41,759 nt of DNA, from IMG/VR virus record IMGVR_UViG_3300033076_000557, positions 1-41,759 of that record; one strand, written 5' to 3'. The stretch's first letter is position 1. Each line of letters starts with the position of its first letter. Below the pieces are notes generated by a model that saw nothing but the letters and a program-made list of their open reading frames with translations, searched no databases and was not told where the DNA came from. Made by a program: the position numbers and the translations under genes. The stretch is from a virus. Taxonomy: Duplodnaviria; Caudoviricetes. This document shows positions 1-41,759 of the stretch, in pieces.

Positions 1-269
1 ACCTTACGGATGTCCTCTGCACCATTCTTTTCTTTGTGACGGGTGATGTACTTGACTACATTACCTTCGCAGAATCCAAGCTTGTTCGCATGGATGTAGA
101 CAATAGGCTGGATAGCTTTGTCTTTGTAGTGTTTACCGCCTTCTTGGTTATCCAATGCTGTTTTAGGTTTTCCTATTGCAAGCTCAAAATTCTTGTAAAT
201 AGGTTCGCAACCTGTACATGCCACGCTGTATGGATTTCCATAATTTTTACATTGAAGGCAGTTTGACAT
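1..269 (-). CDS. DUF3310 (SaV / T7 gp1.7-like) protein, 5' part; continues across the window junction into 41759..41711
   Basis: Translated by hand (not in ORF track): MSNCLQC...NQEGGKHYKDKAIQPIVYIHANKLGFCEGNVVKYITRHKEKNGAEDIRK; GGxHY, GNVVKY and KNGxED motifs typical of DUF3310; start overlaps the stop of the upstream MazG-like gene. Confidence 0.85.
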   Translation of the reverse strand, partial: MSNCLQCKNYGNPYSVACTGCEPIYKNFELAIGKPKTALDNQEGGKHYKDKAIQPIVYIHANKLGFCEGNVVKYITRHKEKNGAEDIRK

Positions 270-577
270 CATTGCTCCTTGACAAAGATACCTTCGGCAT
301 TCATGTAGCCACGGCGATCTTTGATCTGGTTATATGCAGCCTCAAGGCAGTCTGTCAAGTTCACATCCAGTAAAGCACAAATGTTGATCAGGCACACAAC
401 GGTGTCTCCAACAGCATCAATAGCTTCTACTCGGTCATCCTTTTTCAGTGCGTCTTTGAGTTCATCCAACTCTTCAGCAGCTTTTTTCCATTGAGCTAAT
501 GGTGTGCTGTTTGGGATGATGCGTCTTTGCTCACTCCAACGAATTACGGCTAGCTCTAATTCTGCGTAACTACTCAT
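269..577 (-). CDS. MazG-like NTP pyrophosphohydrolase
   Basis: EELDEL...DAVGD metal-binding pattern and C-terminal IKDRRG..FVKE; start taken at MSSYAEL after an AAGGA RBS. Confidence 0.85.
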   Translation of the reverse strand: MSSYAELELAVIRWSEQRRIIPNSTPLAQWKKAAEELDELKDALKKDDRVEAIDAVGDTVVCLINICALLDVNLTDCLEAAYNQIKDRRGYMNAEGIFVKEQ

Positions 578-588
578 TTCTTTTCCTT

Positions 589-816
589 TCAATCCCAAAT
601 TGTTTTGCCATCAAACTCGTGATGACAACTTGTGCAAACACAGTATGTGTGCGATGGATCACCAGCTCCGACTGGTGTACTACATGAATCGTATTCCTCT
701 GAACCGCACTTAGGACATGCTGTTAATTTTTTGTTTCTTGCAAAGATTGCATCCCAGCGGTTTGCGTACTCTTCGTTAGCGACACTAAACGGTCTTGGTG
801 TACTGCCTTTACTCAT
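589..816 (-). CDS. Hypothetical protein with C-terminal zinc ribbon
   Basis: MSKGSTPRPFSV..RWDAIF N-terminus plus CPKC...CTSC. Confidence 0.6.
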   Translation of the reverse strand: MSKGSTPRPFSVANEEYANRWDAIFARNKKLTACPKCGSEEYDSCSTPVGAGDPSHTYCVCTSCHHEFDGKTIWD

Positions 817-853
817 GCGTTCTCCAATAGCCAATCAACAACGATGTACACGA

Positions 854-1039
854 TCAGAATGCCCATTTGCAATCCTGACTAATGCGGTAAGACATTGCTA
901 CGCCCCAAACCATTCCAAAGACAGCGCAAAGAATGCGGTAGTTCTCGGTCCAGTTTGAAGGGCTAAAGCTCATGGTGATAAACGAAAACATGAAATAGAC
1001 AACTAACCAAGCGATAGGGAAGCCAATCATGTAACGCAT
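854..1039 (-). CDS. Small two-TM membrane protein
   Basis: Two hydrophobic segments; GGAG RBS; directly follows the cro-like gene. Confidence 0.6.
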   Translation of the reverse strand: MRYMIGFPIAWLVVYFMFSFITMSFSPSNWTENYRILCAVFGMVWGVAMSYRISQDCKWAF

Positions 1040-1040
1040 A

Positions 1041-1205
1041 TCACTCTCCTTTGAACCATTCAGGCTTTTTCTCTTTCAGCTCATAGACGCGCAAAGGCGG
1101 AATCTTGCCCGTCTTCTTCCATTGGTACACAGAAGTTGGCGTAACGCCCAACAGCTTTGCAATACCGTAGCAAGTCATGTGCTTCTCTAAATCTTCAATT
1201 TTCAT
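1041..1205 (-). CDS. Cro-like HTH regulator (54 aa)
   Basis: Hand translation MKIEDLEKHMTCYGIAKLLGVTPTSVYQWKKTGKIPPLRVYELKEKKPEWFKGE; classic IAxxLGVTxxSVYQW..IP Cro HTH; GGAGG RBS; first gene left of the divergent region. Confidence 0.85.
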   Translation of the reverse strand: MKIEDLEKHMTCYGIAKLLGVTPTSVYQWKKTGKIPPLRVYELKEKKPEWFKGE

Positions 1206-1261
1206 AAGTCCTCCAGTTAATGAAGGCTCTATAGTAAACTAAAACTCAGTAGAAGTTGATT

Positions 1262-1293
1262 AAGTTTATCTATCACGTCAGTAAACTTGATAG
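1262..1293. promoter_or_regulatory. Overlapping inverted repeats, candidate operators
   Basis: AAGTTTA-N13-TAAACTT (1262-1288) and CTATCA-N12-TGATAG (1270-1293) in the divergent intergenic region. Confidence 0.45.
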
Positions 1294-1304
1294 AAATATA
1301 GTTG

Positions 1305-1332
1305 TTGCATACAGTCAAAGTTGATGTATATT
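1305..1332 (+). promoter_or_regulatory. Candidate sigma70 promoter of the rightward early operon
   Basis: TTGCAT-N16-TATATT upstream of GAAAGG RBS and ATG 1376. Confidence 0.5.
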
Positions 1333-1375
1333 ACTTCTACGCCAACAAATGGCGCATTCAATGAAAGGTAATTAA

Positions 1376-1525
1376 ATGAACAAAATTGAAGCTTGGCAAC
1401 AAGGGCATAGTGATGGTTTGAACTTAGCTGTTCAACAAATCAACGAGTGGTGTGGCATGGATTGCAAGACGCTGACAGACATCATTCGAGAAATCAACAA
1501 ACTTCGTGAGCAGGTGGCAGCATGA
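1376..1525 (+). CDS. Hypothetical protein (49 aa)
   Basis: Hand translation MNKIEAWQQGHSDGLNLAVQQINEWCGMDCKTLTDIIREINKLREQVAA; GAAAGG RBS; ATGA overlap with the next gene. Confidence 0.7.
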   Translation: MNKIEAWQQGHSDGLNLAVQQINEWCGMDCKTLTDIIREINKLREQVAA

Positions 1526-1767
1526 GCTTTTACACACACATTGCCTTTTTAGGCGACTACTGCGATGTTGATGTTGAGTACGACATCATTGACGGCGATG
1601 ATTCTGTAGGCTTGCCAGTTGACTATGAAATCACTGCAACCTGTCAAGACGAGTTTGGCAATGAAGTAGACATCACTGAAGAGCTGACACCAGAAGAATA
1701 CGCTGACGTCATCAAAGCAATCGAAGAAGACTTGGATAAAAATAAATATGAAAACTCAATTGATTGA
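1522..1767 (+). CDS. Very acidic small protein (possible DNA mimic)
   Basis: 25 Asp/Glu versus 3 Lys and 0 Arg in 81 aa; ATGA coupling. Confidence 0.65.
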   Translation: MSFYTHIAFLGDYCDVDVEYDIIDGDDSVGLPVDYEITATCQDEFGNEVDITEELTPEEYADVIKAIEEDLDKNKYENSID

Positions 1768-1939
1768 TCTGAATCCAACTGTTCGCCGCTACCCACGCAC
1801 TCGCATGGAAGCTTATCCACTAGAGTACATGAGTGGAATTGAGCATTACAAACGTCCACGTAATAACAATTTTGTTGTTGCAATCCTTACTGCAATTGCG
1901 ATAATTGCAGTCCTAATCGCAATCAAGAAAGTAATGTAA
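1748..1939 (+). CDS. Hypothetical protein with C-terminal TM helix
   Basis: TVRRYPRTRMEAY motif followed by a hydrophobic tail; operon context. Confidence 0.65.
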   Translation: MKTQLIDLNPTVRRYPRTRMEAYPLEYMSGIEHYKRPRNNNFVVAILTAIAIIAVLIAIKKVM

Positions 1940-2169
1940 TGAAATGGCAAGACAACTTCACCACATGGAACCTGAAGACAGGTCAATATGTGCGTCACAT
2001 CAAGTTTGATGACATCAAACTAATCCTCCTCTACCACCGTATCTACGAGAACATGTTCTCTATCGACCAAATTCAAACTGTCGATGGAACGAACATCATC
2101 AACTTAGTGCGCGATAGAACAATTGAACGATTGGAAAATATTTTGCAAAGGGAATCCAATGAAATCTAA
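1939..2169 (+). CDS. Hypothetical protein
   Basis: TAATG coupling within the operon. Confidence 0.6.
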   Translation: MKWQDNFTTWNLKTGQYVRHIKFDDIKLILLYHRIYENMFSIDQIQTVDGTNIINLVRDRTIERLENILQRESNEI

Positions 2170-2368
2170 AAGCCTGTACGAAACTATCGTTGAAGAGTTT
2201 GAAGCAAGCAACAACCGTTATTGCGGCTGTTGTTTAGTTCTCGAAGGCAGCGGTGGATGTGACTGCGATCAACGCGCATGGCGCACATTTGGCGAGCTGG
2301 ACAAGGCAAGCCAAGATGAAATCATCAATCAAGAATTTGACATTGGATTTGAAAAGGAAAAGAAATGA
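2159..2368 (+). CDS. Hypothetical Cys-rich protein
   Basis: YCGCC...CDC; start taken at MKSKSL; ATGA overlap with the ERF gene. Confidence 0.6.
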   Translation: MKSKSLYETIVEEFEASNNRYCGCCLVLEGSGGCDCDQRAWRTFGELDKASQDEIINQEFDIGFEKEKK

Positions 2369-2982
2369 ACGTCTATAAAAAACTAAACGCAGCACGAGAT
2401 AAGTTTCACTCACAGAAGCTCAAAAAGTCTGGTCACAACAAGTTTGCGAACTACTACTACTTTGAGCTTGGTGACTTCATCATTCCTGCATTGCAAATCT
2501 TCCATGAAGTTGGCCTGACATCTGTTATCAGTTTTGATGTTGACATTGCACAAATGTCAATTATTAACATTGACAAACCAGAAGAAACCATCATCATACA
2601 AAGCCCCATGTCTACGGCTGCTTTAAAGGGCTGTCATGAGGTTCAAAACCTTGGGGCAGTACAAACATACCTGCGCCGCTATTTGTGGGTTGCAGCGCTT
2701 GAGATTGTTGAACACGATGCACTGGACGCTACAACAGGTCGTAAAGGCGATGCGCCTATCGTGACCCCAAAAGGTGGCATTGGTGATGACCTACCAGAAG
2801 AGGACAAAGAATTTTTGCGTGAAATGGCTCAGTCGTGTACAGAACTTGTAGCGAAGGGGCAAGCTAAAGACGCATATCTGATGATCAAGGAAGCTGTTCT
2901 TGACTCAGACCAAGAGGTTTGGTTATCTAACCAAATGGATGCTGCAACCCGCAGTGCAATTAAAAAATCAAAATCTCAATAA
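2365..2982 (+). CDS. erf: ERF-family single-strand annealing recombinase
   Basis: KSGHNKFANYYYFEL and LGAVQTYLRRYLW..ALEI...D ERF signature. Confidence 0.85.
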   Translation: MNVYKKLNAARDKFHSQKLKKSGHNKFANYYYFELGDFIIPALQIFHEVGLTSVISFDVDIAQMSIINIDKPEETIIIQSPMSTAALKGCHEVQNLGAVQTYLRRYLWVAALEIVEHDALDATTGRKGDAPIVTPKGGIGDDLPEEDKEFLREMAQSCTELVAKGQAKDAYLMIKEAVLDSDQEVWLSNQMDAATRSAIKKSKSQ

Positions 2983-2991
2983 GGAATTGAT

Positions 2992-3261
2992 ATGGCAGAG
3001 TTCGACAACACAAACCGTGGTGTTCTTTTCAATAACAAAGAAAAGAAAACCCAAGAAAATCACCCTGACTACAGTGGCTCCATTAACTTTAATGGCGTTG
3101 ACTGCTGGTTAAGCGGCTGGGTCAAAGAAAGCAAAGACGGCAAGAAGTTTTTCTCGTTGTCTGTCAAACCTAAAGAGCAACAGGCTCGCCAGGTGAGCCA
3201 GCCAACACGGAAAGCTCCCCCTGCCGAAGATTTGGACGATGGAAGTGACTTGCCTTTCTAG
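2992..3261 (+). CDS. Small single-stranded DNA-binding protein
   Basis: GVLF..PDYSG..WLSGW..FFSLSV OB-like core and acidic SSB-type tail DLDDGSDLPF; follows the recombinase. Confidence 0.7.
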   Translation: MAEFDNTNRGVLFNNKEKKTQENHPDYSGSINFNGVDCWLSGWVKESKDGKKFFSLSVKPKEQQARQVSQPTRKAPPAEDLDDGSDLPF

Positions 3262-3299
3262 AATGGCATATAATTTACATACCGTTTTAAGGAGAACTT

Positions 3300-3773
3300 A
3301 TGAAGGTATGTAAAGAATGTGGAGTTGAAAAAGAATTAAATGCTTTCTATAAACATTCAAAGATGGCAGACGGACACCTTAACAAGTGCATTGAATGCGT
3401 CAAAGAACGAGTTGGAAAGCACCGCGAATTGAACTTGAACAAGATCAGGGCATATGACCTTGCTAGAGCCAAAACTCCTCATAGGATGGCTAAAAACAAA
3501 GCATATGCTCAGTCTGAAAAAGGAAAATTAGCTCATAAAAAAGCTATGGAAAATTACAAAAAACGCTATCCGTTAGCCTATGCAGCAAAAGTGATAACTG
3601 GACATGCTGTTAGAGATGGAAAGCTTGTAAGGCCAACACATTGTTCAGAATGCAACTCCACACACAAAATAGAAGGTCATCATGATGACTACACCAAACC
3701 TCTTGAGGTACGCTGGCTTTGCGAAAAGTGCCACAAAAACTGGCATAACTACAACGAGCCAATTTATGAATGA
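3300..3773 (+). CDS. HNH-type (homing) endonuclease with N-terminal zinc finger
   Basis: CKEC..FYK..DG.LNKCIEC and CSEC...GHHDDYTKPLEVRWLCEKCH. Confidence 0.75.
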   Translation: MKVCKECGVEKELNAFYKHSKMADGHLNKCIECVKERVGKHRELNLNKIRAYDLARAKTPHRMAKNKAYAQSEKGKLAHKKAMENYKKRYPLAYAAKVITGHAVRDGKLVRPTHCSECNSTHKIEGHHDDYTKPLEVRWLCEKCHKNWHNYNEPIYE

Positions 3774-4048
3774 AAGTAAAGGAAATTGAAATGGAAAACT
3801 CAACTCGTGAAATGACTTTTGGCGAAAAAGCTTGTGGCGTTAGTTTTAACCCAGGCGGTCTTGAAAATGTAGCTTCAATCAAAGCAGATTTTGCAGCTAT
3901 TGTTGACAAACTAAACAACACGCGAGACGCTTCTACAAACCAAGAAGTAAAACGTATGTTGTCGATTGCTATTAGTGAAGCGCAAACAGCGCAGATGTGG
4001 GCAGTAAAAGCCGTTACATGGCAGTTTTAAAGTAAAGGAATTGAAATG
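3773..4048 (+). repeat. Direct repeat of RBS+start (AAAGTAAAGGA(A)ATTGAAATG) flanking the Acb2/Tad1-like gene
   Basis: Copies at 3773-3793 and 4029-4048 differ by a single A. Confidence 0.85.
3791..4030 (+). CDS. Acb2/Tad1-like helical-hairpin protein (candidate immune-signal sponge)
   Basis: TFGEKA.G.SFNP...IK..A..D.L...RMLSIAISEAQTAQMWAVKA resembles the Acb2/Tad1 hairpin pattern (R..A.A.T..Q.A.MW..KA); start moved to 3791 after the AAGGA RBS. Confidence 0.55.
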   Translation: MENSTREMTFGEKACGVSFNPGGLENVASIKADFAAIVDKLNNTRDASTNQEVKRMLSIAISEAQTAQMWAVKAVTWQF

Positions 4049-4174
4049 AAAAAAGTATTGGTAGCTATCGTATTGTTCGCATCTACGGCTGCGTTTGCAT
4101 CTTGTCCAACATATGCACCATATCGCTGTGTCGTTCTTATGAATGGCAAGCAAATGTGTGGCTGTGGAATGTAA
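4046..4174 (+). CDS. Secreted Cys-rich mini-protein (42 aa)
   Basis: Hand translation MKKVLVAIVLFASTAAFA/SCPTYAPYRCVVLMNGKQMCGCGM; Sec signal with AFA cleavage site; 4 Cys; AAGGA RBS. Confidence 0.7.
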   Translation: MKKVLVAIVLFASTAAFASCPTYAPYRCVVLMNGKQMCGCGM

Positions 4175-4193
4175 GTAAGTCAGGGGGATTGAC

Positions 4194-4529
4194 GTGCAAC
4201 TAGATTTGTTCATTGATCCCCCTTCCCCTATGAACCCCAACAGAAATCCAATAGCCCCTGATTGTTTTCGTGACTATGAGCAATACTCACAATGGCTTGG
4301 CCTTGCCAAGATTGCAAAAGAGGAATGCACCATTTGCGAAGACTGTGTAAGCGGTTATAAATCAAAAATGATGGTGGAAAACAGATGTCATTTTGAATGG
4401 CACTCAATCCAATTTATGCCACCAAAAAAAAATGCAAAGACTAAAGTAAAGAAGGAACTTCAATATGAAAAACTTTATTGGGAATTTTCTACATCGCGCT
4501 CGAAAAATGGACCCAACAACCAGCCATGA
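4194..4529 (+). CDS. Hypothetical Cys-containing protein
   Basis: PDCF...W...CTICEDC...M..ENRC pattern; GTG start after a GGGG RBS. Confidence 0.6.
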   Translation: MQLDLFIDPPSPMNPNRNPIAPDCFRDYEQYSQWLGLAKIAKEECTICEDCVSGYKSKMMVENRCHFEWHSIQFMPPKKNAKTKVKKELQYEKLYWEFSTSRSKNGPNNQP

Positions 4530-4767
4530 AGCTGCTTTGTCGATCAAAAAAACAGCACCCCTTCACATGCAAAAAATCCTTGAGTGCCTTGTTGAACATG
4601 GCCCACTAGGTAAAGATGGCATAGCCAGGCTTACTGGATTGAATGGAAATCAAATTGCTCGTAGGTTGCCAGAGATGGCACGTATGACACCCCCTCTGGT
4701 AAAAGAAACAGGCCGTACAGTTTCATCTGATGCTGGTCGCCAAGAACGTGAATGGAGCGCAGCATGA
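4465..4767 (+). CDS. Winged-HTH DNA-binding protein
   Basis: AR..DP.TSHEAA, ILECL.EHGPLGKDGIARLTGL..NQIARRLPEM, GRQEREW. Confidence 0.7.
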   Translation: MKNFIGNFLHRARKMDPTTSHEAALSIKKTAPLHMQKILECLVEHGPLGKDGIARLTGLNGNQIARRLPEMARMTPPLVKETGRTVSSDAGRQEREWSAA

Positions 4768-5039
4768 ATAAAGAAACAGGTGGGCCAGCTTTTCCAGCAA
4801 GCTATTACACCGATGATGGCGAATGGGCAAAAAGAGATGGCATGACCCTGCGCGACTACTTCGCTGCAAAAGCTAGCGAGGATGACGTTGCGTATTACAA
4901 ATTTCTTGGTGGGTATCAAGAAATTGTAAAAGTTGCTCCAGACGGAACGAAATACATTGTTCAAGAGGCAAACACTCGAACCCGTGAAGAAGCTAAGTAC
5001 GCTTACGCAGACGAAATGCTGAAAGCGAGAAAACAATGA
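4764..5039 (+). CDS. Conserved phage protein (GGPAFP / GMTLRDYFAA family)
   Basis: Recognisable motifs TGGPAFP, GMTLRDYFAAKA, AYADEMLKAR; ATGA start at 4764. Confidence 0.75.
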   Translation: MNKETGGPAFPASYYTDDGEWAKRDGMTLRDYFAAKASEDDVAYYKFLGGYQEIVKVAPDGTKYIVQEANTRTREEAKYAYADEMLKARKQ

Positions 5040-5293
5040 GTAAAGTAATTAATGCATTTAGCAAAGACTATGTAGCAACCTACATGCCTGAGTTTATGTC
5101 TAACATTCGCAAAGAGTCTGCCGCTAAGTTAAATGGCGAAAAGTATGGAGCATTAAGCCGTTTGAATCGTGAATCAACTTCTGGTGATGCTGTTTTTACA
5201 GTTATTGAAAAGCCAAAATCAAAACGAGTATCACTTGCTCCTACTGATTTCTACATGTATTCAAGGGCTGGTATGCCAAAGGGGGTCAAATGA
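5036..5293 (+). CDS. Hypothetical protein
   Basis: ATGA coupling at both ends. Confidence 0.6.
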   Translation: MSKVINAFSKDYVATYMPEFMSNIRKESAAKLNGEKYGALSRLNRESTSGDAVFTVIEKPKSKRVSLAPTDFYMYSRAGMPKGVK

Positions 5294-5601
5294 AGCCACA
5301 CAAACACGCAGAACTAATCAAGGCTTGGGCTGACGGCGCGGAGATTGAAACTCGATGGAGTGACGCACAGGCATGGATTCCAGTAAAGAATCCCGAATGG
5401 GGTAACGGGTTTGAATACCGCATCAAGCCAGAACCAAAGCCTGATGTAGTCCGATATGCTTGCTATGACCGTTTTCAAAACAGCGAGTTTATGCAATTAA
5501 GGCTGTATCGAGTAATGCAAAACATTGACAGCTCCATTGGGCAACTCAAACTCACCTTCGATGGCGAGACAGGCAAACTTAAATCAGCGGAGGTTCTATG
5601 A
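5290..5601 (+). CDS. Conserved phage protein (KPHKHAELIKAWADG family)
   Basis: Recognisable N-terminal motif, EYRIKPE, and LKLTFDGETGKLKSAEVL tail. Confidence 0.75.
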   Translation: MKPHKHAELIKAWADGAEIETRWSDAQAWIPVKNPEWGNGFEYRIKPEPKPDVVRYACYDRFQNSEFMQLRLYRVMQNIDSSIGQLKLTFDGETGKLKSAEVL

Positions 5602-5696
5602 TTGAGATGGTTCTGATGTTTGCTGGAGTAATGGTTTTAGGACTATTGGCAACAGCTATTGTTGTTCTCTTAGTTGCGAACTATTTCCATGACTAG
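5598..5696 (+). CDS. Single-TM peptide (32 aa)
   Basis: Hand translation MIEMVLMFAGVMVLGLLATAIVVLLVANYFHD; ATGA overlap; GGAGG RBS. Confidence 0.55.
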   Translation: MIEMVLMFAGVMVLGLLATAIVVLLVANYFHD

Positions 5697-5877
5697 CTGG
5701 GCATACGTCTTATTAGAACGTGATGATGAAGGGACTATTGTTGATTCGCATGACGCGACCAGTGAAGTCCTCTTCCTCTACACAATGATTGAAAAGCAAG
5801 AGCGCATCATCCAAAGTTATAGAAAAGATTTAGGCTTTTCTTTCTTGGATGACGCACCTTCTTTGTTACGCCATTGA
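5689..5877 (+). CDS. Hypothetical protein
   Basis: Last gene of the rightward operon; converges on the endolysin. Confidence 0.5.
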   Translation: MTSWAYVLLERDDEGTIVDSHDATSEVLFLYTMIEKQERIIQSYRKDLGFSFLDDAPSLLRH

Positions 5878-6531
5878 CGCTAGGCAAGCCTTGTAGCGCT
5901 TCTTACGGTCATCAATGCCAATCAATCCCCCGTTGATTTTCTTGGTCATCCCTTCAATGTCTTCTTTGTCCGCAAAGGCATCAAGCTTGTTGGATGACCA
6001 AAACCACCCAGCAGACAGAGCAGCGTACTGAGGCTCTAAAAGCAGTTCAGGATGGGCTACAAAGTCAGCACCAATAGCTGCACCACAGCGAGTTACGTTG
6101 TCTTTGCCTGTGAGCTGCTTCAGCCCTCTTCCCCTGTACAAAAAGCCTTCACCTGACTCAATAGTTCCGTTGCCCATACGATTTGCGTAAACGGTATTTG
6201 CAATAGCCTCAGGCTTGCGATGTAAAGATTTGGCAAAAGCATTAGGAATGTTCTTGCCTTTTTCATCCTTCTTAGGCTTCTTGGTAGCTGGGTCAATCAC
6301 AGCAAAGCGATTGGGCCATACAGCAGCCATCGTTGCGTCAGAGTAGTTCAGGTTCTCTTCAAGCATCGTGAAGCCACCAGATTCATGAGCGCACTGAGCT
6401 AGGAAAGCAGCAATGCGGTACTTGTTATTGATCTGGAACTTCTCACAAGTTACTTCAATAGGAGCAAGCCACTTGGCAGCAACGTCAGGCTTGACCCCAG
6501 CAGCGATGATGTTGTCAAGAGTTACCATCAT
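5866..6531 (-). CDS. Endolysin, glycoside hydrolase family 19
   Basis: AAFLAQCAHESGGF..LEENLNYS, YANRMGNG, YRGRGLKQLTG, SAGWFW, TKKINGG..G..DR. Confidence 0.95.
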   Translation of the reverse strand: MMVTLDNIIAAGVKPDVAAKWLAPIEVTCEKFQINNKYRIAAFLAQCAHESGGFTMLEENLNYSDATMAAVWPNRFAVIDPATKKPKKDEKGKNIPNAFAKSLHRKPEAIANTVYANRMGNGTIESGEGFLYRGRGLKQLTGKDNVTRCGAAIGADFVAHPELLLEPQYAALSAGWFWSSNKLDAFADKEDIEGMTKKINGGLIGIDDRKKRYKACLASMA

Positions 6532-7010
6532 TGTTGTTGCTCCTTTTGCTTCTTATCAATTTCTTCTTGAGACTTGTTAGAAGAGCCATAGAAGAATCGG
6601 ATCAAGCTGTTAACAGCCGTACCAATCAAGAAGCCCAAGATGATGTTGATAAAGTCGCGGTTGCGGTTCTCAATCGGAGCAAATGAAACGATGAAAAAAT
6701 AAGCAAATGACACAACAGTAATGAACCATGCGTACATTTGAGTGAAACGCTTGGTGCTGTCATCAGCCATGTACATATCCGTTGCTCGTTGTGTGGATTT
6801 CTCGTCCAACTCAGCCATGAACTCAGAATGGCGATTGGCCTCTTCTTGGAGTTTGGCGTTGTATTCTGGTGTAGCTTGACCTTGTGGCTTCAGCTCCATA
6901 CCAAGCTTGTCTTGTACGGCATCAACACCTTTTTCAATAACTTGGTCAGCAACTTTATGCATCCCGTTATCAATAAGGTTTGCCACGATTGAGGCTACGA
7001 TAGGTAACAT
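6528..7010 (-). CDS. Holin-like membrane protein
   Basis: Two C-terminal TM helices ending FFYGSS; adjacent to the endolysin. Confidence 0.6.
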   Translation of the reverse strand: MLPIVASIVANLIDNGMHKVADQVIEKGVDAVQDKLGMELKPQGQATPEYNAKLQEEANRHSEFMAELDEKSTQRATDMYMADDSTKRFTQMYAWFITVVSFAYFFIVSFAPIENRNRDFINIILGFLIGTAVNSLIRFFYGSSNKSQEEIDKKQKEQQQ

Positions 7011-7183
7011 TACTCTTCCTTTTCTTTCAAAAGTTTTTGTTTACGTTCTTTTTCTTCAAGACGTTGCAAAATAATCTTTGCCTCTTTTAGTTGCTTGCTC
7101 TGATACGCCAAGCCAAATGACATCAGCATAAATCCAAAAATAATCAGAGTCACAATAGCAACCCAAAACCAAAATTCCTTCAT
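7010..7183 (-). CDS. Small N-terminal-TM coiled-coil protein (lysis cassette)
   Basis: MKEFWFWVAIV... TM then K/E-rich tail; start moved to ATGA at 7183. Confidence 0.6.
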   Translation of the reverse strand: MKEFWFWVAIVTLIIFGFMLMSFGLAYQSKQLKEAKIILQRLEEKERKQKLLKEKEE

Positions 7184-7914
7184 AGAGCGAAATACAGTCC
7201 AGTCAGCTCCAGCGTCACGATTGTTATTACCGCTGCGTACATCAGCTTGGCTGTTAAGATTTCTTTGCGGTGTTCTTGTCGCCATGCAGCATTCCGTTCT
7301 TTTTTAGCTTTCAGCTCTCTAGCAGCTTCTTGTTCCTCCAAAATCTCGTCATACTTTACTAAAAACTCTTGGTACATTGAACCTAATCCCAGCTCTTCAG
7401 GCGTACCCCAAATCATGGCTTGTTTCAGTTGTGTAGACAACTGCTTCATTTGCCATTCCATTTCAATACGATCAATCGCACTATCGGCAACCTTCTCGGT
7501 AGTGAGAGCTTGTTCTTCAAGTTCCCGACAGTGCGCTTTGAGCTGGCGCATAGCCTCAAAGTAGATTTTTAAGTTTTCGCAGATTTCATGTACTGCACGT
7601 GCTTGGAACTCCTCGTAGCTTAGTTCTGGTTCTTGTTCTTTGGATTTTTTTGTTATCTTTTTAGGTTCATCAATTACGCTTGGAGCTGGCGTAATTGCTG
7701 GCTTTTTGTTATTTTTATCACCAGATAATAAACTTTTGAGCCATCCCCAGATACCAGTGATTTCTTTGTAGATGGCTTTAGCGTCTGCAACGCCACCTTC
7801 AACTTGCTTTTTAAACTTGCTGATTTCAGCCTTACCTTCACTGAGCATTTGACAGCCAGCGCGGATAGCACCGACTGCACTTTGCGCCATAAGAAGAAGG
7901 CTGATTGGGTCCAC
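7180..7914 (-). CDS. Coiled-coil membrane-anchored protein of unknown function
   Basis: MDPISLL start, long helical E/K-rich body, C-terminal TM. Confidence 0.7.
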   Translation of the reverse strand: MDPISLLLMAQSAVGAIRAGCQMLSEGKAEISKFKKQVEGGVADAKAIYKEITGIWGWLKSLLSGDKNNKKPAITPAPSVIDEPKKITKKSKEQEPELSYEEFQARAVHEICENLKIYFEAMRQLKAHCRELEEQALTTEKVADSAIDRIEMEWQMKQLSTQLKQAMIWGTPEELGLGSMYQEFLVKYDEILEEQEAARELKAKKERNAAWRQEHRKEILTAKLMYAAVITIVTLELTGLYFAL

Positions 7915-7915
7915 A

Positions 7916-8101
7916 TCACTTTTTGCGGAAGTCTTTGTACATGAGATAGACCTTATGAATGATCAACAGCAATGTGTAGATCAAGGTCATCCACATCAAA
8001 ATATCGCTGACTTGGTAACCCATGAAAGTAGCCAATGAAATCCCAACTGGAAGAGCAGACTTTGCTGCAATGGCTGTGGCTGTTTCTTGATCGTGTGTCA
8101 T
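7916..8101 (-). CDS. Small holin-like protein
   Basis: 61 aa, two hydrophobic segments, basic C-terminus; first gene of the lysis cassette. Confidence 0.6.
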   Translation of the reverse strand: MTHDQETATAIAAKSALPVGISLATFMGYQVSDILMWMTLIYTLLLIIHKVYLMYKDFRKK

Positions 8102-8104
8102 GGC

Positions 8105-9553
8105 TTATTTCTTTTTGACGGTTCGGTAAGGGCTGCCAAGCTTTTCTGCCTCTTTAAAAGCATTCAATTGTTTTTCAGTAAGAGTACCAGAAGCCAGCTC
8201 AAGTGGAGTAGCGCCAATTGGAAGCAATGCTTCGCCAACATTACGCGCCAAATCTTTTGCATTCGCGGATTGAGCAGCAGTCATAAGCAAGCCAGTAGCA
8301 CCAGCAACTTTGACAGCTTTACCCAATGGGCCATATTGTTTTGGAGGAGGAACACCAGCAGCTTTTCGTTCTGCACGGTTCAATGTTTGCTCTGGAATGT
8401 TCTCTTTTAGCCACTGCTCATACTTGCCGACCAAGCCATAAGCTTTGTCCATGCCAGCCTGACCGCCACCAATTGGCTTGCCAGCATTAAATTCATCAAT
8501 GATGAACTTGCGGACATCAGGGCCAACTGTGTCATGCAACCAGCTATCGCCACCACCCAAACCAGCTTTGAATTGCAAGTCTTTTGGCAGCTCTTCAATC
8601 TTGGTAAAAGTCTTTTTCTCTTTAGCCTTTGGAGGAACAGAGCCTTGAGGACGAGGAGCCTCTTGAGGGACAGCTTCTTTTGGAACCACTTGCATTTCAG
8701 CAGCGACTTCAGCAGAAGGTGTCAAAGTAATCTCTGGACCTTTTGGCGGCACGACAGGCTGACCAGCAACAGGAACATCAGCAGCAACAGGTGGTTGCAC
8801 AGCTTGCAAAGCTTCAGCCGCTTGAGCAGCACGAGAAGTAGTCTCAGCAGCCTTTTGTTCAGCAATGATTGCTTTATCCATCTTGGCCTTTTCAGAGCTT
8901 TGCAACATCTGACGGTCTTCAGGATTAACAGCGCCACTAGCTGTAGTTTTTTGGGCAGAGTTAGCGGCAGACTTGGCTTCGGCAGCAGCCTTTGCTTTTA
9001 ATTCCATAGCAGCAACTCTGCGCTCTTCCAAGGCGATCTTTGCTTGAATGGCTTCAGCACGGGCACGTTCAGTGTTTAAACGCGCCTCTTCTAATGGAGA
9101 AAGTTTTGGGGCCTCTGGAGCGCCTGTAAGCTCTGGAACGACATTAGGATCAACAGCAGCAGGAGCCATACCTTGTTTATTGACTTGTTGTGCATAAAGC
9201 TCGTTTCTGCGCTCGTCAATAGCAAGTCTACGCTCTGCTTGTTTGTTTTGCTGGTAAGCCTGATATAAGCTAGGAGCTTTCAAGACACCATAAGTTGCAG
9301 CAGCACCAGCAGCAAGTTCGCCAGGTGTCATCTGATCAATTTTTTCCAGCAAACCAGTGCTTGGTGCGCCTTGAGATTTATCTTCCTTCATCCCTGCCCC
9401 AGCCTGATACTCAGGAGCAGAAGCAGTAGCTTTCCAGCGGTCAGCCCAAGCCTTTTCAGCAGGGTCATCAGACTCGCCTAAAAAGCCAACGATGTCTTCA
9501 ATTGGGTGGCCTTCTTGAAGTGCAGAAGAAATAAAACTATGTACGTCAGCCAT
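8105..9553 (-). CDS. Probable internal virion / DNA ejection protein
   Basis: Ala/Gln/Pro-rich helical 482 aa at the end of the podovirus tail block; call from position and composition. Confidence 0.5.
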   Translation of the reverse strand: MADVHSFISSALQEGHPIEDIVGFLGESDDPAEKAWADRWKATASAPEYQAGAGMKEDKSQGAPSTGLLEKIDQMTPGELAAGAAATYGVLKAPSLYQAYQQNKQAERRLAIDERRNELYAQQVNKQGMAPAAVDPNVVPELTGAPEAPKLSPLEEARLNTERARAEAIQAKIALEERRVAAMELKAKAAAEAKSAANSAQKTTASGAVNPEDRQMLQSSEKAKMDKAIIAEQKAAETTSRAAQAAEALQAVQPPVAADVPVAGQPVVPPKGPEITLTPSAEVAAEMQVVPKEAVPQEAPRPQGSVPPKAKEKKTFTKIEELPKDLQFKAGLGGGDSWLHDTVGPDVRKFIIDEFNAGKPIGGGQAGMDKAYGLVGKYEQWLKENIPEQTLNRAERKAAGVPPPKQYGPLGKAVKVAGATGLLMTAAQSANAKDLARNVGEALLPIGATPLELASGTLTEKQLNAFKEAEKLGSPYRTVKKK

Positions 9554-9563
9554 TTTGTTTTCC

Positions 9564-11099
9564 TTATCTCATGCTCTCACGAATTGCAGACAATGAGCGC
9601 CGTGTTGGTGTAGCTGGTTCAACAGCAGGGGCAGCAGGTGGGCGACTGCCGCTTGGACCCATGCTTTTAGAAGCATTCTCACGTGGAGCAACAGCTTGTC
9701 TACCACTTTCATTTGTCAAGCCTTGAGTTGCTTGGCGTTGACCAATTTCAGCAGCAACAGCATCATTCTCTTTGTCAATAATATAGCTTTGTTCTGCTGC
9801 GCCTTTACGCAATCTTGCCATTTCTGGAGAACGAGCAAACTCAGCACGGAGAGTGCCGATGTCGGGACTACGACCAGCAGGAATGTTACGCAAACGCTTC
9901 TCCATAAAGCTACTAAAAGCTTCTGAAGCAGCGCCATAGAACTCGTCACTAATTGCCTTTTGACGAGCAGACATGAAGCTGTCGCCAAGTTGTTGTGGCA
10001 GGTTAGGACGAGCAACGCCAATGCCGCCAAACTTTTCAATTGCATTCTGAGCAAGAGAAATTTTGTAGTTGTTGTTAATTAACGCCGTGATGTCGTTCAA
10101 CAGTTCTGGCTTACCTGCTGCCAAGATTTGTGCGCGTTGCAACATGTCTTGTTGACGAGTTTCAATTGCCTTGTCAGAAGTTTGACCTTCTTCAAAAGCA
10201 CGACCCATTTTTTCAAGCTGCTCTTTTGTAGCCACATTACCTTTGGCATCAGTCCAACCTCGACCTTGGTGATATTGAAGGCCAAAATTCAAGCCAATTG
10301 AATCTTTTGCAGATTTGGAAATCGTGTCAGACTTTTTAGAGCCATCTGCGTTTTGCAACAAAGTATCAACAGTAGAACGAGTTTGTTGTTGATCACCAGT
10401 GCGAATACTGGAGATGCCTTTGATAAACGCAAGAGTATTTGGATCAAGCGATGCAGGAGACAAGCGTTTAGCAATCTGATTATTCTGTGCGCCAAGCTCA
10501 CGAATCAAGCCGCCATTAGCACCAGCTTCACCAGAAAGCTTCATGGTGTCAATAAAGTCCACAGCACGAGCTTTTGCAACATCTTGCAAGGTGGCGCCCA
10601 TTGCTTTAAACAATGGCTGACGTTCAGCGGTAATGTCTGACTTAGATGTGATTGGCCCAATCTGAGCCAACTCTTGCTCTGTTAGATATTTTCCAGTTGT
10701 GCGATTTTTATATCCTCGCAACTCACCGCGCTGGTTATAAATAACAGCATAATTATTTCCTGCGCCATCATATCCAGCTTCAGCTTGATCTGCGCCACCA
10801 GTTAAACCAACATAGACTTTTAGAGGGTCTGCTTTAAAGATACCTGCCAACACATCACCAATACGAGCTTCGTTAGCCGTCTTGAATACATTAGCAACTT
10901 CAATGTTATCTTCTGGAGTTCCTTGGCCTGTAGCCGCAATCATCACTTTTTGAACAATAGGTGCATATACTTGATTGTGCAAGTCAGCGGCATCTTTGTT
11001 GATTTGCTCAAATTCTTGGCTTTGACCCCAATCCAAATTGGAAGAGGTTTTGACATCTTTATTTGATGCTTGTTCAGGAGTAGTTACTTGTTCTGTCAT
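9564..11099 (-). CDS. Probable internal virion / DNA ejection protein
   Basis: 511 aa helical, Cys-free; position. Confidence 0.5.
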   Translation of the reverse strand: MTEQVTTPEQASNKDVKTSSNLDWGQSQEFEQINKDAADLHNQVYAPIVQKVMIAATGQGTPEDNIEVANVFKTANEARIGDVLAGIFKADPLKVYVGLTGGADQAEAGYDGAGNNYAVIYNQRGELRGYKNRTTGKYLTEQELAQIGPITSKSDITAERQPLFKAMGATLQDVAKARAVDFIDTMKLSGEAGANGGLIRELGAQNNQIAKRLSPASLDPNTLAFIKGISSIRTGDQQQTRSTVDTLLQNADGSKKSDTISKSAKDSIGLNFGLQYHQGRGWTDAKGNVATKEQLEKMGRAFEEGQTSDKAIETRQQDMLQRAQILAAGKPELLNDITALINNNYKISLAQNAIEKFGGIGVARPNLPQQLGDSFMSARQKAISDEFYGAASEAFSSFMEKRLRNIPAGRSPDIGTLRAEFARSPEMARLRKGAAEQSYIIDKENDAVAAEIGQRQATQGLTNESGRQAVAPRENASKSMGPSGSRPPAAPAVEPATPTRRSLSAIRESMR

Positions 11100-11491
11100 T
11101 ACTCAACTCCATAATGTTGGTCAATTACGCTTGGCTGTTTGTATGGTTGCACACTTGGTTGCGCTGGAGAGAACCCACGATATGCATTGACAGCAGCCAT
11201 ACCATTACCTTGAGAAGCCTGATCCCAAGCGTTAGAAATGTTTGTGGCCTTTTGCTGAATTGGCGCAACGGCTTGATTAACTTGTTGAGTTGCCATTTCA
11301 CCAAAAGATTGAGGAGGCGCAACAGGACCAGATACTTGAGGTGGCGTTTCACCACCAGCAGCAGGTACGCCAACAACTTCAGCCATTACCTGTTTAACAC
11401 TCTTCATTTGTTGGTCACCACCCATGCCAGAGTATGAAGAGTAATCTCCAAACTGGCCTGGATTAATGAACTTATTTGGATCAAATGGCAT
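11099..11491 (-). CDS. Probable small virion/ejection protein
   Basis: Q/P/G-rich low-complexity ORF coupled to neighbours. Confidence 0.45.
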   Translation of the reverse strand: MPFDPNKFINPGQFGDYSSYSGMGGDQQMKSVKQVMAEVVGVPAAGGETPPQVSGPVAPPQSFGEMATQQVNQAVAPIQQKATNISNAWDQASQGNGMAAVNAYRGFSPAQPSVQPYKQPSVIDQHYGVE

Positions 11492-11500
11492 GATGACTCC

Positions 11501-12214
11501 TTAACCCAATTTGATACCAGAACCCTTGGAGGAGCTGGTTTGACCTTGAGTGCCTTGGAAATTTGGCGTTGTAGATTGTTGTGGAGTTCCGTAGATGACA
11601 GAAGCATATTTTGCCAACACATCTTGTGGAGTTTGGGCGTAACCAATACGAGCAGAGGCGGCTTGATTTGCAGAAGCCAATTGTTGACCGCCAAGAGTTG
11701 CTAGTTGATTTGCGGCAGCAGACTTGTTTGCTTGAACACCAGCACGAGCAGAAGCGGCAGCAGTAGCTTGACGTTGTTCATTAAGACTAGCCAAGTTGCG
11801 GTCAGCCAAAGCCATTCGAGAACTGCCTAAACCGCCAGCACCACCATACATGGCGTTTTGACCAGCTTGCGATTCACGAGCTGATTCACGACCAGCTTGC
11901 AATGCAGCTTGAACTTGTCCTTCCTCGTATTGAGGATTAAACAATGATGCAAGACCAGCCATGCCTGTCAAAGTGCCAGCAGTGCCAGTTGCTTGCTGAG
12001 TAGCGCCAGTTTGACCAGCCACATTCATTGCGGTGTTAGCAGCGCTAGTGGCTACTGGATTTGCTTGACCATAAACATCGGTAGCCATACCAATTGTCTT
12101 CTGATAAGCTGGAAGAAAAGTATTCTTCAACGCTCCAGTTTGCGTTCTTAGCAAGTCCTTTTGTTCTTCAGTAACAACTGCTTGCTGATTGCCTGATGAT
12201 TTCCCGCTACCCAT
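11501..12214 (-). CDS. Probable DNA transfer (pilot/ejection) protein
   Basis: G/A/Q-rich, MGSGKSSG start, MYGGAGGLGSSR motif typical of podoviral pilot proteins. Confidence 0.6.
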   Translation of the reverse strand: MGSGKSSGNQQAVVTEEQKDLLRTQTGALKNTFLPAYQKTIGMATDVYGQANPVATSAANTAMNVAGQTGATQQATGTAGTLTGMAGLASLFNPQYEEGQVQAALQAGRESARESQAGQNAMYGGAGGLGSSRMALADRNLASLNEQRQATAAASARAGVQANKSAAANQLATLGGQQLASANQAASARIGYAQTPQDVLAKYASVIYGTPQQSTTPNFQGTQGQTSSSKGSGIKLG

Positions 12215-12216
12215 GA

Positions 12217-12489
12217 TTAACCTCCTTTGCCCTTGCCGCCATTCTGAGGCTGCAATGGTTGTATTTGACTATTATCCCACTGTCCGACAGTATTAGAGTA
12301 TTGATTTTGCTGACCAATTCGGGGTTGTCCTGATGTGGCTGAATTTGTTTGTGCGCCGCCTTTACCCATTGGGCTAGGCTGTTGTGGAAACGGCTGTGTT
12401 TCAGCTTGAGGAGCAGGAGCGCCCCCTTTGCCGCCAGATTGATTTGCAGACGTTTGTGGCTGTTGTACTTGTGATGAAAATCCACCCAT
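12217..12489 (-). CDS. Small Gly/Gln-rich disordered protein
   Basis: Repeated GGKGG and Q-rich content; AAGGA RBS; preferred over the overlapping 12207..12485 frame. Confidence 0.6.
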   Translation of the reverse strand: MGGFSSQVQQPQTSANQSGGKGGAPAPQAETQPFPQQPSPMGKGGAQTNSATSGQPRIGQQNQYSNTVGQWDNSQIQPLQPQNGGKGKGG

Positions 12490-12498
12490 GATTTATCC

Positions 12499-14880
12499 TT
12501 AAATACTTACTTGATAAATATAAACATTAAAACTGGCAGAAGGCTCAATAACATCAACGGCTGATGACAAAAAATTATTACTTGAATCGTAACCGTAAGC
12601 CAGCCCTTGATACACTTTTAAAGAATATGTCCCTGGATTAAGGTCAATAACAGAATAATAAGTTTGTGGTGTTTTCATTCTTTTGTATCCAACTTCGCCA
12701 ATATAACTAGGTGTTCCATTAACAAGCAACTCAAATGATGTTTTAGGAATTACCGATCCAGAAGAATTTTCTATTCTTGTGATAGCGCCAAAAACAATAC
12801 TTGTTGCGGCAGAAACACATCTTGCAGATATGTTTGTTGAGTACGCAACAACAGTTTTACCTTTTCTAGATAAAGTAAATGTACAGATTGTTTGCGATGG
12901 ATTGGTTATTAAATTAGCAAATGTACCATTATCAATGGTAATACTGGATAAGCCATTAACATAAAAATTAGACCCATCAAATACAATATTTGCAGATGAA
13001 TTTCCACTTATAAATCTTCCATCATTGTAAAGACGAGACCCTGATCCAGTCATGGTTGTGCCGCTAATTGTAGGAGTGCTACCAATAGAAATATCACCAG
13101 CGGTAATATTACCCATGTTTGCTGAAATTGCGGACAATTGAGACACACTTAATTTGTCAGAAGTAATTGTGTTTTCAACAATCAAACTTCCAGTAATGTA
13201 TGTCGTAAATAGCACCCAAGAGGTCACATAACGATAAACAACTGCATTATTTGAAGAGTTGTAGCTAACTGTACAAATATCTCCAGCAACTGGATTTCTT
13301 CCAAGCAAAGCAGAAACTTCTGCGTTTGTGGGAGCAGAACTGTCATTTGCGGCACGAGTAATAACAAATGTGGCAGCGCCTGGAGCGCCGTTTGTCCCGT
13401 TCGTCCCGTTCGTCCCGTTCGTCCCGTTTGCTCCGTTATAAGAAACAGCGCGAATTGTGTTGGCTGTATCTGCCCAATTTAGAGTAGATGTAGTAGTGGT
13501 GGCAACAGCGCTCAAAGGAATTGTTAATTCCCACAAATAGTTGCCAGCAGTCGTGTTGCTAGGAGCTACCGTAGACCATCCAGAGGGAGCTGAATAACTA
13601 TTTGTTGCCCACGTATATGTAGATGTTGTTGATGGCCTTGTGGGGGGCGTAGAGCTTCCTGTCCAAATGTAAATGGATGGGAAAGCAGACATCATTCCAT
13701 TAGCGCCAGCAGTACCTGGAGCGCCGTCATACACAACAGGCATTTTTATGGTTTTGCTTATTGGAGAAAGCAAATTAGTACCATTTACGGTCAACGTAAC
13801 ATCTACGCCAGTAGAGGATGATAGTGGAGTAACAACAACAGATGCAGTTGTTGCAGTAGTTGGAGTTGCTCCAGAAATTGCCCACGAATACGTTGGAGAA
13901 GTTACGTTTGTCAACAAGGCACTTAGCGTTGCTGTTGTTGGCGTATATGCTCCGCCAGCGTTTTGCACAAATGATGTGTAGCCAGAAATATCAATGCCAG
14001 CCCCTTGTGGACCAGTAGCCCCTGGGTCTACAAATACCAATTGCAGTTTTACAACAGAAGCTTGAGAAACTACTCCCAAACTATTTTTGTATCGAATTGG
14101 AACCGTGATGTAAGCTGGGCTGCTTGACATTGCAGTTGGTTCAGGCCAAATAGCATAGTCGCCAGCATCCGTAGGATCGCCAATTGTGATGTTTGAATAG
14201 GAAATATCACCAAACCCCGTGGTAGATGAATTTCCAATACGCCAAGAATTATTGACAAAAGCAACATTGCTATCTGTCGTTGCGCCAGAATAAGGAACAA
14301 CAGTACCTTTGTCTGTAGCAAATAGCACAGGCGTGATGTTTGTAAATACAGGCGTCAACACACTGCCTGTACGTGGTACTTGAATGTTGCCTGGCGTGAA
14401 ATAGCTTACAAACGATTCAACAATAACTGGAACAGTTGCCGATGTAACAACATCAAGGTCAATTGAATATCCAGGCTCTTGCAACCAGCCAACATCAGGA
14501 GCAGAAGTTGCGACAGCCAACTGAATAGCTCTACCGCCAGTTGTTTGATACCAGAGATATTTGGAAGTTCCAAATCCACCAGTTGCTTTTGTCCAAATGT
14601 AGTCGGATGGGTTTGTAGATTCAGCGGACGAACTGCTATTACGAAGCCCGTAATACTCACGATTTGTTGGCAAGTCACTGAAATTTAGTGAGCCGTCAAA
14701 ACTGTCAGCATATTTAACAGATAAATACTGATACAAGTATCCAACAACAACTCCACCAGCGCCTGTGATTTGACCATTGCTAACGTCAGAGGAAAGGCCT
14801 GTTGTGAAATTACTGATCAAATAGTTGACCGCATCAGAAATTTCTGATGAAGTTGGATTTGCGTTAAGTAAAAATGGCAT
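12499..14880 (-). CDS. Tail fibre / tail spike-like virion protein
   Basis: 793 aa S/T-rich beta protein; YLSVKYAD...NP.DY.W module, collagen-like GxN repeats, IT.DKL.V..LSAISANMG motif. Confidence 0.75.
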   Translation of the reverse strand: MPFLLNANPTSSEISDAVNYLISNFTTGLSSDVSNGQITGAGGVVVGYLYQYLSVKYADSFDGSLNFSDLPTNREYYGLRNSSSSAESTNPSDYIWTKATGGFGTSKYLWYQTTGGRAIQLAVATSAPDVGWLQEPGYSIDLDVVTSATVPVIVESFVSYFTPGNIQVPRTGSVLTPVFTNITPVLFATDKGTVVPYSGATTDSNVAFVNNSWRIGNSSTTGFGDISYSNITIGDPTDAGDYAIWPEPTAMSSSPAYITVPIRYKNSLGVVSQASVVKLQLVFVDPGATGPQGAGIDISGYTSFVQNAGGAYTPTTATLSALLTNVTSPTYSWAISGATPTTATTASVVVTPLSSSTGVDVTLTVNGTNLLSPISKTIKMPVVYDGAPGTAGANGMMSAFPSIYIWTGSSTPPTRPSTTSTYTWATNSYSAPSGWSTVAPSNTTAGNYLWELTIPLSAVATTTTSTLNWADTANTIRAVSYNGANGTNGTNGTNGTNGAPGAATFVITRAANDSSAPTNAEVSALLGRNPVAGDICTVSYNSSNNAVVYRYVTSWVLFTTYITGSLIVENTITSDKLSVSQLSAISANMGNITAGDISIGSTPTISGTTMTGSGSRLYNDGRFISGNSSANIVFDGSNFYVNGLSSITIDNGTFANLITNPSQTICTFTLSRKGKTVVAYSTNISARCVSAATSIVFGAITRIENSSGSVIPKTSFELLVNGTPSYIGEVGYKRMKTPQTYYSVIDLNPGTYSLKVYQGLAYGYDSSNNFLSSAVDVIEPSASFNVYIYQVSI
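13389..13428 (-). repeat. 9-bp tandem repeat encoding (NGT)n
   Basis: cgtttgtcc-cgttcgtcc-cgttcgtcc-cgttcgtcc-cgtt. Confidence 0.9.
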
Positions 14881-16493
14881 TAGAAGGCATCCTCAGTTAC
14901 TGTCGCTTGCCAATTCATAGCCGTCAAATTCCATGCGTCAGTGGCATTGTTTGATTCTACTTTTATTGACAAAGTTCTGACATTGTTTTGTTGAGTTACT
15001 ACCCAAGGATTGTCAGTTACCACAGAGACTGTAGATTTTTCACCGTATGTTGCTGGTTGAGCAGTAGAGTTAGCACCGCCAACACTAATGTCGATAGTTC
15101 CAGTGCCTGAGATTTCAGGCAGCAAACGATGCGCGTAAACCTTTGATGAATAAGGAACTGGACCTTCAGCGGTTTGCAAAGTAATGTTGTTTCTTTCAAA
15201 TAACGTAGGGATTGGCTCGTTATCAATAAAAGAATTGCCACGATTAGTCTGAACTAATTTTTTGCTAGAAATGCCGCCACGAGCATATGTCACAGTCCTT
15301 GATGCGTATTTGAATGCGCCATCAGTGAACACTGGCGCTTCTGTTGCCATGCAAGCGTTTTTAATATCTTTAGGAGCATTCCACACATTTAGGTCATAGC
15401 GCCAAGACAGCATTTTGTTACACCAGCCAGTAGATGTCAGATCAGGATAGTAAATCTCGATTTGATTCTTCTGAGTGTTGTTGACCATAAAAATACGATC
15501 AGAGTATGCTGTGCTCAAATTGGAAAAAAAGTAATCTCGTACTTTTTGATTTCCTAGCGGATCAAAATCTGACCCATTAAATACCCAAATATCTCGACTG
15601 TCTACACCATAAACTGCTGAATCAGTATTTGACCAACAGTTATTGTTGATCAGTCCTCGGCCTTGGTTAAACAGTCGAACACCGAAAATCGGTGCTGTTG
15701 TGCTTTGATAGGCAATTGGAGAAAAAACAACTGTATCCCAATAGCTGCAAACATAAAAGTTTGCGCCAAAGAAAAATCCATCAATCAATGGGCCACGTAC
15801 AGGTACTTCTTGTTCGTTAGCTACGTTGTTAAGAGTTGGCTCCCATGTGGCTGGGATGCCAGTATTTGCAAATGCTTGCGACCAACGAACTGTTGTTGGA
15901 TAGTTGACAGTTGAACCACTAGACAAGTCTTTGGTGATGTTTCCAGCTATCAAAATATTGCCCACATTGGGCGAACAGAAATTTCTCACAAAACCAGCTC
16001 GTGTGGCATTTACGCCAACATCGTAATTCCAGTCTGCATTAGCAGTTACGGTTATTTCTGTGCTTGTTGGCAAGAAATACATTGGATTTGAAATGCCGTC
16101 ATTAATAAAAAATACGTTTCCAACCCAATCTGTTGTGATGTTGATGTTTTCTGTATATCCAGAAAGATATACCGATGGATTTCCACCAACTCCAGGGGTA
16201 ATGTTTGTAATGCCAGAAGATGTAATCATCCACCACTTACCGTGGCTTGAGCTATCTCTTGTGGCAACGATATATACCCATTGAGTTTCAGAACGAAATC
16301 CACCTTCCATGAAGATGGGCATATCAGTAATGGTGGAAAGAATTTCTTCTTCGCCACCAATTTTTTTGATGCCACGAACATCAGCCTCTACGTTACGACC
16401 AGAGTTGTACTCGTTTGCTCCAAGTGCATTACTTGGCACATCAGGAGTAAAACTCATATTTATAAATGGAGTTCGTAAAGACGTATAGCTCAT
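14880..16493 (-). CDS. Tail nozzle / tubular protein (P22 gp10 / T7 gp12-like beta propeller)
   Basis: 537 aa; D.P...L..NEY..G.NV start, TVRWS, DIWVFNG....LG..KVRDYFF; position. Confidence 0.7.
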   Translation of the reverse strand: MSYTSLRTPFINMSFTPDVPSNALGANEYNSGRNVEADVRGIKKIGGEEEILSTITDMPIFMEGGFRSETQWVYIVATRDSSSHGKWWMITSSGITNITPGVGGNPSVYLSGYTENINITTDWVGNVFFINDGISNPMYFLPTSTEITVTANADWNYDVGVNATRAGFVRNFCSPNVGNILIAGNITKDLSSGSTVNYPTTVRWSQAFANTGIPATWEPTLNNVANEQEVPVRGPLIDGFFFGANFYVCSYWDTVVFSPIAYQSTTAPIFGVRLFNQGRGLINNNCWSNTDSAVYGVDSRDIWVFNGSDFDPLGNQKVRDYFFSNLSTAYSDRIFMVNNTQKNQIEIYYPDLTSTGWCNKMLSWRYDLNVWNAPKDIKNACMATEAPVFTDGAFKYASRTVTYARGGISSKKLVQTNRGNSFIDNEPIPTLFERNNITLQTAEGPVPYSSKVYAHRLLPEISGTGTIDISVGGANSTAQPATYGEKSTVSVVTDNPWVVTQQNNVRTLSIKVESNNATDAWNLTAMNWQATVTEDAF

Positions 16494-16517
16494 GATTTAT
16501 CCTCGGTTGAACCGATT

Positions 16518-16673
16518 TTACTCAGGCTTTGGCTGGTCTTTTGGCATCTGCTCGATTGCTTGACCTTCAATTTTTTTCAATAAAGGATAAGCATTTGAGC
16601 TTGTTGGCAATTGACCAAAAACTTGAAGAATGAAATTTACATCTTCAATTGTCAAATCTATTTTCATGTTCAT
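16518..16673 (-). CDS. Small tail-associated protein
   Basis: LTIEDVNFILQ.FGQLP...AYPL..KI..QA motif, common after phage fibres; ATGA start at 16673. Confidence 0.6.
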   Translation of the reverse strand: MNMKIDLTIEDVNFILQVFGQLPTSSNAYPLLKKIEGQAIEQMPKDQPKPE

Positions 16674-16891
16674 GCTACCGCCTGTTGCAAAGGTGTTAAA
16701 TTTTCTGTTGTCCAAAAATCTTTGGCTAACATGATAGTCAAATGCTCTTTGTTACGAGCCACTGTGTCGGCCCATTCAGCGTCTTCCACACCTTCTGGCT
16801 TGCCGCCGTTGATGAGGTTCACGCTGTCCATTGCTGCGCTGTAATGGCGTGCAATTTCTTCGGCTGTGGGTTGTTCAATGATGTCGGTCAT
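16670..16891 (-). CDS. Small tail-fibre-associated protein
   Basis: EEIARHYSAAMDSVNLIN...RNKEHL.IMLAKDFWT; immediately downstream of the fibre. Confidence 0.65.
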   Translation of the reverse strand: MTDIIEQPTAEEIARHYSAAMDSVNLINGGKPEGVEDAEWADTVARNKEHLTIMLAKDFWTTENLTPLQQAVA

Positions 16892-16893
16892 TT

Positions 16894-19800
16894 TCAGTTT
16901 CCTTTCAAGGTTGCAAGTTCGGCTTTCACCGAGTCGAGTTCTGCTTTCAGTTCTTGGACCGCTTTGACCAGTGGACCAATAAACTCGTGATAACGCAAAG
17001 ACATTGCGCCATCGTTGGGTTCTTCAACAAAGCCACCAAAGTCAACGCCTTCTGGAATTGCCGCCTTCACTTCTTGTGCAATAAATCCGTAGTGTGTGCG
17101 GACACCAGCGCGAGGGGTGACAATTTGTTCCCCATTCTCATCATAGGTAACGATGTTTTCGCCAACATTCCACTTGTACGAAACGGGACGCAAAGATTGA
17201 ACAAACGACAGCCCGAGGTTGCTGTCCTCAATCGTGTTCTTTTCACGCCCATCAGAAGTTTGAATCGTTCCGTTTACGGCATACACGGCTTGCCAACGAT
17301 GAACGTTGTCGCCAACGTAGCCCACGTTGTCGGTCATTGGGTTAACACGGGCGGTGGAGCTTGTTCCTGGCTTATAGAAAATGCCAGAATCAAAGTAACC
17401 ACCAATGTTCCCATCCCCATCAGACAGCACGATGTAGTTGCTTGCTGTGCGAATGTCTAAGCCGCCTTGGTTGCCGTTGTAGCCACCAATGATGGTGTTC
17501 TTTGAGCCAGTTGTGACCAAGCCGCCGCAGTATGTGTTGACGTTTGTCCCGATGAACGTGTTGCCAGCACCTGTGGTCAATGAATAGCCAGTCTGAGAGC
17601 CAACCAGCGTGTTGTAGTTACCAGTGGTCAACGAATAACCAGCCCGATAACCAACAGCGGTAGTAGAAGTTGCGGTCGTGCTGGTGTAGCTGGCTTGATA
17701 ACCAACAGCAGTGTTGTAAGAGGCTGTGGTGTTGTAACTTAAAGCATCATCACCAACGGCAGTGTTGTAGTCGCCTGTTGTGTTAGACGACAAGGCGCTT
17801 CTTCCAGTTGCAGTGTTAGATGCTCCTGTTGTGTTTACATTAAGGCTGTATGCGCCAATAGCCGTAATTCTTGTGCCAGTCGTATTGCTATATCCAGCTT
17901 GATAACCTACAGCAGTGTTGTTTGATGCTGTGGTGTTGGAATAGAGGGCAGAGCGGCCAATAGCGGTATTGCTTGCACCTGTCGTGTTTGAATACAACGA
18001 CGATGTTCCAAGAGCGGAGTTATCGTTTGAGGTCGTCGTATTGAGCATGGACGCATATCCAACTGCGGTGTTGCTCACGCCAGTTGTTTGCGAGTACAAA
18101 GCCTGCGACCCAAGAGCGGTTGCGTTGTCAGCAGTTGTCCCGCTGTATCCAGCACGGTAACCAAGCGCCGTAATAGCTCCAGTAGTATTTGCATACCCAG
18201 CTTGATAACCAACAGCCGTGTTGTAAGAGGCTGTGGTGTTGGATCTCAACGCAGCAGTGCCAACAGCTACGTTGTATGAACCTGTTGTGTTGCTATAAAG
18301 CGCCGCATCCACGCCAGAATTAGGGTCGTAGCTGCCAATGGCGGTGTTGTCAGCGCCAGTTGTGTTGTAGTACAGGGCCAATGCGCCAACCGCAGCATTA
18401 CCATTGCCAGTTGTATTGTTGTAAAGAGCCAAAGACCCGACAGCAGCAATACCACCGCCAGTAGTGTTGTTGTACCCAGAGCGATACCCAACAGACGTGC
18501 TGTAGTTCGATGTCGTGGTGTTAACAAGAGCTTGATGACCAACCGCTGTTGTGTAACTACCAGTCGATAACTGCCCAAGAGCGCCATAGCCAAATGCAGA
18601 GTTCCCACCACCAGTTGTGTTGCTATAGCCAGCTTGATAGCCCACAGCCGTGATTGAACCAGTGGTATTGGAGTACCCCGCCTGATAACCAACAGCAGTG
18701 TTACTAGAGGCTGTGGTGTTGTTACGAAGGGCGTATGTTCCAACGGCGGTGTTTGATGTGCCAGTTGTTGTCAGGCGCAATGCTTGATCGCCAAACGCAG
18801 AGTTGTATGAACCCGTTGCAGAGTTCAGTGCATACCAGCCAAAGGCGGTACAGTCTGTTGCTGTAACAGCGGAATAAAGAGCACCCGCGCCAAATGCCGT
18901 AATCGTTGCGCCAGTGGTGTTTGCGTAAGCAGCCTGATAACCAACAGCGGTATTGTTAGAGGCTGTGGTGTTGGAGTAAAGAGCAGCAGTGCCTAAAGAC
19001 GTGTTGTAGTTACCAGTGGTGTTGAGATAACCAGCTTGAGCACCAACAAAAGTCGAATCGTGACCAGTGGTTGAACTGTAACCAGCACGAGCACCCAAGA
19101 AGGTGCTGCCATAGCTGTCCAAAGCTGTGTTGTAACTGTAGCCAGCAGCAAAACCCAACGCTGTAAGGTAGTTTCCATTGGCCGCTGCGTGTGAGTATAG
19201 CGACTGGTAGCCTACGGCAGTATTGTTGGAGGCCGTATTGCTATACAGCGATTGATAACCAATAGCGGTGCTGCTAGAGGCTGTGGTGTTGGCTTGAAGG
19301 GCTTGCATACCAACAGCCACGTTGTTACCACCAGTTGTGGTATATCGCAGTGCGTAATCAGCAATGGCCACGTTATTGTTACCACTTGTCAATGCAGACA
19401 ACGTAGAAATACCAATAGCCACGTTTTCTGAGCCAGTAACCGCCGCAGAGGAAACTCCAAGTGATTGATAACCAAATGAAGTGTTTGCAACTCCAGTTGT
19501 AGTTGTTAATCCAGATTGATACCCAAGAGCAGTGTTGTAAGCACCTGTCGTATTAGCCACCAAAGCACTAGCACCAACAGCAGTGTTGGTTGATACAGCG
19601 CCAGCACCTTTACCGACTGTAATGCCGTTAATTGTGCTTGTTGTTGTCAGCGTAGTAAACGCACCAGTGCTAGGAGTTGTAGAACCAATAGCAGGAGGGC
19701 TGGACAAATCAAGAGAGCCGCCCAATGTCAAGTTGCCAGAAGTAGTAACAGTGCCAGAAAGAGTGATGCCACTTACAGTTCCCGTACCATTAACGGAAGT

Positions 19801-21291
19801 AACAGTGCCCAATGGGTTTGTTGCCCAAGAAGTGTTTGAACCGTCAGTGGTCAAATACTTACCGCTGTTGCCAGTTTGAGATGGAGCAAGAGCATTGAAT
19901 GCGGCATTTGCAGTTGTTTGGCCTGTGCCACCATTTGCAATAGGAAGCGTTCCATTTACGCCAGAGGTCAAAGAGACTGTGTTGTTTGACCAAACGCCAG
20001 TGCCAGAGTCGTATGTGATTGTCTGACCAGTTACAGGGCTTGTGATCAAGACGTTGTGCAGCTCATCAAGCTCATATCCATTTTGTGTGTTGATATAGAT
20101 AGAACCAGCGCCAACTGAGCCACCTTTAACAATATAGCCAACCATGACCATGTGTTGAGGTGCTACAGGTTTTGTTGTTGTCCATGCGCCAGGAGTGGTC
20201 GGAGACAAATAAACAACAGCGCCATCAGTGAAGCCGTTGGTGTTAATCCCGTTAACCATGCCTTGTGTAGTAACAAAGCCAGATGAATTGTTGGCAATTG
20301 TTTCTGTGACCATGCCAATGATGGCGGCGGAAGTGCTGTCTGCATTCGCTTGTGCAAGAGCAACAGTCAAACGCTGACCTTGAGAGCCAGTGACATAAAC
20401 CACTTGTCCATCAGTCAAAGATGAACCAGTGTTGTTGTAGACCCTGATTAAAGTCTCTTGACCAATTTGAAGATTTACGTTGCCACCTTCCATGCCAATT
20501 TGAGGGCCACCCCATGTTGTGTCCCATTGCAGCTTTGCAACGCCAACAGACGGAGTGATTGCGGTATCAAGCTGCAAATAGTCAGCAGTTGAAATGCCAC
20601 CAGTGATACCAGAAAGGCTTGTGATGTCGCTGTTAGCGCCAGATGCAGCAGCACCAAGAGCCGCCCTTGCAGCAGATGCCGTAGTTGAACCTGTGCCACC
20701 ATGAGTAATATCAACAATGCCGCTTACGTTTGAAGAAGTGCCAGAAACAGAGCCTTGGATTTCACTGCTAAATGTCTTTGTGCCAGCAATAGTTTGATTG
20801 CTTGTCAAATCCATGTACAAGCTTGAGCCTGTCAAACGAGTCCATGTGCCAGCTTGTTTAAACCAAATAGTTTCTGGAGTTGTACCAGTCTCAATGTACA
20901 ACTGGTCTGATTGACCGTCACCAGATACAGGAGCAGAAGCGCCACTAAGAATTGGCAAACCAGAAGCAAAAGAAAACTTACCTGGCGTTGACCAAACAAT
21001 AGGTGTAGTTGATTTAGAGTTAACAATACCAACAGACACCCAAACAGTGTTTGTAGGATTAGCTGGAGGAGTTGCTAACCAATCTGTAGGTGGCGTACCT
21101 GAGTTGGTTGTAAAACTCCAAGAGCCACCAGTAGGCGTTGCTGGCGCTGTATCGGAAACTTGGAATATGAACCATTCAAAATAAGTTCCACCAAAAACAG
21201 TGTTGTTGCCATATAAACCTGAAGATTCAGAGCCAGATTGAGGAGAAACAATTCCTGCGCTGCTTTGACCGTAAAGACCGCCTGTAGCCAT
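16894..21291 (-). CDS. Long tail fibre with ~14-aa NTAVG beta-roll repeats and C-terminal S74 intramolecular chaperone
   Basis: GGTG motifs, many NTAVGYQA..SNTTG repeats, TSDGREKNTI...GL.FV..LRPVSYKW...GFIAQEV...LVKAVQEL. Confidence 0.92.
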   Translation of the reverse strand: MATGGLYGQSSAGIVSPQSGSESSGLYGNNTVFGGTYFEWFIFQVSDTAPATPTGGSWSFTTNSGTPPTDWLATPPANPTNTVWVSVGIVNSKSTTPIVWSTPGKFSFASGLPILSGASAPVSGDGQSDQLYIETGTTPETIWFKQAGTWTRLTGSSLYMDLTSNQTIAGTKTFSSEIQGSVSGTSSNVSGIVDITHGGTGSTTASAARAALGAAASGANSDITSLSGITGGISTADYLQLDTAITPSVGVAKLQWDTTWGGPQIGMEGGNVNLQIGQETLIRVYNNTGSSLTDGQVVYVTGSQGQRLTVALAQANADSTSAAIIGMVTETIANNSSGFVTTQGMVNGINTNGFTDGAVVYLSPTTPGAWTTTKPVAPQHMVMVGYIVKGGSVGAGSIYINTQNGYELDELHNVLITSPVTGQTITYDSGTGVWSNNTVSLTSGVNGTLPIANGGTGQTTANAAFNALAPSQTGNSGKYLTTDGSNTSWATNPLGTVTSVNGTGTVSGITLSGTVTTSGNLTLGGSLDLSSPPAIGSTTPSTGAFTTLTTTSTINGITVGKGAGAVSTNTAVGASALVANTTGAYNTALGYQSGLTTTTGVANTSFGYQSLGVSSAAVTGSENVAIGISTLSALTSGNNNVAIADYALRYTTTGGNNVAVGMQALQANTTASSSTAIGYQSLYSNTASNNTAVGYQSLYSHAAANGNYLTALGFAAGYSYNTALDSYGSTFLGARAGYSSTTGHDSTFVGAQAGYLNTTGNYNTSLGTAALYSNTTASNNTAVGYQAAYANTTGATITAFGAGALYSAVTATDCTAFGWYALNSATGSYNSAFGDQALRLTTTGTSNTAVGTYALRNNTTASSNTAVGYQAGYSNTTGSITAVGYQAGYSNTTGGGNSAFGYGALGQLSTGSYTTAVGHQALVNTTTSNYSTSVGYRSGYNNTTGGGIAAVGSLALYNNTTGNGNAAVGALALYYNTTGADNTAIGSYDPNSGVDAALYSNTTGSYNVAVGTAALRSNTTASYNTAVGYQAGYANTTGAITALGYRAGYSGTTADNATALGSQALYSQTTGVSNTAVGYASMLNTTTSNDNSALGTSSLYSNTTGASNTAIGRSALYSNTTASNNTAVGYQAGYSNTTGTRITAIGAYSLNVNTTGASNTATGRSALSSNTTGDYNTAVGDDALSYNTTASYNTAVGYQASYTSTTATSTTAVGYRAGYSLTTGNYNTLVGSQTGYSLTTGAGNTFIGTNVNTYCGGLVTTGSKNTIIGGYNGNQGGLDIRTASNYIVLSDGDGNIGGYFDSGIFYKPGTSSTARVNPMTDNVGYVGDNVHRWQAVYAVNGTIQTSDGREKNTIEDSNLGLSFVQSLRPVSYKWNVGENIVTYDENGEQIVTPRAGVRTHYGFIAQEVKAAIPEGVDFGGFVEEPNDGAMSLRYHEFIGPLVKAVQELKAELDSVKAELATLKGN

Positions 21292-21300
21292 GTCTTTTCC

Positions 21301-22287
21301 TTATTTGAAGTTGTAACGATAGTCACGTGGTTGCCATTCGGATGAAAGATGTTGATCCCCACCTTTCCAACGGCCTTTATTGTATTGGTCTTCAATCAAG
21401 CCATAAGATTCATCTAAACGAGACAACCATTTTTGCGCTTCTTCGGTATTTTTGTTCTTGTCATAATAAGCCCACAAAGTACCGTACAAGTAACCTTCTG
21501 GAAAACTTGCCAACACAGCATTGTTTTGCACCAATGGGTTCAAAGCGTCATCTGTAGGACCAAACAAGAATGGGAATGTACGGATGTAATAGGCCTTGAT
21601 TTCTACACCTTCTCCTGGGTTTGGAGTAAAGATGTAATTTGGGCCAACTTCCGAAAAAGAACCACGAATCACGCGAGGAACACCAAAAGGACGAACGTAC
21701 AGTTGGTCAATCATGCGGCGGCGAATAATCTCTCGATCACCAACACGGTCATACACAATCCACGGACCCATACTTGCTGGAGGCGTGTCAGGCTGAACTT
21801 CAGAATTTGGCGTTTCTTGAAAAAAGAAAATAGGCGTGTTCATATCCGAGGGGATAGGAGCCATACCTTGTGCATTTGTGGTCAACAGAGTTGGAGTGTC
21901 GCCATATGGATTGGTGCGAAGTCCAGGCAGCTCCAATGTTCGCATCTTCAACTCAGCCAATTGAATTGAAGATTGAATCTCCAAAGACGATTGAGTTGGC
22001 AGCATCAGAATGCTTGTAGGAAGCGTTGCAGAGGTCCATACGCCGTCTGGATCATCCACCGTAATGGTAGTGCTAGTCAAAGCCAAAACTGGCGTGTATG
22101 GGCCTGAAATTGACACGCCAATAAAGTCACCAACATTAATTGTTCCAACAGGAGTTGGCGTAACAGTGATAACGCTTGTTGATGAATTAAAAGACGAGGC
22201 GGTAATTGACAAAGTTTTTGGAATTGCCCCTACCCACTGTGCTACTCGACTTACTAATGAGTTAGCAGATTGAATGTATAGAGACAT
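21301..22287 (-). CDS. Head-tail adaptor / tail tubular protein A-like
   Basis: IQLAELKMRTL...P.P.....I...Y...N..LA.FPEGYLYGTL motif; position after the capsid genes. Confidence 0.7.
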   Translation of the reverse strand: MSLYIQSANSLVSRVAQWVGAIPKTLSITASSFNSSTSVITVTPTPVGTINVGDFIGVSISGPYTPVLALTSTTITVDDPDGVWTSATLPTSILMLPTQSSLEIQSSIQLAELKMRTLELPGLRTNPYGDTPTLLTTNAQGMAPIPSDMNTPIFFFQETPNSEVQPDTPPASMGPWIVYDRVGDREIIRRRMIDQLYVRPFGVPRVIRGSFSEVGPNYIFTPNPGEGVEIKAYYIRTFPFLFGPTDDALNPLVQNNAVLASFPEGYLYGTLWAYYDKNKNTEEAQKWLSRLDESYGLIEDQYNKGRWKGGDQHLSSEWQPRDYRYNFK

Positions 22288-22296
22288 GGATTTTCC

Positions 22297-22803
22297 TTAC
22301 TTGGTCGGTATGGCAGGATTATACGGAAGAGGTATCTTGCCTGTTGGATGACATACGAAATCTGAATAGTATTCATTCACGATTGCGTAAAACAAAATTT
22401 TGTCCTTTTTGTCTTGCTTGATTAATTCCCAAGGTCGGTTGTTGAACCACTTAGAACTGATTTCATGAGCAAAACATTTTGGCAGCTCCATTGCATGAAA
22501 TGTGCCAGCAAAAAAAGGATTGTCTGTGCCATGCTCTCGATAGAACTCACGGCGATTTTTGCATTCTTCACGAATGGCTTCTACGTTTTTTTGTTCATAT
22601 TGAACATAACGTGCGCCATCTAAAGCGCCAACTTTATAGTCAATGTTTTTGGTTTTAAATGTTTGCGACCAAGTACCAGACTTGACCTCGTTAAACATTT
22701 TGTCGTTTTTGATCAAAGCCCCTTCAATACCACCCTCAAGGTTTCCCTTCATGTAGTAGTCTTCGTTGACTTTAGCTTCTTCGTTGTTTAAGTTCAATTC
22801 CAT
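22297..22803 (-). CDS. Conserved hypothetical protein of the head module
   Basis: Q.NVEAI.E.CK..R pattern; directly after the capsid gene; GGAG RBS. Confidence 0.65.
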   Translation of the reverse strand: MELNLNNEEAKVNEDYYMKGNLEGGIEGALIKNDKMFNEVKSGTWSQTFKTKNIDYKVGALDGARYVQYEQKNVEAIREECKNRREFYREHGTDNPFFAGTFHAMELPKCFAHEISSKWFNNRPWELIKQDKKDKILFYAIVNEYYSDFVCHPTGKIPLPYNPAIPTK

Positions 22804-22818
22804 GCAATTCTCCTTACC

Positions 22819-22843
22819 AAAAGAGCCTCCGAAGAGGCCCTTT
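22819..22843 (-). terminator. Rho-independent terminator after the major capsid gene
   Basis: Minus strand GGGCCUC-UUCG-GAGGCUC-UUUU. Confidence 0.85.
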
Positions 22844-22857
22844 CAGTAAATGACCTA

Positions 22858-24012
22858 TTAGGCCAAGTAGCGCTTGACTTGAGCGGCTGGGCGAGCAGTA
22901 GTCACCACAGCACCAGTAGTCATAGCTGCCAAGACAGCCACACCTGCTGGGTTACGCACGATCAAAGTACCTTCCATGATGTACTGATCCAAGCTAGCGT
23001 CAGCGTTCGAGAACACTTCGTTGTTTGGACCGAGTTCACGCAAGCTACCCCACTGAACCACATCAGGGTTCAAGAACAAGATAGAAGTGTTGTCAGAACC
23101 GGTTTGGTCCATAACCCAGCTATCGTCGATCTGGTAGGTGTAGTTGAAGTCACCTTCGTAAGTACCGATGGTGTCACCCTTGTCAGCAGGGTTGAAACGG
23201 TTGATGCTACGGCTCTGAGGGATGTTGTCAGAGATAGTAGTACGCAACGATGTTGGAACCACCATGTTGGTGATCTTGGCATTGAAGCGTTGTTCAGCAA
23301 CAGTAACCAACTGCTTGTACAGCACAGGGCTGAAAGCTTGCAAAGTCACGCCAGAGCTGAAAGTGAAGTAACCCAAACCAGCGTTAGCCAACGAACCGTT
23401 GAAAGGCGTGTTGGTTGCCACAGCAGAAGTGGTGTCATCGCTATCAGAAGCAGCCAAGTTCAGCACAGAAGTGCCGTCTGTGTCGTTGCCAGAACGAGTG
23501 CCAGCAAAAGCGAACAACGAACCGAAACGGCGACCGTTGTTGGGGCTAGAACCTTGAGTAGCAGCTTGACCGCTGTACTTGATAGAAGCACCGTCAGCAC
23601 GCAACATTTGCAGCTCAACGTCAAACATGATTTCAGTCAATTGCTTGACTTCTTGGTAGGCTTGAGGATCGCCACCAGCTTGTTCAACAGCACGAGCAGT
23701 ACCAGTAGCACCGATCACAGTGGTGAAAATCTGTGTGTAGTTACCCAAGTTAGAACGGGTGTTAGAGGCGGCTGCACCAGCGGTAACAGCAGCACCTTCC
23801 AACTTTGCGTTCAAAGCGGGGGTACGGAAATAGTCATTAGGCCAAATGTGCAAAGTCGAATTGATCTTGCGCTTTTTGGACATAGCCATGTTGGTGACGG
23901 GGGTACGGTCTTTAACATAGTTAGAGACTGTCAAATCGAGGTCTTTAACCACGATGTCGGTGGTGTACGAACCGTTACCGTTGCCGAGTGCGGCGGAAGT
24001 GATAGTTGCCAT
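22858..24012 (-). CDS. Major capsid protein (DUF5309 / SU10-like)
   Basis: DL...V.N....TP...M....K..STLH.W..D, NAKLEG, NYTQIF, TA.AV, AYQ..K...EI..DVE, EGTL.VRNP. Confidence 0.9.
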   Translation of the reverse strand: MATITSAALGNGNGSYTTDIVVKDLDLTVSNYVKDRTPVTNMAMSKKRKINSTLHIWPNDYFRTPALNAKLEGAAVTAGAAASNTRSNLGNYTQIFTTVIGATGTARAVEQAGGDPQAYQEVKQLTEIMFDVELQMLRADGASIKYSGQAATQGSSPNNGRRFGSLFAFAGTRSGNDTDGTSVLNLAASDSDDTTSAVATNTPFNGSLANAGLGYFTFSSGVTLQAFSPVLYKQLVTVAEQRFNAKITNMVVPTSLRTTISDNIPQSRSINRFNPADKGDTIGTYEGDFNYTYQIDDSWVMDQTGSDNTSILFLNPDVVQWGSLRELGPNNEVFSNADASLDQYIMEGTLIVRNPAGVAVLAAMTTGAVVTTARPAAQVKRYLA

Positions 24013-24031
24013 TTTTAAGCTCCTGAGTTAA

Positions 24032-25150
24032 TTAACGAGGTCTGCGTTTTTGGGACGCAAGAAAAGTTGCCAAAAGATCGCGTGTAGCGCTTTTATCGCC
24101 TGACGCAGCTTTCTTTTGAAGCTCTTCAGCCTTTGTGTCTTGAGCAGTCTTGGCTTTTGCTTTAGGTTGATTGGCTGCTGCCAAAGAACCACCTGCATTT
24201 CGCACTTTCGGACCTTCTCGAAACTTCATACCGTCACGGATCAACCCTAGCAGGTATTCATCACTGGATACCAAATCAATGTTTGGCACACCTGGGACAA
24301 ATGATCCACTAGCGCCTTTCCAATCCTTTGACAACTTTTCCCGCAATTCAGTGAAAGTTGCCTTGTTAGACAGTTCTTTATCAGAAAAACTCTGACGTGC
24401 TTTCTCAAGTTGCTCTTGCACAAATGCAGAGCGTTGTTGATAGAACTGTTCAACTTTCGGACGGTTCGTAGAAATAAAATCGCTCTTTTCTTGGATCAAC
24501 TTAGCGTTCTGGCGGATAGCCGCTTCAGCTTCACTACGTTGAACCTCGTCTGTAGCAGCATCTCTGATTTGCACCCATTGCTGGTTGTATTGCTGAAGAG
24601 TGATTAACTCATCTGCATACTCTTGGAGTTTGGGCTGAATAGTCAGCTCTAGTCCAATTTGCAAACCATCGAGTTCTTTTCTACGATTGGCTTCATATTC
24701 TTCAAAATCAGCACGTTCGGTTTTAAGCTTACGCGCATTTTCATGAATAGCACTACCTTGACCAAGAATAGCAGCAGCCTTTGATACTGGAATCTCCACA
24801 AAGCCGCCTTCTGCGTCTTTATTAGGAATCCTCCAAAGCATGTCAGGATTCTGCTCTGCAAACTCTAAGAAATTGATAGGTTCGGTTACACCATCGGTGG
24901 CCTCTTCCTCATTCTCAGCTTCTACAGTTTCATCAGTCTCGATTGAACTATTTTCAGGTTCGGCTTCCTCATTAGGAGCCGCCTCAGGGGTTTCGGCTTG
25001 CGCGTCAACTTGTCCTGCTGGTGGAGCTTCACTATTGGGTTGCGGGACGTTACGCTTGTTAGCGGCAATCATCGCTGCAATAGCATCGGCGGGATTAACT
25101 GCACCAGTTTGCTCAGTGGCGGTCACATCATTTGTGATTACGTCTGACAT
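24032..25150 (-). CDS. Capsid scaffolding protein
   Basis: Acidic disordered N-terminus, coiled coil, K-rich tail with SG...A..L; between portal and capsid. Confidence 0.8.
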   Translation of the reverse strand: MSDVITNDVTATEQTGAVNPADAIAAMIAANKRNVPQPNSEAPPAGQVDAQAETPEAAPNEEAEPENSSIETDETVEAENEEEATDGVTEPINFLEFAEQNPDMLWRIPNKDAEGGFVEIPVSKAAAILGQGSAIHENARKLKTERADFEEYEANRRKELDGLQIGLELTIQPKLQEYADELITLQQYNQQWVQIRDAATDEVQRSEAEAAIRQNAKLIQEKSDFISTNRPKVEQFYQQRSAFVQEQLEKARQSFSDKELSNKATFTELREKLSKDWKGASGSFVPGVPNIDLVSSDEYLLGLIRDGMKFREGPKVRNAGGSLAAANQPKAKAKTAQDTKAEELQKKAASGDKSATRDLLATFLASQKRRPR

Positions 25151-25153
25151 ATA

Positions 25154-25483
25154 TTACACCATTTCGTTAAGTTTGGATTTCTCCAGTTTCTTAGCGAGAT
25201 ATTCATTCCTCTCCACGAAGCTAATGAAATCACGCACCCCAGCAACATAATATGCGTTGCCAATTCTTTCGGAGTCATCTTGGGAATCTTCCAAGCGCTC
25301 AAGCATGTGAAACCTATACAGGTTAAACATCAATGCAAAATCTTCATTCTTGAGTAAGCGGCTGGCGCTTTCTCCATTTTGAAGTACCAGAGTTTGTCGA
25401 TTTACATGTGCCTCCTTATTTGCGTCAATTGCTTTCGTGCGCCTATTAAAGAACTCACGAATATTCTTTACTAAACTTTCCAT
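25154..25483 (-). CDS. Small conserved protein after the portal
   Basis: GE.A.RLL.N.DF motif typical of this position; start at MESLVK after AAGGA. Confidence 0.65.
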   Translation of the reverse strand: MESLVKNIREFFNRRTKAIDANKEAHVNRQTLVLQNGESASRLLKNEDFALMFNLYRFHMLERLEDSQDDSERIGNAYYVAGVRDFISFVERNEYLAKKLEKSKLNEMV

Positions 25484-25492
25484 TTTCAATCC

Positions 25493-27664
25493 TTAATCAA
25501 TTTCCACGGCAGAAAGTTTACCTGCTTTCATCGCTTTCATCTCAAAGAAATTATCCATGTCAATGTCTTCAGCTTTCTTCATATTCAAAGCCGCAACTGT
25601 TTGAGATTCTTGAGTTTTAGCGTTATTCAAGTTCACTTTTGATTGGACCTCTTGCTCTGCCACACCTGGTCCTTGCGCTTGCTTGGCTTGAATCATTTTT
25701 GCGGCTTCTTCTAACGTGGGGAGATAAGAATCGCAATGTTTAACACCTAAAGCATATAAGGTGTCCTCAAATGGACGGCGAGCTTTGATAAACATCTCTG
25801 GAACGCTTGGGTCCAGTTGCATCATCACGGCAGCAAAACCTTGTTGAGCTTGCATGATCAATTGTTGGCGTGTCAAACGGTTTTCGTCCGACAAGAAACC
25901 AAGTGCCAAGTCCACATTGATCATGTTTCGGTCAATAAATTCAAAGTTCTCCATTGATTTGGCATCCAAGAAGCCAGCGCCTGGCAACATGGCATCAGCC
26001 AATTGTTGAATGTTGTAGTCATCAGCGTACTGAATCATGGTTTTCCACACAATGTAGATCATGTCACGCACACCAATGGCACAGTTCTTGACCATTTCAT
26101 CTTGGATAAGCTGATTTGGACCCATAGCCAACTGAAGCTTGTATCCGCTGTTGCCATCTTTCATGACTTCAGGGTTCAAGGTGTCAGCAGGGTTTGTCAT
26201 GCCCAACATACGGCTTGTATCTTGGTCAAAACGCTCCATAGCGTCCTGAACATAAGCTAGGTTGCCTTGCAGTGGCTGGAACTCGTAAACGTGCTTGGCT
26301 GGGTCAAACTTGCGGTCCAAAATAAACATGGCAGACACGCCACGTTGAATTTCTTCCGCATCTACAAACTCTGGATTCACACCAATCTGAGCTGTAGAAG
26401 CTCTCATGGCAAATGCAATCTCAGCACGATTGATAGCTGTCTTGTATTCCTGCAAAGGAACCAAGCGCTCCGCTTGAGAGTATCCAAAGAAGTTGCCAAC
26501 GATTGGCTTTGGACACATCTCAGCCAATGGGATGAAATCTACTTCTTTGACGTACAAAATGTAGCCGCCAGAATAGCAAACTTCAATAATTTCCTCTTCA
26601 CCATCATTGTCCACGTCTTTACGCAGCCAAGCGGTTGTGATCATAACAACGCGACTATAACGATCAGCACCTGCACTTGCAATAACACCCTGTCCAGGAA
26701 CGGGAGTTGAATCTCTCGCATGAAGGGCAAGATCATTCTCCAAAGCGCCAGCTTGATAAGCACCAGCAGGACCGTAAGCAGCATGATCGGCAAATTTCTC
26801 TAAATCAATGTATGGGTACTGAGCTTTTGCCTCATGAATTGTCATTGGGTCATAAAAGCCACAGAAATCTTGATTACGGATGCCTGGAATTGTTGGATTA
26901 CAAACAAAGTAATGTTGAGCAACGTGCTTTATTCTGATGTTGGTTGAATAACCAGTCATCTTGTATTTAGCACGATAAATCGTGTTGTTGCGAATAGCGT
27001 CTTGCACTTCTTCGCTTGAAGGCTCAATTGGCATACCTGATTCATCAGGCATCATTGTTTCTTGAGCTACGCCTTGCAGATCAACATCAACACGGCGCAT
27101 TTGTTGCCTTTTTGCAACAAGGCCTTTTTCAGCCGCCATGATTTCAAAAGAACGAAGCTGATCTTTTGTTCCTTCAACTTCTTTGTATTGAGTGATCTTG
27201 TCGCGCACTGGCGAAACCATGATTACACCGTTTTTGTGCAACAAAGCATCTTGCGCCCAATCACGAATCACAGCATAAGAATCATTTTTGCTGTTAATGA
27301 AGTGAAGAGCCATTTTTGCGGATTGTTGAGCGCCAGCCGCATCTGCTTCGCTCAGTCGTTCAAACTCAAAGTTCAATTTGCCGTTGGGCATCAAACATTT
27401 GGTAATAACGGCTGTTGAATAGTCGATGCCAGGGCTAACTACAGGAGAAATGTAGTCAATGCCACGAACTGGTTCTGTAGAGTTAGAAACAGCAATATTG
27501 AGGTAGTGATAATCGCTCAGTCGGTTGAGCGTATTCTTGGCTTGAGTTAGTCGAAGGTAATCGACCATTTTCAGATACGCCTCGTGCGCTACTTGGTATT
27601 CGATGCCTTTGTTAGCGGGAGGACTTTCCAAGCCATCTACAACAATATTTTGTTTATCTAACAT
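25493..27664 (-). CDS. Portal protein (P22-like size class)
   Basis: 723 aa; DALLHKNGV, D.DNDG.EE, P.P....FFG.S.AE...P.Q..KT...R; Q-rich C-terminal barrel. Confidence 0.9.
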   Translation of the reverse strand: MLDKQNIVVDGLESPPANKGIEYQVAHEAYLKMVDYLRLTQAKNTLNRLSDYHYLNIAVSNSTEPVRGIDYISPVVSPGIDYSTAVITKCLMPNGKLNFEFERLSEADAAGAQQSAKMALHFINSKNDSYAVIRDWAQDALLHKNGVIMVSPVRDKITQYKEVEGTKDQLRSFEIMAAEKGLVAKRQQMRRVDVDLQGVAQETMMPDESGMPIEPSSEEVQDAIRNNTIYRAKYKMTGYSTNIRIKHVAQHYFVCNPTIPGIRNQDFCGFYDPMTIHEAKAQYPYIDLEKFADHAAYGPAGAYQAGALENDLALHARDSTPVPGQGVIASAGADRYSRVVMITTAWLRKDVDNDGEEEIIEVCYSGGYILYVKEVDFIPLAEMCPKPIVGNFFGYSQAERLVPLQEYKTAINRAEIAFAMRASTAQIGVNPEFVDAEEIQRGVSAMFILDRKFDPAKHVYEFQPLQGNLAYVQDAMERFDQDTSRMLGMTNPADTLNPEVMKDGNSGYKLQLAMGPNQLIQDEMVKNCAIGVRDMIYIVWKTMIQYADDYNIQQLADAMLPGAGFLDAKSMENFEFIDRNMINVDLALGFLSDENRLTRQQLIMQAQQGFAAVMMQLDPSVPEMFIKARRPFEDTLYALGVKHCDSYLPTLEEAAKMIQAKQAQGPGVAEQEVQSKVNLNNAKTQESQTVAALNMKKAEDIDMDNFFEMKAMKAGKLSAVEID

Positions 27665-27665
27665 G

Positions 27666-29258
27666 TCAAATCCTTTGGACCTTTCCCTCTAGGGGAGTAA
27701 ACCGTTTTGCGGCAAATGTGTTAGCTCGACTAACAACTGATTCACCATGACCTTGTATCAAGGCAAGAATGCCAATTCGTGCGCTATCAAGATGGTCATC
27801 TTTACCCGTGAATTTACCATGATCATCAATGGCATAGTTGCGAGCTTCGTCAAGAAACGTTTTACAGTTCTCGTTAATCAAGAAAGTTCCGCGCTCCATC
27901 ATTAACCGCATTATATTGATTCCGTAGGCAATGTGGTTTGTTACCTTGCCTTGGTCGTTCGGCGGGTTGAGAATAGCCCCTTGAATGCAGTTAAGACCAT
28001 ACGAGTCTTCGAACACTTCCCTGACGCTTTGTTCAGTAAGCGTGTAACGACCTGCAGTTCCTCCATCGTGGGGAAGGGCGATTGGAACGCCTTTGGATTC
28101 CTTGTCAAGCAAGTAATGTACGTATTCATCAGGCGTTTCACCGTTTGGAATGGTGATTTGTTTATGAAGGTAGATAACTTCTTGTACTGGATCACGGAAA
28201 AGGAACGAGATAACTGTCGGGTCATTTTTAATTCCCAAGTCAAAGCTAATTAAGCGTTCAAACTTCTCTTCTTTGCGAAGGTCAATGTCAACGCCTTTGT
28301 AAATAGGCCATTCCAGCAACGGGAACACCACGCCTTTGCCAACCATAGGAATACCGTTAATACGGCAATCACGCTCCCAAGGCATAAAGTCTCGACTAAG
28401 CTGGTCACGTTCTTCTTGTGAAAAAAACGGTTCACCCCATTCGTTTTCATACGGAATGTCGTTCCAAGTCACCCGCACATGCGAGTATCCCTCTACCTGA
28501 TCCCAAAACTTACGAACTAACCCTGACAACCCTTTGAGGGGGGTAAATGAGCAGATAACCTGTCCGTTTCGAGCTGCTGTACGAACAACAAGTTCTGAAA
28601 AAGTTTCATCTGGTGGCTGTTCATCAAGCACAACCAAGTCAAGCTCGAAACCTTGCAAGTGGCGAACTTGTTGTGTGTAGTTGCTGAAATAAAGCTTGGA
28701 CTTTCCACCACTAACGTGCCAGATTTCGATTGAGAGGACGTTGGCTCCATCGGACCTGTAGGACTTGTCATCAATGCACTCCTTTGGAATTGAGCCTGTG
28801 CCAAGTTTATATCCTTGCTTGATGTCATCGCATCCCAGCAATTTTGATTGCAAGGTTTTAGCCACCTGCTCCCAAGATTCGCCAGCCGCCATAGCCACAA
28901 TAGGCTTATCCCAAGTCTTGCCTTTCCAACCAGGAGGATAGCGACCTGTCAGGTGATAAGCAGTTTCGTAGGTAGAAGCAATGGTTTTACCAGCTCGGTT
29001 AGCGGCAATCATGCCACGGCGAGTTGATGTCAAGCCAGTTTCAAAGAACTTCTGTTGGTACTTAAATGGCCTAAACCATTTGAGCTGATTGAATTGCATC
29101 TCATGAGCTAACTTAGCTCGTGCAATCATCATTTTCTTTTTCTGTTCATCAGAAAGAGATTGGGCAGCTTTTTTACCCCCTGCCAATTTGACAAGGTACT
29201 TTAATGCTCGGTCTTTGTAGATTGGCTGAATGTAATCACTTGCTTCACTTTTTGCCAT
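27666..29258 (-). CDS. terL: Terminase large subunit
   Basis: Walker A AANRAGKT, Walker B LVVLDEQP, coupling motif SFTPLKG, nuclease SFDLG..DPT and DDHLDS. Confidence 0.95.
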   Translation of the reverse strand: MAKSEASDYIQPIYKDRALKYLVKLAGGKKAAQSLSDEQKKKMMIARAKLAHEMQFNQLKWFRPFKYQQKFFETGLTSTRRGMIAANRAGKTIASTYETAYHLTGRYPPGWKGKTWDKPIVAMAAGESWEQVAKTLQSKLLGCDDIKQGYKLGTGSIPKECIDDKSYRSDGANVLSIEIWHVSGGKSKLYFSNYTQQVRHLQGFELDLVVLDEQPPDETFSELVVRTAARNGQVICSFTPLKGLSGLVRKFWDQVEGYSHVRVTWNDIPYENEWGEPFFSQEERDQLSRDFMPWERDCRINGIPMVGKGVVFPLLEWPIYKGVDIDLRKEEKFERLISFDLGIKNDPTVISFLFRDPVQEVIYLHKQITIPNGETPDEYVHYLLDKESKGVPIALPHDGGTAGRYTLTEQSVREVFEDSYGLNCIQGAILNPPNDQGKVTNHIAYGINIMRLMMERGTFLINENCKTFLDEARNYAIDDHGKFTGKDDHLDSARIGILALIQGHGESVVSRANTFAAKRFTPLEGKVQRI

Positions 29259-29433
29259 ATGTGTCTCGTATGTTTAACAAGATATGAGCAGCTTGTGCCA
29301 AGTAATAAACGTCTTCAGGCTGAAGTTTTTGCTCACTTTGAAGGTCTTTTTGCAACCACTCTAAGCTTTTACGAGCGCAAACTTCTGCCTGACCAGACAA
29401 TCTCTGCCGAAAGATAGCAGAGAAGTCTTCCAT
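29245..29433 (-). CDS. Hypothetical protein
   Basis: Tightly packed in the late operon. Confidence 0.6.
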   Translation of the reverse strand: MEDFSAIFRQRLSGQAEVCARKSLEWLQKDLQSEQKLQPEDVYYLAQAAHILLNIRDTYGKK

Positions 29434-30075
29434 TTAAGCCCAAGGATCGGCAATGTTTTTAGCAGTAGCGCGAACCATGTCCTTATCAATCAAACCCCAA
29501 ATGCCGCCACCCTTTTCGCCAATCAAGAAGGTGTACAAACCTTGACCACGCTGAGTAAACGTGCCATCAGGGTTACGCATCACCAGCTCTTCAGTGCGAG
29601 GGTCGATCCAAGAATAGCGTTCAGGCACTTCTTGACCGTAGCGGTTGACCTTTGTACCAACAGCAATCTGCTCCAACGGACCCATCACTTGGTATGTGAT
29701 CAAGCCGTTGTTGTACTTTTTAAAGTTGATGCCCACTTTTTTGTCAGATTGAGGGTCTAACGGGTGAGGCATGTTGGTTGCGCCAAAGAAATGAACCATC
29801 GCATCTTCTGGAGGCAGGTCTTTGCTGCGCTCTGGAAGCTTACGAATCTCGTCAACAGGAATTTGTTCTTTGCGGTCAACATAAGGATTTTCATCCGTGA
29901 TGTATTCAGCAGGAATTTTCTTGCCTTCAAGAGCGTTCTTAGCAACCAAATATTGGTCTTCTTTTGGCTTGCCAATTAGATCAAGCGAAATCTGTGTACG
30001 GTCATACACAAATTGCGCAAGTTCTTTAGCCGTGGGTAAGTCGGCTTTTAAAGCCTCAATGTCATACGTTGCCAT
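29434..30075 (-). CDS. Hypothetical protein (213 aa)
   Basis: AAGGA RBS, typical codon usage, late operon. Confidence 0.7.
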   Translation of the reverse strand: MATYDIEALKADLPTAKELAQFVYDRTQISLDLIGKPKEDQYLVAKNALEGKKIPAEYITDENPYVDRKEQIPVDEIRKLPERSKDLPPEDAMVHFFGATNMPHPLDPQSDKKVGINFKKYNNGLITYQVMGPLEQIAVGTKVNRYGQEVPERYSWIDPRTEELVMRNPDGTFTQRGQGLYTFLIGEKGGGIWGLIDKDMVRATAKNIADPWA

Positions 30076-30084
30076 ATCTATCCT

Positions 30085-30309
30085 TTAGACGTTTTTCAGG
30101 GGTTTCACTTTTTGAAACTTGCCGCCATTCACATTATTTGTGGTTTGGTCAGACAAGTGAGTGACTTTAAACGCATTGCCAACGGCAGTAGCGATTTTTT
30201 GAGCGTGGCTGTGACCAGCCTCAAAAGCAGCCAATTTGCCATTGATACCTTTAGAAAGGCCTTTTGACATTTTTGCGCCGCCAGAGATTACTTTACCGTA
30301 TGCAGACAT
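30085..30309 (-). CDS. Small basic protein
   Basis: K/G/A-rich; GAGG RBS. Confidence 0.6.
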   Translation of the reverse strand: MSAYGKVISGGAKMSKGLSKGINGKLAAFEAGHSHAQKIATAVGNAFKVTHLSDQTTNNVNGGKFQKVKPLKNV

Positions 30310-30316
30310 GATTGCC

Positions 30317-30577
30317 TCACTTCAAGTAGGAAGAGTTTTTCAAGTAACCAGTGTTGGTTGACTTGGTGTCATAGCAGCAAGGAGTAGACACTTGCACTTT
30401 TTGATTGCGACCATTTACCTTGCCATCAGCAGCAGGAGCGCCAACATGACCAGCAGCATAAGCCGTAGAGCCTTGAGGACGAGTAACAGCGGTAACGCCA
30501 CCACCTTTAACAGCGGTGTTTTTGGAAATGTTGCCTTTGCGGTTTGGGGCTTGGGCATACAGGAAGTTAGTAGTCAT
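30317..30577 (-). CDS. Small basic protein
   Basis: GAAAGG RBS; K/G/T-rich. Confidence 0.6.
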   Translation of the reverse strand: MTTNFLYAQAPNRKGNISKNTAVKGGGVTAVTRPQGSTAYAAGHVGAPAADGKVNGRNQKVQVSTPCCYDTKSTNTGYLKNSSYLK

Positions 30578-30608
30578 TTCGGACCTTTCGTGATTGGTTA
30601 GCCAATTA

Positions 30609-31088
30609 TCACACTTTTCGCAACGAGTCTAAAAACTCGTCCATAGCATCTTCAGCCGTTACATCTTCATCTTTATGGACATTTTGTACATGTTCAATAG
30701 AAATGATAGGAGCGCGGGAAGATTCAAAAGCAGCCAGCTTGTCGGCAATACGAGCCTTTTCTTTGATGTCCAGCTCGTCAGAGTTCATGGCATGGATCAA
30801 AGTTTCCATCGCGGATGTCAGCGGAGGCAAGCCCATGCTGGTACGTTCGTCATTGAGCTTATTGAACGTAGCCCCGTACTCGGTAACTTTGTTGATAATC
30901 GACTTAGGCCGACCAGCGGTGTTACGGTTCGCTGGGTCATTGAGGCCACCAGTGCGCGGAAGCTTTTCGCCAGTAGCCAGTTTCATGGCTTTCTTCTCTG
31001 CACGTTTTGCAGCCGCATAAGCACGGGCTTCAGCTTTCTTTGCCTCGGAAGAAACGTGTGAACCTTCTGGCCTTATTTCGTCAAACAT
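30609..31088 (-). CDS. Probable terminase small subunit
   Basis: GG......N..GRPK...NK motif and R...A..LA.FE..R typical of TerS; upstream of terL. Confidence 0.65.
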   Translation of the reverse strand: MFDEIRPEGSHVSSEAKKAEARAYAAAKRAEKKAMKLATGEKLPRTGGLNDPANRNTAGRPKSIINKVTEYGATFNKLNDERTSMGLPPLTSAMETLIHAMNSDELDIKEKARIADKLAAFESSRAPIISIEHVQNVHKDEDVTAEDAMDEFLDSLRKV

Positions 31089-31615
31089 TTCATAGCCTCT
31101 TCAGTACGAATCCAAGCATAGGAGCCATTGACAATGAACCCACGCTTTTTGTGAATCTTCATAAACCCATCGTGGTCAGCACGAATGGATGTTGAACAGA
31201 CAATAGGAACATTCCAAGTATGCGCCCAAAGTATATGTTGGTCAATCATCTCGTTAACAAGACGTACACGAGTACGTACAGGCAAATTAAGGTCCAAGTG
31301 GTGGAACTTAGCATTTGAAATTTCTTCGTTAGAGTAGGTTGTATAACCACCACGGTCAAACCAGCAAAAGCCGAGAAGGGGTTGTTCAAAGCATTCCTTG
31401 TTTCTATCCCAGTTTTCAGTAGTCTCGCCTCGGCACACAGCAATGAACTCACGGGACTTGTTGAACAGTTGTTCAGTAGTCGCAACAGTAACCCTATGTC
31501 GGAACACCTTGCGATCCCGTTTAAGGATGCCATCAGCTTCATGACCAAAGAAGCTATCCGCCATCTCAACAATGTCCTCTACGTCATGCAGAGGGTGAGC
31601 CAATGACCATGCCAT
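31073..31615 (-). CDS. Divergent GNAT-fold protein
   Basis: W.LA....DVEDI, LLGFCW, RLVNEMI.....WA, F......GF...G pattern of N-acetyltransferases; lacks the canonical R/QxxGxG. Confidence 0.45.
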   Translation of the reverse strand: MAWSLAHPLHDVEDIVEMADSFFGHEADGILKRDRKVFRHRVTVATTEQLFNKSREFIAVCRGETTENWDRNKECFEQPLLGFCWFDRGGYTTYSNEEISNAKFHHLDLNLPVRTRVRLVNEMIDQHILWAHTWNVPIVCSTSIRADHDGFMKIHKKRGFIVNGSYAWIRTEEAMKCLTK

Positions 31616-31653
31616 ACTATTCTCCTGCGGAGCAAGCCGCGCATTTTTTACAT

Positions 31654-31735
31654 TACCAACACAACTGAGGACTGATTCTCTCCGTGAAAGGTGGTCGGCC
31701 TAGCCTCAGCCTAACAATCCTCATGTGTCTTGGTA
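31654..31735 (-). ncRNA. Candidate structured RNA hairpin 1 in the late leader
   Basis: UACCAA-G-ACA-CA-UGAGGAUUG pairs with CAGUCCUCA-GU-UGU-G-UUGGUA around a 40-nt loop; G-U pair favours the minus strand. Confidence 0.55.
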
Positions 31736-31753
31736 GGTAAAACCTAAACGGTA

Positions 31754-31814
31754 GGTACTCGCTGCACTGTGATAGCAAGCGTTGGCTCTTTCGTTCACAG
31801 CATCCGCTTTCCCC
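31754..31814 (-). ncRNA. Candidate structured RNA hairpin 2 with loop-E-like internal loop
   Basis: GG-GAA-AGC...CUGUGA / UCACAG...GCG-AGUA-CC; GAA opposite AGUA is the bulged-G signature. Confidence 0.5.
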
Positions 31815-31963
31815 ACGTGAAGAAGTCTACGACAGCTTCCCCCACAAAAGATTTTACAGGAAAAAATTTTATATAGCAATCGAGATATGTAATTTCTATT
31901 GGATAAAGGCGGGGTTTCATAGATGTTTTTTTAGAAAAAATTTGGGAATGGGTGAGTGGGCCT

Positions 31964-32040
31964 CCCCTCTCCGTCACCCAATCCAGCCCTACCCCCTCCG
32001 CGCCTTCAGCCAATCGGCTAGGGGGGTGTGAGTAGGGGGG
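31964..32040. other. G/C-run tract at the left edge of the early island (candidate terminus / packaging signal)
   Basis: C4,C3,C3,C5 runs then two G6 runs, preceded by T7/A6 tracts; point where transcription diverges upstream of terS. Confidence 0.4.
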
Positions 32041-32042
32041 TG

Positions 32043-32096
32043 AGTTACTGACTCGCTGGTCATTAGTTGTTTAAGTTACTGACTGGGCGGTCATTA
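32043..32096. promoter_or_regulatory. Tandem operator-like palindromes TGAC-N6-GTCA
   Basis: AGTTACTGACT-n4-GGTCATTA at 32043-32065 and 32074-32096 (20/23 identical, 31-bp period). Confidence 0.7.
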
Positions 32097-32188
32097 ATAG
32101 CTGAGTGGAAGGCCCGATCATTTAAGCGGTTTTCTTATTTCCCCTTCTCTTATGTCTCTCTCTATCTTCTCTCTCTTCTCTTATAGGT

Positions 32189-32324
32189 AGAGCTAACAAA
32201 GGCTTGGGGGTTTCCCTTTATTTATGCGGGTTCCGTGGGGGTTGCATAGAAGCTAACAATGCCGCTGCCTTCTCTTCTCTTCCCTTCTATCTCTACTACA
32301 TGAAGAGCTAACAAAGGCTTGGGG
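32189..32324 (+). repeat. 21-bp direct repeat AGAGCTAACAAAGGCTTGGGG plus a partial third copy, among CT-rich tracts
   Basis: Perfect copies at 32189-32209 and 32304-32324; core AGCTAACAA also at 32251-32259. Confidence 0.9.
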
Positions 32325-32420
32325 CTTCTCTCTTTTTCTTTTCTCTTTTCTTATGTCTTGAATTAGCACTAAATCAAGTTACTCATAACAACTCTATCTA
32401 GATATTTATGCATTTAGCTA

Positions 32421-32448
32421 TTGACATGTAGAGGCTAGGCTATACAAT
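32421..32448 (+). promoter_or_regulatory. Strong sigma70 promoter of the early island
   Basis: TTGACA-N16-TACAAT with AT-rich upstream DNA. Confidence 0.85.
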
Positions 32449-32504
32449 ACAGACAGAGACAGCAGCTCTCTACCTTAAATCTAATTCAATTCGAAAGGTT
32501 TTAC

Positions 32505-32801
32505 ATGTCGACAATCATTCTTTCCCCATCGCTCGCAGCTCTTACAGATGAAATCGGCGCGATTCGCGCAGAGATCAAACGCCTCGAATCAATCAATAAA
32601 CAGCTTACAGACCAGCTCAAAGATACAGGTGCTGGTAAGCATACAGGCGCGATCTATAAATCTACCGTTTATCCTGTACCAGAGAAAACTACTGTTAACT
32701 GGCACGCAGTAGCTATGCATTTCGAGCCATCGCGCCAGCTCATTACAGCTCACAGCAGCACATCTACAGGCTCTCTCGCTGCGCTGATCTCAAAGATTTA
32801 A
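32505..32801 (+). CDS. Conserved early phage coiled-coil protein
   Basis: DEIGAIRAEIKRLE....L...LK....G..Y..TV......TVNW.AVA pattern; GAAAGG RBS. Confidence 0.7.
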   Translation: MSTIILSPSLAALTDEIGAIRAEIKRLESINKQLTDQLKDTGAGKHTGAIYKSTVYPVPEKTTVNWHAVAMHFEPSRQLITAHSSTSTGSLAALISKI

Positions 32802-32810
32802 GGGTTTCAC

Positions 32811-32894
32811 ATGTCTAAATTTATCGTTTCTGCTTCTCTCTTCGCTGTGTGGGTTTGTCTCATGCTCTCTACTTTTGGCGTTTTAACTAAATAA
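32811..32894 (+). CDS. Hydrophobic peptide (27 aa)
   Basis: Hand translation MSKFIVSASLFAVWVCLMLSTFGVLTK; TAAGGG RBS; fills the gap in the operon exactly. Confidence 0.6.
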   Translation: MSKFIVSASLFAVWVCLMLSTFGVLTK

Positions 32895-32905
32895 GAGGTT
32901 TCATT

Positions 32906-33214
32906 ATGAAAAAGTCACAATTTTTCGCTGTCTCTCAATTTCTCACAGATTACCCAGATGGCATGTCGTTTAACGATGTGATCGATGCTGTCGCTGCTGG
33001 CAGTGATGAAATCACTCGCTGGGAGATGGTAGAGAGCTGGTCTGATGCTGATTTGGCAGAGGCGATAGAGATGTGCGAGCTGTCATTTTCTCGCGCTGTC
33101 GCTGATATTTTGAACGAGGAAAAAGAGTCAAAACCATCTAATGCACTAAATGAGCATTTTGGAGATGTGGATAAATTTCTGCGCGATCATTTCACCGTAA
33201 TTTCAATTAAATAA
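32906..33214 (+). CDS. Acidic hypothetical early protein
   Basis: About 21 D/E versus 9 K/R; TAAGAGG RBS. Confidence 0.7.
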   Translation: MKKSQFFAVSQFLTDYPDGMSFNDVIDAVAAGSDEITRWEMVESWSDADLAEAIEMCELSFSRAVADILNEEKESKPSNALNEHFGDVDKFLRDHFTVISIK

Positions 33215-33224
33215 GAGGCTCAAA

Positions 33225-34097
33225 ATGCAACGTAAAGTATTTAAAAACGCTCCAAAATTTAATTTGCTGCAAGATTTTGCTGCTGTCATTCAGTCAGGCG
33301 ATCAGCATGCTATTTCTCGCGCTCTCTATGCACTACAGATCAGCGAATCATTTCAGGGTAAGAGCTGGCAGACTAACTTTGCAAAGCTCGCAGATCTCTT
33401 CGCTGATGGCGCAGCTCGTTTCTCTATCTTCGCTGCTGGCGGTAACTCTAAGCTGCCTTTTGTCTCTTTTTCTACTTTGCCGGGCGTCACATGTCCTGGC
33501 GCTGGTGCATGCATCGATTACTGTTACAGCTACCGCGCATGGCGATATCCTGCTGCTTTTGCTCGCATGGCTCAGAATGCATGGCTGATGCGTTTCAATA
33601 CAGCAGCGATCAGCGCAGCTTTTGCAGAGATCGCACAGGCTCGCGCTGATGGCTTTGATTTTCGTCTGTATGTAGATGGCGATTTTTCCTCTGGCGCTGA
33701 TGTGGCATTTTGGATGGCTGAATTACATAAAACACCTACAGCTCGCGCCTATGGCTACAGCAAAAGCTTTGCTGCGCTACTGGGTTTTAACGTGATCGGC
33801 TCATGGCCTAAAAATTATCAGCTCAATATTTCAAGCGGTCACAATGCATCGCCATCGATGCTGGCTTACGTTAAACAGCTACCTATTACGCGAGGTGAAT
33901 TTATCGCTGTGTCTATCGGGCGAAAAGTAAAAGGTAGCGAGCATGGCACAGCAGCAGTAAATCAGGCGCTACGCGATGCTATGCCAGATCAGAAAATTTT
34001 TCCATGTCCCGGCACATGTGGCAGCTGTACAGGGAAAGGCCATGCATGCGGTATGCAGCAGCTAAAAGGCCGGGTTATTGCAATTGCTATGCACTGA
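33225..34097 (+). CDS. GP88-like Cys-rich protein (radical-SAM-like Fe-S fold suspected)
   Basis: GNSKL...SFS.LP..TCPGAGACIDYCY (Cx5Cx3C), FRLYVDGDF, YGYSK, P.N..LNIS, C-terminal CPGTCGSC...HAC. Confidence 0.75.
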   Translation: MQRKVFKNAPKFNLLQDFAAVIQSGDQHAISRALYALQISESFQGKSWQTNFAKLADLFADGAARFSIFAAGGNSKLPFVSFSTLPGVTCPGAGACIDYCYSYRAWRYPAAFARMAQNAWLMRFNTAAISAAFAEIAQARADGFDFRLYVDGDFSSGADVAFWMAELHKTPTARAYGYSKSFAALLGFNVIGSWPKNYQLNISSGHNASPSMLAYVKQLPITRGEFIAVSIGRKVKGSEHGTAAVNQALRDAMPDQKIFPCPGTCGSCTGKGHACGMQQLKGRVIAIAMH

Positions 34098-34107
34098 AAG
34101 GGTTTTT

Positions 34108-34224
34108 ATGTCTAAAACTGAAATCTGCGAATACTACGATTCGCACCCAAATCTCACATTGTCTGAGCTGTCAGCGATTACAGGAAAAACAATCGCGCAG
34201 CTTAAAAATATTCTGATGGGCTAA
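34108..34224 (+). CDS. Mini HTH-like protein (38 aa)
   Basis: Hand translation MSKTEICEYYDSHPNLTLSELSAITGKTIAQLKNILMG; TLSELS.ITG.T..QL HTH pattern; AAGGG RBS. Confidence 0.7.
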   Translation: MSKTEICEYYDSHPNLTLSELSAITGKTIAQLKNILMG

Positions 34225-34231
34225 AACCCGT

Positions 34232-34255
34232 ACCAGCTCTGCGCTGGTTTTTTTT
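34232..34255 (+). terminator. Rho-independent terminator of the early island operon
   Basis: ACCAGC-TCTGC-GCTGGT followed by a T-run. Confidence 0.8.
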
Positions 34256-34629
34256 GGTTTGTAGGTAGCACTGTGAGCCTGTCGCTGGCACTGATGTGCT
34301 GGCTGTCTGCGCCTGTCTGCTGGCTTTTCTGCTGGCTGTGCTGCTGCGCCTGTCTGATGCTGCCTGATGCGGTAGGCGGTAGCGTGAGCGCTGGTTTTAT
34401 AAGATGGGTTTATATCGGGGTTTATATGCTTGGGGCTTATGGGTTAGATATAGCGCTAAAACGCTATAAAACGCGATTTAAGGCGGGTTTTGCTATTGTC
34501 GCTGGGTTATATGCTTGGTGCGTAATGAGGCTATAGGTGAGCGTTTTATCAAGGCAAGGGGGCAAAATGAAGAATTATGTAAAGCTGACGGGGGTCATGG
34601 CGGGAAAAATGGTTTTTGATTTTGAAAAA

Positions 34630-34686
34630 CCCAAAACTCCCCCCACCAACTTTGACCCCTCCCCCCATAAAAAAAAGACCCTCCCC
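34630..34686. other. C-run/A-run tract at the right edge of the early island
   Basis: C3,C6,C4,C6,C3,C4 runs with an A8 run. Confidence 0.45.
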
Positions 34687-34721
34687 ATTTCTGAGAAGGG
34701 CCAAGGTTTTCACCCATGAAC

Positions 34722-35078
34722 TTAGTGAAAACGTAGGAGAAACAGGGTTTGGTTGATCAGGTTGGCAATATTGTCTACTTCGTTTTGAATTTCGCTGTCT
34801 TGGGGGAGCTTCGTGCGCTGTGTCTCGACATACTCTTTCAGCTCTTCAAGCTCTGCTTTGCCGTTGGCTGCTTGGGCATAGTAGCCCCCCTTGAAAGTAG
34901 GGGTAGCCCCATATTTTCCCATCAGCTTTTCAGCCAAGCTGTCAACCAACTCTGGTAGCTCTGTGTAAAACGCACCCAACGCTTGATGCTCTGCATAGCT
35001 TTTAGTCGTCCAGTGCAGCAGGTGTGTGTTGGTTGCTGCATGTAGCAGGGTCAACAAGAAGTCGGCTGATTCTTTCAT
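34722..35078 (-). CDS. Ferritin/Dps-like four-helix protein (DUF5856-like)
   Basis: H..HW.T.SYAEH.ALG.FY..L..LVD.LAE..MGKYG...E.QN..D.I..LI..T.F.L; ATGA start at 35078. Confidence 0.8.
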   Translation of the reverse strand: MKESADFLLTLLHAATNTHLLHWTTKSYAEHQALGAFYTELPELVDSLAEKLMGKYGATPTFKGGYYAQAANGKAELEELKEYVETQRTKLPQDSEIQNEVDNIANLINQTLFLLRFH

Positions 35079-35434
35079 CTCTTCGCTCCAATATGTTGAA
35101 GCACTCGTAAGGCAGCATCTACCTTCCAAGGCTTTAAAGCTATATTATCTGCGATGTTGGCCCATTCGTGTACTTGCTTGAACCAAGCTTTGTCGAAGAG
35201 CTTCTTTTTTTCATTCTTTGACATCGGGCCTTGGTCCAGCCATGTATGACACTTGTAGCATCCCCACACACTCATGCAGTCATCAGCTTTGAGGCCACGA
35301 CCTTTGCCATGTATAAGTTCATTACTATGACATGCCACAGTTGTTGAACCTTCATCACCATCACAGTATGGATGGCACTCTAGCAAGCACTTCTCGCCTT
35401 GGGCTAGGCGCAGTAGATCAGGGTCGCGGTACAT
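35075..35434 (-). CDS. DUF1364 / YbcO-like zinc-binding nuclease
   Basis: C......C.....TTVACHSN...HGKG.GLKADD.....GC..CH..LD. Confidence 0.85.
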   Translation of the reverse strand: MYRDPDLLRLAQGEKCLLECHPYCDGDEGSTTVACHSNELIHGKGRGLKADDCMSVWGCYKCHTWLDQGPMSKNEKKKLFDKAWFKQVHEWANIADNIALKPWKVDAALRVLQHIGAKR

Positions 35435-35763
35435 CAGTTCATCGCCCTTGCTTCTACTCGGTTGTTAAAACATTCAATCTTGTAATGCTCAAAGCGCAAC
35501 TTGGCTGCTTCCATCATCCATTTAATCTCCTCCTCAATAGCCACAGCAGCCTTCAAACCATGCAGCAATGTCATGTAGTCAGGATGTGCGTAGGCATACA
35601 TCTCTTTTGCTCCCAATGAGTTGGCATCACTATCAGCCATCAGAATAGCTTTCTTGCTTTTCAATGCGTTCTCAATGTATGTACGCTCTGCCTTTGCTTG
35701 TGCAAACTTAGGCGCATTGTCTCGAATGAAATCAATGGCTCTTTGGGCTTCTGCTTCTGTCAT
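35434..35763 (-). CDS. Coiled-coil protein, possibly UvsY-like
   Basis: A.AKAE..Y.E...KSKKA.LM......A.E..AYAHP.Y motif; function uncertain. Confidence 0.5.
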   Translation of the reverse strand: MTEAEAQRAIDFIRDNAPKFAQAKAERTYIENALKSKKAILMADSDANSLGAKEMYAYAHPDYMTLLHGLKAAVAIEEEIKWMMEAAKLRFEHYKIECFNNRVEARAMN

Positions 35764-35888
35764 TTCTTTTCCTTTTCTAGTTTCTCAATACGTTTCTCAA
35801 GGGCTTTTACTTTTTCTTCCAGCACCTTAATTGGGTCTTTGTAGCCAATTTCCCTATATGGGACTGTGATGCCTATTGGTTTTCGCAT
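35760..35888 (-). CDS. Small coiled-coil protein (42 aa)
   Basis: Hand translation MRKPIGITVPYREIGYKDPIKVLEEKVKALEKRIEKLEKEKK; fills the operon gap; ATGA overlap. Confidence 0.55.
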   Translation of the reverse strand: MRKPIGITVPYREIGYKDPIKVLEEKVKALEKRIEKLEKEKK

Positions 35889-36112
35889 GTCATTCTTTCC
35901 TCTTTCTTAATTCTGCGCATACATTCACGGACTTTTCTTTCACCACCAAAGCCAAACTTTTCATCACACAAAGCCAATTTTGCTTCGATTGTTGCCTTGT
36001 TTTTCATCACTTCCCATGTTGTCAGTAGCTCTCGTGCTTCTGCCATGATTAAGTCATGCAGTGATGGGCTTGGCTTTGGGTTTCTTACCCTGAATACTGG
36101 TCTTGTACTCAA
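35873..36112 (-). CDS. Hypothetical protein
   Basis: ORF track 35873..36157; TTGA-coupled start at 36112 is more likely. Confidence 0.5.
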   Translation of the reverse strand: MSTRPVFRVRNPKPSPSLHDLIMAEARELLTTWEVMKNKATIEAKLALCDEKFGFGGERKVRECMRRIKKEERMTCENQ

Positions 36113-36654
36113 GTGTTCTTTTCCTTTAGTTTGGCTTCGACTGCCGCGACTAGCCAATGACGAGATTTGTCCGTCATTCCAGCAAGTTGCAGTTCTTCCT
36201 CATCCGTCAGCCCAACCCATGTGCGCTGTGGTGACTTAAACAAAGGCACATCAATATTGAAAGGGATGCTCTTGATGTCAAAGTTGTCATGCGGCTCAAG
36301 CCTATATTCGTTGTATTCATTGCGGTGGATGTACGCCACAGGCTCCTGCTCTTTGGGTTGTGCCGTAGGTACGGGTGGATGTGTGTTTTTATATCCTGCG
36401 TAAATTGGCGTTCTACCTTCTGGCACTTCTTCGCCATATCCGCTAAAGATATAAATGTTGTTGATGGCTAGATCAGCGTGTCCGATAAGTTCTAGCCTTT
36501 GCTCTACCTGTTCATTGCTTTGTTGTGCCAAAAATGCCTTAACAATTTCTATTTCATAATCCCAACCATCTGATTGATATGGTTTTTTATCCATTATTTC
36601 AAGCAACAATTCTTCATGGTCATAAAACCATTTCACTATTTTTTCTTCGTTCAT
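36109..36654 (-). CDS. Mosaic phage protein (EPVA / WVGLTDEE family)
   Basis: EQEPVAY, QRTWVGLTDEE, AVEAKLKEKNT motifs; start MNEEK after AAGGAG. Confidence 0.7.
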   Translation of the reverse strand: MNEEKIVKWFYDHEELLLEIMDKKPYQSDGWDYEIEIVKAFLAQQSNEQVEQRLELIGHADLAINNIYIFSGYGEEVPEGRTPIYAGYKNTHPPVPTAQPKEQEPVAYIHRNEYNEYRLEPHDNFDIKSIPFNIDVPLFKSPQRTWVGLTDEEELQLAGMTDKSRHWLVAAVEAKLKEKNT

Positions 36655-36908
36655 AGTTGCTCCTTTGTGTAAAGCGGAATGTGTGTTGCAGTGCAATATT
36701 CGTCTACGTCATCAGCCATGTAGACGTTGCCTTGGCAAATAAACGCCACAGGCTTTTGCTCTGGCTGTGCCAAGGCTTCTTTGATGGCGGTGATGGCTTT
36801 ATTGCCATTCGCCCATCGCTTTGGGTGTGACTGTTTTATGTATGCCGATTTTTCATAACTTTCCAACGCCTCAAGCGCCAGCTTCAGCGCATCAATCTGT
36901 TTGCTCAT
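36651..36908 (-). CDS. Phage protein (ALKLALEAL family)
   Basis: ALKLALEALE...AITAIKEALAQPEQ.PVA...PLYT; ATGA start at 36908. Confidence 0.7.
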   Translation of the reverse strand: MSKQIDALKLALEALESYEKSAYIKQSHPKRWANGNKAITAIKEALAQPEQKPVAFICQGNVYMADDVDEYCTATHIPLYTKEQL

Positions 36909-37453
36909 AATGTTGCCCATTTGTTTTTTCTGCGTGTTTCCCATGCTTTAAAGGCGTGTGCATTTAAGCCTTTTCTTACTTCTGACAGTTTCTTTTTGTG
37001 AGAATCAGACAGAGGAACACCTTTTTTTGCTTTAGACATTTTTTCTCTGGCCTCTTGTCCAACTGGCGGTAGTTTCTTGCCAGCTCTTAACTCAGCACTT
37101 TTCTTGGCGATTTCTGGTCGCTTCATTGCGTTGTTAGCTGACATTTTCTTTCTGGTTTCTTTTGACGGGTTTGACAAGCCTTCTCCACCGTCAGTCATAT
37201 TTACCAGCTCAATGCCCATGTCTTTAAAGCACCAAATGAGAAATTTCTCATGTGCAAATGCTTCTTGCTCTGTTTTCCATTTTGCTAGTTTTATTGGTAA
37301 AAACCCGTGTTTTGCTACCGTGTTGTTCCAATAATTATTGCGACTAGATTTGCAAACTATGCGATCTTGCTTTCCTTTTCCAATGTAGAAAATTTTGTTG
37401 TCACTTTTACGCGCATGGGCATAAGTGAAATATGCTTCTGTTTGTGTTGTCAT
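36905..37453 (-). CDS. GIY-YIG-type homing endonuclease with NUMOD3 repeats
   Basis: YAH.....IFYIGKG...R, E.EAF..E..LI, LVN.TDGGEG, ETRKKMS / EAREKMSKAKKG / HKKKLSE..KG. Confidence 0.85.
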   Translation of the reverse strand: MTTQTEAYFTYAHARKSDNKIFYIGKGKQDRIVCKSSRNNYWNNTVAKHGFLPIKLAKWKTEQEAFAHEKFLIWCFKDMGIELVNMTDGGEGLSNPSKETRKKMSANNAMKRPEIAKKSAELRAGKKLPPVGQEAREKMSKAKKGVPLSDSHKKKLSEVRKGLNAHAFKAWETRRKNKWATL

Positions 37454-37659
37454 AGTGTTGCCCTTGGATAAAAAGTCACACAATCGCTTTTCATATGAAT
37501 AGTTGCTTTGACGCCTAGCTCATTGGAAATCTTGTTGACCCATTGCGTCAATCTTGCGCCAAAGAAAAAATCTCCAAATTGACGCTCAAGCAATGCAAGA
37601 CTGATTTCAGCCTGTTGACCAGAATTAACTTGTGAACGAATCCAGTTTTCAATGTTCAT
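37450..37659 (-). CDS. Hypothetical protein
   Basis: Start moved to MNIENW (ATGA coupling). Confidence 0.55.
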   Translation of the reverse strand: MNIENWIRSQVNSGQQAEISLALLERQFGDFFFGARLTQWVNKISNELGVKATIHMKSDCVTFYPRATL

Positions 37660-37760
37660 AACGGAGCCTCTGGCAGTTGTGCGCGTTGCTGTTGCGCGTA
37701 TTCTTTGATTTGTTTTGCTGTCCACGGTGTTGGTGGTTGTGTTGGAAATGGCCAATTCAT
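37656..37760 (-). CDS. Pro-rich peptide (34 aa)
   Basis: Hand translation MNWPFPTQPPTPWTAKQIKEYAQQQRAQLPEAPL; ATGA coupling at both ends. Confidence 0.6.
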   Translation of the reverse strand: MNWPFPTQPPTPWTAKQIKEYAQQQRAQLPEAPL

Positions 37761-38038
37761 TTCTGCTCCATGTAACTAAGTGTGTGCCAATATAAGAACG
37801 AAGCCATAGTCATCAACATATCTTTGGCTTCTTGGTTTTCTTTTTTCTTCATGTCCTCTGCCATGTAGCACCATTGCAATTCACCAAGGCTGTACGCATG
37901 AGGGTTTGTTTTGTGGTCTTTTTTGATGACTTTTGCCAATTCAGAAAAGAACTTGATTTGCTCTATTGAGTCCATTGCCCAAAACGCTTGAGCCATGATT
38001 TCTGGTGTTACTTTGATGTTTGCTATTGCATTAGTCAT
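37757..38038 (-). CDS. Hypothetical protein
   Basis: TPE.MA.AFW.MDS.EQ..FF motif; coupled. Confidence 0.65.
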   Translation of the reverse strand: MTNAIANIKVTPEIMAQAFWAMDSIEQIKFFSELAKVIKKDHKTNPHAYSLGELQWCYMAEDMKKKENQEAKDMLMTMASFLYWHTLSYMEQK

Positions 38039-38340
38039 TACATTTCCTTTTCAATTAACGCCTGAACACCTGCGTCCAAGCTTCCGTTACCCATTTCTTT
38101 AAGTAACATAGTTTGGATTCTATTGAGTTTTAGTTGTACAGTCAAGCCTTCTTGTTGTTTTTCTTCAACTTTTTTTGTTTTTGGTCTGCCAGCACCTCTT
38201 CTCCAGCCTCCCCAAGTGTTCTTTGGCCCAACAAAAGACTCTTTGAAGTGGTCAGGTTTCTTGTGGTACTTCTCGTAGTCGGACTCCTTTTCTTTGAAGT
38301 CCAACCCTTCCCAATTGATGAAATGCTTATTGCTGCTCAC
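38038..38340 (-). CDS. Small DNA-binding protein with GGxRxGAGRP motif
   Basis: WGGWRRGAGRPK AT-hook-like motif plus RHH-like tail. Confidence 0.6.
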   Translation of the reverse strand: MSSNKHFINWEGLDFKEKESDYEKYHKKPDHFKESFVGPKNTWGGWRRGAGRPKTKKVEEKQQEGLTVQLKLNRIQTMLLKEMGNGSLDAGVQALIEKEM

Positions 38341-38779
38341 GGCGTAAATACTCCGCTAACAACAATGCTTCTGCCCTGCCATTGTCTTTTTTCCGCGACA
38401 GTGGAGCGTTGGGCCAAAGTTCTCGTGCCATTTCTAAAGAATGATTCTTGTCTGAATCAAGTTTTAAGGCCTTCTTCCACTTCTGAGGGGTAACTAGATG
38501 CCAAGGACAATTAAAGCGCTCTGTGATTGCTATAGCGGCTCCAAAAGCCATTCCAAACTTGAAGCTAGAGCTGACACCTTGACCTGGCATTGAATGAACC
38601 GATTCGATGATGATTTCAACATCTTGTCGATCTATGGCTTGGCACATTTCTGCCCAAACAGCGCGGGAAAGAATGTGTTTCTCGTTGTGCAGCATGTCGC
38701 CACAAGATTGGTACTTGCCATTGTGGTCAATTAAGCCCCAAGCACCTGTGTAGCCTGGGTCAATTCCTAAGTACATCAT
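38327..38779 (-). CDS. RuvC-like Holliday junction resolvase
   Basis: LGIDPG.TGA, IIESVHSMPGQGVSSSFKFG, VTPQKWKK, DK..S...A..LWP, GRAEALLLA. Confidence 0.9.
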   Translation of the reverse strand: MMYLGIDPGYTGAWGLIDHNGKYQSCGDMLHNEKHILSRAVWAEMCQAIDRQDVEIIIESVHSMPGQGVSSSFKFGMAFGAAIAITERFNCPWHLVTPQKWKKALKLDSDKNHSLEMARELWPNAPLSRKKDNGRAEALLLAEYLRREQQ

Positions 38780-38883
38780 TTGACAAACCTCAGTTGGTTG
38801 CAGCGTGTGCATCTGAAGATGTACTTTGCTAGGCAAACTTTTTTAGCGATCTGGAAGTCAATCCAGTTGTGTTTACATGTCAT
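38776..38883 (-). CDS. Mini zinc-finger protein (35 aa)
   Basis: Hand translation MTCKHNWIDFQIAKKVCLAKYIFRCTRCNQLRFVK (CxHxW...CxxC); ATGA coupling at both ends. Confidence 0.65.
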   Translation of the reverse strand: MTCKHNWIDFQIAKKVCLAKYIFRCTRCNQLRFVK

Positions 38884-39221
38884 GATTCACCTCTTGCTTG
38901 AATTGCTTGCAAAATGTTCCATGCTGCACTTGACTGTGGTGGCATACTCATTAAAGCTGCGGTATTTAGCAGTTCTTTTTCAGCTAATGCCTTTATTGCC
39001 TCACGCTCGGCTAAAACTGCGGCATCTAGCTCTTGATACCAACGGTCAAACAAAGCTACGTTTTTCAACTTTTCACGCTCTTTAGCTGTAGCCTTGGCTT
39101 CTACCAGTTTGGCAAAGGCTTCTAGTCTTTTCTCAATCATGCGCCCCGTACTTGGTGTGCGAGGGTTTCCGCTATACAACTTTGCTTGCACAGCCATCTC
39201 AATGATTTCATCTTGTGTCAT
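38880..39221 (-). CDS. Conserved phage protein (MTQDEIIEMA / AEREA family)
   Basis: MTQDEIIEMA, LEAFAKLV, AEREA, AIQARG motifs. Confidence 0.75.
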   Translation of the reverse strand: MTQDEIIEMAVQAKLYSGNPRTPSTGRMIEKRLEAFAKLVEAKATAKEREKLKNVALFDRWYQELDAAVLAEREAIKALAEKELLNTAALMSMPPQSSAAWNILQAIQARGES

Positions 39222-39697
39222 GCTGCCTCCAATGGTTCAATACGGCGCATCTTTTTGTGGATGTACTCTTTGTTGATTTGATCTAACGCCTCTTCCATCT
39301 TCCGAACAGGGCAATTTTTTAGTTGTTCATCATGCAACTCAAGGATGGTCTGCACGATCCCAATCTCTTCGCCCATGAACAGAAACTTTTTCCCACTGAT
39401 GCCACGCTGGGCCATCGCATAGATAGCGTCTTGGGCTTCATGTATCTCTGGCAACCAATCACGACCAAGCTGGAGGTTTGCCAAAGCTTCTGCCATGTTG
39501 ACCATGTGAATTAAGAAATCAACGTGTTCTCTGTCGCCTCTACCTGCGCGAATTTCGTCAAAGGCAACGTGATTTCTCAAAAGCAGCTTAGTACCAGCAT
39601 CTGGTACGTCTGCTACGTTCTTGAATCCAGAGATTACCCATGTCATAGTGTCTAAGCGAACACCTTTGGGTTTGTATTTTTTTCGTGGCTTGCTCAT
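39218..39697 (-). CDS. Conserved hypothetical phage protein
   Basis: KPRKKYKPK start; NMAEAL; L..HDEQL. Confidence 0.7.
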   Translation of the reverse strand: MSKPRKKYKPKGVRLDTMTWVISGFKNVADVPDAGTKLLLRNHVAFDEIRAGRGDREHVDFLIHMVNMAEALANLQLGRDWLPEIHEAQDAIYAMAQRGISGKKFLFMGEEIGIVQTILELHDEQLKNCPVRKMEEALDQINKEYIHKKMRRIEPLEAA

Positions 39698-39924
39698 TTT
39701 TCAACTCCTTCTATTGCATTACGTTTTCTATTCCAATCCTCTGACCAACTCAAACAATCACCCAGCTCTGTTGATCTAGAGTAGATTGATCTACAAGCCT
39801 TCGGTGCGATCTTATGTACGTCAAAGTCTCCAGTGACATACAAAGCTTCGTTTATCTTTGATTCAGGAAAGTACATTCCCATCTTCACTTGGTTCAACAG
39901 TGCATGTGCTTCATGTTTTGTCAT
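39694..39924 (-). CDS. Hypothetical protein
   Basis: MT..EA..LL..VK.G......I..AL..TGD; ATGA coupling. Confidence 0.65.
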   Translation of the reverse strand: MTKHEAHALLNQVKMGMYFPESKINEALYVTGDFDVHKIAPKACRSIYSRSTELGDCLSWSEDWNRKRNAIEGVEK

Positions 39925-40592
39925 ACAAACAACAAGTCCTGTACAGAAACCTCACCTCCTGCGTCATAGCGTTTGCTATCACCTTTTGGGTAAGGCTCAA
40001 TGTCGTACATCAAGGATGAAAGCATGGCTTTCTTTTGCCCTTGGCTTCCAACAAAATAAATATAACGATGCTTTCTGGCTCTGTCTTGCAAATAGAAATC
40101 ATCACCAAACTTGTCACGCATCCATTGCGCTCTGTTTTCTTGGCCTCTGCTCATGTCTGCAACAGTTGCACCATGAAGATGCTCCATTCCTTTAAGCTTC
40201 CAATCTGTTCGTTTGGCGCTTAGACCTGTATAGACAAAGTTTGTGGCTTGATATACGTAACCAACATGACCTTGCTCTGTGTCTGCGTAAGAAACTACCA
40301 CTGTAGGTTTTGGTAACATTTTTAAAGACCTGCCAACAAGAATTGAGGCAATATTTTTTTTGTTTTCACAGCAAAGGCGATTAAGCTCAATTACGTTATC
40401 CATCCACTTTTCACCACAGACACCAACTCTGAGGGAGCTACTAACTGGCGTTCCATAAGTCACCACGCCGATAAGCTTTGGCCCGTCATACGCTCCAAAT
40501 GCGTAGCTGATAGGACACATGCGTTTAGCATAGTGCTTCTTGAGCAACCACGGCTCAGTTTCTTCTGCTTTGATTGGCAATACTTTTAACAT
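39921..40592 (-). CDS. mom: Mom-like adenine-modifying GNAT enzyme
   Basis: HY......FG......LIGV.TYG.P, ELNRL, SLKML, VVSYADTEQGHVGYVYQATNFVYTG, KHRYIY, PYPK motifs of the Mu Mom family; TTG start with AAGGA RBS. Confidence 0.75.
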   Translation of the reverse strand: MLKVLPIKAEETEPWLLKKHYAKRMCPISYAFGAYDGPKLIGVVTYGTPVSSSLRVGVCGEKWMDNVIELNRLCCENKKNIASILVGRSLKMLPKPTVVVSYADTEQGHVGYVYQATNFVYTGLSAKRTDWKLKGMEHLHGATVADMSRGQENRAQWMRDKFGDDFYLQDRARKHRYIYFVGSQGQKKAMLSSLMYDIEPYPKGDSKRYDAGGEVSVQDLLFV

Positions 40593-40677
40593 TCAATTTC
40601 CTTTCGACCACAGTTCTCCAAGGGTGGATAGAGCCATCTCTTCCTTCCCTCTCCAAGCTTTTATATGTATTAAATAC

Positions 40678-40864
40678 AAAAAAAGCCCCAAGTGCGCATG
40701 ACGGATTTGTTCACTTATACACAACGCCTTGATTACCACCGATGTACGTTGTGCTTTACCAGTCGCCAAATCAACGCTGGTCGCCTTTTGCACAGGGGTG
40801 TATCTGTGTGCGGTGATTCTTGGGTTCAGTCCATGCAGACCATCAGCTAACGCGCCCTGACGGT
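40678..40864 (-). ncRNA. Candidate multi-stem pseudoknotted RNA
   Basis: Four local hairpins plus two crossing long-range helices; ends in GGGGC-U7; several G-U pairs favour the minus strand. Confidence 0.6.
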
Positions 40865-40880
40865 TGCCTAAAGCAAAAAC

Positions 40881-40982
40881 AAAAAAGCCGTTTAGCGAAA
40901 CATCTTGGTGCAAACCCACTCGATTTCTCTGTGGGCAAGATGCTTCATTAAACGGCTTCAACATGTCGCTTTGCACGGCAAC
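40881..40982 (-). terminator. Attenuator-like leader: small hairpin plus long intrinsic terminator with complementary loop/bulge
   Basis: GUUGC-CGUGCAAA-GCGAC, then a ~27-bp hairpin carrying a UUUGCAC bulge, followed by a U-run. Confidence 0.75.
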
Positions 40983-41000
40983 GGTTTGGATTCTATACCA

Positions 41001-41384
41001 CTAATGCAGATTATTCTGAACAGTGATAGATTTTTTTAACTGCCGTAGTTTTTCAGCAACATCTGCTGGCATCCCTACAGCTCGTTTAGTGTCTTCCTCA
41101 ATCTTTGCCAATGCTGGGTCTTTGAACGTCACATTGACATTGACTGTCATCTCAGGTATCTCAGCCCCATCCCAACGCATCTGATTGATGTAGACCAGCG
41201 GTGCAGGAATAAAAGCACCATCTGCCTTTTTCCATGCGTCCGTGGTCTTCATCCAAGTCACGTGCTTGATGATCTGATCTGCTTGCGTATCCAACTTCAA
41301 CTTATTCCATTTAGCCAAGCAAGTAGATTTACCTCCTTTGCGGATTGATTTAGGCCATACATTCCAGAAGTCTTCAAAAGTCAT
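41001..41384 (-). CDS. Replication-initiator C-terminal-domain protein (no N-terminal HTH)
   Basis: FEDFW..WPK..RK.GK.....KW.KL...W.K..G.FIPAP..YINQ.RWD motif found at the C-terminus of phage O-like initiators; starts at residue 3. Confidence 0.75.
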   Translation of the reverse strand: MTFEDFWNVWPKSIRKGGKSTCLAKWNKLKLDTQADQIIKHVTWMKTTDAWKKADGAFIPAPLVYINQMRWDGAEIPEMTVNVNVTFKDPALAKIEEDTKRAVGMPADVAEKLRQLKKSITVQNNLH

Positions 41385-41393
41385 TTCAGCTCC

Positions 41394-41543
41394 TTAATTG
41401 AACCAGAGATAGAACCCGTGCAGGATTCCGATAGGAAAAAAGATAGCGCCAGCCACCAAGAATCCCCAAAGACCGTGAGCAAAGCAAGTGAAGATGTGAG
41501 TCAACCAAGCTGCAAAACAAAGCAATCCAATAAGTCCACCCAT
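41394..41543 (-). CDS. Small membrane protein (49 aa)
   Basis: AAWLTHI.TC.....WGFL.AGAIFFPIGILHG; start moved to MGGLIG. Confidence 0.65.
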   Translation of the reverse strand: MGGLIGLLCFAAWLTHIFTCFAHGLWGFLVAGAIFFPIGILHGFYLWFN

Positions 41544-41544
41544 G

Positions 41545-41718
41545 CTATTCCCCTGTAATGATTTTTGGCTGTTGCTCTTGGGCTTGTAGTTGACTAACAA
41601 ACTCTAAGAACATCTTTGCAAGGATGCTTGCACCAGAGTCTTCAGGCGCATCAGACACGATACGGATACCAAGTGTTCCGTCTTCTTTGTCTGTCAGGAT
41701 GATGTTGACTTCACTCAT
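41545..41718 (-). CDS. Hypothetical protein (57 aa)
   Basis: Hand translation MSEVNIILTDKEDGTLGIRIVSDAPEDSGASILAKMFLEFVSQLQAQEQQPKIITGE; GGAG RBS. Confidence 0.65.
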   Translation of the reverse strand: MSEVNIILTDKEDGTLGIRIVSDAPEDSGASILAKMFLEFVSQLQAQEQQPKIITGE

Positions 41719-41759
41719 TTTTGTACTCCAATTCCAATAACAATTCGCAGTAGTGGATC
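41711..41759 (-). CDS. DUF3310 protein, 3' end (continuation of 269..1)
   Basis: Joining the ends gives ...AEDIRK-V-IHYCELLLELEYKNE-stop, the expected family C-terminus, in frame. Confidence 0.85.
   Translation of the reverse strand, partial: IHYCELLLELEYKNE

Follow-up and report, generated by a model that had tools for sequence, protein, structure and literature searches.

Organisation of the early cassette

The window, meaning the whole stretch of 41,759 nucleotides analysed here, derives from a freshwater phage and carries a short cassette of five ORFs placed head-to-head with the terminase genes (Table 1). The same arrangement is found in the annotated relatives, where the corresponding place is referred to below as the slot.

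Table 1. Features of the cassette and its surroundings in the window
Feature	Position	Strand	Basis
Motif-purged segment; lowest in the genome for A…T pairs at 7-9 bp	32393..34428	.	counts and shuffles
Sigma70-type promoter consensus, TTGACA-16-TACAAT, 11/12 match, at left purge edge	32421..32448	+	consensus match only
98-aa ORF outside known families, in a cluster with 17 members in the 39 slots	32505..32801	+	profile search, clustering
Hydrophobic ORF of 26 aa without family; possibly not a gene	32811..32891	+	
Acidic ORF of 102 aa without family; ortholog in L237	32906..33214	+	
GP88 (PF17338, E 9.5e-16), 290 aa; candidate anti-restriction protein	33225..34097	+	Pfam
38-aa ORF; by eye like the small helical proteins of a slot family with 6 members	34108..34224	+	
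Intrinsic-terminator-like hairpin (34232-34248) and T run at cassette end	34232..34255	+	consensus match only
Non-coding CTG/GC-rich low-complexity tail, within purge	34270..34400	.	
Non-coding gap, packaging operon to cassette; not SAAS-poor; putative genome-end site	31616..32392	.	
Packaging operon, reads away from cassette	27666..31615	-	
Terminase large subunit	27666-29258	-	packaging operon
Probable terminase small subunit	30609-31088	-	inferred from position
180-aa ORF of packaging operon	31073-31615	-	
DUF5856 gene, conserved right-hand border of slot	34722..35129	-	
Mom-family gene (PF25680, E 2.2e-39)	39921..40592	-	Pfam

Promoter-like and terminator-like sites bracket the ORFs, and the cassette is likely to form a putative host-promoter early unit. 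The original prediction had credited it with a promoter and a terminator of its own; both sequences are present, but as consensus matches only, and a promoter scan returned four promoter-like sites where 4.5 were expected by chance. Short direct repeats (32177-32212 and 32292-32327) occupy part of the gap on the packaging side. The cargo had also been held to be anti-defensive. Profile searches of the window annotated no cargo gene in this way, the sole Pfam match above cut-off within the cargo being GP88.

Loss of short adenine words

Direct counting returned exactly eight SAAS/STTS tetramers (S being C or G) in 32461-34420, comprising CTTC four times, CAAG twice and GAAC and CAAC once each, with GAAG, GTTG, GTTC and CTTG at zero. 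This recount agreed word by word with the earlier one made by hand, and base composition alone predicted 61 sites, close to the figure of roughly 60 given previously; the control stretch 34741-35100 contained 22 sites and not the 23 claimed. The true edges of the purge were placed at 32393-34428 (last normal site 32389, next 34429), an interval in which the eight sites compare with 100 at the backbone rate. The lowest count in any 1960-bp window elsewhere was 67. Counted as tetramer pairs, GAAC/GTTC stood at 1 against 16, CAAC at 1 against 32, CAAG at 2 against 30 and GAAG at 4 against 22. Four short words are down by about nine tenths in this early cassette of approximately 2 kb.

Shuffles that preserve dinucleotides yielded 65.9 sites (minimum 47 in 500 shuffles) and those that preserve trinucleotides 24.7 (minimum 13 in 500). 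The five ORFs (1677 nt) hold eight sites, four per strand, where 52.5 ± 5.9 were expected from the codon usage of the genome (minimum 36 in 1000) and 33.2 ± 4.2 from synonymous shuffling within the island (minimum 20 in 1000); two non-coding pieces totalling 310 nt hold none. The purge is confirmed as real, on both strands and beyond the effects of codon and amino-acid composition. Its claimed presence on either strand, in genes and non-coding DNA alike, was upheld, and the depletion persisted under the codon controls that had been proposed as a check.

The loss extends beyond SAAS to SACS (14 vs 43), GGA (15 vs 42) and CCA (55 vs 84). GATC (12), AGCT (24), GCGC (22), CATG (16) and CAG/CTG (127) remain abundant, as had been stated. 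Palindromes are enriched (161 vs 91 for 4-mers, 39 vs 14 for 6-mers), as are AAAA/TTTT. Two further causes were considered and rejected: an RNA-level toxin, since the strands are equally depleted, and avoidance of a CRISPR PAM, since A/T-flanked AAG and TTC occur in near-normal numbers.

Spacing of adenines and the slot among relatives

The number of A…T pairs at distances of 7-9 bp, divided by that at 12-23 bp, was used as a statistical proxy for bipartite restriction sites. A…T pairs 7-9 bp apart numbered 129 in the island vs 198, a count as low being reached in none of 400 tetramer-preserving shuffles, and S-flanked pairs fell to 35 vs 67 at 7 bp and 36 vs 66 at 9 bp. The ratio had its genome minimum, 0.65, at 32401-34400, against a genome median of 0.97. 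Of 39 slots anchored on the terminase, 38 showed the gap (mean ratio 0.75 vs 0.98), as did 54 of 57 GP88 loci (0.80 vs 0.96). Pairs of C…G and G…C at the same spacing showed no gap in the slots and loci of the relatives; T…A pairs were mildly low too (0.92, 33 of 39 slots). The interval holding GP88 lay outside the lowest tenth of its own genome in two of 18 genomes. Synonymous shuffling of 129 non-redundant slot ORFs gave z scores of -7.5, -7.5 and -4.6 at 7, 8 and 9 bp, compared with +1.1, +1.4 and -1.1 for backbone genes. One control stretch of backbone reached a z of -3.0. The deficit of T follows the register of the adenine, falling at +7..+10 after CCA, +6..+9 after SAC and +6..+8 after SAAS. 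As positive controls, first-step-transfer DNA of T5 yielded ratios of 0.70-0.88 vs 0.94-1.04 beyond it, and the left 9 kb of T3 gave 0.80-0.87. A listing of trimer pairs was noisy, mixing plausible bipartite words with poly-A/T artefacts, and was not used to name specific motifs.

Type I enzymes require SAM and leave 6-9 bp between the two adenines that they methylate (PMC3874165). The gap, lying at the spacing of those adenines, points to Type I site geometry, anchored on adenine. In a toy model on random DNA, approximately 300 specificities were needed to reach a ratio of 0.80. The 0.65 of the window and its tenfold loss of tetramers both exceed the effect obtained in that model.

The purge is tied to the slot facing the terminase genes, not to Mom or to any one cargo gene. 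It recurs with unrelated cargo, which is variable among the relatives, and in unrelated phage types. The ten slots that lack GP88 are about as purged as the remainder (0.78 vs 0.75), so that GP88 is not obligatory for the purge, and self-avoidance of GP88 was rejected as a general cause on the same ground.

The position of restriction sites in first-injected DNA decides sensitivity to Type I enzymes (PMC12455610; PMC10644984). Among 29 incomplete contigs, 16 end no more than 700 bp from the start of the 180-aa gene, four of these inside it, a pattern that assembly breaks could equally produce. No contig from the sequencing runs spans the stretch, and these show no pile-up of ends. One run covers both flanks and leaves out 32.8-33.5 kb, which proves nothing in either direction. 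A contig labelled Dechloromonas in a metagenome-assembled genome carries a terminase of 77% identity, possibly through a binning artefact, and no cultured close relative was found. The proposal of a host-promoter entry cassette shaped by defence systems with asymmetric m6A sites gains from the A…T gap shared with T5 first-step-transfer DNA, but its entry end is only probable.

GP88/DUF7227 occupies 28 of 38 related slots as judged by clustering and Pfam, and ArdA one other (L360). Searches by tblastn with the GP88 of the window found no match in the terminase-anchored slots, whose GP88/DUF7227 proteins are divergent, or among GenBank phages. In the T7-like Autographiviridae phage CRP-171 a GP88 gene lies between the terminase and early genes, the position of gene 0.3. 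All of 23 close homologs keep the triad C90-x5-C96-x3-C100 unchanged, and C261, C265, C268 and C275 are invariant too; the first and last cysteines of the triad, whose spacing is non-canonical, are conserved across subfamilies. Spore photoproduct lyase was the top match for two independent structural models, with further radical-SAM enzymes among the best, although the alignments to 4fhc are weak (Z 7.3, rmsd 4.3 over 192 residues; Z 6.1, rmsd 3.8 over 153) and the scores are tied with those of viperin and QueE. Foldseek returned nothing for the models at E<=0.001, a sequence search of the PDB gave no significant match to a solved structure, and an atlas search recovered GP88 clusters only. 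Among the profiles tried, PF17338 and phrog_1392 alone matched, those of SAM lyase, Ocr and ArdA failing to do so; full-text literature searching retrieved no functional paper on GP88. On its models GP88 looks radical-SAM-like in fold, and it is the lead candidate for the anti-restriction protein of the cassette.

Origin of the purge and comparison with known systems

Taken together, these data are best explained, with a probability of about 0.7, by an early host-promoter unit next to the terminase genes, likely the first DNA to enter and to be read, which has been cleared of sites for many SAM-dependent host restriction systems with asymmetric m6A targets; its products, GP88 included, would then switch restriction off. 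The physical end of the genome would fall in the 31.6-32.4 kb gap, with the cassette entering first. Because half-site domains are shuffled among Type I enzymes, a phage meeting hundreds of Type I specificities may lose the shared half-sites themselves. On this view SAAS would stand for half-sites of this kind, to which the A-[C/G] termini of contiguous targets (Type IIG/IIL, Type III or BREX) should probably be added. Survival of the unpurged backbone would follow from the inactivation of restriction by cassette products, for which the lead is GP88, most likely acting as a SAM-destroying iron-sulfur enzyme in the role of the T3 SAMase.

It is possible, if rather unlikely, that avoidance of Type I sites, though real, plays a secondary part and that the tenfold loss of SAAS reflects a host factor reading a word of three to four letters on the first-entering DNA, be it a short-motif nuclease, a DNA-modifying toxin or a roadblock, with the word differing per host lineage. 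The avoided word does differ between lineages: SAG is enriched 1.6-1.7-fold in the clade of the window and depleted in 56 of 58 loci, while GAG/AGA are nearly lost altogether from G014 and G015. The shortfall of SAAS against the trinucleotide-preserving null speaks for such a reader as well. It is less easily reconciled with the partial depletion of many further adenine words in the slot, or with the persistence of eight sites in the window at positions that shift between orthologs. The surviving sites are moreover deficient in T at +6..+8 and dependent on flanking bases, as would be expected of parts of longer sites.

Avoidance of restriction sites is likewise preferred to the suggestion, here considered improbable, that the island had to remain without targets for the adenine modification that the phage makes with its Mom-type enzyme, in order that host RNA polymerase could read virion DNA. 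The product of Mu Mom is 6-NcmdA. The window and L003, both Mom-positive, belong to the clade with the strongest SAAS/SACS purge, and the motif of this Mom could differ from that of Mu. The island is enriched for the Mu motif, SAS (PMC13219725), with 267 vs 213. Mom is rare among the relatives, being found in one of 50 GP88 records and none of the 16 complete ones, in none of 17 relatives searched with a custom profile and above cut-off in three of 39 terminase relatives. The comparison of relatives with and without mom that had been proposed revealed no co-variation: SAAS ratios go as low as 0.31-0.38 in complete relatives without Mom and are 0.41, 0.63 and 0.95 in Mom carriers, L237 is purged in the same way with nothing in its Mom slot over the 20.9 kb covered, and G056 and G057 encode a Mom 87-88% identical without any purged stretch. 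The 7-9 bp gap would also be left unexplained. Mom was rejected as the cause, neither its presence nor the SAS of Mu tracking the purge, and, Mom being an accessory gene, the claim that island, cargo and Mom form one system does not hold. As for another phage-encoded modifier in Mom-less relatives, a Pfam search of 137 ORFs picked from six genomes, structural ORFs and those above 560 aa being left out, yielded only C5 methyltransferases, in two genomes.

Very improbable, too, is that GP88 itself acts on DNA, as a repair enzyme resembling spore photoproduct lyase or as a modifier, with the cassette avoiding the lesion or target so as to be read before GP88 exists. The leading structural match and the TT step inside STTS would suit this. 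Dipyrimidines are undepleted (YY 430 vs 435), a count on which UV-dimer avoidance was also rejected, AAAA/TTTT are enriched, slots without GP88 are purged, and the structural scores do not separate the lyase from viperin and QueE. The reading that a recently acquired cassette passively carries the signature of a donor genome or of codon usage is largely refuted; variable cargo would fit it, as would the avoidance of CCGG by the backbone (one in 39.7 kb), which the cassette with its three does not share. The purge nevertheless withstands synonymous shuffling within the island, includes non-coding DNA, recurs with other cargo and phage types and is accompanied by a long-range spacing signal, and it persists in an ortholog whose third positions are 64% identical, which makes a recent donor unlikely. 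Avoidance of the Dnd motifs GAAC/GTTC, scarce though these are, is most improbable, since they are one of four equally depleted pairs and GATC, another Dnd motif, is abundant and indeed enriched.

If restriction avoidance is the correct reading, the geometry of Type I sites leaves a local footprint detectable in a single 2-kb stretch in the absence of any host motif, and this footprint also marks T5 first-step-transfer DNA. It offers a way to point, from sequence alone, to the entry ends of uncultured phages and to their anti-defence cassettes, and nominates GP88 for an anti-restriction role. A wider proposition, which we regard as doubtful, is that GP88/DUF7227 might constitute a widespread, undescribed class of radical-SAM-like iron-sulfur counter-defence proteins that destroy SAM from the first-entering cassette, such that Type I, IIG, III and BREX systems fall together. 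The cassette might then record hundreds of host specificities, the A…T gap might show, for nearly every uncultured phage, where the entry end and the anti-defence genes lie, and the missing words might spell out the restriction repertoire of the host.

Like phage Mu, the window encodes a PF25680 Mom protein, which differs from Mu Mom in being an accessory gene 5.5 kb from the island. GP88 resembles the radical SAM superfamily in its three conserved cysteines, followed by a conserved aromatic residue, and in an R-x-x-x-(D/S)GD strand; it departs from it in a variable cysteine spacing (x5/x3 in the window, x13-14/x2 in others), in a second, C-terminal cysteine cluster in most members and in Z scores below 8. 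The T3 SAMase defeats Type I and BREX systems by removing SAM (bioRxiv 2023.02.27.530186). With this protein (0.3), T7 Ocr and ArdA the slot proteins share a leading position in the early cassette, seen for GP88 in CRP-171 and for ArdA in L360, although GP88 is Cys-rich, has a predicted barrel and matches none of their profiles.

Genome-wide surveys are reported to have found Type I site avoidance uncommon in phages, without considering position (PMC12455610). A literature search covering few subscription papers and no supplements retrieved no earlier report of motif-level early purges or of a bipartite footprint. The first-step-transfer DNA of T5 and the early regions of T7, T3 and murciaviruses are host-promoter early units, expressible for lack of restriction sites (PMC10644984; PMC12455610), and the island shares the 7-9 bp A…T gap with those of T5 and T3. 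Unlike in these regions, close relatives differ in the word they avoid, there is no avoidance of palindromes and we infer the order of entry. The published early-region cases concern single known sites, whereas here whole words of three to four letters fall up to tenfold.

The SAAS-poor cassette and its slot

The SAAS-purged island is a real feature of the window. The original prediction counted 8 SAAS/STTS tetramers ([CG]AA[CG] or [CG]TT[CG]; S is C or G) in 32461-34420, a count that proved exact, and its estimate of roughly 60 from base composition compares with a calculated 61. The limits of the purge are wider, at 32393-34428, where 8 sites were found versus 100 expected at the rate of the backbone (the rest of the genome); every other 1960-base window holds at least 67. 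The purge begins just before a sigma70-type promoter match and continues approximately 180 bases beyond a terminator-like hairpin. With the proteins of the five ORFs held fixed, 52.5 sites were expected with genome codon usage and 33.2 with their own, versus 8 observed, so the depletion persists after control for codons and amino acids; as had been proposed, both strands are affected (4 + 4). The ortholog of GP88, a cassette gene, at the related locus L237 is 64% identical to that of the window at third codon positions and contains 9 sites where the window has 5, most of them at different positions. Sites that remain few but mostly relocated at this identity indicate that the purge is being maintained.

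Depletion extends to SACS, GGA and CCA, while SAG, GATC, GCGC and CGCG are raised, in agreement with the predicted abundance of GATC and GCGC. Aspartate codons between 32505 and 34224 comprise 26 GAT and 1 GAC, compared with 50:50 in the backbone. The non-coding tail beyond the terminator (34270-34400) is CTG/GC-rich and of low complexity, and a comparable SAGS-rich block of 500 bases lies downstream of the cassette in loci L001 and L003/L014.

Features of the window
Feature	Position	Strand	Remark
Acb2/Tad1 hairpin-domain protein	3770-4030	+	PF24729, E 5e-9; outside the purged island
180-aa ORF	31073-31615	-	upstream of probable small terminase; conserved family-wide
sigma70-type promoter match	32421-32448
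GP88	33225-34097	+	PF17338, 290 aa
terminator-like hairpin	34232-34248
Mom-family gene	39921-40592

The window is a virus record of 41,759 bases; by family annotation the phage is podovirus-like, with a terminase, SU10-type portal and capsid, Erf and a Cro-like regulator, and the sequencing runs containing the window were freshwater metagenomes in most cases. Judged from its sequence, the Acb2/Tad1-like gene is likely a signal-sponge anti-defence gene. The 180-aa ORF gave no Pfam or PHROG match and looks GNAT-like by eye. Summed contig depth over 36100-36900, a short segment common to many phages, was very high with many joints in 4 of 4 runs examined.

Relatives were collected in two sets. 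From 80 viral and 80 metagenome loci anchored on GP88, 58 distinct loci (window counted) with at least 5 kb of flank were kept; from 80 terminase-anchored loci, 38 that were distinct and reached both borders were retained and 42 dropped, yielding 39 slots (cassette positions) with the window. Lambda-like tailed phages are represented among the GP88-anchored genomes, as are phages encoding a family A polymerase. Where relatives were annotated, the cassette stands head-to-head with the terminase genes. In both sets short non-palindromic adenine words are scarce in it, the avoided word being SAAS in some relatives and SAG/AGA or GAC in others; the nearest terminase relatives (93% and 95%) are purged of SAG/AGA, not of SAAS. 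The purge is a property of the slot. Around GP88 in genomes G014 and G015 (L102, L105), GAG and AGA are nearly gone over approximately 2.5 kb, at 0-6 per 500 bases versus 9-16, a loss exceeding what a toy model of Type I specificities yields.

A spacing gap with Type I-like geometry

Type I sites, as described in PMC3874165, consist of two half-sites, one carrying a methylated A and the other the complement of a T, with these bases 6-9 bp apart, and the enzymes require SAM. A-then-T pairs at distances of 7-10 should therefore be scarce. In pooled slots these pairs stood at 0.85, 0.85 and 0.89 at distances 7, 8 and 9, and at 0.92-1.02 at distances 4-6 and 10-20. Synonymous shuffling of 129 non-redundant slot ORFs gave z of -7.5, -7.5 and -4.6 at 7, 8 and 9, whereas backbone genes were flat (+1.1, +1.4 and -1.1); protein helices are therefore not the cause. 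The absent T tracks the place of the adenine, falling at +7 to +10 after CCA, +6 to +9 after SAC and +6 to +8 after SAAS.

Expressed as pairs of S-flanked bases at distances 7-9 over 12-23, the A…T ratio averaged 0.75 versus 0.98 in slots (lower in 38/39) and 0.80 versus 0.96 at GP88 loci (lower in 54/57), tallies that, given shared ancestry, are not independent trials. Other pairs gave 0.92 (T…A), 1.00 (C…G) and 1.01 (G…C). Of 18 genomes, window counted, 16 had their GP88 region in the lowest tenth; one of the 18 was 65% complete and five were short by up to approximately 1 kb. The window's own minimum, 0.65, lies at 32401-34400, and the island's shortage of pairs at distances 7-9 (129 versus 198; 0/400) withstands tetramer- and pentamer-preserving shuffles; the gap is therefore independent of the SAAS count. 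In 600-base windows across the non-coding stretch to the left of the SAAS limit the ratio has already fallen to 0.73-0.74, so the two signals have no sharp border in common. The shortage of A…T pairs points to a reader with Type I restriction geometry. The next-lowest ratio, 0.87-0.88, belongs to a second early cluster (Erf, Acb2/Tad1-like) at 2001-5000, which reached z -3.0 in a single shuffle test and may be under a milder version of the same pressure.

Type I specificity diversifies via recombination of half-site domains, according to PMC3874165. Under many specificities a common half-site would rarely be safe and may be lost as a word. The toy model, on random DNA, required approximately 300 specificities for a ratio of 0.80, so hosts would have to present hundreds. 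Contiguous systems probably contribute; MmeI-family enzymes require SAM and recognise sites whose last two bases are a methylated A and a C or G (PMC2731913), and these sites change base by base (PMC2731914). The most depleted hexamers of pooled slots often end in A plus C or G. We infer that SAAS loss is the outcome of many half-site specificities together with contiguous systems. The loss is tenfold, above the toy-model yield, which leaves room for an additional reader of short words beside Type I avoidance.

Mom modification and Type IIP avoidance

It had also been proposed that the phage's own Mom-type modification shaped the island. The window and L003, both Mom-positive, do belong to the most strongly purged clade, but in L237 of that clade the Mom slot is empty in the half genome seen. 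A search of 50 GP88 records turned up a single Mom, with none among the 16 that were complete; a profile made from 79 Mom homologs found no Mom in 17 relatives, and of 39 terminase relatives 3 scored above the cut-off. SAAS ratios were 0.95, 0.63 and 0.41 in Mom-positive slots and as low as 0.31 in complete Mom-less ones, while genomes G056 and G057 encode a Mom 87-88% identical yet have no purged stretch. SAS, modified by Mu Mom according to PMC13219725, is raised, not lowered, in the island (267 versus 213). Mom presence does not track the purge and does not explain it.

Type IIP avoidance was rejected as the shaper of the slot, since the island is enriched in palindromes and contains CCGG 3 times, versus once in 39.7 kb of backbone, a contrast common in relatives.

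Cassette cargo and comparison with first-injected DNA

GP88 or DUF7227 was present in 28 of 38 related slots, the family scan covering 103 of 144 slot ORFs of at least 60 aa. One slot without GP88 encodes an ArdA-like protein; slots without GP88 at L336:5249-5866 and L340:4576-5211 instead encode a protein with a sliding-clamp-like match. Three cysteines of the window's GP88 form an invariant triad, and the protein contains a further Cys cluster. Predicted models of this GP88 (pTM 0.80) and of a family member sharing 22% identity (pTM 0.84) both ranked spore photoproduct lyase first, followed by viperin, QueE and further radical-SAM enzymes at Z < 8; a Foldseek search with these models gave no match at E<=0.001. 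T3 SAMase defeats Type I and BREX systems through SAM removal (bioRxiv 2023.02.27.530186), and in the T7-like CRP-171 the GP88 gene follows the terminase and precedes the early genes and RNA polymerase, the place taken by the SAMase in T3. GP88 may be an anti-restriction protein, at slightly less than even odds; action through SAM is less probable still.

Restriction-site avoidance in first-injected DNA is already known. The literature searched contained no report of a word-level purge with lineage switching, a Type I spacing footprint or GP88 as the usual slot occupant. Near the gap left of the cassette, 16 of 29 truncated contigs end, a pattern that would fit a genome end at this candidate site but that assembly breaks could also yield.

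Type I and II systems strike T5-like phages mainly with sites in the first-step-transfer region (PMC10644984), and murciaviruses are subject to restriction through a Type I motif only if it lies within the early-injected region (PMC12455610). Milder depletion of SAAS, SAG and GGA accompanies a 7-9 bp A…T gap in the first-entering DNA of T5 (L375, 1-10 kb) and T3 (L374, 1-9 kb). The ratio drops at the GP88 genes of AM24, CRP-171 and CRP-2. It is 0.70-0.88 in the annotated first-step-transfer repeat of T5, where the gap falls at distances 8 and 9, versus 0.94-1.04 past the repeat, and 0.80-0.87 in the left 9 kb of T3. The first-step-transfer DNA of T5 and the left end of T3 thus share the 7-9 bp A…T gap of the window's island.
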